This document shows, piece by piece, positions 1 through 47,536 of a DNA stretch of 47,536 bases (its first letter is position 1; each line of letters begins with the position of its first letter). Where the stretch lies: positions 1 to 47,536 of the forward strand of contig CAMKMK010000001.1 of NCBI GenBank assembly GCA_946413885.1, written 5' to 3'. The notes beneath the pieces were generated by a model. The model searched no databases. It had not been told where the DNA came from and saw nothing but the letters and a program-made list of their open reading frames with translations. The stretch comes from an uncultured Prevotellaceae bacterium. GTDB lineage: Bacteria; Bacteroidota; Bacteroidia; Bacteroidales; Bacteroidaceae. Both the position numbers and the translations under genes were made by a program.

Positions 1-20
1 ATCCCCACTTCCTAAGGAGC

Positions 21-79
21 CACTCAGAGTTTTCCGATGACTCAGAGTACTCGGAGTACTCAGATTACTCAGATTACTA
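21..79. repeat. 9-bp tandem repeat array: GACTCAGAG, TACTCGGAG, TACTCAGAT, TACTCAGAT, TACTAGGA (39-79). An isolated CACTCAGAG lies at 21-29 and one opposite-type unit TTTTCCGAT at 30-38.
   Basis: Read directly. There are 4.5 consecutive units with exact 9-nt period. The reverse-complement unit type (TCCGAGTTT) forms a second array at 27092-27127. Confidence 0.85.
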
Positions 80-172
80 GGAAGAACACGTTGACTTCGA
101 GGTTTCAACGTGTTGACTTTGCTGGAAGAACGTGTTGTCTTTCCTCTTTCAACACGTTGAAAAGTCGCGAAG
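80..172. repeat. 22-bp phased repeat array, 4 units, core AAC(GT/AC)GTT, mixed orientation
   Basis: Cores start at 85 (AACACGTT), 107 (AACGTGTT), 129 (AACGTGTT) and 151 (AACACGTT), with exact 22-nt spacing. Opposite-oriented neighbours form two 9-10 bp stems: 85-94 with 105-114, and 129-137 with 150-158. Confidence 0.9.
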
Positions 173-633
173 AAGTGGTTGATGGTTGGTGTTGGCGATG
201 ATTATTGTAAATATTTTTTTGTATACTATTCAATAAAGAATTGTATTTTTTCAACATTTTTCAGGACAAAGAAACGGAAAGCCAACGGACGCAAATTTGC
301 ATTGGCTATTTCCCTCCAATCTGATGTCGCGGGAGTGAAGCGGAGGAGGATTTTCTGCATAAGGGCATTTACGGCCTCGCTGGCGCGTCTTCTCCCCCGC
401 AGACGACCAACAGACCGTCAAGCGGATTATCGGCGCTCAGAGCGGCCCAAGAAGCGATTATTCGAAAATGTTTTATATCAAAAATATAATTTCACAAAAG
501 AGCATGGGAGAATGGGGAGAGATTTCAGGTGGTTAATCAAGCAAGGAAGGACAACTGAAGAGACCCTTGCCAGCCTGAGCAGTCAATGTACCTGTGGGCA
601 GTTTGGGAATGGTGAAGGAGGAACTGTACAACA

Positions 634-809
634 CGAGTGCCATGAGTGCCACGAGTGCCATAACGATTTTGAATGTGTGCCACAACATAGTGACTCAAAT
701 TCTATATTATCTATTATAATAATAAAATTATTATAATAGATAATATAAAGGTAAATATCCCTCTTCCTTGGCACTTTTCATTTTAGCAATGGCACTCGTG
801 GCACTCAGC
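634..809. repeat. Long palindromic element. Arms of tandem 9-mers (GAGTGCCAY) contain a perfect 19-bp inverted repeat and flank a perfect 21-bp-stem AT-only hairpin.
   Basis: TGAGTGCCACGAGTGCCAT at 643-661 is the exact reverse complement of 789-807. TATATTATCTATTATAATAAT at 703-723 is the exact reverse complement of 727-747, with loop AAA. Both symmetry centres fall at position 725. Confidence 0.9.
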
Positions 810-837
810 ATAAAATGTCTTCTCTGCTAAAGTAGCT

Positions 838-916
838 GGGGTTAATGGGTCGAATGGGGTCAATGAGGAAGGATCCAACAAACCCACACAACCCACTCTA
901 CCTACTTGACCCATAA
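838..916. repeat. Loosely palindromic block: tandem ATGGGTCRA-type units (838-867) facing ACCCA-type units (880-916)
   Basis: TTAATGGGTCGAATGGGGTCAATG faces AACCCACACAACCCAC...CTTGACCCATAA. The outer roughly 10 nt are complementary and the inner part is imperfect. The start TTAATGGG matches the arm at 27015-27022. Confidence 0.55.
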
Positions 917-1000
917 TATGAAAAGTAAAGTTTTTTCGGTATCATCAGGTATCTTGTTTATGGTCGGGCCTGCTCACGTTGACTTTGTGCTTGAGATAGA

Positions 1001-1039
1001 CTAATAAAAGAGACTCACTCCCAAAAGGAATGAGTCTCT
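1001..1039 (-). terminator. Putative intrinsic terminator of the nqr operon
   Basis: A 9-bp stem pairs AGAGACTCA (1009-1017) with TGAGTCTCT (1031-1039), with a 13-nt loop. On the minus strand it is followed by UUUAUU. It lies 48 nt downstream of the nqrF stop. Confidence 0.6.
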
Positions 1040-1086
1040 CATTGCAAGACGCGATTAAAGGATTATTAAATCAACGACGGGAATGG

Positions 1087-2361
1087 TTATCCGCCGAAGT
1101 TATCGAAGCGAATCATGTCATCCTCTACGCCCAGACTGTACAACAGGTCGAGAACGGTCTTAGCCATCATGGGAGGACCGCAGAGGTAGTACTCCACGTC
1201 TTCTGGTGCCTCGTGCTGCTTCAGATAGGTGTCGCCCATCACAGGAGCGATGAAACCTGGCGTGTACTTGACACCAAGGCTGTCGGCCTTTGGATCTGGA
1301 CGGTCGAGAGCCAGATGGAAGTGGAAGTTGGGGAACTCCTTCTCGAGAGCGAGGAAGTCTTCCATGAAGAACACCTCATCGATTCCACGGGCTCCATAGA
1401 AGTAATGCATCTCGCGATCGCGGCACTGGCGGGTCTTGAGCATGTGCATGATCTGAGCACGCAAGGGAGCCATACCTGCACCACCACCTACCCAAATCAT
1501 CTCGCGCTTGGAGTCGTAAACGGGATGGAACTCTCCGTAAGGACCACTCATGATGCACTTGTCACCAGGCTTGAGAGAGAAGATATAGGTAGAGGCAATA
1601 CCGCAGGGAACGTCCATGAAGCCAGGACCCTGATCCTTTGGCTTGAAAGGAGGTGTGGCAATACGAACGGTGAGGGTGATGATGTCGCCCTCGTCTGGGT
1701 AATTGGCCATAGAGTAGGCACGGATGGTAGGCTCTGTGTTCTTCTGCTTGAGGCCGAAGATGCCGAACTTTTCCCATGTGGGGACATAGAGCTCACCAAT
1801 GTCTTCCTTAGCGAAGTCACGGTCATAGTCGATGTCGTAAGTAGGAATCTTGATCTGTGCGTATGAGCCAGGTTCGAAGTCCATGTGCTCGCCTGGAGGC
1901 AGAGCCACCTTGAACTCCTTGATGAAGCTGGCCACATTCTTGTTGCTGATGACGGTACACTCCCACTCCTTGACGCCCATAACGGAGTCGGGCACCTTGA
2001 TCTGAAGATCACCCTTCACCTTGCACTGACATCCCAGACGCCAGTGATCCTTCACCTGCTTGCGGGTGAACTGGCCTTTCTCTGAGTCGAGGATATCACC
2101 ACCTCCCTCAGGTACCTGAACCTTGCACTGGCCGCAAGAGCCCTTACCGCCACAAGCACTGGGCAGGAAAATTCCCTCCTGGGACAGGGTGCTCAACAGA
2201 GAGGCTCCCTGGGGGACGGAGAGTGTGTCCTTGCCATTAATCGTGATATTTACATTGCCACTGGGTGACAAATAAGCCTTAGCTACGAGCAGGATGGCAA
2301 CCAGCACAATGATGATCACCAGGAATACGCCAATGCTCGTTAAAATCAAATTCATATCCAT
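1087..2361 (-). CDS. nqrF: Na+-translocating NADH:quinone oxidoreductase subunit F
   Basis: 424 aa. It has an N-terminal TM helix, a 2Fe-2S ferredoxin motif (CGGKGSCGQCKV) and an FAD/NAD-binding domain (RAYSMANYP, GGGAGMAP). It is the last gene of the nqrA-F order. Confidence 0.95.
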   Translation of the reverse strand: MDMNLILTSIGVFLVIIIVLVAILLVAKAYLSPSGNVNITINGKDTLSVPQGASLLSTLSQEGIFLPSACGGKGSCGQCKVQVPEGGGDILDSEKGQFTRKQVKDHWRLGCQCKVKGDLQIKVPDSVMGVKEWECTVISNKNVASFIKEFKVALPPGEHMDFEPGSYAQIKIPTYDIDYDRDFAKEDIGELYVPTWEKFGIFGLKQKNTEPTIRAYSMANYPDEGDIITLTVRIATPPFKPKDQGPGFMDVPCGIASTYIFSLKPGDKCIMSGPYGEFHPVYDSKREMIWVGGGAGMAPLRAQIMHMLKTRQCRDREMHYFYGARGIDEVFFMEDFLALEKEFPNFHFHLALDRPDPKADSLGVKYTPGFIAPVMGDTYLKQHEAPEDVEYYLCGPPMMAKTVLDLLYSLGVEDDMIRFDNFGG

Positions 2362-2380
2362 TGTATATTCCTCCTATTCG

Positions 2381-3007
2381 TTAGATGTTAAGTCCGCTGA
2401 AGCACATGAAGGCAAGTGCCATCAGACCAACTGTGATGAACGTGATGCCAAGTCCCTGCAAAGGCTTGGGTACATCGGTATAAGCCATCTTCTCGCGAAT
2501 AGCTGCCAAACCCACAATGGCAAGCAACCATCCTATACCACTACCCAACGCATAAGCAATGGCGTCGCCAAAGCCACCAATGAACTGTGCGTTGGTAGGC
2601 TCCATAGTGACACGCTGCTGCATGAACAAGGAAGCACCCATGATGGCACAGTTTACTGCAATCAAGGGCAAGAAGATACCCAGTGATGCGTAAAGTGAGG
2701 GGCTGAAACGCTCGACTATCATCTCGACCAGCTGCACAATGCCTGCGATGACCGCAATGAAAAGAATGAAGGCCAAGAAGGTAAGGTCAACACCCTCGAC
2801 CAACGCATTGGGACCCAGCACGTAGGTCTGCAACGCGTAGTCAACGGGAACGGTAACCAACAGCACGAAGGTTACTGCGATACCCAAACCAAACGCAGTC
2901 TTAACAGTCTTGGATACAGCCAGATAAGAACACATACCCAAGAAGAAGGCGAATATCATATTGTCCACAAAAATGGAGCGGACAAACAAACTAATCATGT
3001 GATCCAT
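2381..3007 (-). CDS. nqrE: Na+-translocating NADH:quinone oxidoreductase subunit E
   Basis: Polytopic membrane protein. I place the start at [11 protein letters not shown] (ATG 3005-3007) rather than the track start at 3034, because that start sits 1 nt past the nqrD stop (3009-3011) and matches the usual NqrE N-terminus. Confidence 0.9.
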
Positions 3008-3008
3008 A

Positions 3009-3635
3009 TTACTTCTCCTCCTTATTATAAGCACGATGTGCCCAGATTACACAACCTACGATAATCAAACTCATGGCAGGCATTACCATCATACCATTGT
3101 TCGTGTACCCGCAATCGAAGAGGAACTTGGGAATGACATTGTAGCCAAACAAAGTGCCAAATCCAAACAGCTCACGAACGAAACCCACGACTACCAGAAC
3201 CCAAGCGTAACCCAGACCGTTTCCGATACCGTCGAGCAATGAGGGCCAAGGCTTGTTCTGCATCGCAAAGGCCTCGAGACGACCCATCAGGATACAGTTG
3301 GTAATGATCAAACCTACGTAAACGCTCAACTGTACGCTCACGTCATAAACATAAGCCTTCAGCAACTGGCTCACAATGGTTACCAGCGTGGCAACCACCA
3401 CCAGCTGAACGATGATACGGATACGGTTAGGTATGCTCTTGCGAATCAATGAAATAATGACATTTGAGAATGCCGTGATGACAGTCACACTCAAACCCAT
3501 CACGATGGCAGGCTTCAGCTGACTGGTAACAGCCAATGCTGAACAGATACCCAGTACCTGAACTGCAATGGGATTGTTCAGATTAAGCGGATTAGAGAAT
3601 GCTGCTTTATTCTCCTCAGAAAACAATTTACTCAT
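3009..3635 (-). CDS. nqrD: Na+-translocating NADH:quinone oxidoreductase subunit D
   Basis: 208-aa polytopic membrane protein. It carries the NqrD/RnfE-like motif [17 protein letters not shown] and its operon position fits. Confidence 0.92.
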
Positions 3636-3652
3636 ATTCTTTCCTCCTCTTA

Positions 3653-4429
3653 TTATTGTTCAACATTAGTGCGTTCAGGACAGTCAGCATTCTCGCATTC
3701 TGTCTTCTCAGCACAGCAATCACTCTTTTCGCCACAACATGCGCCCTGAGCAGGAGCACCAATGAAGTCGGCATACTTGCTGAGACCATCTGATACCATA
3801 GCAGCCACACCATTGCTGGTGAGGGTTGCACCCGTGATACCGTCAACCTGATGAGCCTCATCCTTGACAGAACCTGCTTTAACAACAGTCAAAGCAATGT
3901 CGTCATTCTCGCCGAAGACCTGCTTGTCCTGGAAGCGATTCTGGAACTCAGACTCACCAATGCGAGCACCCAGACCAGCTGTCTCGCTCTCGTGGTAGAA
4001 GTAAGAACCGTAAACGGTCTGCTTGTCCTCGTTCAGCGCGATATAGCCCCAAAGACCTCCCCACAGGCCACGGCCTGTAACGGGAATCACATACTTGACG
4101 CCATCGTCGGTAGTTGCCTCGAAAACGTGCAACTCGCCATCCTTGATTGCCTGACCATAAGAGGTAAGGAAGTTGCCCTCGTAGGGAACGAGCTCCCCAT
4201 CCTTGAACAGCTTATCCTGAACCTTCTCAGCAAAGGTGGCCTGCACGTCAACAGCCTTCTTGTCAAATCTCAGGGCAGAGAGAATCTGACCCTTGGTGTC
4301 GTTGGCAACATTTGCCTCCTGAGTATTCTTCAAAGCAGATGATACAAAGGCAAGCAAGAAGGCAACGATGATTACCATAACTATAGCATACACAAAGGTG
4401 TACACATTGCTATTTGTATTCCATTTCAT
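3653..4429 (-). CDS. nqrC: Na+-translocating NADH:quinone oxidoreductase subunit C (FMN-binding), with a Cys-rich C-terminal tail
   Basis: 258 aa. It has a single N-terminal TM and an FMN attachment-type motif (DGITGATLTS), and its operon position fits. The tail is GACCGEKSDCCAEKTECENADC. Confidence 0.9.
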   Translation of the reverse strand: MKWNTNSNVYTFVYAIVMVIIVAFLLAFVSSALKNTQEANVANDTKGQILSALRFDKKAVDVQATFAEKVQDKLFKDGELVPYEGNFLTSYGQAIKDGELHVFEATTDDGVKYVIPVTGRGLWGGLWGYIALNEDKQTVYGSYFYHESETAGLGARIGESEFQNRFQDKQVFGENDDIALTVVKAGSVKDEAHQVDGITGATLTSNGVAAMVSDGLSKYADFIGAPAQGACCGEKSDCCAEKTECENADCPERTNVEQ

Positions 4430-4444
4430 ATCGTCTTCCTCCTT

Positions 4445-5623
4445 TTATTTAGTTGCACGTTTTGCACGCATGCTGATGTTGCGCTGCACGAAGCAGTAGT
4501 CAATCAGACTTGCAAACAAGTTCATCAACAGAATAGCCAGCATCATGCCCTCTGGATAGCCTGGGTTCAACACGCGAACCAAAACAGCCACGAAACCGAT
4601 GAGCAGACCATACACATACTTACCACACTCTGTACGACAGCTGGTAACAGGGTCGGTAGCCATGAAGACAGCACCAAATGCGAAGCCTCCCAATACGAGG
4701 TGCTCGTACCACTGAATCTCTGTGAGTCCAAGAGCCTGAAGCAGATAACCAGTTGCAGCACCGCCTACAAACACGCTCAGCATGGTTTTCCAAGAAGCGA
4801 TTCCTGTCCACAGCAGGATAACAGCACCAATGGCGATAGCTATGACGCTGGTCTCACCAATAGAACCAGGAATCAGACCTACGATCGCATCGTGGATGGT
4901 GTTGCAGTCAAAGCCTGCGAAACTATCTTGAGCAGCCATACCCAAAGGAGTAGCGCCAGAGAGCGCGTCAGGAGAAACGACATCATAACCTGCACCCAAT
5001 ATCTTACTCTGACTAACCCATACAGAGTTGTCGCCAGTCATTGCGGCTGGATAAGAGAAGAAGAGGAACGCACGCGTGATAAGTGCAGGATTGAAAATGT
5101 TCATTCCAGTACCTCCAAAAATCTCCTTAGCAAAGATGACGCTGAAGGCAACAGCCAAAGCCAACATCCAGAGAGGAAGGGTCACAGGAACAATCATGGG
5201 GATAATGATACCTGATACCAGATATCCCTCCTGAATCTCCTCGTTCTTCCATTGGGCAACTACAAACTCAATTCCCAAACCAACAATGTAGCTGACAAGA
5301 ATCTTAGGAAGAACAGCAAGGAAACCATACCAGAACATAGCCCAGCATGAGGTACTCTCGAGAGCACCAGCAGCCAGAGCGTTCTGATAACCCACATTGT
5401 ACATACCGAAAAGCAGAGCAGGAATCAGAGCTATCACTACAAAGCTCATGATACGCTTGCTGTCGATAGCATCGTGGATATTCACGCTACCTACGCGGGA
5501 GGTTTGATTGGGAACGAAGGCAAACGTCTCGAAACCATCAACCAGACTGCGGAAAGCATGGAACTTGCCACCTTCTTCCACGTAGGGCTTAATGTTATCG
5601 AATATTTTTCTTAATGCTTTCAT
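4445..5623 (-). CDS. nqrB: Na+-translocating NADH:quinone oxidoreductase subunit B
   Basis: 392-aa polytopic protein with NqrB/RnfD-like sequence (SGATPL, ATDPVT) and the expected operon position. Confidence 0.93.
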   Translation of the reverse strand: MKALRKIFDNIKPYVEEGGKFHAFRSLVDGFETFAFVPNQTSRVGSVNIHDAIDSKRIMSFVVIALIPALLFGMYNVGYQNALAAGALESTSCWAMFWYGFLAVLPKILVSYIVGLGIEFVVAQWKNEEIQEGYLVSGIIIPMIVPVTLPLWMLALAVAFSVIFAKEIFGGTGMNIFNPALITRAFLFFSYPAAMTGDNSVWVSQSKILGAGYDVVSPDALSGATPLGMAAQDSFAGFDCNTIHDAIVGLIPGSIGETSVIAIAIGAVILLWTGIASWKTMLSVFVGGAATGYLLQALGLTEIQWYEHLVLGGFAFGAVFMATDPVTSCRTECGKYVYGLLIGFVAVLVRVLNPGYPEGMMLAILLMNLFASLIDYCFVQRNISMRAKRATK

Positions 5624-5640
5624 ATTATTATAATAATGTA

Positions 5641-6969
5641 TTATGCATTTTCCTTTCTGAGGATATCAAGTCCCTCACGAACGATGCGCTGCAATTCCAA
5701 TTTAGAACTGTCCACAAACTCTGCAAGAGCGAAATCCTCTGGTGCTACCTCGTAAATGCCCAAAGCCTCCTGACGATCTATATCCCCTGTTATGATAGCC
5801 TTGACAAGGTAACCAGCATAGATGTCCATGGGGAATACACGGTCATATTCGCCACTCATGATCATGTGACGCTCGCCACCCTTTATACGGGCATCGATGG
5901 TGTACTCCTTCTTTTTCCCCAATAGCCAGCTGAAGTAACTGCGACTGGTACTAAAGCTGTTGAAACGAGGCATGATCCAACCCATGAACTCATCGGCATG
6001 GTTGCCCTCAGGAATCACATTCACCTCAGTTGCATGAGCTGCCAAGAAACCATCTGGAGTGGTTTTCACACCTGTCATCACGTTACCATTAATCACGCGG
6101 CTGTCTTCCAGATTCACATTGTTCTCCAAGAGCGTAGTCAACTTCTGGCCCACCAGCATCTTGTAATACTTAGGAGCCTTTACCTCACTACCTGCCAAAG
6201 CAATGGTACGGGTCAAATCCACCTTGCCAGTAGTCATCAAACGACCAATGAAGATTACCTCCTCAGCACCCAATGTCCAGACAATCTCACCTTTGTTGAT
6301 TGGGTCAACATGATTAATCTGAACACCTACATTACCAGCAGGAGCAGGACCTTCAAAGACTGTCACCTCACAATCCTTTGCACCTGTCAGGGCAGAATTG
6401 GTTTGCTTGGCACTGATACCCAAATGAACTTTGGCAATCTTGCTCAAAGCACTGATACCTGCCTGGAACTCCTTCTCTTGTCCTTTTAGGACATACTCGA
6501 AGTTCTGGCTCAAAGGCATGCTATTGAAAGCGCTGATGAAAATTGCCTTTGGGGTGTCCTCAGGATTAGCTACCACATCATAAGGACGCTGACGGATGAA
6601 GGCAAACAGACCACTCTCTGCCAGCAATACCTTAATGTCGCCCTTTACATCAATCTCTTTGGCATCCTGCTTCCCATCAGGTTTCACACGTATGCTCAGC
6701 AGTTTACGCCGATCACCACGCTCCACCTGAGAAACAGTACCACTGACAGGGCTAACAAACTTAACTTCGGGATGGAGTTTGTCTACAAACAAAGCATCCC
6801 CGACCTTAACCGCATCACCCTCTTTGACAACCACCTTGGGTTTCATTCCAGTGAAATCGTCCGGTACAAGTGCATACTCACCGGGGCAACTCACACTGGC
6901 AGTTTCCTCAACAGCTTTGCCTTTAAGGTTAATGTCCAGGCCTTTACGTAATTTGATTACTTTTGCCAT
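5641..6969 (-). CDS. nqrA: Na+-translocating NADH:quinone oxidoreductase subunit A
   Basis: 442-aa soluble protein with the typical NqrA N-terminus MAKVIKLRKGLDINLKG. It is the first gene of the operon. Confidence 0.93.
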   Translation of the reverse strand: MAKVIKLRKGLDINLKGKAVEETASVSCPGEYALVPDDFTGMKPKVVVKEGDAVKVGDALFVDKLHPEVKFVSPVSGTVSQVERGDRRKLLSIRVKPDGKQDAKEIDVKGDIKVLLAESGLFAFIRQRPYDVVANPEDTPKAIFISAFNSMPLSQNFEYVLKGQEKEFQAGISALSKIAKVHLGISAKQTNSALTGAKDCEVTVFEGPAPAGNVGVQINHVDPINKGEIVWTLGAEEVIFIGRLMTTGKVDLTRTIALAGSEVKAPKYYKMLVGQKLTTLLENNVNLEDSRVINGNVMTGVKTTPDGFLAAHATEVNVIPEGNHADEFMGWIMPRFNSFSTSRSYFSWLLGKKKEYTIDARIKGGERHMIMSGEYDRVFPMDIYAGYLVKAIITGDIDRQEALGIYEVAPEDFALAEFVDSSKLELQRIVREGLDILRKENA

Positions 6970-7171
6970 ATACTGTAATAAAAAGAATAGTTACATTTTA
7001 GCGCTGCAAAATTACATAAAAATTTGCTAAAAGGTATCAGTTTTCAAAAATAAAATTGTACTTTTGACATCGAAATGAGAAGACGTTGAATTTTAAATTA
7101 TCAAATAGAGCGAAATTAAAGCGCTGAAATATATACTCCGAACCATAGCAATAGTCCTTGCAGGACTGTAT

Positions 7172-10100
7172 TTGCTTGTTTTGGTTCTGTTCAACATTCC
7201 TGCTGTACAGAAATGGATGGCTCGTAAAACAGCCAATATCCTAAGTGAGCAAGTAAATAGTCGAGTGGAGGTTGGGCGTTTGAGGATGGGAGGCTTCAAT
7301 CGTGTTATTTTGGATGATGTTTTCCTGTATGACCAGCAGGATTCACTCATGCTGCAGGCACCTCGTTTAGCAACAAAAATGGAGATCCTTCCTCTATTTG
7401 AGCATAAAATCCGCATCAACAACGCCCAGATTATCGGCGCACAAGTCACTCTTTATCAGCAAAAAGCTGACGAGGACTTCAATTTCAAATACTTTTTGAA
7501 TGCTTTTGCAGGAAAGGATACCACCCAAAAACACCCCATCAACCTGAGAATAGGCAGCATCCTGATGCGAAATTGCGATATCAGATTCAATCGTTGGCAG
7601 GAACCCCTTACGGCTGGCAGATTCAATCCAAATCATTTGAACGTGGAGGATTTCAATCTTACCGCTACCATAAAAGAATTGACACCTGACAGTATCAATG
7701 CAACCATTAAACGATTGGATTTTCGAGAAGCAAGCGGTTTGCAGGTTGACAAAACCCAACTGAAATTGGCTGCCAGTAGAACCAATTTTGATTTGTCAGA
7801 TTTTTTTATCTCTCTCCCACACACTGAAGTTTCAATTCCAAGCTTCATTGCCACTTATTCTGACTTGCCTCAAAAAGGCCTGATGAATGCTTGGTTCAAT
7901 GGACTTAAATGTGAGGGAAAAATAGAGGCTTCTTCTGCCCCCAACGACTTGGCCTCCCTCATTCCTCAATTGACCAACTTTCATGATCCAATAAAACTGG
8001 TTTCAAGCATCAAGGGAATGAACGGATTGATTTCTATGAATGACTTGCACCTACAGGACAGGGATGGGAATCTTGTCTTAGATGGTCGAGTGGATGCACG
8101 AGACATGTTTGGCAAACCTGTCATTGAGGGCTCTGTTACTAATTTGCATACCAGTCCTGGACTCCAGCAGTTCCTTACACGTAACCTCAAAAATGAAGAA
8201 AGAGAAATCAGTCCTTTCCTTTCTCGACTGGGAGCAACTGATACTAAGGGAACCATCTCCTATGCTTCCAATAATCTTGCTGCAAACTTGAACACAGAGA
8301 CTGCTCTGGGGCATGTTCTTGTAGAGGGGAATTTGAGTGATAAAAACAATTTGAATTCTATCATCAAGGTAAATGACTTTGAATTAGGTAAAATATTGTC
8401 AACCAGTGGAAATCCAGAAATAAATAAAGTTTCACTTGAAGGAAATTTGACAGGAAAAATCAAGGGAGAAAGTGATCTCCCAGAATTAATATTCAACAGT
8501 ACCATTCAAGAATTCATCTACAAGAACTATCCCTATCACAATGTAAACCTTACGGCTTCCTGCCAAAATGGAACATACCAAGGAAATATGGTTTGGGAGA
8601 GTTCTAATGGTGCAATCAATGTAGAGGCTTTGTTCAACAACGAGTCTCCCAAAAAGAAAATCCAGTTTGACGCACAATTGGAGGACCTAAATCCCTACTT
8701 GACCAATCTGACAAAGAAATACGAAGGCGAAAAGTTCACGGCTCATCTCTCTGGAAACATCCAAGCCAGAGATCTCGATTACCTTGTGGGAGACGTGTAC
8801 GTCCGTGAACTAACGCTTAACTCATCAGAGAAGGGTATCTGTCGACCTGGCGACTTTCATATCTCGAGCCAGCCAGATAGCACAGAGCAACATGTTAGCA
8901 TAGAAAGCCCTGTTCTACGATTCCAGGCAGATGGCACATTCAAATGGAAGAATATACACAATACTTTCCTCAAAATAACCAATTCCCATCTACCCAGCAT
9001 TTTCAATCGTCCCAACACCAACGAGCGTCTCAACGATGACATCACTTTCAGTTTACGCGTAAAAGACACATCATTGGTGGAACGTTTGACAGGAATCAAC
9101 CTAAGCATTCCCCAAGAAGCCCTCATCGAGGGTCACATGGATGGTGGCATAAATATGATGACCCTTAATGCTGATATTCCTTACCTGAAATATGGCAACG
9201 AACAATTAGAACACATAAATTGGCGTGTCGAAAGCAACAGTTACAGCCTGCAGTCCAGTATGCTTCTACAACGATTGATGAAAGGTGTTCCCTTAGAGAT
9301 AGGTATGGATGTCAATACGGGCCAAGACATCTTGATGTCCCATCTGCGATGGAACAATCATCAGGAACCAGAGCAGTCTGGGGAATTAGATTTAACAGGC
9401 GAATTCTACAAGGATTTGAATGGCAAACAGGCTATCCGTGGATTGCTTAACAAATCCGACATCATTATCAAAGACACCGTTTGGACCGTCCAGCCTGCTA
9501 AAATCAATTACCATGATGGCGTAGTGGATGTGAGGGATATACTCATTGCTCAAGGTGAGCGATACTTTAAGGTTGACGGTCGCGTATCCAAGGAAGAAAA
9601 CGACACCTTAACGGCAGATTTGAATAAAATAAATTTGTCCTATATTTTTGACATCATCAATTTCCATACAGTAGACTTCGCAGGAGATGCCACAGGACGC
9701 ATCTATGCCCGTAATCTGATGAACAAGCCAAAGGCAGATGCCTACATCCATGTCGATGATTTTACTTTCAACGAAGGCGCCATGGGAAGTATGGACGCAC
9801 ACGCGAATTGGGGTGACCAGGAAGGAACCATCCATTTGGATGCACATATAGTAGATTTACCCGTCAATCATCAAACCTCTGTAGTAGGAACCATTACTCC
9901 AGGACATAAACCTGAAAGTGGTTTGGAACTCAACATCAACACTCGTCGCATAAATCTCTATTTCCTGAACAAGTTTACTGATGGAATCTTCACTGATTTC
10001 CAAGGACGAGCCACAGGATGGTGTCGTGTGTTCGGTCAGTTTAAGAACATCAATTTAGAAGGTGACATTCTTGTTAACGAGGCCAGCATGCGAGTGAATG

Positions 10101-11557
10101 CACTGGGCGTGGATTATCATGTGGAAAACGATTCTGTCATTCTAAGACCTGACAACATTTGGCTCCGTCATGCCACGGCCTACGACAAACTGGGTTCGCC
10201 AGGCAGTAGCGAGCATTATGCTACCGTGGACGGACACTTGATGCATACCCATTTGAGTAACTTGAGATACAACTTCCAAATTGACGCCCATAACGTTTTA
10301 GGCTATGATTTCCATGACTTTGGCGACATGTCTTTCTATGGAACCCTCTTTGCCGATGGCCATATACAACTCAGTGGTCAGCCTGGACAGTTGAATGTCG
10401 ATGTGGAAGCAACGCCACTTAGTGGGAGCCAGATAGTCTACAACGTGACAAGTCCAGAGACTCTGACTGAGGCAGGTTTCATCTCCTATATCGCTCACAA
10501 CGACAGTTTGGAAATCGAGAAAAAGGACAAAGCCCCTGATTCCACGCAAGAAGATTCTGAAACTGATATGCGTATCAATTTCAACCTCAATATAACTCTT
10601 GATGCTACCATGAAACTCTTGATGGACACGAAATCAGGAGATTACATCAATCTGTATGGTAGTGGACACATTATAGCCAACTATTACAACAAAGGTAAGT
10701 TCCAAATGTATGGAACATATCGAGTGGACCACGGTCTATATAAACTATCTCTACAGGAAATCATCCGCAAGGATTTCCAGTTCCAACCTGATGGGACAAT
10801 AGTTTTTGGCGGTGACGCTTACCAAGCAGCCCTGAACCTGAAAGCCACTTATACTGTTCCCAATGTCGCTTTGGATGACCTTAGTGCCACAGGGTTAGGG
10901 TTTTCCAATACTCGTGTAGACTGCGTGATGAACATCACAGGAAAACCACTGGCCCCTGTTGTCACTTTTGATTTTGATCTTCCCAATGCCAACGAGGACG
11001 AAAAACAAATGGTGCGCTCTATGATAAGTACAGAAGAGGAACGCAACATGCAGGTCATCTACCTTTTGGGAATTGGTAGATTCTACAGTTATTCACCTCA
11101 ATATATGCGAGGCAGCAACAATCAAGGAGGAACAGCCATGAACTCTCTCATAAGCAGTACGCTAAGTAGTCAATTCAATCAGATGCTCTCGAATGTTATG
11201 GGCACCAATAACTGGAGTTTAGGAGCCAATCTACGTACAGGTGAAACTGGATGGGATCAATTAGATGTGGAAGGCATTCTTAGCGGCCGTCTCCTCAACA
11301 ACCGTTTGCTAATTAATGGGAATTTTGGCTATCGTGAGAGTTATTACTCTACCAACAACTTTATCGGCGACTTCGATGTGCAATATCTCCTTACTCCCAA
11401 TGGTGGCGTGTCCCTGAAAGCATACAATCAAACCAATGATCGTTACTTCATACAATCATCTTTAACCACTCAAGGCATCGGTGTGCAATTCAAACGGGAC
11501 TTTAATAATTGGAAAGAAGCCTTCAAACGTCGCAAAAAGTCAAGCGTCAAAAAATAG
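7172..11557 (+). CDS. TamB-like translocation and assembly module protein (giant beta-rich envelope protein); start codon uncertain
   Basis: 1461 aa with an N-terminal hydrophobic anchor, a long repetitive beta-rich body, and a C-terminal DUF490-like region (YGTYRVDHGLYKLSLQ..., ...GIGVQFKRDF). The track start is TTG. The frame is open back to 7109 with no ATG. Confidence 0.8.
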   Translation: MLVLVLFNIPAVQKWMARKTANILSEQVNSRVEVGRLRMGGFNRVILDDVFLYDQQDSLMLQAPRLATKMEILPLFEHKIRINNAQIIGAQVTLYQQKADEDFNFKYFLNAFAGKDTTQKHPINLRIGSILMRNCDIRFNRWQEPLTAGRFNPNHLNVEDFNLTATIKELTPDSINATIKRLDFREASGLQVDKTQLKLAASRTNFDLSDFFISLPHTEVSIPSFIATYSDLPQKGLMNAWFNGLKCEGKIEASSAPNDLASLIPQLTNFHDPIKLVSSIKGMNGLISMNDLHLQDRDGNLVLDGRVDARDMFGKPVIEGSVTNLHTSPGLQQFLTRNLKNEEREISPFLSRLGATDTKGTISYASNNLAANLNTETALGHVLVEGNLSDKNNLNSIIKVNDFELGKILSTSGNPEINKVSLEGNLTGKIKGESDLPELIFNSTIQEFIYKNYPYHNVNLTASCQNGTYQGNMVWESSNGAINVEALFNNESPKKKIQFDAQLEDLNPYLTNLTKKYEGEKFTAHLSGNIQARDLDYLVGDVYVRELTLNSSEKGICRPGDFHISSQPDSTEQHVSIESPVLRFQADGTFKWKNIHNTFLKITNSHLPSIFNRPNTNERLNDDITFSLRVKDTSLVERLTGINLSIPQEALIEGHMDGGINMMTLNADIPYLKYGNEQLEHINWRVESNSYSLQSSMLLQRLMKGVPLEIGMDVNTGQDILMSHLRWNNHQEPEQSGELDLTGEFYKDLNGKQAIRGLLNKSDIIIKDTVWTVQPAKINYHDGVVDVRDILIAQGERYFKVDGRVSKEENDTLTADLNKINLSYIFDIINFHTVDFAGDATGRIYARNLMNKPKADAYIHVDDFTFNEGAMGSMDAHANWGDQEGTIHLDAHIVDLPVNHQTSVVGTITPGHKPESGLELNINTRRINLYFLNKFTDGIFTDFQGRATGWCRVFGQFKNINLEGDILVNEASMRVNALGVDYHVENDSVILRPDNIWLRHATAYDKLGSPGSSEHYATVDGHLMHTHLSNLRYNFQIDAHNVLGYDFHDFGDMSFYGTLFADGHIQLSGQPGQLNVDVEATPLSGSQIVYNVTSPETLTEAGFISYIAHNDSLEIEKKDKAPDSTQEDSETDMRINFNLNITLDATMKLLMDTKSGDYINLYGSGHIIANYYNKGKFQMYGTYRVDHGLYKLSLQEIIRKDFQFQPDGTIVFGGDAYQAALNLKATYTVPNVALDDLSATGLGFSNTRVDCVMNITGKPLAPVVTFDFDLPNANEDEKQMVRSMISTEEERNMQVIYLLGIGRFYSYSPQYMRGSNNQGGTAMNSLISSTLSSQFNQMLSNVMGTNNWSLGANLRTGETGWDQLDVEGILSGRLLNNRLLINGNFGYRESYYSTNNFIGDFDVQYLLTPNGGVSLKAYNQTNDRYFIQSSLTTQGIGVQFKRDFNNWKEAFKRRKKSSVKK

Positions 11558-11624
11558 TTTTTGCAACTATCATTCACATCTCAATAAGAATCAGGGTATC
11601 ACTCCTCCCTCAACCAGCAAAAGG

Positions 11625-12230
11625 TCACTTCAATAGCGCATTCATATGCGCCAAGTACTTGCCAATGATATCAAATTCTATGTTCACTACAGAACCTACT
11701 TTGATGAATTGAAAATTAGTGTGCTCAAAGGTATATGGGATAATACATACCTGAAAAGTATTCTCAGTGGGACGACAAACGGTTAGACTCACTCCATTAA
11801 CGGTAACACTACCTTTATCCACAGTAAAATAACCATGACGGACCATCTCACGATTACTTTCATAGCGGAAAGTGAATTGATAACTTCCATCTTGATCCTC
11901 CACATCGATACACGTTGCTGTCTGGTCAACATGCCCCTGAACAATATGACCATCCAAACGACCATTCAACATCATACTGCGTTCTACATTGATTTCATCT
12001 CCCACCTTCAGCAGCCCAAGATTACTTCGTTCGAGAGTTTCACGCATGGCAGTGACCGTATAGGTCCCATTCTCGATTGCCACCACCGTGAGACACACTC
12101 CATTGTGGGCAATACTTTGATCGACACCTAATTCGTCAACAAAGGGACAACTTAACGTCAGGTGTACATTGTCCTGATCATGTTGTATAGCTTCCACACG
12201 AGCCATACCTTCAACTATACCTGAGAACAT
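11625..12230 (-). CDS. ribE: Riboflavin synthase alpha chain
   Basis: 201 aa. It starts MFSGIVEGMARV and shows the internally duplicated lumazine-binding pattern (SIAHNGVCLTV / GSVTVNGVSLTV). Confidence 0.93.
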   Translation of the reverse strand: MFSGIVEGMARVEAIQHDQDNVHLTLSCPFVDELGVDQSIAHNGVCLTVVAIENGTYTVTAMRETLERSNLGLLKVGDEINVERSMMLNGRLDGHIVQGHVDQTATCIDVEDQDGSYQFTFRYESNREMVRHGYFTVDKGSVTVNGVSLTVCRPTENTFQVCIIPYTFEHTNFQFIKVGSVVNIEFDIIGKYLAHMNALLK

Positions 12231-12266
12231 ATTTTATCTAATAACAACCTATCTTTGTTTCTGTCG

Positions 12267-12298
12267 CAAAAATACAACATTTTTTCAAACCAAACAAA
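12267..12298 (-). promoter_or_regulatory. Putative Bacteroidota sigma-A promoter for ribE
   Basis: On the minus strand TTTG (12295-12298) is followed by a 20-nt spacer and then TATTTTTG (12267-12274). This matches the TTTG / TAnnTTTG consensus and lies 37 nt upstream of the ATG. Confidence 0.45.
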
Positions 12299-12376
12299 AT
12301 GAAATTGTCTAAATAGACAAATATGGTATAAACGCAGTCAAAATCCACTAAATAAAATTAAAAAGAAGATATACTT

Positions 12377-12408
12377 TTTGTCCAACTCGCATTAAATCAC
12401 TAAATTTG
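12377..12408 (+). promoter_or_regulatory. Putative Bacteroidota sigma-A promoter for the efflux operon
   Basis: TTTG (12377-12380) is followed by a 20-nt spacer and then TAAATTTG (12401-12408). It lies 37 nt upstream of the ATG at 12445. Confidence 0.5.
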
Positions 12409-12444
12409 CAGAAATTTAATCAAGGCAAAATTACCAATTAAATT

Positions 12445-13785
12445 ATGATAAACAAGAAATTCCTATTTCTGATTGGTTTGACAGGATTGTTTGATACTTC
12501 CCATGCACAGGACTCATGGTCACTCCAAGACTGCATAGACTATGCTTTGCAAAACAATATCCAAATCCAAAAGAATCGGATTAGCGAGGACCAGGGTGAC
12601 GTAGCTCTATGGCAATACAAAGGAGCCCTTTTTCCCAGCCTTAGCTTTAACACTAACCAAAGCATGGGCTACAGACCTTTTGAAGAGAACACAGCTATCG
12701 TACAAAATGGGCAAGTAACCAACACAACCAACAAGGTGACTTATCAAGGAAGCTACGGACTGAACGCTAATTGGACCGTTTGGAATGGAGGCATTAATCA
12801 TAAGAACATTGAATCACAGGAGCTTCAGAATGAAATCGCCAAACTCAATACTCAACAGAGCGAATTGAGCATCCAGGAACAGATTGCCCAACTCTACGTA
12901 CAAATTATGTATACAAAGGAGGCAAAGAAAGTCAACGAAAAACTTCTGGAAACTGCCCAAAGTCAGTATGACCGTGGAAAGGAAATGCTCAATCAAGGAC
13001 AAATGGCAAAAGCTGATCTGATTCAATTAGAGGCCCAATTGAGCAGCGCTAAATATGCTGTGGTGAACAGTGAGACTCAGTTAGCTAATTTCATACGTCA
13101 ACTGAAGTCCCTTTTGGAGTTGGACCTGAATACTCAATTCGACGTTAGTGGCAATATTCCAACTGATGATCAGGTTCTGGCCATGATTCCCAGCGCTCAA
13201 GAAGCTTATGCCAAAGCATTGGAGACACGCCCTGAGATCAAAAGTGCACAATTGAGCATGGATGCTGCAAGCTTGGAGTTGGACATTGCCAAACGTGGCT
13301 TCTATCCTACCGTTGGTATCAGTGCCAGCTTAGGTGACAGTCACTACAGCGCCAGCAAAGAAAGCACGGGCAAACAGATGAAAACCAATCTCAATATGAG
13401 TGCGGGATTGACTGTCAGTGTACCCATCTTTGACAACCGTAGGAACCAAAGCAATGTGAAGAATGCAAAACTCCAGCAGGCAAACAGTCGTCTGAACTTC
13501 CAGGACACTAAAAACACCCTAAGTAGTACCATCGAACAATACTGGATCAATGCTAACAGCAATCAACAGAACTACATTTCAGCAAAGACTCGCGTGAAAA
13601 GTCAAGAGGCGAGTTATGAATTACTGAACGAACAGTTCCAGAACGGGTTGAAAAACACCGTCGAAGTATTGCAGGGACGCGACAACGTAATCAGTGCAGA
13701 GCAAGATATGCTTCAAAGCAAATATACCACACTACTGAATATTCAGTTGCTAAAGTTCTACACTGGCGAACCTATCACCCTATAA
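12445..13785 (+). CDS. TolC-family outer membrane efflux protein
   Basis: 446 aa with a signal peptide and the typical TolC/OEP start (SLQDCIDYALQNNIQIQ). It has two coiled-coil/beta repeats. It is the first gene of the efflux operon. Confidence 0.9.
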   Translation: MINKKFLFLIGLTGLFDTSHAQDSWSLQDCIDYALQNNIQIQKNRISEDQGDVALWQYKGALFPSLSFNTNQSMGYRPFEENTAIVQNGQVTNTTNKVTYQGSYGLNANWTVWNGGINHKNIESQELQNEIAKLNTQQSELSIQEQIAQLYVQIMYTKEAKKVNEKLLETAQSQYDRGKEMLNQGQMAKADLIQLEAQLSSAKYAVVNSETQLANFIRQLKSLLELDLNTQFDVSGNIPTDDQVLAMIPSAQEAYAKALETRPEIKSAQLSMDAASLELDIAKRGFYPTVGISASLGDSHYSASKESTGKQMKTNLNMSAGLTVSVPIFDNRRNQSNVKNAKLQQANSRLNFQDTKNTLSSTIEQYWINANSNQQNYISAKTRVKSQEASYELLNEQFQNGLKNTVEVLQGRDNVISAEQDMLQSKYTTLLNIQLLKFYTGEPITL

Positions 13786-13848
13786 ACGATGGTAGAACGA
13801 CGATAGAATACAAAAAAGAAGAAAAACGACGAATAAGAAGAACTATAA

Positions 13849-15027
13849 ATGAAGACGATTAATCGAAACATTATCCTTCTAACTGCTCTACTGGTAACTG
13901 CAGGCATAATGAGCAGTTGTGGCAAGAAACGGAACTTCACCTATACTGAGGTAGAAGTTACGAAGCAAGACATCATCACAAGCGTGACCGCCACTGGAGC
14001 CATAGAACCTGTGACAAGCGTAGAAGTTGGTACTCAAGTAAGTGGCATTGTAAGCAAGCTTTATGTAGATTACAATAGCATTGTTAAGGCTGGTGACGTG
14101 ATTGCTGAGTTGGATCGCACCAACTTGCTTAGTGAATTGAGCAGTGCTCAAGCTAATCTGAAGAGTGCTCAGAGTGAACTTGATTACCAAAAGACCAATC
14201 ATGATCGCTACAAGAATCTGTATGACAAAGGACTCATTAGTGCCAATGATTACGAACAGGCTCGCCTTAGTTACGTGAAGGCACAGCAAAGCGTGACCAA
14301 CCAAAGGGAGAATGTGAAAAAGGCTAAAACCAATTTGGGTTATGCTACCATCACCAGCCCCATTGATGGCATTGTATTGAGTAAGGAAGTGGAAGAAGGT
14401 CAAACGGTAGCTTCAAGTTTCAACACTCCTACCCTTTTCACTATTGCCAAGGATATGACAGACATGCGTGTAATTGCTGATGTCGATGAAGCCGATATAG
14501 GGGAAGTGAAGGAAGGACAACGTGTTACCTTTACCGTTGACGCATTTCCTGAGGACATTTTTGAAGGTTCTGTAACACAAGTTCGTCAAAAAGCTACTAC
14601 AGAAAGCAATGTTGTTACCTATCAAGTTGTCATCAGTGCTCCTAATGAAGACCTGAAACTGAAACCTGGACTGACAGCAAACGTGACTATCTTTACCCTT
14701 GAATTGAAGAATGTATTGGCTGTTCCCTCCAAGGCTCTACGCTTTAATCCCAGCGAAGCCCTGCTCAACGAAGGCGAAACCATTACAAATGTAGACAGTC
14801 CTATCAAGGTTTGGACAAAAGAAGGCCCCAATCTGAAAGCAATCCCAGTGGAATTGGGAATAACGAATGGTACACTGACACAAATATTAAGCGGATTGAA
14901 CGAGGGGACTAAGGTTATCACAGAAGTGAGTTCTCCCCAAATGATGGATGAGGCAGGTCCACAACAAAACACTAACCCCTTCATGCCACGTCCCAGAAAC
15001 AACAGAGACAAGAACGCGAAGAAATAA
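13849..15027 (+). CDS. Efflux transporter periplasmic adaptor subunit (HlyD/MacA-like)
   Basis: 392 aa with a lipoprotein-like signal (SSCG), a lipoyl/hairpin/beta-barrel pattern (VGTQVSGIV...AELD, ITSPIDGIV) and operon context. Confidence 0.9.
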   Translation: MKTINRNIILLTALLVTAGIMSSCGKKRNFTYTEVEVTKQDIITSVTATGAIEPVTSVEVGTQVSGIVSKLYVDYNSIVKAGDVIAELDRTNLLSELSSAQANLKSAQSELDYQKTNHDRYKNLYDKGLISANDYEQARLSYVKAQQSVTNQRENVKKAKTNLGYATITSPIDGIVLSKEVEEGQTVASSFNTPTLFTIAKDMTDMRVIADVDEADIGEVKEGQRVTFTVDAFPEDIFEGSVTQVRQKATTESNVVTYQVVISAPNEDLKLKPGLTANVTIFTLELKNVLAVPSKALRFNPSEALLNEGETITNVDSPIKVWTKEGPNLKAIPVELGITNGTLTQILSGLNEGTKVITEVSSPQMMDEAGPQQNTNPFMPRPRNNRDKNAKK

Positions 15028-15836
15028 TGAGTGAGAATACAATCAACCATCCCGTGACTGAGCAGGAAGCCATCGACCGTGAAAAGAAAGGCAAGAAGGT
15101 TGTCATCGAACTGCAGGATGTACGTCGTGAATTTCATGTCGGCAGTGAGGTCGTAAAAGCTTTACGTGGCGTCAGTTTCAAGATCTACGAGGGTGAGTTT
15201 GTAACCATTATGGGTACCTCTGGTTCTGGAAAGAGTACCTTATTGAACCAATTGGGATGCCTCGACACCCCTACCTCTGGAGAATACATATTGGATGGAA
15301 CTCCTGTGCGCAAAATGAAACGCAGTGAACGGGCAATCTTGAGAAACCGCAAGATTGGTTTTATCTTTCAGAATTACAACCTGCTTGCCAAAACAACTGC
15401 TGTGGAAAACGTGGAGTTGCCTTTGATGTACAATAAAAAATACAATGCCAAGCAACGTCGCGAAGCTGCCGTTAAGGCTCTGCAAGCCGTTGGGCTGGGA
15501 GATCGTTTGGAACACAAGAGTAACCAGATGTCTGGAGGTCAGATGCAACGTGTTGCCATTGCCCGTGCTCTGGTCAACGATCCTGCTGTGATATTGGCCG
15601 ATGAGGCAACTGGTAACTTGGACTCAAGAACCAGTTTCGAGATCTTGGTTCTTTTCCAACAGCTTCACCGCCAGGGACGCACCATCATCTTTGTGACCCA
15701 CAATCCTGAAATTGCTCAATATAGCAGTCGCAACATTACCCTACGAGACGGCATGCTTTGCGAGGACAAGGTGAATACCTGTATTTTAGATGCGGCTGAG
15801 GCATTGGCAGCTCTCCCCCAACCTGATGATGATTGA
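15027..15836 (+). CDS. ABC transporter ATP-binding protein (MacB/LolD-type)
   Basis: Walker A GTSGSGKST, signature MSGGQMQRV and Walker B ILADEATGNLD. Its start overlaps the adaptor stop. Confidence 0.93.
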   Translation: MSENTINHPVTEQEAIDREKKGKKVVIELQDVRREFHVGSEVVKALRGVSFKIYEGEFVTIMGTSGSGKSTLLNQLGCLDTPTSGEYILDGTPVRKMKRSERAILRNRKIGFIFQNYNLLAKTTAVENVELPLMYNKKYNAKQRREAAVKALQAVGLGDRLEHKSNQMSGGQMQRVAIARALVNDPAVILADEATGNLDSRTSFEILVLFQQLHRQGRTIIFVTHNPEIAQYSSRNITLRDGMLCEDKVNTCILDAAEALAALPQPDDD

Positions 15837-15845
15837 TAGAAAGAT

Positions 15846-17069
15846 ATGAGTATTAAGAATCTTTTAAAGGTGGCAATCACAGCCATCCTAAGCAATAAGT
15901 TCCGCTCTTTCCTGAGCATGCTTGGCATCATTATTGGAGTGGCCGCCGTGATTATCATGATGGCCATTGGACAAGGTTCCAAGCAAAGCGTTAGGGCAGA
16001 TCTGAGCAAGATGGGTACCAACCTGCTTACCATCCGACCTGGTGCTGACATGCGAAACGGTGTGCGTCAGGACCCCAGTGCCATGCAAACCTTGAAAATG
16101 ACTGACTATCAAAGTATTCTCGACGAGGCAACTCTCATCACTCATGTTAGCCCTGAGGTTACCAGTAGCGGTCAAGTCATCCATGGTGCCAACAATACTA
16201 CAACTACCATTTATGGAGAGAGTCCTGAATACATGGATATCAAACTATGGACCATAGAGGAAGGTGAGTGCTTCACAGAGGAAGACATCAAGAAGAGTGC
16301 CAAAGTCTGCGTGGTAGGCCGTACTGTCGTACAGGAACTCTTTGGCGATAAGAATTATGATTGCGTAGGAAAGACCATCCGTTTCAAAAGCATCCCCTTC
16401 CATATTGTTGGTGTTCTGAAAGGCAAAGGATACAATTCATGGGGTATGGACCAAGACAATGTGATGATAGCTCCCTATACCACGGTCATGAAGCGCATTG
16501 CAGCACAGACTTTTTTCAACAGTATCCTTATGAGTGCTTTGAGCGAAGACTTGAGTGAGGATGCCATTGAAGAAGTCACCACCATCCTGCGCCGCAACCA
16601 CAAATTGAAGGAAGATGCCGTCGACGACTTCACCATCCGTTCTCAGCAAGAGATGATGGAAACAATGAGCAGCACCATGGATACGATTACCATCATTTTG
16701 GTAGTAGCAGCAGCCTTCTCGTTGCTTGTTGCAGGTATCGGCATCATGAACATCATGCTGGTGAGTGTGACAGAGCGTACAAAAGAAATTGGTCTGCGCA
16801 TGTCTGTAGGTGCTCGCGGAATGGACATCCTGAGCCAATTCCTGATTGAGAGTATCGTGATATCCCTGACAGGAGCCTTGCTTGGAGTTGCCCTTGGGTA
16901 TGGAGGCAGTTGGATAGCTAAAACGTTCTTTGCCTTGCCCAGTAGCGTTCCTTTATGGAGTGTGGGAATCAGTTTCTGCGTTTGTGCTTTCATTGGCATT
17001 TTCTTTGGATACGTTCCAGCCCGTAAGGCAGCACGCATGGACCCCATCGAGGCTCTGAGGTACGAGTGA
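15846..17069 (+). CDS. ABC transporter permease (MacB/FtsX-type)
   Basis: 407 aa with an N-terminal TM, a large periplasmic domain and a C-terminal FtsX-like 3-TM block (TERTKEIGLRMSVGA). Confidence 0.92.
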   Translation: MSIKNLLKVAITAILSNKFRSFLSMLGIIIGVAAVIIMMAIGQGSKQSVRADLSKMGTNLLTIRPGADMRNGVRQDPSAMQTLKMTDYQSILDEATLITHVSPEVTSSGQVIHGANNTTTTIYGESPEYMDIKLWTIEEGECFTEEDIKKSAKVCVVGRTVVQELFGDKNYDCVGKTIRFKSIPFHIVGVLKGKGYNSWGMDQDNVMIAPYTTVMKRIAAQTFFNSILMSALSEDLSEDAIEEVTTILRRNHKLKEDAVDDFTIRSQQEMMETMSSTMDTITIILVVAAAFSLLVAGIGIMNIMLVSVTERTKEIGLRMSVGARGMDILSQFLIESIVISLTGALLGVALGYGGSWIAKTFFALPSSVPLWSVGISFCVCAFIGIFFGYVPARKAARMDPIEALRYE

Positions 17070-17147
17070 TCTTAATTAAGAGGAAGATTCATTTAATGTA
17101 AACGTACAGAAAAAAGATATACAAACCATTAAACATACAAGTTGGAT

Positions 17148-17723
17148 ATGAAAAGAATCCTGTTTGCACTTTTTCTTTGTCTCCCAGTGTTGACCTTCGC
17201 CAAGGGAGACGATACCAAGTATCTGTTAGGTGCTGTTCCTGAAGTGGATGGCATCATTACTTTCCAGAAAAGTATCAATGCTCCTGGCAAAAGCCAAGCA
17301 CAGGTCTATCAGGCTATCAGCCGTTACATCGAGAATGAACTCATTGGGAAGGGTATCAAAGGTCTTCGCACACGTACCATCTCTGACGGCAAGGAGGACG
17401 GAATCATTGTTGCCCGCATCGAGGAGTACATGATCTTCAAGAAGAAGGCATTAAACTTCGACCGTACACGTTTCCGTTACCAACTGACAGCAAAGACAAG
17501 CGAGGGTAAAGCAGAACTCGTTCTTACCCAAGTGTCCTACTATTACAACGAAGACATGAATGGCGAGAATGGTGTGAATTACAAAGGTGAGGAATGGATT
17601 TCCGATAAGGAAGCTGTCAACAAGAAAGGCACAGCCTTGTACCCCAAAAGTGGAAAGTTCCGTCGCAAGACTGTGGATCGCGTGGAAGAGATTTTCTTAG
17701 GTGCTGAGAATGCCCTGAAATAA
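17148..17723 (+). CDS. DUF4468-like secreted protein
   Basis: The start is taken at ATG 17148 (MKRILFALFLCLPVLTFA signal peptide). The track start at 17142 is TTG. The YLLGAVPEVDGIITFQK pattern is typical of the Bacteroidota DUF4468 family as I recall it. Confidence 0.65.
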   Translation: MKRILFALFLCLPVLTFAKGDDTKYLLGAVPEVDGIITFQKSINAPGKSQAQVYQAISRYIENELIGKGIKGLRTRTISDGKEDGIIVARIEEYMIFKKKALNFDRTRFRYQLTAKTSEGKAELVLTQVSYYYNEDMNGENGVNYKGEEWISDKEAVNKKGTALYPKSGKFRRKTVDRVEEIFLGAENALK

Positions 17724-17749
17724 AGGATTTGGTTGATTTTTATTGATCT

Positions 17750-17992
17750 ATGAGTAAAAAAGACGAAGAACTGTCCCTCGAGGAACAGGTGGAGCGTATC
17801 CGCAAGAAAAGGCAACGCTTTGGTCAGTACGATTCCTTGCGCAAATATCTCGATGTCGCTTTCCTCGTGCTGGCAGCCATTGGCTTGATAGTCTATTTTT
17901 CTTCTGATGAGCACAAAATATTGGGTCTGGGCATCATTGGAATAGGCATGATCCTGAAGATAGTGGAACTCTTCATCCGCTTTGTCCTCTGA
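17750..17992 (+). CDS. Small two-TM membrane protein, unknown function
   Basis: 80 aa with a charged N-terminal helix followed by two hydrophobic helices. It is tightly packed between its neighbours. Confidence 0.55.
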   Translation: MSKKDEELSLEEQVERIRKKRQRFGQYDSLRKYLDVAFLVLAAIGLIVYFSSDEHKILGLGIIGIGMILKIVELFIRFVL

Positions 17993-18016
17993 TTGCAGAA
18001 CCAGAAACGCCAAGCC

Positions 18017-20272
18017 ATGCATAGCATTCCTGCATATCGACGTACAATTATCTGTCTGACATTCTTGTTTGGACTCAGCTACTGGGTTTATGGTCAGGAT
18101 ATCCTGCGAAGTCAAGACAGATCTGGTTACGACGAATACAACGAGCCAGGAAATTACAGGGATGATGCGGGCAACAGCTTGTCATGGGGAGGACGTGACA
18201 CGACGAGTCACAAGGATGGAAAGCCCATTCCCATTGGCATCTTTCAATGGGTCATCGATCCCAGGCTGGGCACGGTTATACCTGCAGAGAACAATGATAC
18301 GGTAGTTCACAATTACCAGAACAACAACCTGACGGAAGGCTATACAGGGCAATACAATTTCTTAGGCAATCTGGCAGCACCTCGCCTCAACCGCATCTTC
18401 ATGAATCGCGAACGGGTTTCTGATCAGATCTTCCTGGAACCCTATAGTTTCTTTCGTGGCTCGCTTAGCGATTTCCGTTTCACTAACACCCTTAGCCCTG
18501 TCACCAACCTTGCCTACAACAAATGTGGCAACAACCAGAATGGCGAGGATCGTATCCGTGCCTACTTCGCAAGCAATATCAACAAGATATCTGGCATAGG
18601 GTTCAAGCTCGATTATTCGTATGGACGAGGCTACTATAATGCATCAGCCAACAGCCTTTTTGGCGGAACCGTCTTTGGTTATTATCGAGGCGAGAAGTAC
18701 AGCATGCATGCCTACATCAATGCCAACCACATAAAGACGGGCGAGAATGGAGGTATCGAGAATGACCTCTACATTGTGGACCCACAGAGCTTCCAGACAA
18801 GTTATGGAAGCAAAGACATACCTACCAACCTCAGCGACACGTGGAATCGCAACAACGAACAGAACTTCTACCTAACTCACAACTACAGCGTGGGCATCAC
18901 TCGCGAGATTGAGATTCCTGATTCCCTGAAACCTAAGCCTCCCTCTGAAGCAGAACTGCTGAGCCAACTTAACGACAGCATACGTAATATATTACGTGAG
19001 GACAGCATACGTCGACAGGTAACTGTTGATTCCTTGATGCTTGCCTGGCAGAATTCCCTCGTTATCCCCAAGGAATTCCTACCTGTCACAAGTTTCATCC
19101 ATACGCTCGACATCCGCCGCATGCAGCACACCCATATTGCCAAAAATACACCAAACAGCTGGTACACAAATCATTACTACGGCGCTTGGAACAAGGTGGA
19201 TGACGAGACTGATGCAATGAGTGTACGCAACACTCTGGGTCTCTCCATACGAGAAGGATTCAGCAAATGGGCAGCGATGGGCCTCACAGCATACGCCTCA
19301 CACAAACTCAGGACGTACACCTTGCCAATCCTCCTTGCCGATAGTGTAGGCAGAAACAAATGGACTGAGAATGACATCTCGATTGGAGGCGAGGTGAGCC
19401 GTACCCAGGGACGTGTTATCCACTACAACGCGAATGCTGAGTTCTGGCTTGTGGGAGAGAATCTGGGAGACTTCAATGTGGATGGAACCATTTCGACAAA
19501 CATTCGCACAGGTGAGGCTGACAGCTTGCTCATATCCGCTCATGCCAACCTGCGACACGAGACTCCCTCTTTCTATTTCCGCCACTTCCATTCCCAATCT
19601 GCCTGGTGGGACAATACCAATCTAGACAAGGAACTTCACACACGCATCGAAGGGCAGATAGACGTCAGCAAGTCACACACGAGGCTGAATGTGGGATTTG
19701 AAAACCTGCAAAACTACACCTTCTTTGGAATGAGGAACACCCTGCTCAATGGGAAGGATTCAACGAGTGTCATACCAGCTGATTACAGCCACGAGGTTGC
19801 CGTCATGCAGCACGGCGGAAGCATCCAGATTTTTAGCGCGACACTTAGCCAGGACTTGCATCTGGGACCCGTTCATTGGGACAATGAGGTTACCTACCAG
19901 AAGACATCCAACAAAGATGTCCTGCCTCTGCCTGACGTCTCGATATACAGCAATCTTTACCTGCTTTTCCACATTGCCAAGATACTGCGCGTACAGCTGG
20001 GTGGTGACGTGAGGTATTGGACGTCCTATTATGCTCCTGACTATTCAGCAAACATAGGGCAGTTCGCCGTTCAGGACGCATCCCTTCAGCGTGTCAAGGT
20101 TGGAAACTACCCCATCATTAATGTCTATCTGAACATGCACCTGAAGCGATGTCGCATCTATCTGTCGATGAATCACGTGAACGCAGGTTCAGGGCGATAC
20201 TTCTGGGCGCCTCACTATCCAGTAAACCCACGCAACTTCCATTTTGGCGTAAGCTGGAACTTTTTCAACTAA
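18017..20272 (+). CDS. Putative outer-membrane porin / large beta-barrel protein
   Basis: The start is taken at ATG 18017 (MHSIPAYRR...). It has signal-like LTFLFGLSYWVYGQ, an alternating beta-strand pattern throughout, and a C-terminal aromatic signature FHFGVSWNFFN. Confidence 0.7.
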   Translation: MHSIPAYRRTIICLTFLFGLSYWVYGQDILRSQDRSGYDEYNEPGNYRDDAGNSLSWGGRDTTSHKDGKPIPIGIFQWVIDPRLGTVIPAENNDTVVHNYQNNNLTEGYTGQYNFLGNLAAPRLNRIFMNRERVSDQIFLEPYSFFRGSLSDFRFTNTLSPVTNLAYNKCGNNQNGEDRIRAYFASNINKISGIGFKLDYSYGRGYYNASANSLFGGTVFGYYRGEKYSMHAYINANHIKTGENGGIENDLYIVDPQSFQTSYGSKDIPTNLSDTWNRNNEQNFYLTHNYSVGITREIEIPDSLKPKPPSEAELLSQLNDSIRNILREDSIRRQVTVDSLMLAWQNSLVIPKEFLPVTSFIHTLDIRRMQHTHIAKNTPNSWYTNHYYGAWNKVDDETDAMSVRNTLGLSIREGFSKWAAMGLTAYASHKLRTYTLPILLADSVGRNKWTENDISIGGEVSRTQGRVIHYNANAEFWLVGENLGDFNVDGTISTNIRTGEADSLLISAHANLRHETPSFYFRHFHSQSAWWDNTNLDKELHTRIEGQIDVSKSHTRLNVGFENLQNYTFFGMRNTLLNGKDSTSVIPADYSHEVAVMQHGGSIQIFSATLSQDLHLGPVHWDNEVTYQKTSNKDVLPLPDVSIYSNLYLLFHIAKILRVQLGGDVRYWTSYYAPDYSANIGQFAVQDASLQRVKVGNYPIINVYLNMHLKRCRIYLSMNHVNAGSGRYFWAPHYPVNPRNFHFGVSWNFFN

Positions 20273-20288
20273 TTTAATGAGAGAAAAA

Positions 20289-20424
20289 AGACAACGTGTT
20301 GAGTTGGCAGGAAGAACGTGTTGTCTTTGCAAAGTTAACGTGTTGAGTTGGCAGGAAGAACGTGTTGTCTTTGCGGTTTCAACGTGTTGAAATTCTCAAG
20401 TCAACGTGTTGTCTGATTCAAGGG
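20289..20424. repeat. 22-bp phased repeat array, 6 direct units, core AACGTGTTG
   Basis: Cores start at 20293, 20315, 20337, 20359, 20381 and 20403, with exact 22-nt spacing and all in the same orientation. 38 nt at 20293-20330 are repeated identically at 20337-20374. Confidence 0.95.
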
Positions 20425-21289
20425 CTTGAAGTCGCTTCTGCTCATTCTCAGTAATGCTTCCCCAGAGCAGACAGGAAGCGTGGCTCCAAGCGAACTCAGC
20501 AATCAGCAGGAGGATGGTGCAGACGGCAAAGGCAAATGCTGTAAGCAACCAATAATGAGAGGGCAGGCTTACCATATCGCCCATCGCGATGGATTCAGCA
20601 GCTTCGAGATTGACCAAAGCGATTACCATCATGGGCAAAAGAGCTACAAGCGATACGAGCACCATCAGGATGAATCCCACGAGGTCGAAGGCCAGGATGC
20701 GGCCAAAATAACGCCATCCCTTGACGTATCCCACAAAGCATTGAGCGATGCTCTTGTCGCTGAATCTTATTTCCATGACGACCATTTCGACAGGCACGAA
20801 CAACAGCACGAGAACCAGCAAAACTACAGCCAAAGCCCAGACAGGGAGCTGGAAGATGGCCAAGCCGTAACCCGCCACAAAGAAAAGAAGAAACAGAAGA
20901 AGCATCAGGATCAACAGGCTGCAATCCCTTCTAAAACGCTGGGTGATAAGTGGTCGCAAGGTTTTCATCGTGACTACTGGCTCGTAATCCAAGTCCCGCC
21001 AACGTACCAGCATAGCATCCATCGAAGCGACGTAGAAGAGGCCTCCAAACAGACTGAGAAAGCAGACGACGAGTGAGGCGATCACCATCGACGTTTTAGC
21101 CTCTGATGCCAGTTGCTGAGTGAGCAGACCTGTCAAAGCTGAAAGGACAGCGCAGACGACAAGGGCCGGCCAGATGTAATGAAGGAGGTTGCCAGAGTTG
21201 TTCCAAGCCTGACGGATACCCTCCGTGATGCAACGCACATAGTTACGTTCTTCGCAAACTTTCACCAATTTTTCTGTCTTCGATTCCAT
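20396..21289 (-). CDS. Polytopic membrane protein, unknown function
   Basis: 297 aa with at least 6 predicted hydrophobic helices. The last codons (SDNTLT-stop) are encoded by repeat units of the 22-bp array. Confidence 0.6.
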   Translation of the reverse strand: MESKTEKLVKVCEERNYVRCITEGIRQAWNNSGNLLHYIWPALVVCAVLSALTGLLTQQLASEAKTSMVIASLVVCFLSLFGGLFYVASMDAMLVRWRDLDYEPVVTMKTLRPLITQRFRRDCSLLILMLLLFLLFFVAGYGLAIFQLPVWALAVVLLVLVLLFVPVEMVVMEIRFSDKSIAQCFVGYVKGWRYFGRILAFDLVGFILMVLVSLVALLPMMVIALVNLEAAESIAMGDMVSLPSHYWLLTAFAFAVCTILLLIAEFAWSHASCLLWGSITENEQKRLQALESDNTLT

Positions 21290-21376
21290 CTTTATGATTC
21301 GTTTTCCTCAAATTCGAATACAAATATACGGAATAAAAGCGTATCTTTGCATCGAAACATCTATTTTTTTATCATT

Positions 21377-22366
21377 ATGGATAGCGAGCAAGACATAAAA
21401 TGGGGATTCATAGGTTGCGGAGAGGTTACTGAGAAGAAAAGCGGACCTGCCTTCAGCAAAATTGCTGGGTCGTCAGTAGTGGCTGTCATGAGTCGAAACC
21501 AGGAGAAGGTGGAATCCTACGCACGCAGGCATAACATTCCTCGATGGTACACGGATGCCCAGCAACTGATCGACGACACGGAGGTTAATGCGGTCTATAT
21601 TGCCACTCCACCTTCCTCTCATGCTACCTACGCCATCATGGCCATGAAGGCAGGCAAGCCAGTTTACGTTGAGAAGCCCTTGGCAAGCAGTTATCTGGAT
21701 TGCCAGCGCATCAACCACATCAGCGAGCAAACACGCGTTCCCTGCTTCGTTGCCTATTACCGCCGCTATCTTCCCTATTTCCTGAAGGTGAAAGAACTGG
21801 TCAGACAGAATGCCATAGGGAATGTGATCAGCGTACAGATCAGGTTTGCTGTTCCGCCACGAGATTTGGACTACAACAGCACGAACCTCCCTTGGCGCGT
21901 GCAACGAGACATTGCTGGAGGTGGTTATTTCTATGATCTGGCTCCCCACCAGCTTGACTTCCTTCAGGAGCTACTTGGGCCGATTGTGCGAGCTTATGGA
22001 TACACGGCCAACATGGGAGGGCTTTACCAGACGGAGGATAGCGTGAGTGCTGCCTTCCAATTTGCTTCAGGCTTGCCAGGAAGCGGCTCGTGGAGTTTCG
22101 TCAGTCATGAAAGTGCTCGTACTGACCGCATTGAACTGATAGGCGACCGCGGGCAGATTTGCTTCAGCGTATTCACCTACGACCCCATCGCATTACATAC
22201 CAGCGAAGGACGCCAGGAAATCAGGATTGAGAATCCACCTCACGTACAACTTCCTCTCATCCAGAAGGTTGTGGAACATCTTCAAGGGAAGAGCATCTGC
22301 ACGGCTGATTGTGTGTCAGCCACGAGCGTGAACTGGGTGATGGACAGAATCTTAGGAAAGATTTAG
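21377..22366 (+). CDS. Gfo/Idh/MocA-family NAD(P)-dependent oxidoreductase
   Basis: The start is taken at ATG 21377 (MDSEQDIKWGFIGCGEV, a Rossmann GxGxxG motif). The track extension from 21179 overlaps the divergent gene. EKP motif (VYVEKPLA). Confidence 0.88.
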   Translation: MDSEQDIKWGFIGCGEVTEKKSGPAFSKIAGSSVVAVMSRNQEKVESYARRHNIPRWYTDAQQLIDDTEVNAVYIATPPSSHATYAIMAMKAGKPVYVEKPLASSYLDCQRINHISEQTRVPCFVAYYRRYLPYFLKVKELVRQNAIGNVISVQIRFAVPPRDLDYNSTNLPWRVQRDIAGGGYFYDLAPHQLDFLQELLGPIVRAYGYTANMGGLYQTEDSVSAAFQFASGLPGSGSWSFVSHESARTDRIELIGDRGQICFSVFTYDPIALHTSEGRQEIRIENPPHVQLPLIQKVVEHLQGKSICTADCVSATSVNWVMDRILGKI

Positions 22367-22410
22367 GCAACACGTTCTTACCTATCCCTTTTCATCTTGC
22401 TGGAAAAAAG

Positions 22411-22446
22411 AAATCCTGAGCTCTCAGAAATGAGAACCCAGGATTT
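22411..22446. terminator. Putative bidirectional terminator hairpin between convergent genes
   Basis: AAATCCTG (22411-22418) pairs with CAGGATTT (22439-22446). An inner TCTCA/TGAGA stem is present and the structure is flanked by A/T runs. Confidence 0.5.
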
Positions 22447-22479
22447 TACATTTAGCGATTGCTTAAAGGGGGGAAAACT

Positions 22480-25400
22480 TTACTTCACCAGTTGCTTCTT
22501 GCCGTTGATGATGTAGAGACCCTTCTTCAGCTGCTGACGGTTGGCAAACTTCCTACCTGTCAGGTCGTAGATACCAATTGCCTTGGTGTTGGGCACGCTA
22601 CTGATGATGTCAGAGATGCCAGTACCGCCGTTCTTGATATCCTCCATCTGCTCTTCGCTTACCATACGGAAATGACGAACATAAAGGGTGGTCAGTTCAT
22701 CAGGAATGGGATCGAGACGTATCCTGTCACCAGCCTTACCCCAATCGATTTCCAAAGCATCCGTCATGTCGATGAAGATGTTTTTCCACTCGCCAGGTTC
22801 TGTTGCCTCAAAGTCGAACCAGATCTCGTTGCCAGCCACGATGGGAGAGTAGAATACCTCAGCATTGTGGGCGGTCTCAGTCTGATACTGGAAATAGAGA
22901 TAACGTTCGTTGGTCAGGTCGTACTCCAAGGGAGTGAGGTAAGCGTATGGATCAGGCCCAACGGTGGTGATGAAGTAGCTGAAAGGTGCAACATTTGTCC
23001 ACTCCATATTGTGGGCACCTGAAGCCGTCAGCGTCATGTAGCTGGCATAGGTTGCCTTGACCTGAGCTGCCAAAGCGATTGCCTCCTCTGTAGAGATCTC
23101 AGGATAGTCAGGATCTTCATCATAAGCACCCCATACGCGCTCGCTAATTTCGTTGATGGCATCCTTGTCAGCACCCTCGTATTCAGCAATGTTGTACTCG
23201 CCATAAATAGCCTCTACAACATCCAACAGGTTGACGTATGCCTGCTTACCTTCGTAGATTTGCTGGAAGAGGTTACCTATCTGCTGAACCAAAGCGTACT
23301 TCTCTGCCCCTGTAGAGGCGTTGGGGATGGCATTCACAGCATTCTCCAAAGCTACCTTCAAGGAGAGAGGATAGTTGGGGAACTGCTTGTAGGTCTCGTC
23401 GTCCATATAAATGTACACATTGAGCAGATGATCTGCCGTAATGGACATCTCGTTCAAGGTACGGTCGAGAGCCTCGATAGCGGTAGCGGATTCCACATCG
23501 CCCTGATAGTAGAGACGGAAGTCGCCCAGACGTGTCACGTTGGCTCCATCGACACCAGGAGTGCGTACGCCCACGGTCAGGTTACCGTCAGTCACATTCA
23601 CCACGATGCGGTTCTCATACAACCCGTCAGAGAATGCCAAAGCATGTCCCTGGACAAGTGCAGGAGCGTAACCCACGTCGCTTCCATCCTCAAAGAGGAT
23701 CGTGAAGTTTGTCTCGTCGGCATACTCAGCATCCATAGGCACGTAATCCTCGATGATAGTACGCGTGTAGGTCTGAGCCTCGTTGGCATAGACGAAGGAA
23801 GCATAGTTCAGCGAGTTGTTGTCGCCAAAGGGTCGATAGTTAGCCTTGACGGTCAGCTCATAGATACCGTCCTTCATGCCTGTCAGCGTCTGGGAGAGAT
23901 CAACGGCATTGGTCGAACCAGCTATGTTCTTCAGTTCTGAAGCAGGCGTGTCATAGGTGCTGAAGCTGCCAGCATTCGTGTCCCAACCTTCCTTGGCTAG
24001 GCTGAAGTCTGGATTGACGAGCAGACTGGTGATCTCGCTTCCAGGAGTATAGTCTGAAGCGATGGCCTGAGTCAGCAAGCCGTCCAGATAGGTGGTCTCT
24101 TCCTGAATCTCCTCAGTCGTCAGCTGACGGTTCTTGTCGATGTAGGAATATGATCCGTTGGGGAACTTGCCGCCTGGCTCCTCGTCTTCTGTCAAGTAAG
24201 ATTCTACCACCTCGCGACCAGTACCAGCCATATCAGGATTTGCCTCCAGATAAGCCTTTACTTCCTCTACCTTATTCATATAGGCAGCGTAAGCGTCCAT
24301 GCTGGCTTGTGCGACAGCCTTCTTGGCGTAGAGTGCTTCGTAGGCATCGAGGAAGTCAGCCAGGACATTTATCTCGCTCAACGCATTGACATCTGCCTCG
24401 TAATCCTCTTGCAGGGCGGAAGTATAGGGATACTCGCTGCTCCAGTCCAACTCAGCCAGTACCACATCGTCGCGGAAGCTGGTGAAGTTCTCCTCAGTCA
24501 TGGAGGCATAGCTGCCATCAGGGAGCTGATATACGCGAGCGTGCGTCTTATCCCACGTGGGGCAAGTGTCTTCGCCGATATTCTGATACCAGGTGGGGCT
24601 GAGGAAGGTGTTTCCGTTCAGCGTGTAGCAAAGCTCACCACTTGCAGCTATCTCAGAGCAGTCTGCAAAGCAATTGTTCATGGCTGAGGCACCAGCCGCC
24701 AAAGGACCCTCGTACGTTGACCAGCAGTTGTTTAGCGTAGAAGAAGCTGCCTCACCGCTGATACCGCCTATCTGCTCATGTGTGGTAGCCAGAAGGAGGT
24801 CGCCTGCCGTGAAGCAGTTCGTAACGGTGGATACATGCATCTCACCACCCAGCACACCCGTGCGGACGCTTGCATTGCTGACCATCTCAGCATTCACGAT
24901 ACCCAGGTTCTTTACCGTTGCGCTATAGGTGCGGCTAAAGAAACCTACCTCTCTCGTGTCATCGCGCGTCACCTTCAGGTTGTAGATGATGTGGTTCTGA
25001 CCATCGAACACACCAGAGAAAGAGGTGTTGACCATACCTGCCTCGTCAGAGTAGAGGCCGATGGGAGTAAAGTTCTCGACAGGAGTCAAGTCGATATCAT
25101 TATCCAGCTTGGCCTTGACGGAAGTAGAACCTCCGTTGACCATCTCAGCGAACTTCAAGAGTTGCGTGTACCACTGGATGTGATAGTATCCATCAGCATC
25201 CGTCGTCATGAAGCCAGGCATCTCCTGACCGCAATTCACGCAGATACCGTATTCATATACGTGATCAGGAATCACAACCTCATTGGGAGTGTTCGAGTAA
25301 GTGATCTCGCCACCTTCCTTGGCAGAGCCGTCGCAGTTGAACTCACCTTGGGCATAGACTCTTCCGCGAGAGGAATCCAAAGTGGGCAGATTGTCCTCAC

Positions 25401-26682
25401 CAATTGTCTGGAACCATACAATCTCCTTCTGGTCGCCGTTCAGACGGAAGGTTGCCTCGCCACTACGGAAAGCATCGACGGGCAGATCGCTGTAGCAATC
25501 AATCATGTAGGAGGCGTAGGTACCTGTAACAGCACCCTCAGATACGCAATATTCCTCTGTACCAATGCGAACTTTATTGTCGTCAGCAGCATCGCCTATC
25601 AGTCTTCCAGCACGTGGATAAGCCTGAATGTCGTTGCCACACTCCCAGCAGCGGCTTACCGTACCGCCGTAGTTTCCAGCCACCAGGGCAGCCACGATCT
25701 CGTTCGTGTGGATCACGGTACTGTTCGTCACGTAGCAGTTTTCCACGCGGCCCTCCATCAGCTGACCAACCAGGGCAGCAAAGCGTCCGCCGTAAGGCTC
25801 TTTCTCACCAAAGTCAAACGTGTAGTAGTCCACACCCAGGTCGCGAACCGTACCCGTAACCAAGCCGAACACACCGCTTGACCCGTAGAGGGGATTGTAG
25901 GGAGCCGTCAGGTACTTGATGACGTGCTTCTGACCCTCGAAGATACCGGCAAAGCCCAGATTCGACTTGGCAGCACCCGTTGAATAGGAGTCACCATTGT
26001 CTATCACGCCGATGGGGCAATAGTCCGTCACCTCGCTCATGTCCAGGTCAGCCGTCAGACGTGCATTGGCAGTACGGTACATGCCTGAGTTCACGATACG
26101 CGCGAATTCCTGCAGGTCAGCAGGCGTACTGATGATCCAGTAGCCATCCTCGCCCTGCGTCAGGTGAATCTCGCCCACATCCGTCGTATGGCGTTTCTCG
26201 TACTCAGCCTGAGAGATGATCTCAATGTTGCGAACATCAATCTCCAAGCCTGCCTGCTCGCCCGTGTCCATACGCATGTTGTCGTTCTTCTTACCCCAAC
26301 CAAATTTCTGGCGACTGCCGGAAATGTTCACATACTTCACCGTCCAATCCTCAGCCATGGGGAAAGCAAATACCTGCTCACGACCTGCCGCAATGGGAGA
26401 GAAGAAGAACTCTGCATTGCCAATCGTCTGAGGGCATTTGTACTCCATCGTCACCCAAATCTCATCGTCAGTCAGGTCACGAGGCAAACGGCTCATCTGG
26501 ATGTAGGGGTCGCCGTTCAGGCTCACGATGTGGTACTCGTAGTCACCTGTTTGCTCGATGCTCATGCCGTTCTGAGTGGAACGGTTCAAGGTCAGGTAAC
26601 CCAGAGGCTCTGGCCCATCGTCTTGGCCAAAGGCACATACAGCCATTAAAGCTGTCAACAGAAAAAGTAGTTTTCTTTTCAT
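22480..26682 (-). CDS. 1400-aa secreted surface protein with a T9SS C-terminal sorting domain; internal duplicated modules
   Basis: Signal peptide MKRKLLFLLTALMAVCAFGQ. The C-terminus ...GIYDLTGRKFANRQQLKKGLYIINGKKQLVK is typical of Por/T9SS tails. It has two GLUG-like modules (FAGIFEGQKHVI..., FSGVFDGQNHII...) and homologous domains at the N- and C-ends. Confidence 0.85.
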   Translation of the reverse strand: MKRKLLFLLTALMAVCAFGQDDGPEPLGYLTLNRSTQNGMSIEQTGDYEYHIVSLNGDPYIQMSRLPRDLTDDEIWVTMEYKCPQTIGNAEFFFSPIAAGREQVFAFPMAEDWTVKYVNISGSRQKFGWGKKNDNMRMDTGEQAGLEIDVRNIEIISQAEYEKRHTTDVGEIHLTQGEDGYWIISTPADLQEFARIVNSGMYRTANARLTADLDMSEVTDYCPIGVIDNGDSYSTGAAKSNLGFAGIFEGQKHVIKYLTAPYNPLYGSSGVFGLVTGTVRDLGVDYYTFDFGEKEPYGGRFAALVGQLMEGRVENCYVTNSTVIHTNEIVAALVAGNYGGTVSRCWECGNDIQAYPRAGRLIGDAADDNKVRIGTEEYCVSEGAVTGTYASYMIDCYSDLPVDAFRSGEATFRLNGDQKEIVWFQTIGEDNLPTLDSSRGRVYAQGEFNCDGSAKEGGEITYSNTPNEVVIPDHVYEYGICVNCGQEMPGFMTTDADGYYHIQWYTQLLKFAEMVNGGSTSVKAKLDNDIDLTPVENFTPIGLYSDEAGMVNTSFSGVFDGQNHIIYNLKVTRDDTREVGFFSRTYSATVKNLGIVNAEMVSNASVRTGVLGGEMHVSTVTNCFTAGDLLLATTHEQIGGISGEAASSTLNNCWSTYEGPLAAGASAMNNCFADCSEIAASGELCYTLNGNTFLSPTWYQNIGEDTCPTWDKTHARVYQLPDGSYASMTEENFTSFRDDVVLAELDWSSEYPYTSALQEDYEADVNALSEINVLADFLDAYEALYAKKAVAQASMDAYAAYMNKVEEVKAYLEANPDMAGTGREVVESYLTEDEEPGGKFPNGSYSYIDKNRQLTTEEIQEETTYLDGLLTQAIASDYTPGSEITSLLVNPDFSLAKEGWDTNAGSFSTYDTPASELKNIAGSTNAVDLSQTLTGMKDGIYELTVKANYRPFGDNNSLNYASFVYANEAQTYTRTIIEDYVPMDAEYADETNFTILFEDGSDVGYAPALVQGHALAFSDGLYENRIVVNVTDGNLTVGVRTPGVDGANVTRLGDFRLYYQGDVESATAIEALDRTLNEMSITADHLLNVYIYMDDETYKQFPNYPLSLKVALENAVNAIPNASTGAEKYALVQQIGNLFQQIYEGKQAYVNLLDVVEAIYGEYNIAEYEGADKDAINEISERVWGAYDEDPDYPEISTEEAIALAAQVKATYASYMTLTASGAHNMEWTNVAPFSYFITTVGPDPYAYLTPLEYDLTNERYLYFQYQTETAHNAEVFYSPIVAGNEIWFDFEATEPGEWKNIFIDMTDALEIDWGKAGDRIRLDPIPDELTTLYVRHFRMVSEEQMEDIKNGGTGISDIISSVPNTKAIGIYDLTGRKFANRQQLKKGLYIINGKKQLVK

Positions 26683-26752
26683 GCGATTTCAGTTTTTATT
26701 GTTAATCAATATCAGTTATTTTACACTCGTTCAAAACTCTCATTTTCTACCA

Positions 26753-26784
26753 CAAAGATACAACAAAAATCCGAGACTACCAAA
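26753..26784 (-). promoter_or_regulatory. Putative Bacteroidota sigma-A promoter for the 1400-aa surface protein gene
   Basis: On the minus strand TTTG (26781-26784) is followed by a 20-nt spacer and then TATCTTTG (26753-26760). It lies about 70 nt upstream of the ATG at 26682. Confidence 0.5.
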
Positions 26785-26828
26785 CGTTTCTGCTTTTTTT
26801 TCTAATAAGGTGCGGAAAAAAGAAAAAC

Positions 26829-27053
26829 GTCCCACTGTCCCACTGTCCCATCGTCCCATTAAGGCGTTTTCAATATGCAGAGGGGTATGCTACCTATAGG
26901 TTATTATAGTATATAATAGATTATATACTATAATAAAATTCTAATACTTACATTATGCAACTTTTAATAGGGTTTTCGGGGTGTATTGTAAGCAACGGAA
27001 AGTGAGAAGGTGCTTAATGGGACAGTGGGACGATGGGACAAATGGGACAAACG
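26829..27053. repeat. Long imperfect palindromic element: arms of tandem 8-9-mers (GTCCCAYY / RRTGGGAC) flanking an AT-only hairpin
   Basis: Left arm GTCCCACTGTCCCACTGTCCCATCGTCCCATTAAG (26829-26863) faces right arm CTTAATGGGACAGTGGGACGATGGGACAAATGGGAC (27013-27048). The inner 11 bp are a perfect inverted repeat. The hairpin pairs TTATTATAGTATATAAT (26901-26917) with 26920-26936. Confidence 0.88.
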
Positions 27054-27091
27054 CCCTTTTTTCACTCCCCGCAAACACTTAGATTGATAAA

Positions 27092-27127
27092 TCCGAGTAT
27101 TCCGAGTTTTCCGAGTTTTCCGAACCA
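27092..27127. repeat. 9-bp tandem repeat array: TCCGAGTAT, TCCGAGTTT, TCCGAGTTT, TCCGAACCA
   Basis: Read directly. The unit is the reverse complement of the ACTCGGA-type units at 39-79. The 11-mer GAGTTTTCCGA is shared with 27-37. Confidence 0.85.
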
Positions 27128-27133
27128 TGCCCC

Positions 27134-27229
27134 CAAACCGAAAAGACAACACGTTCTTCTTGCAAACACAACACGTTCTTCCTGCAAAGACAACACGTTC
27201 TTCCTTCGCTCTCGACACGTTGAAACCCG
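27134..27229. repeat. 22-bp phased repeat array, 4 units in reverse orientation (core AACACGTT)
   Basis: Cores start at 27148, 27170, 27192 and 27214 (the last is GACACGTT), with exact 22-nt spacing. The reverse-complement units read AACGTGTTGTCTTTGCAGGAAG, matching the units at 20315 and 129. Confidence 0.93.
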
Positions 27230-27352
27230 AAAGAGCAACGGAAGGAAGAGGGAAACGAACGAATAAGTAGTTAGTAAACAAATCGTCCGCTTCTAATTTT
27301 TCAACAAGAAGTAGATAATAGTTTGTCTTTTAAGAATTAAGTAGATAACCGA

Positions 27353-27769
27353 TTACTTGACGATTTTGTGCGCTTCCTTTTCTTCTGCAATGCGCCGCTT
27401 CTCAGCCTCATCCTCGAGTTGTTGCTGCTTGACGGCCTGGTCGAGAAGGTCTTGGAAAGTGATGACGCGATCGTATTCGTCAAGAATCTTCATGTCGCGC
27501 TTGTGCTTGCGTTCGCGTTTGCGCTGCTTGATGGCAAAGGGATGGAGCATTTTGTCGTTGATACCTGGCGAAACCCTCTCTAAAACGTCGCCAAGCGTGG
27601 GTACGGAAGGCAGCTTCTGGCGGGCAAGGGAGGACTCGATGGCTTTCTCCAAGGGACTCCTCGTCTCGCCTGTGACAATAATCTGCCGCAAGGTATCAAT
27701 TTTCTCCCTCGATGTGGAATCAGGGATGGTGTCGTTCAGAAGAAAGAGTATGCTCAGCAGGAGTGTCAT
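27353..27769 (-). CDS. Hypothetical protein (N-terminal hydrophobic segment, Lys/Glu-rich C-terminus)
   Basis: 138 aa. Its ATG overlaps the upstream DUF1573 gene stop by 4 nt (ATGA), suggesting co-translation. I recognise no motif. Confidence 0.55.
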   Translation of the reverse strand: MTLLLSILFLLNDTIPDSTSREKIDTLRQIIVTGETRSPLEKAIESSLARQKLPSVPTLGDVLERVSPGINDKMLHPFAIKQRKRERKHKRDMKILDEYDRVITFQDLLDQAVKQQQLEDEAEKRRIAEEKEAHKIVK

Positions 27770-28203
27770 TCCATTGTACCTTCTATAACAAGACGAATGA
27801 CCTCAGTCACGGCGTTGCTGCGCACGGTCACGGTCTTCTGAAAATGTCCTGGGAATTTGTTTCGCCCGTTGTAGGTAACGTCGATCACGCCGCTCTCACC
27901 TGGCTTGATGGGGCTCTTGGTGTATGTGGGGATCGTGCAACCACAGCTGGCGAACGCCTGATGAATGACCAGGGGGGCTGTTCCAACGTTTGTGAACTTG
28001 AATGAGCAGTTGACAATGGGGTCTTCCTTGCTGAACTTGCCGAAGTCGTGACGCAGGGTGTCGAACTTGATCTCTGCGAAATTCTCAGCCTTCGTGGTTG
28101 CCTGAGCCTTCACCTCGCTGGTGGAGACCTTCTGGGGCTGAGTTTGGGCGTTGACACTTATGCAAGCAAAAAATGCGAGTGTCAGGAATATGATTTTCTT
28201 CAT
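27766..28203 (-). CDS. DUF1573-domain secreted protein
   Basis: 145 aa with a signal peptide. The pattern FDFGKF...F.F.N.G..PL.I......CGCT.P.....I.PGE.G.I is characteristic of DUF1573. Confidence 0.85.
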   Translation of the reverse strand: MKKIIFLTLAFFACISVNAQTQPQKVSTSEVKAQATTKAENFAEIKFDTLRHDFGKFSKEDPIVNCSFKFTNVGTAPLVIHQAFASCGCTIPTYTKSPIKPGESGVIDVTYNGRNKFPGHFQKTVTVRSNAVTEVIRLVIEGTME

Positions 28204-28404
28204 AGGACGTTTACACTTTACTGGTTTTCGAGGGCAAAGGTAAGGGAAAAGTTTTGAATTTGACTCTTAACGCAGATAAAAATATGTGAAAAATTGCTTA
28301 TTAGGGGGATTTTGACTAATTTTGCGCACGATTTTAAGAAAAAATAAGAAGGTGTCAGATAAAAGGATTGCAGGATTCGGCCTTTTCATGGAGGAAATCA
28401 TCGG

Positions 28405-28965
28405 ATGACAGAGAAAATCATCTTGGGAATTGACCCTGGAACGAACATCATGGGCTACGGCGTGCTGAAAGTGGCTGGTAAACAGGCGGAAATGCTCGCC
28501 CTGGGCGTGATTGACCTGAGGAAATATGCTGACCATTACCTGAAACTGGGGCATATCTTCGAGCGCGTGAGTGGCATCATCGAGGCGTATCTGCCTGACG
28601 AAATGGCCATCGAGGCTCCCTTCTTTGGCAAGAACGTGCAGAGCATGCTGAAACTGGGTCGTTCGCAAGGGGTGGCTATGGCTGCCGCCATCCATCACCA
28701 GGTACCTATTACAGAATATGCCCCCACGAAGATCAAGATGGCTATCACAGGCAACGGAAATGCCCACAAGGAGCAGGTTGCTGACATGCTGAGGCGCATG
28801 CTGAAGCTCTCGAGCGAGGAAATGGGTAAGTTCCTCGACGCAACGGATGCCCTAGGGGCTGCCTACTGCCATTACCTGCAGATGGGACGGCCTGAAACGG
28901 AAAAGAAATACTCGAGCTGGAAGGACTTCGCAAACAAGAACCAGGCAAGAGTGAAAGGAAAATAA
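28405..28965 (+). CDS. ruvC: Crossover junction endodeoxyribonuclease RuvC
   Basis: 186 aa. ILGIDPGTNIMGYGVL is the RuvC N-terminal catalytic Asp motif, with a later EAPFFGKN and ATDALGAA. Confidence 0.93.
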   Translation: MTEKIILGIDPGTNIMGYGVLKVAGKQAEMLALGVIDLRKYADHYLKLGHIFERVSGIIEAYLPDEMAIEAPFFGKNVQSMLKLGRSQGVAMAAAIHHQVPITEYAPTKIKMAITGNGNAHKEQVADMLRRMLKLSSEEMGKFLDATDALGAAYCHYLQMGRPETEKKYSSWKDFANKNQARVKGK

Positions 28966-30509
28966 TGCCCACAAAAAAGATAATAAGGATAACGAATGGG
29001 GTGGCGCGTCATCCAGACTGGCGCATGGCGGAGCCTATCAACCTGGAGATTCTGGAGGGCGAACAGGTGGCCATCGTGGGCGACAATGCTGCTGGCAAGA
29101 GCCGTTTGGTGGAGGTGCTGACAGGACATTATCCCCTGCTCATGAACGAGGTGGCTTTTGACTTCTCTCCCTCCCCCATGAAGCTGGTGAGCGAGAACCT
29201 GAAATACATCACTTTCCGCGATTCCTATGGTGACAGCGACGGGACGTACTATTACCAACTTCGCTGGAATCAGCAAGAAATCAGCGAGGACACCCCTACC
29301 GCTGGCGAGTTGCTGGAGGAGGCTTTCCTGCAAGCTGAAGAGAGCGTGGGACGAGGGTTGAACGATGAGGAAAGGACGGAGGCACACAAGCGACGTGTCG
29401 CCCTTCGCAAGAAACTCTACAGCATGTTCCACCTCGAAACCTTGCTGGACAAATACATCGTCACCCTGAGTAGTGGAGAACTGCGCAAGTTCCAACTCAC
29501 GAAGACGCTGATGGGTGGGCCGCGTGTGCTCATCATGGACAATCCTTTCATCGGCTTGGACGCTCAGACGAGGGACCAGTTGCGAGACCTGCTGGAGAGC
29601 CTCATCCATGAAACAGATCTGGTGGTCATTCTGGTACTGAGCAAGACGGACGACATTCCTTCCTTCGTTACCCATATTCTGCCCATCGAAGACCTCCACC
29701 TGAGGGAGAAAACCACGAGAGAAGCGTACGAGGAAAGCCGTCAACCTCTCCCCCAACCTATCCTGAGCGAAGAGCGTAGAGAGTGGATACTGAGGCTGCC
29801 TGAGAGGGAATTCGACGACAAATCCTTCTATCCCAAGAAAGGTGGCGAGATACTGAAGTTCAACAACGTGAGCATACGCTATGGCAAGCGTACCATCCTG
29901 AAAGACCTCAACTGGACCGTCCACGAGGGTGAGCGTTGGGCATTGAGCGGCGAGAACGGATCAGGCAAAAGCACCCTGCTGAGCCTCGTCTGCGCTGACA
30001 ATCCACAAGCCTACGCCTGTGACATCGAACTCTTTGGGCACAAGCGAGGAAGCGGAGAAAGCATCTGGGAGATAAAACGACATATTGGATACGTAAGTCC
30101 TGAGATGCATCGCGCCTACCTTAAAGACCTGCCAGCCATCGACATCGTGGCAAGCGGACTGATGGACTCTGTGGGCCTCTACGTGCGTCCTAAGCCCAGC
30201 CAGCGCGAGATATGCCAGCAATGGATGGAGGTCTTTGGAATAGGAGAGCTGACGGAACGTACCTTCCTGAAGCTGAGTAGTGGCGAGCAACGACTTTGCC
30301 TCTTGGCTCGAGCCTTTGTGAAAGACCCAGAGCTACTCATTCTGGACGAGCCTCTTCATGGGTTGGACAATCGGAACAGGGCACTTGTGAAGGAGGTGAT
30401 CAACACGTTCTTCGAACGCACTCACAAAACCCTCGTGATGGTGACTCATTATCAGAACGAATTGCCCAAATGTATAGACCATAGTCTATTTTTGAAGAAA
30501 AACGTTTAG
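28965..30509 (+). CDS. Tandem-domain ABC ATPase without a membrane domain (ModF-like)
   Basis: 514 aa with two Walker A sites (GDNAAGKS, GENGSGKST), two signature motifs (LSSGELRK, LSSGEQRL) and Walker B motifs. It overlaps the ruvC stop by 1 nt (TAATG). Confidence 0.85.
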   Translation: MPTKKIIRITNGVARHPDWRMAEPINLEILEGEQVAIVGDNAAGKSRLVEVLTGHYPLLMNEVAFDFSPSPMKLVSENLKYITFRDSYGDSDGTYYYQLRWNQQEISEDTPTAGELLEEAFLQAEESVGRGLNDEERTEAHKRRVALRKKLYSMFHLETLLDKYIVTLSSGELRKFQLTKTLMGGPRVLIMDNPFIGLDAQTRDQLRDLLESLIHETDLVVILVLSKTDDIPSFVTHILPIEDLHLREKTTREAYEESRQPLPQPILSEERREWILRLPEREFDDKSFYPKKGGEILKFNNVSIRYGKRTILKDLNWTVHEGERWALSGENGSGKSTLLSLVCADNPQAYACDIELFGHKRGSGESIWEIKRHIGYVSPEMHRAYLKDLPAIDIVASGLMDSVGLYVRPKPSQREICQQWMEVFGIGELTERTFLKLSSGEQRLCLLARAFVKDPELLILDEPLHGLDNRNRALVKEVINTFFERTHKTLVMVTHYQNELPKCIDHSLFLKKNV

Positions 30510-30568
30510 GCAATGCATCGATTTTTGAACAAAAAGCCGTACCTTTGCACCCCAGAAAGCGTAAAAAG

Positions 30569-31174
30569 ATGAAAGTTGCCGTAGTAAAGTACAACGCAGG
30601 AAACATTTATTCCGTCATTCATGCCCTTCAGCGAATGGGCGTGGAACCTGTCCTGACGGATGATCCTGAGGAACTTATGAGGGCAGACAAGGTACTCTTT
30701 CCTGGTCAGGGAGAAGCCAGCAACGCCATGCAATACCTCTGGCAGCATCGCTTGGACGAAGTCATCTGCAACCTGAAGCAACCCATCCTGGGCATCTGCA
30801 TAGGACAACAGCTCATGTGTCGCCATTCAGAAGAAGGTAACACGCGTTGTCTGGGCATCTTCGACACGAAAGTACTGCGCTTCCAACCTCATCGCCACGA
30901 GGACAAAGTGCCTCACATGGGGTGGAACGACCTGAAAGTACGTAAGGAAGAAAACGATCCAGACATGCTCTTCAAAGGTTTCCAGAATGGAGAGTTCGTG
31001 TACTTCGTGCATAGCTTTTACGTTCCTCTCTGCCCTTGGACCGTTGCTGAGACAAACTACATCCAGCCCTTTAGTGCCGCCCTACACAAAGACAACTTCT
31101 ACGCCACTCAATTCCATCCAGAAAAGAGTGGAAGCGTAGGCGAGCGAATCCTGTCAAACTTCCTTGCCCTATGA
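30569..31174 (+). CDS. hisH: Imidazole glycerol phosphate synthase, glutamine amidotransferase subunit
   Basis: The start is taken at ATG 30569 (MKVAVVKYNAGN). It has the catalytic GICIGQQ and FHPEKS motifs. Confidence 0.93.
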   Translation: MKVAVVKYNAGNIYSVIHALQRMGVEPVLTDDPEELMRADKVLFPGQGEASNAMQYLWQHRLDEVICNLKQPILGICIGQQLMCRHSEEGNTRCLGIFDTKVLRFQPHRHEDKVPHMGWNDLKVRKEENDPDMLFKGFQNGEFVYFVHSFYVPLCPWTVAETNYIQPFSAALHKDNFYATQFHPEKSGSVGERILSNFLAL

Positions 31175-31911
31175 TAGAACTGATTCCTGCGATAGACCTG
31201 ATTGACGGCAAGTGTGTGCGTCTGACGAAGGGCAACTACGCCACGAAGAAAGTCTATGCCGATGACCCTGCCGCCATGGCTCAAGAGTTTGAGCAGCTGG
31301 GCTTCAAGCGTCTTCATGTCGTGGACTTAGACGGAGCCAAAAGCAAACACGTCGTAAACGATGCCACGTTGAGAGACATCACCAGCAAGACCCATTTGAA
31401 GGTGGACTTTGGAGGTGGAGTGAAGACGGATGAAGATTTGGAAAAAGCTTACAGCGCTGGGGCGAGTATGGTGACCGTAGGCAGCATCGCCGTAACGGAA
31501 CCTGAACTCTATCTCACATGGCTTCAGAAGTATGGTGCTGACCATCTGATTCTGGGAGCTGACGTCAGGAACGGCAAGGTAAGCATCAACGGGTGGCTGG
31601 AAGACAGCGATGTGGAACTGACTGAATTCCTTATCCAATACATGCAAGCTGGCACGCGAAACGTTCTTTGTACGGAAATCAGTCGCGACGGTATGCTCCA
31701 AGGCCCCGCCATCGACCTCTACCAATCTGTCATGAATGCCCATCCCACATGTCACCTCATCGCCAGCGGAGGCGTGAGCAGTTTGCAGGACATCATCGAC
31801 CTGAACCAAGCTGGTATCCCTGCGGTAGTATTTGGCAAAGCAATCTATGAGGGCCGCATCGACCTGAAAGAACTTCTAACCCTATTTCCTCCCCAAGAAC
31901 AAGAATGTTAG
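31171..31911 (+). CDS. hisA: ProFAR isomerase (1-(5-phosphoribosyl)-5-[(5-phosphoribosylamino)methylideneamino]imidazole-4-carboxamide isomerase)
   Basis: 246 aa. [18 protein letters not shown] is a typical HisA start. It overlaps hisH by 4 nt. Confidence 0.93.
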
Positions 31912-32660
31912 CAAAAAGAATCATACCTTGCCTCGACGTGAAGAATGGCCAGACCGTAAAGGGAACCAACTTCGTCAACCTTCGTCAAGCAGGCGACCCT
32001 GTTGAATTAGGTCGCACCTATAGCGAACAAGGAGCAGACGAACTGGTCTTTCTCGACATAACTGCCAGCCACGAGGGTCGCAAGACTTTTGCTGACATGG
32101 TGGAACGTGTGGCAGCAGAAATCAGCATCCCATTTACTGTAGGGGGAGGCATCAGCGAACTAAGCGACGTGGAGGCCATGTTGAGTGCAGGAGCCGATAA
32201 GGTGAGCATCAACAGCGCTGCCTTGCGACGTCCAGAATTGATTGATGAAATAGCACAACACTTTGGTAGTCAAGTTTGCGTGGTAGCCATCGATGCTAGG
32301 ATGGACGACCAAGGATGGACATGCTACCTGAATGGTGGCCGCATCCCTACTGAGCGAGGACTCTTTGAGTGGGCACGCGAAGCGAATGATCGTGGAGCAG
32401 GCGAGATTCTCTTCACCAGCATGAATCACGATGGAGTAAAGACAGGTTTTGCCAACGATGCGCTAAGCCGCCTGGCTGAGGAACTGAGCATTCCTGTAAT
32501 TGCATCAGGCGGAGCAGGTGAGATGGTACATTTCCGCGACGCGTTCACCATTGGCCATGCTGATGCTGCCTTAGCCGCTAGTGTCTTCCACTTTGGTGAA
32601 ATCAGCATCCCTGACTTGAAACTTTATCTGAAGAAAGAAGGCATAAACGTGAGGATGTAG
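31905..32660 (+). CDS. hisF: Imidazole glycerol phosphate synthase cyclase subunit
   Basis: 251 aa. [15 protein letters not shown] and [12 protein letters not shown] are typical of HisF. Confidence 0.95.
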
Positions 32661-32698
32661 CATAGACAAATGTAGTATAAGATAACAAACACGACGAT

Positions 32699-33313
32699 AT
32701 GGCAATAGATTTTGAGAAATGTGGAGGACTGGTTCCAGCCATCATCCAAGACGCAGAAACCAAGAACGTATTGATGTTGGGGTACATGAACCAGGAAGCA
32801 TACGACAAAACCGTCGAGACAGGTTTGGTAACCTTCTACAGCAGAAGTAGGAAATGCCTATGGACAAAGGGAGAGACAAGTGGCAATTACCTGCATCTGG
32901 TGGATATAAAGAATGACTGCGACCAAGACACGCTTTTGGTCAGCGTCCATCCTGACGGTCCTACCTGCCACACAGGTACTGACACTTGCTGGGGCGAGAA
33001 GAACGAGCCTAACCCTCTACTCTTCCTCTCAGCCTTGAACGACTTTATCGAGAAGCGTCACGAAGAGATGCCAGAAGGCAGTTATACCACCTCTCTATTC
33101 AAAGATGGACTGAACCGTATGGCTCAGAAAGTGGGCGAAGAGGCTTTGGAACTGGTCATCGAAGCAACAAATGGAACCAACGAGCGATTGATCTACGAAG
33201 GATCAGACATGCTGTATCACTTGATTGTACTGCTCACAAGCAAAGGACTTCGCATAGAGGATATGGCACGCGAACTGATAGAACGTCACAATCCAGGTTG
33301 GAAAAAACATTAA
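32699..33313 (+). CDS. hisIE: Bifunctional phosphoribosyl-AMP cyclohydrolase / phosphoribosyl-ATP pyrophosphatase
   Basis: 204 aa. The HisI part is LVPAIIQD...SRSR..LW.KGETSGN...DCD.D. The HisE part is EGSYT..L....L..KVGEEA.E. Confidence 0.93.
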   Translation: MAIDFEKCGGLVPAIIQDAETKNVLMLGYMNQEAYDKTVETGLVTFYSRSRKCLWTKGETSGNYLHLVDIKNDCDQDTLLVSVHPDGPTCHTGTDTCWGEKNEPNPLLFLSALNDFIEKRHEEMPEGSYTTSLFKDGLNRMAQKVGEEALELVIEATNGTNERLIYEGSDMLYHLIVLLTSKGLRIEDMARELIERHNPGWKKH

Positions 33314-33329
33314 AACAAAGAAATCCAAG

Positions 33330-33995
33330 ATGATACTAAACTATAAGAACGTTTCCGTCAAACAAGGAGAATGTGTCGTACTAAACGACGTGAACCTTCA
33401 GATTGAAGAGGGCGAAATGGTATATCTGGTGGGAGCTGTAGGAAGTGGAAAGACCTCGCTGATGAAAACCATGTATGGCGAACTGCCCGTAGAAGGTGAC
33501 CAAGCAGAAATCTTAGGCTACGAACTCACTACTTTGAAGACAAGATACCTGCCAGCCCTGCGCAGACAATTGGGCATTGTGTTCCAGGATTTCCAACTTT
33601 TGCCAGACCGCAACGTGAAGCAGAATCTGGACTTCGTGCTTCGCTCCACAGGATGGAAAAAGAAAGAGGAGCGCGAAGAACGTATTGCAGAAGTTCTGAG
33701 CTTAGTGAAATTGGAAGACAAGTTGGAAAAACGTATCCATGAACTGTCAGGAGGCGAACAGCAACGCATCTGCATCGCACGAGCTTTTCTGAACAACCCC
33801 AAAATGATTTTAGCTGATGAGCCTACAGGTAATCTCGATCCAGAAAGCGGAGAACTTATTCTGGCCCAATTGGACGAGATACGTCGCCAGAACCAAACGG
33901 CTATTCTGGTGAGCACTCACAACCTGCAATGGCCTGAATATTTCCCTGGAAGCATATATCGCTGCACAGATGGGATTTTCACAAAAGAGAAATAA
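33330..33995 (+). CDS. ftsE: FtsE-like cell-division ABC ATPase
   Basis: 221 aa with Walker [10 protein letters not shown], signature LSGGEQQR and Walker [12 protein letters not shown]. The size and sequence resemble FtsE. No ftsX is adjacent, so the symbol is tentative. Confidence 0.7.
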
Positions 33996-34025
33996 GACAA
34001 AACCAAGTATTTAAGATAAAGAAGA

Positions 34026-35345
34026 ATGAAAGTTCTAAAATTTGGTGGTACATCCGTAGGTACACCACAACGCATGCAAGAAGTATCCCGCCTGATCACT
34101 AAGGATGGAATCGCTAACTTGGTGGTTCTATCCGCAATGTCAGGAACAACAAACACCCTGGTCGAAATCTCTGATTACCTGTACAAGAAGAATCCAGAAG
34201 GAGCCAACACCATAATCAACAGGTTGGAACAGAAATACATGGGCCACGTAGAGAAGCTATACAAGAGTGAGGAATGGCGAAACAAGACTCGCAGCTTCCT
34301 GCAAGAGGAGTTCGATTATCTGCGTTCCTTTACCAAGGTCCATTTCACCTCCTTCGAGGAAAAAGTCATCCTTGCTCAAGGAGAAATCATGAGCACCAAC
34401 ATGGTGACCAATTACATGAAGGAATGTGGCGTGAAAGCTATCCTGTTGTCAGCTTTGGACATCGTGCGCACAGACAAGAATGCTGAGCCTGATTTCAACT
34501 ACATCAAGGAGAGAATAAACGATGCCTTAAAGAACAATCCTGATTACGACGTATATATCACACAAGGATTCATTTGCCGCAATGCTTACGGAGAGATCGA
34601 CAATCTGTTGCGAGGTGGAAGTGACTACTCAGCCTGTCTATTGGGCGCAGCCATCCAAGCAGAAGAGATTCAAATATGGACTGACATAGATGGCATGCAC
34701 AACAATGACCCACGCATCGTAGAGAATACGGAACCTGTTCGTCAGATGCACTTTGAAGAAGCGGCTGAGCTGGCATACTTTGGCGCCAAGATTTTGCATC
34801 CCACATGTATCCAGCCTGCCAAATTCGCTGGAGTACCCGTCCGTCTGCTCAATACGATGGATCCTACAGCCCCTGGCACCATCATCAACAATGATTTCCA
34901 GCATGGCACTATCAAGGCAGTAGCCGCCAAGGACAACATTACCTGCGTACAGATACAAAGCAGCCGCATGTTGCTCGCATACGGTTTCCTGCGTAAAGTC
35001 TTTGAGATCTTCGAATCCTACAAAACAAGCATCGATATGGTATGCACAAGTGAGGTGGGCGTAAGCGTGACAATCGATAACTCTACTCATCTGGCAGACA
35101 TCATCGACGAGCTGAAAAAATATGGAACGGTCAATGTGGACAAGGATATGGTGATTATTTGTGTGGTGGGTGACCTGGGACCTGAAAACATTGGTTTCGA
35201 AACGATTGCTTGCGAAGCTTTACGTGATGTACCCGTCCGCATGATTAGTTTTGGCGGGTCCAGCCACAACATTTCTTTCCTGGTTAGAAAGGAACACAAA
35301 AAGCGTACATTGCAAGCACTGAGTGATACCCTTTTCAAGAAATAA
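34026..35345 (+). CDS. lysC: Aspartate kinase
   Basis: 439 aa with the start MKVLKFGGTSVG, the motif SAMSGTTN, and C-terminal ACT domains. Confidence 0.92.
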   Translation: MKVLKFGGTSVGTPQRMQEVSRLITKDGIANLVVLSAMSGTTNTLVEISDYLYKKNPEGANTIINRLEQKYMGHVEKLYKSEEWRNKTRSFLQEEFDYLRSFTKVHFTSFEEKVILAQGEIMSTNMVTNYMKECGVKAILLSALDIVRTDKNAEPDFNYIKERINDALKNNPDYDVYITQGFICRNAYGEIDNLLRGGSDYSACLLGAAIQAEEIQIWTDIDGMHNNDPRIVENTEPVRQMHFEEAAELAYFGAKILHPTCIQPAKFAGVPVRLLNTMDPTAPGTIINNDFQHGTIKAVAAKDNITCVQIQSSRMLLAYGFLRKVFEIFESYKTSIDMVCTSEVGVSVTIDNSTHLADIIDELKKYGTVNVDKDMVIICVVGDLGPENIGFETIACEALRDVPVRMISFGGSSHNISFLVRKEHKKRTLQALSDTLFKK

Positions 35346-35389
35346 AACAAAGTATATATCAACAGCCCACAGACAACACGACCTGAGCT

Positions 35390-36544
35390 ATGACGTTTCC
35401 AATCGACAAATTACAGACAATCCGCACTCCCTTTTACTATTATGATACAGAGTTGCTGGACAAAACACTCAGCGCCATCAAGTCAGAAACCGATAAGCAC
35501 GTCGGCTATCATCTTCACTATGCTGTCAAGGCATGTGCCAATCCTAAGGTGTTGCGCCACATCAAAGCAGCTGGAATGGGAGCAGATTGTGTAAGCGGAG
35601 GTGAAATAAAGGCTTGTTTAGAGGCAGGATTCCCTGCAAATGAAATTGTCTTTGCAGGTGTAGGGAAAAGCGACTGGGAAATAGAATTGGGACTGAAAGT
35701 TGGCATTCAATACTTCAATGTGGAAAGTATTCCTGAACTGGAGGTTATCAATGAGTTAGCCAGTCGTATGAACAAAGTGGCTAACGTGAGTTTCCGCATC
35801 AATCCTGACGTGGATGCACATACGCATAGCAACATTACCACAGGATTGGCCGAAAACAAGTTTGGAATAGCTATGGAAGATATGGAGAGAATCATCCGAT
35901 TGGCTGATTCCCTCTCCAACGTGAATTTTGTAGGACTGCATTTCCACATCGGAAGCCAGATTCTGGATATGAGTAATTTCGTTGCCTTAAGCCTTCGTAT
36001 AAACGAACTACAAGATCGGCTGGAAGCAGAGGGCATCAAGGAGGTAAAGAACATCAACGTAGGAGGTGGACTTGGCATCGATTACCAACATCCAAACGAA
36101 CATCCTATTCCAAACTTCAAAGAGTATTTCGATACTTATGCCAAGCATTTGGAACTGCGTCCTGGCCAGCATCTCCATTTCGAGTTGGGACGTGCCGTCG
36201 TGGGGCAATGCGGCAATTTGGTGACACGTTGCCTCTATGTGAAGCAAGGAAGTGCTAAGAAGTTTGTCATTGTGGACGCAGGCATGACAGAACTTATCCG
36301 CCCAGCCTTATACGATGCTTACCATAAAGTGGAGAACCTAACCAGCAAGGCCCCTATTGAGACTTATGATGTAGTAGGGCCCATCTGCGAAAGCAGCGAC
36401 ACTTTCGTGAAAGACTACCAGATGGCAGGAACCAAACGAGGCGATCTGCTTGTCATTCGCTCCGCAGGTGCTTATGGGGAAATCATGGCAAGTCAATATA
36501 ATTGTCGAGCAATCCCAACTGGTTACGTTACTGAAGACATTTAG
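35390..36544 (+). CDS. lysA: Diaminopimelate decarboxylase
   Basis: 384 aa with TPFYYYD, the PLP lysine motif YAVKAC, the GGGLGI motif, and the CESSD active-site region. Confidence 0.92.
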   Translation: MTFPIDKLQTIRTPFYYYDTELLDKTLSAIKSETDKHVGYHLHYAVKACANPKVLRHIKAAGMGADCVSGGEIKACLEAGFPANEIVFAGVGKSDWEIELGLKVGIQYFNVESIPELEVINELASRMNKVANVSFRINPDVDAHTHSNITTGLAENKFGIAMEDMERIIRLADSLSNVNFVGLHFHIGSQILDMSNFVALSLRINELQDRLEAEGIKEVKNINVGGGLGIDYQHPNEHPIPNFKEYFDTYAKHLELRPGQHLHFELGRAVVGQCGNLVTRCLYVKQGSAKKFVIVDAGMTELIRPALYDAYHKVENLTSKAPIETYDVVGPICESSDTFVKDYQMAGTKRGDLLVIRSAGAYGEIMASQYNCRAIPTGYVTEDI

Positions 36545-36578
36545 TCGAAATCATTCAATCAACTAATTCAAGTAAAGA

Positions 36579-37721
36579 ATGGAACTCGTTCCTATCTATG
36601 CTTTTGCACTATCGCTCTGGATACTCTCCATGTTACGCTGTCTTCACTATAAGCGATTAGGGAACATGGCGAAAAGGGCTCAAACTCCCACAGGTGAAGT
36701 TCCTCCAGTCAGCATAATAATAACTGCACACAATCAGGAAGATGTGCTACGCCAGAAACTGCCTATCCTGCTTGGACAGGAATATTCCAATGACTACGAG
36801 ATTATCGTGGTGGACATAAGCAGTTCAGACGAAACGATTCCTCTGTTGGAAGCTCTCGAAGAGGAATATCCTAATTTACGTCATACCGCCACACCTGCCA
36901 CAGCTCGCGACATAAGCCTCCAACGATTAGCTTTGACACTTGGCATCAAGGCTGCCGATAACGAATGGGTGGTGTTGCTCAGCCCTGACTGCAACCCTTC
37001 AGGTACAGAATGGTTAAGATCTCTATGTGCATCATGTACCCCTGAAAAAGATGCTGTACAGGCTTTCGTTCATTATGGGAAAGTACGTGGATGGAATGCT
37101 CATAAATGGCAGTTCATGAAATTGTGGCAACAAATGCTATGGATTCCTTTCAACGAACACCATGCGCCATACAGGTCAGACGAGAGTTGCCTCTGTTATC
37201 GACGCAGCAAATTCCTAGAGCACCAAGGATTCGCCTCGCATGCCAACCTGATTGCTGGAGCTGAAGAACTGATGATAAACCATAATGTGAAAAAAGGACA
37301 CTTCACTACTGCTTTAGCCTCACAGTCCATCACAACGAGAGACACCCCTCATTCAGACCATCATTGGCGACAAGATCAAGTCTTTTTTATGGAAACACGT
37401 CAACACATGAAAAATCCATGGTTCTATCGTATATGGTATGCCTGTTTAGTTCTTCTACAACTTACATTCAACATCGTCTTCATCCCCTTTGCCATTTGGC
37501 ATTACCCCAATTACTACATGATGGGAGGATTTGCATTTTTGTGGCTGGTACATTTGCTTATACGCGACTACTGCTTTAACCATACGGCAAAAACTTTGGG
37601 AGCAAAAACATATCATTTCACCTTGCCGCTGATGGTCAATCTCGTACCTTTATGGGACATCACAGCTTATATGCGCTGGCGATTCAGTAGCAAACAAACA
37701 TTCCGCAAGAAATTCATATAA
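36579..37721 (+). CDS. Membrane-embedded family-2 glycosyltransferase
   Basis: 380 aa with an N-terminal TM, a GT2 core (VSIIITAHNQ, IIVVDISSSDET, LLSPDC) and a C-terminal multi-TM region. Confidence 0.75.
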   Translation: MELVPIYAFALSLWILSMLRCLHYKRLGNMAKRAQTPTGEVPPVSIIITAHNQEDVLRQKLPILLGQEYSNDYEIIVVDISSSDETIPLLEALEEEYPNLRHTATPATARDISLQRLALTLGIKAADNEWVVLLSPDCNPSGTEWLRSLCASCTPEKDAVQAFVHYGKVRGWNAHKWQFMKLWQQMLWIPFNEHHAPYRSDESCLCYRRSKFLEHQGFASHANLIAGAEELMINHNVKKGHFTTALASQSITTRDTPHSDHHWRQDQVFFMETRQHMKNPWFYRIWYACLVLLQLTFNIVFIPFAIWHYPNYYMMGGFAFLWLVHLLIRDYCFNHTAKTLGAKTYHFTLPLMVNLVPLWDITAYMRWRFSSKQTFRKKFI

Positions 37722-38347
37722 TGGAGAGTTTACCATTCATAGCCTGGTGCCTGAAGCATCTCAACTACTGGGTTATCTGTCTGCTGATGACCATCGAAAG
37801 TAGCTTTATCCCATTCCCCAGTGAAGTGGTCGTGCCTCCTGCCGCCTACATGGCTGCAGCTAATGGGGAACAGAACGTTTTCCTAATCGTGATAGCTGCT
37901 ACATTGGGTGCTGTCATTGGAGCTATCATCAACTACGGACTTGCCCTATACTTGGGTCGTCCCATCGTATACAAGTTTGCCAATAGTCGGCTAGGGCACA
38001 TGTGTCTGATAGATCAAGAAAAGGTAGAGTTAGCGGAACAATATTTCCAGAAACATGGTGCTATCGGTACTTTTGTAGGGAGATTGGTTCCAGCCGTCCG
38101 CCAACTAATAAGCATCCCTGCTGGTCTGGCGAAAATGAATTTTGGGAAATTCGTTGGCTACACAGCGTTAGGAGCTGGTGTGTGGAACTCCATCCTCGCA
38201 ACAATTGGATACTATCTGGCCAGTGTGGTTCCATACGACAAGCTGGATTCCGCCGTTGCTGAGTATGCAGGTTATTTGAAGATAGCTATGATTACTTTAG
38301 GTGCAGGAGTCGTTTTATACCTTATATTTAAGGGCATGAAAAAATGA
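37721..38347 (+). CDS. DedA/SNARE-associated family membrane protein
   Basis: 208 aa. The TIESSFIPFPSEVV and FVGRLVPAVRQLISIPAG motifs are typical of DedA. It overlaps the GT2 stop by 1 nt. Confidence 0.85.
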   Translation: MESLPFIAWCLKHLNYWVICLLMTIESSFIPFPSEVVVPPAAYMAAANGEQNVFLIVIAATLGAVIGAIINYGLALYLGRPIVYKFANSRLGHMCLIDQEKVELAEQYFQKHGAIGTFVGRLVPAVRQLISIPAGLAKMNFGKFVGYTALGAGVWNSILATIGYYLASVVPYDKLDSAVAEYAGYLKIAMITLGAGVVLYLIFKGMKK

Positions 38348-39537
38348 GACGAATTGCAACTCTATTTTCTTTTGCACTATTGTCAGCTGTCATACTTCCA
38401 GTTCAGGCACAGATATGGGACCACATGTTTCTGGATGAATACAGGATAGACTCAGCAGACACCAAAGCCCTGAAAGTGGAACTCAATGCACTCGCCTTCT
38501 TTCGCGACAACGAATACGATTCTAACATTACCCGCGGATACACTCTACCCGGAACATGGCTGCAACCCGAGCTTACTTACAACCCTATCACTCCTATACA
38601 TCTGGAGTTGGGACTACATGGACTTATCATGGATGGTGCCAACAAATATCCAAACTATGCCTATCACGATATAGCGACATGGAAAGGCAACCAATACACG
38701 AGCGGAGCACATCTTCTACCTTGGTTCCGTGCTCAAGCTGACCTACGTCATCTGACATTTGTGTTAGGCAATATCTATGGGGCACAAAACCACCGACTGA
38801 TTGATCCTCTTTTTAATCCTGAACAGAACCTCACGACAGACCCTGAAATGGGTGTGCAGATTTTTCTGGATAGACCACACATTCATCTGGATACCTGGAT
38901 CAATTGGCAGAGTTATATCTACGAGTTGGATACCCATCAAGAAGCTTTCACCGTAGGAGTTAATTCCCAAATTAAATGGAACAAGAAGGAGAACCACTTC
39001 TTTTGGAGTTCCCCCATCCAGATACTCATCCAGCATAGGGGAGGCGAACAGGATGTGACTGAATTGGGCGTACAAACTCTATGCAACGCATCAGCTGGAA
39101 TGCGTATGGATTACACACCTGCAAACAATCACATACTCACATGTCTATCAAGTGAAGTGAACATCTTGGGAAGCTATCAGCAGAGTGGCCATCTATGGCC
39201 TTTCGATACAGGATTCTCCACGCATGTAAGCGTGTCAGCAAGTTTATGGGATAAGTTAGGTATGAAAATGGGATACTTCGATGCCCCTAAACAATATGCA
39301 AACCTTTACGGATCACCATTCATGAGCACCATCTCTCTAAAGCATGAAGATCTCACATTTGACGGGTTGCACACAGCCTATTTACGTGCTGATTACACCC
39401 ATACCTTTACCAAAGACTACAAATTGGGTGCTGAGTTGGAGGCTTTCAGCGCTCATTCTCATAACGAAAATGACTTGTGTTTCTCTTTCGGAATTTATCT
39501 TAAAGTGGATCCGTCCATCCTGATAAAACACTGGTAA
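38344..39537 (+). CDS. Predicted outer-membrane beta-barrel protein, unknown family
   Basis: 397 aa with signal peptide MRRIATLFSFALLSAVILPVQAQ, alternating beta-strand patterning and a terminal aromatic residue (...ILIKHW). It has an ATGA overlap with the DedA gene. Confidence 0.6.
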   Translation: MRRIATLFSFALLSAVILPVQAQIWDHMFLDEYRIDSADTKALKVELNALAFFRDNEYDSNITRGYTLPGTWLQPELTYNPITPIHLELGLHGLIMDGANKYPNYAYHDIATWKGNQYTSGAHLLPWFRAQADLRHLTFVLGNIYGAQNHRLIDPLFNPEQNLTTDPEMGVQIFLDRPHIHLDTWINWQSYIYELDTHQEAFTVGVNSQIKWNKKENHFFWSSPIQILIQHRGGEQDVTELGVQTLCNASAGMRMDYTPANNHILTCLSSEVNILGSYQQSGHLWPFDTGFSTHVSVSASLWDKLGMKMGYFDAPKQYANLYGSPFMSTISLKHEDLTFDGLHTAYLRADYTHTFTKDYKLGAELEAFSAHSHNENDLCFSFGIYLKVDPSILIKHW

Positions 39538-40712
39538 TGAAGGAAAAAACTTGGAACCGCAATTATCTGAAGGCCTGGAGTGCAAACTTTATGCTATTCT
39601 TCTCCTTCATGATCCAGACTCCCCTGCTCCCACTTTATCTTAGCGAAGAGTTTGGTGCCAGTAAAGACGAGATAGGCATGGTATTGAGTGGATATGCGTT
39701 AACTGCTCTGCTAATCCGTCCTTTCAGCGGTTTTCTCGTAGACAGTTTTCCACGCAAAATTGTACTGCTCTGTTGCTGGTTCCTTTTCTTCATCCTTTTT
39801 GGAGGATATTTATTAGCGGGAAGTTTACTCTCATTCTTCATCATCCGCACTCTGCATGGTGCCCCTATGGGAGCTACTACGGTTTCTAACAGTACAGTAG
39901 CGATTGATGTCCTTCATCCTACGCGACGAGCTGAAGGAATTGGATACTATGGACTCAGTAATAATTTGGCTACTGCCATCTCACCCACCGTGGGCTTGCT
40001 CATTTATCAATGGTGGAACAATTACCAACTCATTTTCGCCATTGCTCTCCTCTCAGCAGGAATAGGATTTCTTATCAATTCCACACTTAAATTAAAAGAC
40101 CGTGAACTGCAACATGAAAAAAGTCCCATCTCACTTGACCGTTTCCTTCTTGTAGAAGGATGGAGCGAGGGAATCGCCATGACTTGTTATTCCTTTTCTT
40201 ACGGGGTCATTTCTACGTATCTGGCCATTTATGGAAAAGAGGAGTTGGGCATAACAGCAGGCACTGGCCTCTTTTTCGCTTTACTGAGTACAGGTTTAAT
40301 CATGAGTCGATTAGTAGGGGCACGTGCCTTGCGACAAGGCAAAGTTGTCGAGAATGCAAGTTACGGCGTGATTGTCAGTGTGTGTGGTTATCTGCTTTTT
40401 GCTGCCGTCCACAACCCCATTGGATATTATGGTGCTGCTCTCATCATTGGATTGGGTAATGGACACATGTTTCCCGCTTTTCAGACAATGTTCATCAATC
40501 TTGCCCCAAACAACAAAAGAGGAACAGCCAACAGCACATTGCTGACAGCATGGGATTTGGGTATGGGACTGGGGATTATCTTTGGTGGCTTCGTAGCCGA
40601 GAGTTGGGGATATGGGACAGCTTTCTGGGTAGCATGGATAGTCAATGCATTGGGCGTAGTCTTTTTTCTTGTCTTCGTCAGGAATCATTTCCTTCGCAAC
40701 AAGCTTCGTTAA
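39537..40712 (+). CDS. MFS transporter
   Basis: 391 aa with about 12 TM helices and an MFS loop motif (RPFSGFLVDSFPRK). It overlaps the upstream stop by 1 nt. Confidence 0.85.
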   Translation: MKEKTWNRNYLKAWSANFMLFFSFMIQTPLLPLYLSEEFGASKDEIGMVLSGYALTALLIRPFSGFLVDSFPRKIVLLCCWFLFFILFGGYLLAGSLLSFFIIRTLHGAPMGATTVSNSTVAIDVLHPTRRAEGIGYYGLSNNLATAISPTVGLLIYQWWNNYQLIFAIALLSAGIGFLINSTLKLKDRELQHEKSPISLDRFLLVEGWSEGIAMTCYSFSYGVISTYLAIYGKEELGITAGTGLFFALLSTGLIMSRLVGARALRQGKVVENASYGVIVSVCGYLLFAAVHNPIGYYGAALIIGLGNGHMFPAFQTMFINLAPNNKRGTANSTLLTAWDLGMGLGIIFGGFVAESWGYGTAFWVAWIVNALGVVFFLVFVRNHFLRNKLR

Positions 40713-41473
40713 ATTTCTATCACCAATCCATCATAAGCCAAATGGATTCCCTCTGGCAACAAAGCATCCTCTACAGCATGTAACCCAACGTGATGAGACA
40801 TGTGGATAAGATATGTTGGAACATTCAATCCTACTCTACGACTGAATTCAATAGCCTGCCTAACCGTCTGATGAGTGGGATGGGGTTCATGTCGCAACGC
40901 ATTCACTATCAAAAGCTTAATACCATAAAGGAGTTCCACGTCTTCGTCCTCCATAGTGGTCATGTCAGATATATAAGCCAAGTCGTCAATACGAAAACCC
41001 AAGATGGGTAACTTGCCATGAATTACACGCAAAGAAGTCACCTTTACATTACCCACCATGACAACCTCATGAGGTTCCATTTCCTCCAGTCTCAGATGTG
41101 GTACTCCAGGATACTTGTGCTCCACCAAACAATAAGGTAAACGTTGGCGTAAATGAGTGGCTGCATAAGGATCGGCATAGACAGGCAGATTCTGCATATA
41201 ACTGAAAGGGCGCAAATCATCCAGTCCACCCACATGATCATAATGTTCGTGAGTAATGAAGACGGCATCCAGTACTTTATCAAACCCTATCCGCAACATC
41301 TGTTCACGAAAATCAGGACCACAATCCAGCAGAATATTTGTATCACCTTTTTCTACCAGAACAGAACATCGAAGTCGTTTGTCACGAGGATCATCGCTCA
41401 TACACACCGCACAATGACATCCTATCTGAGGTACTCCACAACTGGTACCCGTTCCTAATATAGTAACCTTCAT
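40709..41473 (-). CDS. MBL-fold metallo-hydrolase (PhnP-like)
   Basis: 254 aa with the HxHxDH motif (THEHYDHVGG) and the N-terminal LGTGTSCGVP. Its 3' end overlaps the convergent MFS gene by 4 nt. Confidence 0.85.
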   Translation of the reverse strand: MKVTILGTGTSCGVPQIGCHCAVCMSDDPRDKRLRCSVLVEKGDTNILLDCGPDFREQMLRIGFDKVLDAVFITHEHYDHVGGLDDLRPFSYMQNLPVYADPYAATHLRQRLPYCLVEHKYPGVPHLRLEEMEPHEVVMVGNVKVTSLRVIHGKLPILGFRIDDLAYISDMTTMEDEDVELLYGIKLLIVNALRHEPHPTHQTVRQAIEFSRRVGLNVPTYLIHMSHHVGLHAVEDALLPEGIHLAYDGLVIEI

Positions 41474-41657
41474 CTCACAACAAATTCATGCCAATCTCAC
41501 AATTCACAACTGATTTGGAATCATTCAGGGACAATCATTCATGCAAAATTAATAAAAAATTGAAACAAAAAATCTATTTAACGGAAATGTAATTCAGAAT
41601 ATGAATATTTTTTCATAATTTTGTAGCAACAATACATCTTCTTATGCTCTATTAATT

Positions 41658-42827
41658 ATGTTATGTCAAGATAAATTTCTGGAAATATACAAGAAAGCTC
41701 CTGAACGTCTGGCTTTCTGTCCTTATCGCATTTGTCCACTGGGTGCACATTCAGATCACAATCTGGGTAAAATCACAGGCTTTGCGATTGATAAAGGTAT
41801 CCACATTGCATACCGTCCTAAACAGAATGGTATCGTGGAACTTTGTTCCCTACAATTCGAAAAACGTGCCCAATGGCATATCAATGAGGTTTCCCGAACT
41901 AAAGAAGGGGACTGGGCTGATTATTTGCGTGGCGCAACCCTGAAGTTAACTGAGAAATATCGTCTCGTCAAAGGTGTTAGCGGAGTTATTGAAGGAAGTC
42001 TTCCCATCGGTGGTCTCTCCTCTTCCGCTGCAGTTGTGCTGGCTTTTTTGAAAGCCCTCTGCGACGTAAACGAAATATGCCCCACTCCCCAAGAACTTAT
42101 CATGATGTCCGTCAGGGCAGAAAATGAATACGTGGGTGTCAGCAGTGGGAAGCTCGATCAAAGTTGTGAGATGTATGCCCGCAAGAATCATCTGCTGTAT
42201 TTGGACACAAAAGATGACACCTATGAATTGATTCCTGCCAGTCCCTCAATGAAACCCTACAAGATTGCCATCTTTTTCAGTGGAGTAGAGCGTACTTTGG
42301 CTGGAAGCAAGTTCAACATGCGTGTGGATGAGTTGCGCAGTGCAGCCTATGCCCTCGCTGCTTATGCTGGCATGGAGTATGGCAAATTCCAGGAGACAAA
42401 CATGCGCGACATTCCTCGCGAAGTTTATGACAAATACAAAAATCAGTTACCAGAAAACTGGCACAAGCGTGCTGAACATTGGATGAGCGAATTCGATCGT
42501 GTTCAAAAAGGAGCAGAAGCATGGCGTCATGGCAACATTGAAGAATACGGCCGCTTGAGTTTCGAGAGTGGATGGTCAAGTATATACTACTGGGAGACTG
42601 GATCGCCTGAGTTAAAGACGCTCTATGACATTATGACCCACACAGAAGGCATCTATGGCGGTCGCTTCAGCGGAGCTGGTTTCAAGGGTTGTTGCATGGC
42701 TCTCATCGATCCTGCCTATCAAGATAGTATCGTAAGGAACGTTACTAAGGAATACATCAAAGCCTTCCCTGAGTTGCAAGGTAAATACATGGTGCATATT
42801 TGCGACAGCGCTGACGGACTTGTATAA
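41658..42827 (+). CDS. GHMP-family sugar kinase (galactokinase-like), substrate unknown
   Basis: 389 aa with a GalK-like N-terminal motif (RICPLGAHSDHNLG), the GHMP ATP motif (PIGGLSSSAA) and a C-terminal GGRFSGAGFKGC. Confidence 0.75.
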   Translation: MLCQDKFLEIYKKAPERLAFCPYRICPLGAHSDHNLGKITGFAIDKGIHIAYRPKQNGIVELCSLQFEKRAQWHINEVSRTKEGDWADYLRGATLKLTEKYRLVKGVSGVIEGSLPIGGLSSSAAVVLAFLKALCDVNEICPTPQELIMMSVRAENEYVGVSSGKLDQSCEMYARKNHLLYLDTKDDTYELIPASPSMKPYKIAIFFSGVERTLAGSKFNMRVDELRSAAYALAAYAGMEYGKFQETNMRDIPREVYDKYKNQLPENWHKRAEHWMSEFDRVQKGAEAWRHGNIEEYGRLSFESGWSSIYYWETGSPELKTLYDIMTHTEGIYGGRFSGAGFKGCCMALIDPAYQDSIVRNVTKEYIKAFPELQGKYMVHICDSADGLV

Positions 42828-42859
42828 CGATAGAGTAACCATAAACAGAAAATACATTT

Positions 42860-43600
42860 ATGAAATGTCTGATATTGGCAGCAGGATATGCCACACGACT
42901 CTATCCCCTGACTGAGAATTATCCCAAGCCACTCCTTAACGTGAAAAGCAAGACCATTCTGGATTGGCTAATTGATGATATCGATGGAGCTGGGCTGGTA
43001 GATGAGTTCATCATAATTTCCAATCACCGTTTTGCCCACCACTTTACAGATTGGGCTAAAAAGAAAGAAAAAACGATCACTGTGGTGAATGATGGAACCA
43101 GTTCCAACGAGACACGCTTAGGGGCCGTAAAGGATATCCAGTTCACTATCGAGCAGTTCGGGATAGACGATGATATGCTCGTAATTGCAGGTGACAACGT
43201 ATTGGATTTCAGTCTTCAACGCTTTATTCGTTATGCTTTGGAGAAGAAAACAAGTTGCATCATGCGCTATTATGAGCCCACATACGAGAAACTCCTGAAG
43301 TGTGGCATAGTGACCATCGATGAGAATGACCGCATCCTCCGCATGACAGAGAAATCTCCCACTCCAGAGACTCACTGGTGCTGCCCTCCTTTCTATTATT
43401 ATACACGCGAGGATGCCCGTTTAGTCCAGGCTGGTATAGACGCTGGCTGTGGTACAGATGCACCTGGAAGCTACATCGCTTGGCTCTGTACACAAGTTCC
43501 TGTCCACGCGATGGAGATGCCAGGACGACGTTATGATATCGGAAATTTGACGAGTTACAAAGAGGTTCAGGACACGTACCCTGGAATCATAATTAAATGA
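42860..43600 (+). CDS. Sugar-phosphate nucleotidyltransferase
   Basis: 246 aa. LILAAGYATRLYPLTENYPKPLL is the canonical NTP-transferase G-rich loop. Confidence 0.85.
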   Translation: MKCLILAAGYATRLYPLTENYPKPLLNVKSKTILDWLIDDIDGAGLVDEFIIISNHRFAHHFTDWAKKKEKTITVVNDGTSSNETRLGAVKDIQFTIEQFGIDDDMLVIAGDNVLDFSLQRFIRYALEKKTSCIMRYYEPTYEKLLKCGIVTIDENDRILRMTEKSPTPETHWCCPPFYYYTREDARLVQAGIDAGCGTDAPGSYIAWLCTQVPVHAMEMPGRRYDIGNLTSYKEVQDTYPGIIIK

Positions 43601-43624
43601 AAATATAGAAAAAACTGACGTGAT

Positions 43625-44017
43625 ATGAAGAAAACACTCACATTAGCATTACTGGCAATATCAGGCGACATGCTCGCACAACAAGATATATACGTTTATC
43701 TATCCGACTTGTACACACCTGTACTTCAGGCAAACAGCGTACAGCGAATCGAGTTTGGAGAAACGGGTGTCCAAGTCATTACCACCACAGGCGAGACGCA
43801 ATCTGCCAGTTATGACTCATTCGACTATTTTCGTTTCTATCCCACCCCCACCCCGACAGGAGTTAAGATAGTAGCAGAGAAGGCTGCAAAGGAAAGTTCC
43901 ATCTATAGCCTGACTGGAGTGAAACAGAACCCAACAGGCAACATTCCCGCTGGGGTCTACATCAGGATAGAGAAGCTTGATGGACAAGAAAACGTAAAGA
44001 AAATCCTAAAGAGATGA
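43625..44017 (+). CDS. Small secreted protein: signal peptide, roughly 55-aa domain, PTPTPTG linker, T9SS-like C-terminal tail
   Basis: 130 aa. The tail SIYSLTGVKQNPTGNIPAGVYIRIEKLDGQENVKKILKR resembles Por secretion tails. Confidence 0.6.
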   Translation: MKKTLTLALLAISGDMLAQQDIYVYLSDLYTPVLQANSVQRIEFGETGVQVITTTGETQSASYDSFDYFRFYPTPTPTGVKIVAEKAAKESSIYSLTGVKQNPTGNIPAGVYIRIEKLDGQENVKKILKR

Positions 44018-44025
44018 TACGCACA

Positions 44026-47000
44026 ATGAAAAACTCATTTATATCAAAGGGCAGTCTGCTCCTAAAGGCTTTAGTATTATGTGGTGTCATTACCACAGCC
44101 CAGGCCGATGACAATCTCTATGTGTACAAGAATGGTGTCATCATGTTCCGCGAGAAAGCTGTCAAAGTGGATAGCGTCGCAATGGAGGAAGGCAAGAGCA
44201 TAGTCACCTTGTATGATGCAGCCAAGAAGGTTCTCTACACAGCCCCTCGCAGTCAAGTGGACAGCATATCCTTCACTACCGACGTTCCACAAGCCGACAT
44301 GTTGGATGTGCGCTTCAATGCTGACGGCACAGCAACCGACATATCTCCAATGCAGATGAAAGTCCAGAAAATAGGGAACACACAAACCGTCTATTACAAC
44401 GAAACATACAAGCGCTATGCCGCCAACTTCGTGAATCCCTGGGCTGGTAATGCATCCGGCTATTATAAAGTTGACTGGGAGAACAACACAAAATTCAAGA
44501 ACATGCTGGCAAACGGACACACGTTGGAGTGTATCATGATGGCCAATTACACACCACCTATTGCAAATGTTGAGGCAAAATGGTTCTCCAGTCATCAGGC
44601 AGGTGGCACAGGATTTCTCATCAGCACCATTAGTGGAAGCCGACAGAACGAGATAACTTTCCTGCCCAATGTGTCCACGAGCGGAAGCAGCACTTGGCGT
44701 TGGGCTACCAGTGGCGTGGTTCCTCAACCTGGCGTTTACTATCATTTGGTGGGTGTATGGAACAAGGCTCTAAAGAAGGCATATATCTACGTTAATGGAG
44801 AACTCAAGAATACTGTAGAGGCTTCTGGTAACTTCGTTCTTCCCCAGAGTGGAAGCGGATGGTTTGGTATTGGTTGCGATCCAAGTGGTTCCAATGGTAA
44901 TACAGCTTGGAATGGCGATGTCGTCATGGCTCGTATCTACGACTCTCCACTCAATGCTGAACAAGTCAGCAAACTGTGGAATCAAGTCCGCATTCTGGAA
45001 GAGAACGCTCCCAAACCTATGGTCAGCAATGTAACTCTCTCGAGCGGATATCCTGTAGCCCCTGGCACGAACTTCAAGATTGGAGCAACAGGGTTCCAAG
45101 AGGGTGACCAGATTGTGCTGCAACAAGTCAACTCGTCGTACAGCATCACCCTTCCTTTGGAGAAAGTGACTGAGACAGGTGGTACCATCATTATCCCTGA
45201 GGAACTTACCAGCGATCAATACAGCATCATCTTGAAGCGTGGCGACCAGACTCAACGGTTGGGCACTTGCACATTTATGGTAACCTCCAGCATGCCTCAT
45301 GGCATGAAGGTCATTGCACATCGCGGGTACTGGAACAAGGCTGGTGCCGCCCAGAACAGCCGCGCATCTCTGCAATATGCCTTCGATGTACAATGTTATG
45401 GTTCAGAGACAGACGTCTGGATCACACAGGACGGCCACGTGATGGCAAATCATGATGCAACCTTCAATGGCGTCAGTATCCAGAACTCAACCTATGAAAC
45501 TTGCAAGAACCTCACGCTCAGCAATGGCGAGAAGATGCCTGAGTTGAAAGACTTCCTGGAAATGCTCGTTAAGGAAGACTCCTGTAAGCTCATCATTGAG
45601 ATCAAGACTCACAGCGATGAAGCGCGTGGTAAGATTTGTTGTGACAGTTGCATTACTCAGGTTCATCGCATGGGACTTCAGGATAAGGTGGAGTACATCG
45701 CCTTCAGTCTCAACCTATGCCGAGAAATTGTCAGATTGGACCCCAATGCTCACGTAGCTTACCTGAATGGCGACAAAGACCCACAAACCCTTTACGATTA
45801 CGGCATCATGGGACTTGACTACACGGCCAACAACTATCGAAGAAATCCTTCATGGATTCCTAAAGCCAGAGAACTGGGCATGACAACCAACGTTTGGACC
45901 ATCGACAGCAAGGATGAGATGATTGAAATGTCAAATCTCGACATCGACTACATCACCACAAATAATCCTGAAACAGCCAAAGAGGTTTATGCTTATTACC
46001 AAGCTAATTCTCATCACGAAAATGGAGAAAATGATGAAGACAAGCCTATTGCCGACCTTTTGGATGTTTGTTTCAATTCCGACGGAACGGCAATTGACTT
46101 GTCTCCCATGAAAATGAAGATAGAAAAATGTGGAAACGCGCAAAATGTATATTACAATGAAATTTTCAAGTGCTATGCTGCCAACTTCACGACCCCTTGG
46201 TCTTCAAAACCTTCTGACTATTACAAGATTAATTTTGAGGACAACAAAGCTTTCCGCGATGCCTTGGCCGATGGTCACAGTTTGGAGGTTTTGGCGATGC
46301 CTGATTATGAAGGGAACCTTCCTGACGTGGAGGCCAAGCCATTTTCTGCAATGCAAGCCGGTGGCACAGGTTTCCTAATTAACAGATTGTCCAATGGCCC
46401 ACAAAATTCGTTTACTTTCCTGCCCAATGTCTCTACTACTGGTTCTAGTACATGGCGATGGACTACCAGTAACGTATTTCCCCAATCTGGTTTCTATTAC
46501 CATGTGATTGGCGTTTATAATAAGGAAGAGGCCAAGTCCTACATTTATGTAAATGGAGAACTCTGCAACACTGTGGATTCTCCTGGTGACTTCCGCTTTG
46601 CCAATGCTGGATGCAACTGGTTCTGTGTAGGCGGTGATGCAAGTGCCAACGGTGCAGAGGCAGGTTGGAGAGGCGATGTCATCATTGCCCGTGTCTATGA
46701 CAAGCCTCTCACAGAAGAAGAGGTAAAGAAATTATGGAAACCAGTCCGCATTCTGGAAGAGAACGCTCCCAAGCCTATGGTCAGCAATGTAACTCTCTCG
46801 AGTGGATATCCTGTAGCCCCTGGCACGAACTTCAAGATTGGAGCAACAGGGTTCCAAGAGGGTGACCAGATTGTGCTGCAACAAGTCAACTCGTCGAACA
46901 GCATCACCCTTCCTTTGGAGAATGTGACTGAGACAGGTGGCACCATCACCATCCCTGAGGAACTTACCAGCAATCAATATGTCATCATCCTGAAGCGTGG

Positions 47001-47536
47001 TGACCAGACTCAACGGTTGGGCACTTGCACGTTTATGGTAACCTCAAGCATGCCTCATGGCATGAAGGTCATTGCGCATCGCGGATACTGGAACAAGGCT
47101 GGTGCCGCCCAGAACAGCCGCGCGTCTCTGCAGTATGCCTTCGATGTACAATGCTATGGTTCAGAGACAGACGTCTGGATCACGCAGGACGGCCATGTGA
47201 TGGCAAATCATGATGCAACCTTCAATGGTGTCAGTATCCAGAACTCAACCTATGATACTTGCAAGAATCTCACGCTCAGCAATGGCGAGAAGATGCCTGA
47301 ATTGAAAGACTTCCTGGAAATGCTCGCTAAGGAAGACTCCTGCAAGCTCATCATTGAAATCAAGACTCATAGCGATGAGACGCGTGGTAAGATTTGCTGC
47401 GACAGTTGCGTTACTCAGGTTCATCGCATGGGACTTCAGGATAAGGTGGAATACATCGCCTTCAATCTCAACCTATGCCGCGAAATTGTCAGACTGGATC
47501 CTGATGCCCACGTTGCTTACCTGAATGGCGACAAAG
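44026..47536 (+). CDS. Partial (3'-truncated by the window edge) large secreted protein: signal peptide, small N-domain, then 2 x [LamG-like lectin, Ig-like, glycerophosphodiester phosphodiesterase]
   Basis: This ORF is not on the supplied track. Hand translation of the frame with positions = 1 mod 3 shows no stop from 44018 to 47536. Possible starts are ATG 44014 (ATGA overlap with the upstream stop) or ATG 44026 (MKNSFISKGSLLLKALVLCGVITTAQA). GDPD motifs are IAHRGYW...QNS...GSETDVWITQDGHVMANHD. The LamG pattern is YIYVNGEL...W.GDV..ARIYD..L. Confidence 0.88.
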   Translation, partial: MKNSFISKGSLLLKALVLCGVITTAQADDNLYVYKNGVIMFREKAVKVDSVAMEEGKSIVTLYDAAKKVLYTAPRSQVDSISFTTDVPQADMLDVRFNADGTATDISPMQMKVQKIGNTQTVYYNETYKRYAANFVNPWAGNASGYYKVDWENNTKFKNMLANGHTLECIMMANYTPPIANVEAKWFSSHQAGGTGFLISTISGSRQNEITFLPNVSTSGSSTWRWATSGVVPQPGVYYHLVGVWNKALKKAYIYVNGELKNTVEASGNFVLPQSGSGWFGIGCDPSGSNGNTAWNGDVVMARIYDSPLNAEQVSKLWNQVRILEENAPKPMVSNVTLSSGYPVAPGTNFKIGATGFQEGDQIVLQQVNSSYSITLPLEKVTETGGTIIIPEELTSDQYSIILKRGDQTQRLGTCTFMVTSSMPHGMKVIAHRGYWNKAGAAQNSRASLQYAFDVQCYGSETDVWITQDGHVMANHDATFNGVSIQNSTYETCKNLTLSNGEKMPELKDFLEMLVKEDSCKLIIEIKTHSDEARGKICCDSCITQVHRMGLQDKVEYIAFSLNLCREIVRLDPNAHVAYLNGDKDPQTLYDYGIMGLDYTANNYRRNPSWIPKARELGMTTNVWTIDSKDEMIEMSNLDIDYITTNNPETAKEVYAYYQANSHHENGENDEDKPIADLLDVCFNSDGTAIDLSPMKMKIEKCGNAQNVYYNEIFKCYAANFTTPWSSKPSDYYKINFEDNKAFRDALADGHSLEVLAMPDYEGNLPDVEAKPFSAMQAGGTGFLINRLSNGPQNSFTFLPNVSTTGSSTWRWTTSNVFPQSGFYYHVIGVYNKEEAKSYIYVNGELCNTVDSPGDFRFANAGCNWFCVGGDASANGAEAGWRGDVIIARVYDKPLTEEEVKKLWKPVRILEENAPKPMVSNVTLSSGYPVAPGTNFKIGATGFQEGDQIVLQQVNSSNSITLPLENVTETGGTITIPEELTSNQYVIILKRGDQTQRLGTCTFMVTSSMPHGMKVIAHRGYWNKAGAAQNSRASLQYAFDVQCYGSETDVWITQDGHVMANHDATFNGVSIQNSTYDTCKNLTLSNGEKMPELKDFLEMLAKEDSCKLIIEIKTHSDETRGKICCDSCVTQVHRMGLQDKVEYIAFNLNLCREIVRLDPDAHVAYLNGDK
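44986..45778 (+). repeat. Copy 1 of a 793-nt near-identical intragenic direct repeat (Ig-like plus N-terminal two-thirds of GDPD)
   Basis: It aligns without gaps to 46744-47536 at an offset of exactly 1758 nt (586 codons). I hand-counted about 43 mismatches, mostly at third codon positions. Confidence 0.9.
46744..47536 (+). repeat. Copy 2 of the 793-nt near-identical intragenic direct repeat (runs to the window edge)
   Basis: Same alignment as for 44986-45778. The similarity may continue beyond the window. Confidence 0.9.

Follow-up and report, generated by a model that had tools for sequence, protein, structure and literature searches.

Background

SaPI origins of replication comprise 6-12 penta- or hexanucleotide iterons around an AT-rich centre, with at least two iterons on each side running in opposite directions; they are located directly 3′ of rep, and their iteron sequence is element-specific (PMC9371898). 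A self-loading SF3/MCM-like helicase recognises the iterons through its C-terminal winged helix, with one hexamer loading on each side (PMC9371898). Opposed arrays of short tandem units have also been described in a different setting, in the cyanobacterial STRR, whose tandem 7-nt units form opposed arrays and intergenic hairpins, for instance at hupS-hupL, and have no known function (PMC2670836). The REP/BIME elements of enterobacteria, for their part, are intergenic mosaics of several short motif types, a property that they share with the elements analyzed here. REP is one conserved palindrome mobilised by RAYT transposases, whereas in this work every element has a unit of its own and RAYT genes are absent. 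STRR reuse a few fixed heptamers genome-wide and have neither an AT-palindrome core nor a link to phage initiators, whereas the units reported here span 7-11 nt and differ in every element.

In this work we describe two such elements, A and B, in a 47,536-nt stretch of DNA (hereafter, the window) from an uncultured Prevotellaceae bacterium. We document their anatomy, the identity of their units and periods with those of phage arrays linked to initiator genes, their orphan status and the retention of B at an orthologous site at which its unit has been swapped in a concerted manner. An earlier note on this DNA, made from its letters, had outlined A as a composite palindrome and had put forward a MITE-like or foldback transposon, a recombinase recognition or inversion structure and a structured ncRNA as candidate readings; an origin layout of the Pri-Rep type was not among them. 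On the evidence presented below, we estimate at roughly 0.5 the probability that A and B are orphan replication-origin-like modules of the Pri-Rep type, composed of iterons, a DNA-unwinding element and iterons.

Genomic setting

The window consists of ordinary chromosomal DNA from an uncultured Prevotellaceae of the rumen or gut and encodes nqrFEDCBA, tamB, riboflavin synthase, a MacAB-TolC type pump, a porin, ruvC and his genes. Searches with Pfam, PHROGs and NCBIfam identified no transposase, integrase, recombinase, reverse transcriptase, Rep, primase or helicase encoded in its 47.5 kb, and no tRNAs were detected in it. Element A is located ~280 nt past the 3′ end of nqrF, which is convergent toward it, and beyond the nqrF terminator (1008-1040). 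Element B sits between genes encoding a 138-aa and a 1400-aa protein, the latter with no match in Pfam, NCBIfam, PADLOC or PHROGs. The two elements are surrounded by non-coding stretches of ~1 kb (A) and ~0.67 kb (B), and such long non-coding stretches are unusual in bacterial chromosomes. Within the window, AACGTGTT 22-mers and ACTCRGA 9-mers are also present beside A and B. The ORF at 179-736, which reads HECHECHECH through the repeats of A, has no Pfam match and differs between strains by several 1-nt indels across 200-480; we therefore dropped the coding reading, in agreement with the earlier view that no plausible coding sequence covers the element.

Anatomy of element A

Element A (635-807) is made up of outer and inner GTGCCA units, three plus one on the left and, inverted, one plus two on the right. 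The GTGCCA core starts at 637, 646, 655 and 677 on the plus strand and at 769, 790 and 799 on the minus strand, yielding four copies to the left of the centre and three to the right. The left outer, iteron-like array (635-661, plus strand) contains three tandem 9-mers, GAGTGCCAT / GAGTGCCAC / GAGTGCCAT, of consensus GAGTGCCAY, and the right outer array (789-807, minus strand) contains two inverted units, ATGGCACTC / GTGGCACTC. The latter is the exact reverse complement, over 19 of 19 positions, of TGAGTGCCACGAGTGCCAT at 643-661. At the centre lies a perfect AT palindrome (703-747; 96% A+T) with 21-bp arms (703-723 and 727-747) that are 100% complementary, contain C711:G739 as their single C:G pair and enclose an AAA loop, constituting a candidate DNA-unwinding or cruciform centre. 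The axes of the 19-bp repeat and of the hairpin both fall on position 725. All coordinates and structural statements previously made for A thus hold.

Two spacers of 41 nt each, at 662-702 and 748-788, separate the outer arrays from the palindrome, and the right one carries on its plus strand a C-rich motif, ATATCCCTCT, at 755-764. The spacers are complementary to each other only at an additional pair of units that the earlier note does not contain: GTGCCA at 677-682 (plus strand), 15 nt inside the outer array, and TGGCAC at 769-774, which is GTGCCA on the minus strand. These inner units pair with each other in the predicted folds and have their axis at 725.5. The A+T content reaches 74.8% between the outer arrays (662-788) and 95.6% in the core (703-747), compared to a window mean of 53.2%. 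The length of the loop differs between strains, with a G inserted at 725 in assembly X1.

The hairpins of A and B are the only perfect hairpins of at least 12 bp in the 47.5-kb window. Fold z-scores amount to -10.4 and -11.3 as RNA and to -9.6 as DNA, with 0 of 200 shuffles equally stable. The AT palindrome and its flanking inverted repeats can adopt a cruciform or long-hairpin structure. Markov-shuffled DNA (1.4 Mb) contained no tandem arrays in inverted pairs. The motifs of A and B are not enriched elsewhere in the window, and GAGTGCCA occurs there once outside element A.

A structured ncRNA, one of the readings proposed at the outset, finds no backing in these data. The elements have no Rfam match at gathering score, and searches in E-value mode returned only sub-threshold matches to plant miRNA precursors, at 22 bits versus a threshold of 200. 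Furthermore, fold energy is better for the sense strand in five elements and for the antisense strand in six; the lack of a consistent strand preference provides no support for an RNA read from one strand. In the one sheep metatranscriptome inspected, the organism is barely present.

The perfect 19-bp inverted repeat of A around a 127-bp segment also invites interpretation as an invertible DNA switch, the repeats being perfect and of a size typical for Bacteroidales invertons. Nonetheless, every contig that spans A (X1, X3 and X5), the five assemblies spanning B and three species show one and the same orientation, and no recombinase gene is found in the window. Inversion would moreover change little, given that the centre of A is itself palindromic, and we deem this reading, which had been anticipated in the form of a recombinase recognition structure, very improbable. 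Several other ideas were considered and rejected. A sigma-54 promoter, suggested by TGGCAC, does not fit the -24/-12 spacing; a protelomerase site is at odds with a palindrome that has a loop and imperfect flanks; transposon footprints would generate direct, not inverted, repeats; and telomerase-like synthesis from a single template does not account for several different units within one genome.

Element B and its orthologues

Element B (26829-27049) follows the plan of A with GTCCCA 8-mers arranged as four plus four units, so that the recurrence with a related RTGG(G/C)AC motif noted before at 26829-27053 is real. Its left array (26829-26859, plus strand) comprises four copies of GTCCCAYY with an 8-nt period. 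A 41-nt spacer (26860-26900) follows, bearing on the minus strand a C-rich motif, GCATACCCCTCTGC, at 26878-26891, and leads into a perfect AT palindrome (26901-26936) with 17-bp arms (26901-26917 and 26920-26936) and a 2-nt loop. A long variable spacer (26937-27016) then precedes the right array (27017-27049, minus strand), which consists of four inverted units, RTGGGACR, one of them at 9-nt spacing. A+T content is 68.8% between the arrays and 91.7% in the core, again compared to the window mean of 53.2%. The C-rich motif and the 41-nt length of its spacer are common to A and B, with the motif on the opposite strand in B. Element B is bordered by an A-tract and a T-tract, and its flanking sequence extends the palindrome and contains no direct repeat. 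Across five strains, neither the arrays, the left one included, nor the stem of the hairpin show any variation, whereas the loop varies and SNPs are concentrated in the long spacer.

Using the 138-aa neighbour as a handle, we retrieved the locus from two more species, with 78% and 71% amino-acid identity in that protein. B is present at the orthologous intergenic site in all three species, in each case as four plus four units of 8 nt around a perfect AT-only palindrome, the arms of which measure 23 and 14 bp in the two orthologues. In both orthologues the unit is GTAAC, versus GTCCCA in the window. The C-rich motif lies on the side nearer the 1400-aa gene in all three species, and the orientation of the asymmetric interior relative to that gene is conserved. 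The intergenic DNA around B is unalignable among the three species, and the flanking housekeeping genes are syntenic.

To quantify the complementarity of the arms we compared arm pairs across the three species (n = 27). In nine pairs both sides have changed, and pairing is kept in 88.9% of cells, a result that 0 of 500 shuffles reach, with slid controls pairing in 31-44% of cells. Given the small set of three sequences and changes that recur from unit to unit, these counts show that complementarity is maintained in a concerted way, rather than a series of independent covariation events.

The retention of B bears on two further explanations. The first holds that A and B are relic origins left behind by decayed or excised phages or satellites and devoid of present function. 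A phage-type anatomy without a neighbouring initiator gene, in the midst of the long non-coding stretches described above, is what such relics would be expected to look like. Yet three species retain perfect palindromes and intact arms at the B site, in surroundings that can no longer be aligned, the arrays are invariant among strains in which the spacer varies, and the syntenic housekeeping genes flanking B are accompanied by no other phage remnants, which makes decay without function improbable.

The second explanation regards the arrays as operators or enhancers for a host transcription factor, in which case B would regulate the 1400-aa gene. A conserved Bacteroidetes-type promoter, TTTG...TAnnTTTG, is indeed found 45-145 nt downstream of B in the three species, and the conserved orientation of the B interior relative to the gene is compatible with such a role. 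The distance between B and this promoter, however, varies threefold, and A has no downstream gene in equivalent orientation, since nqrF is convergent and terminated at 1008-1040. The units also differ among A, B and the orthologues, so that several factors would be needed, and the lack of motif enrichment elsewhere in the window is not what a host regulator would lead one to expect. We consider the operator reading quite improbable.

Copies in strains and related genomes

The arms of A are single copy in four metagenomes, and positions 734-778, comprising part of the core and the right spacer, are multi-copy, at ~5-25x the local depth. A paralogue 86% identical to A over 703-789 is bordered by TGCAACTT arrays; contig flanks hint that the inner unit of this paralogue also matches its outer units. 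B displays the opposite pattern, with positions 26824-26886 (the left arm plus 26 nt) multi-copy at ~10x and a single-copy hairpin, and in one contig the B arms are joined without the core. At L042, an element is present where relatives have 15-25 nt. Multi-copy modules in several contexts, an A core between foreign arrays, the coreless B contig and the presence/absence difference at L042 are the features that speak for a MITE-like, non-autonomous foldback element with the tandem arrays as terminal inverted repeats. Against it, the target-site duplications that the earlier note had proposed to look for were found at none of A, B, L001, L007 and L042, with only a doubtful TTAA at L042; the A arms are single copy; no transposase is encoded nearby or anywhere in the window; and B has kept its place and its geometry at the orthologous site of all three species. 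A transposon of this kind, the first of the readings put forward previously, is accordingly unlikely.

The closest reference genome, with an NqrF 98% identical, has an element at the corresponding site downstream of nqrF, with ATTCCAGTT units and an AT-rich centre. A survey of 80 related loci fetched through NqrF (1.36 Mb) disclosed ten further cases of short-period arrays in inverted pairs, with a different unit of 7-11 nt in each, corroborating the idea of a recurring kind of element, and 0.76 Mb of unrelated metagenome DNA contained one weak inverted array pair. Some of the opposed arrays in relatives have no AT-rich centre, and some are located inside operons, as in L042 between nqrE and nqrF; simple opposed arrays of this type, lacking an AT centre, may be a separate, hairpin-type phenomenon. 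Searches for further members by other routes were negative within their scope: nhmmer profiles built on the A/B core and on that of L001/L007 yielded none among the 80 NqrF loci, neither plasmids nor cultured phages matched A or B by BLAST, and a metagenome-contig scan with the spacer motif AGAGGGRTATNNTACCT gave at least 120 matches, those listed being due to chance and none of them from the element family. Exact-protein look-ups returned no match for NqrF and NqrD and only short contigs for NqrE.

The simple array hairpins in related genomes keep alive a sequence-independent explanation akin to STRR and BIME, in which A and B are foldback repeats, the complementarity of their arms alone matters and the active form is a cruciform or an RNA hairpin. 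The arms would grow by slippage, be homogenised by template switching or conversion, and serve as terminator, insulator or transcript stabiliser. Much of what has been described is in line with this proposal. The arms are perfectly or nearly perfectly complementary, linkers included, and changes on both sides compensate each other among the B orthologues. Opposed-array elements with unrelated units number 12 in 1.4 Mb of Prevotellaceae loci versus 1 in the 0.76 Mb of unrelated metagenome DNA, and some of them are packed tightly between co-transcribed genes. The A-tract and T-tract borders of B resemble a bidirectional terminator, and the formation of hairpins between genes is established for STRR arrays (PMC2670836). 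The even split in strand preference of fold energy, five elements sense against six antisense, does not favor it, and neither the sharing of sequence between inner and outer units nor the retention of four plus four units across species is explained by complementarity as such. A further property that it leaves unexplained, the agreement in unit and period with phage arrays that adjoin primase-helicase genes, is set out in the next section. Overall, we hold the foldback proposal to be possible but doubtful.

Viral arrays built from the same units

IMG/VR was scanned for direct arrays of three units with a query that included no partner arrays, centres or neighbouring genes, and the opposed arrays counted below surround an AT-rich or alternating-CG centre of 70-130 nt. 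With the units acting as the search key, and opposed partners, AT-rich centres and neighbour genes hence being the only independent observations, the 8-nt GTCCCAYY of element B was found in 10 viral contigs, with opposed arrays in 5 by the strict rule and in 7 by eye, and the 8-nt GTAACAnA of the B orthologues in 32, with opposed arrays in 13. The 9-nt GTGCCAYNN of element A was found in at least 120 viral contigs, many of the matches being coding, with opposed arrays in 10 among the matches listed. The control, ACTCRGAnn, taken from a direct-only array of the window, was present in 64 viral contigs and had opposed arrays in none (0).

The neighbourhood of these arrays is distinctive. With PHROGs, a gene for a DNA primase or primase-helicase was identified a short way upstream of the arrays in 13 of 19 scanned contigs with opposed arrays (L226, L258, L247, L249, L230, L231, L227, L254, L268, L229, L374, L365 and L331). 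Most viral arrays begin within a few hundred bases of the primase or helicase stop codon, with L227 and L229 0.7-1.5 kb away. The initiator families beside the arrays are phrog_8841, 1829, 256/1313, 35358/21086, 2249, 6088 and 1156. The exceptions among the 19 include a contig with a Dda-like helicase (L272) and one with a terminase (L312), and four contigs have no primase or helicase match in the neighbours scanned. Two cultured phages display the same association: in Roseburia phage Jekyll (LR596902.1), GTAAC arrays that begin 16 nt after an MCM-like helicase gene surround a 95-nt AT-rich stretch, and in Ruminococcus phage phiRg507T2_2 (MT980836.1), GTAAC arrays are found downstream of primase and helicase genes.

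The phage arrays and the elements of the window are alike in their cores and periods (GTAAC/8, GTCCCA/8 and GTGCCA/9) and in having opposed arrays 70-130 nt apart around an AT-rich or structure-prone centre. In contrast to A and B, the phage arrays adjoin an initiator gene, their centres are not long perfect palindromes and their hosts are mostly Firmicutes or unknown. A long and perfect AT palindrome is, in this respect, atypical among the phage origins encountered. The interiors of A and B give no significant local alignment with phage origins, and the match of GCATACCCC..CATATT to L247, with a z-score of 1.1, does not amount to homology. The likeness of A and B to phage origins is limited to architecture, unit and period. 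The viral matches span 30-67% G+C and do not imply infection of this host.

Comparison with Pri-Rep origins

Set against the Pri-Rep origins of SaPI and PICI, the elements exhibit several of the defining traits. Opposed short iterons, of which these origins have at least two per side, are arranged as four plus three in A and four plus four in B, and both elements have a central AT-rich stretch. Their iteron classes are shared with initiator-linked arrays, on the evidence of the 13 viral contigs and the two cultured phages. The position directly downstream of rep, in contrast, is not observed, the neighbours being nqrF and the genes for the 138-aa and 1400-aa proteins. SaPI origins reside within a mobile island, whereas A and B are embedded in conserved housekeeping DNA, with rep, pri and int absent from the 47.5 kb; they further depart from SaPI in having a long perfect AT-only palindrome as their centre and a host of another phylum. 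A and B are therefore built like Pri-Rep origins without being full members of the family, given that linkage to rep was looked for and not found, and it is for this reason that we name them orphan origin-like modules. Two modules in 47 kb also represent a high density, and this was counted against the origin reading.

If A and B are orphan origins of this type, they would be bound by an initiator supplied in trans, as in SaPI. Following the SaPI model, a winged-helix domain would bind each array and one helicase hexamer would load per side, after which the AT palindrome might melt. The window encodes no such protein, so that a phage or a satellite would be the likely source of the initiator. 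For the host, the candidate consequences would be titration of the initiator, with the elements acting as decoys, or local replication triggered by phage.

An effect of an origin separated from its replicon has a precedent in PER, in which a lactococcal phage origin cloned in trans interferes with the incoming phage (PMC8965321). That system offers a model for the action of an orphan origin, but it is engineered, plasmid-borne and dependent on copy number. We know of no natural chromosomal equivalent of PER. A more specific version of the orphan-origin reading would be that such origins are kept at fixed intergenic sites as decoys or tripwires, which titrate the helicase of a phage or satellite or are fired by it, and that their iterons are swapped to track the initiators circulating in the rumen virome. 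The change from GTCCCA to GTAAC at site B and that from GAGTGCCAY to ATTCCAGTT downstream of nqrF would then be instances of such swaps. As a complete scenario we rate this as rather unlikely.

To our knowledge, origins composed of iterons and an AT-rich stretch are found only beside initiator genes, on phages, satellites and plasmids. The iteron/AT-rich origin as such is of a known kind; we found no description in the literature of a stand-alone, positionally conserved chromosomal form in which iteron classes are exchanged.

Conclusions

The analysis of A and B reveals the same type of module, with recognisable phage iteron classes, standing alone in housekeeping DNA. Should an initiator bind them, they would constitute cis-sites that allow phages or satellites to act on the chromosome of the host, or the host to act on phages and satellites, and gene-free decoy defence and phage-triggered local replication would be two directly testable roles. 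Should no initiator bind, they would still represent a family of palindromes, not described so far, that a dominant lineage of the rumen and gut actively maintains. In practical terms, the elements break short-read assemblies at predictable places, and matches between units and initiators could be used to link uncultured phages to their hosts.

Direct arrays adjoining the opposed-array elements

Element A (635-807), in which opposed GTGCCA arrays surround an AT-only hairpin, and its sibling B (26829-27049), which has GTCCCA units instead, are both adjoined by direct arrays whose 22-bp repeat carries a conserved quasi-palindromic core, TCAACGTGTTGA. These arrays, which also lie between convergent genes, occupy 85-167, 20287-20420 and 27142-27215 of the window, with a single site at 22368, and their phasing is similar to that of plasmid iterons or of the operator array of a dimeric regulator. 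Their position is kept in three species, the number of copies differs from strain to strain, and in metagenomes the arrays stand at 25-200x local depth. Arrays of this unit are also present in the sequences L214 (17254-17310) and L217 (17462-17516 and 1176-1231); the one variant of the unit that was tested had no match among viral contigs.

Direct arrays of the 9-mer ACTCRGAnn likewise adjoin A (22-82) and B (27092-27123), are multi-copy in metagenomes and have one unit more or fewer between strains. None of the 64 matching viral contigs carried an inverted partner of the array, and the majority of these matches look coding.

Sequence variation and coding context

Immediately adjoining A is a third, weaker opposed-array element, in which three copies of TGGGGTCAA (837-865) face the partner TTGACCCAT (898-914); one metagenome (X6) has an extra 9-nt unit at 852. 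The non-coding stretch 163-482 shows approximately 13% divergence and several 1-nt indels in strains that are nearly identical across the flanks (483-1300), which suggests a recombined or fast-evolving segment.

In each of the three species, B and a conserved promoter lie upstream of a 1400-aa ORF (22480-26682, minus strand) that is kept in length and position and has no match in Pfam, NCBIfam, PADLOC or PHROGs. At the window end, a direct duplication (45291-45778 and 47049-47536; 459 of 488 bases identical), with copies approximately 1.76 kb apart within a long ORF that continues past the window, looks like a repeated glycerophosphodiester-phosphodiesterase-like domain.

Opposed arrays in related loci and viral contigs

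The nqrE-nqrF spacer of related locus L042, just 15-25 nt long in five relatives, is filled by an opposed-array hairpin of AGGTTTT units (8420-8494) with a 13-nt loop and no AT centre, a recent insertion or expansion inside the operon. L052 carries approximately 25 tandem copies of the 11-mer TTAATCTAACG opposite two inverted copies (125-463), and in L006 three TTATGGCAGG units plus one inverted unit recur near three paralogous genes (14531-14582, 16083-16130 and 17753-17804). Four IMG/VR viral contigs of 63-67% G+C (L254, L268, L229 and L231) harbor opposed iteron arrays whose centres are not AT-rich. Since these centres are alternating CG or CACG tracts, the common requirement may be a structure-prone centre, rather than A+T content alone.

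Follow-up and report, generated by a model that had tools for sequence, protein, structure and literature searches.

Short asymmetric cores in rigid 22-bp phase form dispersed intergenic arrays in Bacteroidales chromosomes

Intergenic arrays of a short core sequence, repeated head to tail at a fixed interval of 22 bp, are dispersed over chromosomes of Bacteroidales: the arrays are iteron-like in build and REP/BIME-like in genomic distribution. The general kind – bacterial interspersed intergenic repeats – is known; the architecture is unlike that of each described family, combining a short asymmetric core, rigid phase, variable spacers, a mode of four units and an apparently replication-linked polarity. 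The arrays were characterized in a window of 47,536 nt (the whole stretch of DNA that was analysed, from an uncultured Prevotellaceae bacterium) and in related genomes, which in all comparisons were metagenome-assembled genomes (MAGs). We give about an even chance to the reading that they are putative DNA-level docking arrays for a DNA-binding protein, with a role that would be either architectural or topological, in the manner of REP/BIME elements, or linked to replication. While interspersed intergenic repeats have been studied in detail in Proteobacteria, Firmicutes and mycobacteria, to our knowledge hardly any have been described in Bacteroidales, a gap that matters because these bacteria dominate gut and rumen communities. 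Were the partner a host protein, the arrays would point to a new layer of chromosome organization or of replication-linked polarity in the phylum; were it a dedicated enzyme, they would represent a new kind of persistent genomic passenger.

The main array (20292..20411, + strand; Tandem Repeats Finder and pattern counts) consists of six 22-nt units arranged head to tail. Exact AACGTGTTG cores begin at 20293, 20315, 20337, 20359, 20381 and 20403 on the + strand, each step being 22 nt: all six starts and intervals described in the initial annotation, and their single orientation, were thus reproduced. The spacers between cores are, in order, AGTTGGCAGGAAG, TCTTTGCAAAGTT, AGTTGGCAGGAAG, TCTTTGCGGTTTC and AAATTCTCAAGTC. 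Two spacer types alternate over units 1-4, and the perfect 38-nt duplication claimed for this region can be read directly from the sequence (20337-20374 is an exact repeat of 20293-20330). Periods of 22 and 44 nt are both present, the 44-nt period with 88% matches (Tandem Repeats Finder). The counts far exceed those in shuffled sequence: the window contains 15 exact cores compared to 0.31 expected from dinucleotide-preserving shuffles (the highest shuffle gave 3), and 23 matches to a relaxed two-unit phased pattern compared to 0.06 expected.

Twelve of the 15 exact cores in the window fall within three arrays: the main array and two sister arrays, which had been noticed at 80-172 and 27134-27229, and which are both real, at 85-159 (+) and 27147-27221 (-). 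The first (84..159, + strand) comprises four in-phase units, at 85 (centre AC), 107 (GT), 129 (GT) and 151 (AC), with the two end units (centre AC) being exact inverted copies of the core. The second (27147..27221, - strand) has exact cores at 27191-27199, 27169-27177 and 27147-27155, plus one degenerate unit, the outermost, which reads AACGTGTCG (27213-27221, - strand). The 27147 array is 84% complementary to the main array across 88 nt. The possibility that this 88-nt inverted match marks the two ends of a transposon (arrays 20292 and 27135) was rejected, because other species share the layout and the DNA between the arrays encodes no transposase.

The anatomy of the unit was defined from 96 arrays. 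Of 271 distances between successive cores, 263 are exactly 22 nt, and the remainder are mostly 44 or 66 nt, as results when a degenerate unit is skipped. In the unit logo, positions 1-9 each carry approximately 2 bits and the preceding C carries 1.2 bits, while spacer positions carry only 0.1-1.0 bit. The base before the core is C in 85% of units, and the conserved site is therefore the 10-mer CAACGTGTTG; the 12-nt spacer has the weak consensus W G T T T G C N R W T T, giving (C)AACGTGTTG WGTTTGCNRWTT as the full unit consensus. The core had been described as quasi-palindromic, with half-sites around an asymmetric GT dinucleotide: the arms (CAAC/GTTG) are palindromic, the central GT is itself conserved, and the conserved part of the unit is 10 nt long. 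Of the in-phase units, 364 have GT at the centre and 33 have its exact inverse, AC; no other dinucleotide occurs more than six times. With the centre fixed as GT or its exact inverse, the site is asymmetric, an asymmetry that would fit directional head-to-tail binding; the flanks beyond the core are likewise not symmetric. Units with AC (33 of approximately 410) are exact inverted copies in register and lie mostly at one end of an array. The earlier structural reading – phased direct copies of a short quasi-palindromic site, all on the same face and iteron-like in build – was thus correct.

Array size is tightly distributed: 54 of the 96 arrays have four units, 20 have three, 16 have five and five have more (range 3-10), although loci were chosen by the presence of at least three exact units, so that these sizes and the conservation figures given below are biased by ascertainment. 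Cores are seldom found alone. Within 746 kb, 348 of 368 cores sit inside arrays, and the 20 solitary cores compare to 2-16 occurrences of control 9-mers over the same 746 kb. Because solitary cores are not enriched, a dispersed single motif resembling an uptake sequence was rejected. One solitary core in the window, AAGAACGTGTTGCC (22368..22376, - strand), is located directly 3' of the canonical terminator hairpin of a 1400-aa gene.

Arrays of this kind are numerous beyond the window. A scan for a three-unit pattern, with each GTDB species represented by one genome, matched at least 89 chromosomal stretches; the wider count that the initial annotation suggested gives dozens of arrays per genome. 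Among the matches listed, nearly all are in three rumen 'Bacteroidaceae bacterium' MAGs – RGIG2783 (goat), RGIG8159 (buffalo) and RGIG9746 (yak) – with one each in 'Bacteroides sp.', 'Bacteroidales' and 'Paludibacteraceae' MAGs. Blocks of 8 kb fetched from RGIG2783 and RGIG8159 contain at least 49 and at least 35 arrays, respectively. Nucleotide identity of the window to these two genomes is 80-83% over 18971-28034, indicating that the window comes from a sister species. The core and the 22-nt period recur with other spacer families in RGIG9746, E20 bin320, RUG12391 and the Paludibacteraceae MAG: spacer consensus sequences are lineage-specific. Neither the three-unit nor the two-unit pattern is present in IMG/VR viral contigs, the array has no match among the 72,556 plasmids of PLSDB, and Rfam 15 gave no match to the window at gathering score (the best permissive matches had E ~5). 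A full-text literature search with the core string returned only primers and an unrelated mycobacterial KstR operator, TnnAACnnGTTnnA.

These data bear on the suggestion that the array is a plasmid-type iteron set, or a centromere-like partition site, of an integrated or resident replicon. The layout is classic: 3-7 direct repeats in a phase of approximately 22 bp, an asymmetric site suited to head-to-tail monomers and an occasional inverted edge copy are shared with plasmid iterons (the 22-bp iterons of the R6K gamma ori, and those of pPS10, pSC101, F and RK2), among which R6K, pPS10 and pSC101 are the reference cases, and arrays of 3-6 units, some with an inverted end copy, are found here too. 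A replicon, however, has a single set of iterons, adjacent to its rep gene, together with an AT-rich unwinding element and DnaA boxes, whereas the present arrays occur dozens of times per chromosome beside ordinary genes, on contigs that reach 290 kb and contain housekeeping genes. Centromeres of the parS, parC or sopC type are few in number and adjacent to a parA/parB-type operon; the arrays are neither. No rep, par or mobility genes were found beside arrays, the plasmid and viral collections hold no match, and the gap between porin and membrane-protein genes that houses the main array holds an array in four genomes. A plasmid or partition origin is, on this evidence, extremely improbable, and that part of the original proposal did not survive.

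Upstream of the main array lies a putative porin gene (Pfam Porin_10; 17993..20272, + strand), the stop codon of which is 20 nt before the first core; downstream, a convergent ORF of 297 aa (20396..21289, - strand) is predicted to encode a hydrophobic membrane protein without a Pfam match. The sixth repeat unit encodes the final five codons (DNTLT*) of this ORF, and the 123-nt gap between the two stops is filled by the array and nothing else. Neighbors of arrays include a porin, a membrane protein and an oxidoreductase. Exact-protein look-up gave no measure of strain polymorphism: one flanking protein is not on record, and the three Logan contigs shown for the other all stop approximately 35 nt past its stop codon, at the array, with metagenome relatives of the flanking gene representing one locus only. 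Such arrays break short-read assemblies.

Comparison of orthologous intergenic regions, as had been recommended, shows that cores and phase are under purifying constraint while spacers drift. The array that follows the porin has six units in the window and five in each of RGIG2783, RGIG8159 and a metagenome strain. In the five-unit orthologs (loci L004, L027 and L093) the cores are invariant; the spacers differ, only some are recognisably orthologous, and length changes in steps of 22 nt. The same pattern is evident in ten orthologous between-species pairs of arrays: cores and phase are kept and spacers have diverged. Nineteen comparisons of orthologous intervals were informative, and an array is present in every one, with no empty site among the 19. 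In one comparison that was not selected for array presence, the ortholog of the window's 27147 array (in L027, 7085-7140) is degenerate. By way of reference, identity at 4-fold degenerate sites of the neighboring 1400-aa gene amounts to only 62% and 54%: against this background, the fact that at least 50 core positions are unchanged in several lineages, with no indels in the spacers, shows that the conservation is not neutral. Turnover at the level of units is rapid. Two strains that are 98.6% identical differ in the arrangement of units, with the first unit of the same array having GT at its center in one strain and AC in the other; arrays could therefore serve as strain markers.

Arrays are all intergenic and are present in all four gene-orientation contexts, but not evenly so. 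Of 82 arrays, 27 lie in convergent gaps, a larger share than in background intergenic regions from the same loci (48 of 257), and divergent gaps are under-represented; the median distance to gene 3' ends is 72 nt, compared to 189 nt for 5' ends, with genes called by a simple longest-ORF heuristic. Orientation is independent of gene direction: 24 arrays are sense and 25 antisense when measured against the closest gene 3' end, 19 arrays are antisense to both neighbors, and no link was detected between array orientation and local coding-strand balance. Neighboring arrays tend to occur in same-orientation runs (22 to 12), which is suggestive only and not significant.

Location near 3' ends raises an alternative that we consider highly unlikely, namely that the arrays function as RNA, with cores in 3' untranslated regions pairing into nested stem-loops that stabilize upstream mRNA or terminate transcription, as E. 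coli REP stem-loops do. In addition to the short distance to 3' ends, and the fact that the array is the sole content of the gap between the porin and the 297-aa ORF, the RNA of the main array folds well on the + strand (-46.5 kcal/mol, z=-3.3, with G.U pairs at the center) compared to the - strand (-24.8 kcal/mol, z=-1.3), and arrays tend to be rich in A at the left end and in T at the right. Against this stand the random orientation relative to gene ends and the arrays that are antisense to both neighbors. Moreover, spacer covariation – examined for within-spacer and for core-centered pairings – was null or negative, so that neither possible helix is extended, and rebuilding arrays with spacers taken at random from a pool gives folds at least as stable as those of real arrays (z ~0 to +0.2). 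RNA structure is possible only through the cores, and pairing of this sort does not need a strict 22-nt phase; nor did Rfam return a match. Canonical terminators (hairpin plus T-tract, for example 22446-22411 on the - strand) are no rarer next to arrays (35%) than they are elsewhere (25%), albeit that terminator calls are crude. Given the 24:25 orientation, the frequency of canonical terminators and folding through cores only, the arrays were rejected as intrinsic terminators or substitutes for them. In 29 of 92 cases at gene ends, the array is followed on its far side by a terminator-like hairpin, so that many arrays may be transcribed; this, and the stable fold of the + strand RNA, weigh against the docking reading.

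Array orientation is biased with respect to the G-rich strand. When skew was calculated with arrays masked and with the blocks of each contig pooled, 63 arrays had their core strand on the G-rich strand and 30 on the opposite one (p=8e-4); among arrays with |skew| of 0.06 or more, the G-rich share rose to 79%. The bias persists once the effect of gene strand is removed, for which skew was averaged between genes of the plus and minus strands: the counts are then 38 vs 15 (p=0.002), and 21 vs 6 where the contig is represented by at least three blocks. Overall the bias is 72-78% (p ~0.002-0.006), where the direction of replication is taken solely from local GC skew in MAG blocks, the 8-56 kb of sequence serving as a proxy. 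The G-rich strand is presumably the leading strand. Since the core strand is mostly the G-rich strand, arrays appear to have a polarity with respect to replication and to be preferentially co-oriented with its direction.

An asymmetric site, an indel-free phase, approximately four units, neutrality with respect to transcription and drifting spacers together argue for a cooperative protein-binding array. Under this hypothesis each 22-bp unit would carry one asymmetric 10-bp site, (C)AACGTGTTG, with typically four units head to tail; because units are two helical turns apart, all sites would lie on one face of the duplex. A putative sequence-specific protein would bind as monomers or asymmetric dimers, and neighboring units may be occupied cooperatively, giving rise to a nucleoprotein block of approximately 90 bp. 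Such blocks would stand near gene 3' ends, chiefly between convergent genes, and be oriented preferentially with replication. Of the interpretations put forward at the outset, a protein-binding array and a REP-like element are the two that fit the data best.

A more specific form of the hypothesis holds that arrays are polarity-bearing landmarks of the Bacteroidales chromosome, similar to KOPS, Chi or Ter and built from approximately four phased 10-bp sites. The arrays would then be where a protein involved in replication, fork repair or segregation loads, translocates or pauses. Although we think it unlikely that the arrays play this part, such a function would explain at once why the center is fixed as GT/AC, why the 22-bp period is rigid and why 72-78% of arrays are co-oriented with the G-rich strand. 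Bias toward the G-rich strand is shared with Chi, KOPS and Ter, and the strand bias of Chi in E. coli is similar in size. These, however, are single sites of 5-23 bp that are mostly intragenic (Chi, KOPS) or number approximately 10 per genome (Ter), and do not form phased intergenic arrays.

If arrays were seeded by a mobile element, then traces of that element might be looked for in the sequences and genes that surround them. When the 300-nt flanks of the 96 arrays were compared all against all within each genome, a single pair proved related, and neither leader and tail segments nor inverted ends or target duplications emerged; the related pair (L050/L056) is a duplicated composite with approximately 100 nt of common flank and TCNGAGT 9-mers. 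Among 612 clustered ORFs from array loci no family travels with the arrays, the sole 'family' always found near them consisting of spurious ORFs through the repeats themselves, and no transposase-like family recurs beside them. The proposal that the array is a decayed mobile element was not borne out: flanks and inverted repeats are not shared, and cores are perfect at orthologous sites across species.

The same observations bear on the main rival account, possible but on balance doubtful, according to which arrays are a self-propagating non-autonomous repeat (minisatellite- or REPIN-like), seeded and maintained by a dedicated enzyme – a RAYT-like HUH protein, or some other recombinase or transposase recognizing the core – without benefit to the host. 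Propagation of this kind would account for the dozens of copies per genome, the composite L050/L056 copy with its common flank, and the rapid rearrangement of units, including the GT-to-AC flip between nearly identical strains. Lineage-specific spacer consensus sequences indicate that the arrays within a genome share descent: they point to spread from common ancestors, and a self-propagating element would give the same result. The G-rich-strand bias matches the insertion pattern of IS200/IS605-type elements, in which single-strand transposition into the lagging-strand template yields such a strand bias. On the other side of the ledger, flanks lack the expected ends in all but the one pair, no recurring transposase-like neighbor is evident, none of the 19 orthologous sites is empty, cores are perfect at sites that predate species splits, array size is peaked at four units rather than broad, and viral and plasmid collections are devoid of arrays.

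The nearest published Bacteroidales analogue is itself a MITE, a further point in favor of self-propagation: BrickBuilt, a 23-nt minisatellite MITE of Porphyromonas gingivalis, has the consensus AGAYCATARTATCCTCTCRTRTG, up to 22.8 copies, leader and tail segments and IS5-type inverted ends (PMC4596501). Its similarities to the arrays are considerable – tandem repeats of 22-23 nt in Bacteroidales, intergenic location, some 20 or more loci per genome, variable copy number, and the breaking of short-read assemblies by both. BrickBuilt, however, has no structure of conserved core and variable spacer, and a BrickBuilt-type MITE was rejected because the flanks of the arrays share no ends and the repeat consensus sequences are unrelated. 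The view that no described Bacteroidota element has this structure was thus nearly right: BrickBuilt (PMC4596501) comes closest, and differs in sequence and in ends.

For the docking arrays proposed here, the REP/BIME elements are the closest parallel in distribution. Both are high-copy and intergenic, are found at gene 3' ends and in convergent gaps, are kept at orthologous sites and form mosaics with other short repeat modules, and for both a protein-binding role at the level of DNA has been proposed (gyrase- and IHF-binding subclasses being part of the enterobacterial BIME). The units themselves are different. REP units are imperfect palindromes of 20-40 bp with a GTAG or CGTC tag, alternating or inverted, and linked to RAYTs; the arrays have a 10-bp conserved part arranged head to tail with a rigid 22-bp period and variable spacers, without tag, stem covariation or flank complementarity, and only the CAAC..GTTG arms are palindromic. 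The MIRU/VNTR loci of Mycobacterium tuberculosis are similar in being numerous intergenic tandem-repeat loci with strain-variable copy number. MIRU units, on the other hand, are 40-100 bp in length, lie within operons, often contain short overlapping ORFs and have no invariant short core. CRISPR arrays have repeats of approximately 24-48 nt, unrelated spacers of approximately 26-72 nt, a leader and usually cas genes; with a core of 10 nt, 12-nt spacers that share a consensus and no shared leader, the present arrays are not of this type.

Association with other short repeats is also evident in the window. Approximately six copies of the 9-mer ACTCAGAGT stand in tandem at 22..82 (+ strand) and abut the sister array that starts at 85; these repeats are members of the TCNGAGTNN 9-mer family, which adjoins 22-mer arrays in five cases. 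A second tandem of 9-mers, TCCGAGTTT (3.6 copies; 27092..27123, + strand), is located 19 nt from the sister array at 27147.

Arrays of 22-mers, intergenic head-to-tail units made up of a near-invariant 10-nt core and a 12-nt spacer, can differ internally even between close strains. The orthologous array occupies 6581-6677 of L004 and 4879-4976 of L093 (L-numbered loci are contigs or sequence blocks from related genomes or metagenomes), and the two strains are 98.6% identical over 6.3 kb. Five units are retained in both; within the array, one spacer has been replaced by a copy of the adjacent one, and the center of the first unit has changed from GT to AC (the exact inverse), together with two changes in the flanks. 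The 22-mer arrays therefore change by unit conversion and center inversion, and they do so much faster than their surroundings. The arrays are also assembly breakpoints: all three of the listed short-read Logan contigs carrying the 297-aa gene that is convergent with the porin gene (L090-L092) stop ~35 nt past its stop codon, within the array.

In five cases tandem 9-mers of the TCNGAGTNN form, present in 3-6 copies, immediately adjoin 22-mer arrays: at 22-82 and 27092-27123 in the window, and at L050 4061-4112, L056 ~770-835 and L080 5651-5702. The 9-mers have no single orientation relative to the neighboring 22-mers, this varying from case to case. One composite, consisting of 9-mers, three 22-mers and ~100 nt of common sequence, is found in two copies (L050 and L056).

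A second family of repeats, imperfect palindromes of ~180-290 nt, is present besides the 22-mer arrays. Members lie at 26829-27050 and 635-806 in the window, and at L027 6795-7075, L034 2610-2780, L012 7283-7410 and L004 1-96. The outer stem is formed by inverted tandem 8/9-mers (2-4 copies), while the center is a perfect AT-only hairpin (703-747 in the window, for example); DNA folding of these palindromes gave z values of -6.5, -9.4 and -9.1. A 22-mer array, intact or degenerate, lies within ~650 nt of 5/5 AT-centered copies. In the palindrome upstream of the gene for a 1400-aa protein, the arms use GTCCCACT/AATGGGAC in the window and ACACAGTA/TGTTACTG at the orthologous L027 site: the repeat differs in both arms, a compensatory-like swap.

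The 1400-aa gene itself (22480-26682, minus strand) encodes a secreted or lipoprotein-like product, 85-87% identical to its counterparts in two sister species. Neither this protein nor the two small neighboring ORFs (27353-27769 and 28267-28767, both minus strand) matched a Pfam family. The 1400-aa gene is followed by a canonical intrinsic terminator (22411-22446, minus strand) with a 16-bp stem followed by CTTTTTT, and therefore the genome uses ordinary terminators; a solitary core, outside any array, is located just past it (22368-22376).

A long plus-strand ORF (~43981-47536; at least 1185 codons) has a signal-peptide-like start and continues past the end of the window. The minus-strand ORFs listed at 44077-45393, which matched no Pfam family, are shadow ORFs. 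Internally, the long ORF contains a 1758-nt tandem duplication (44596-45767 vs. 46354-47525, 77-89% identical), and related segments are also found in L059 and L086.
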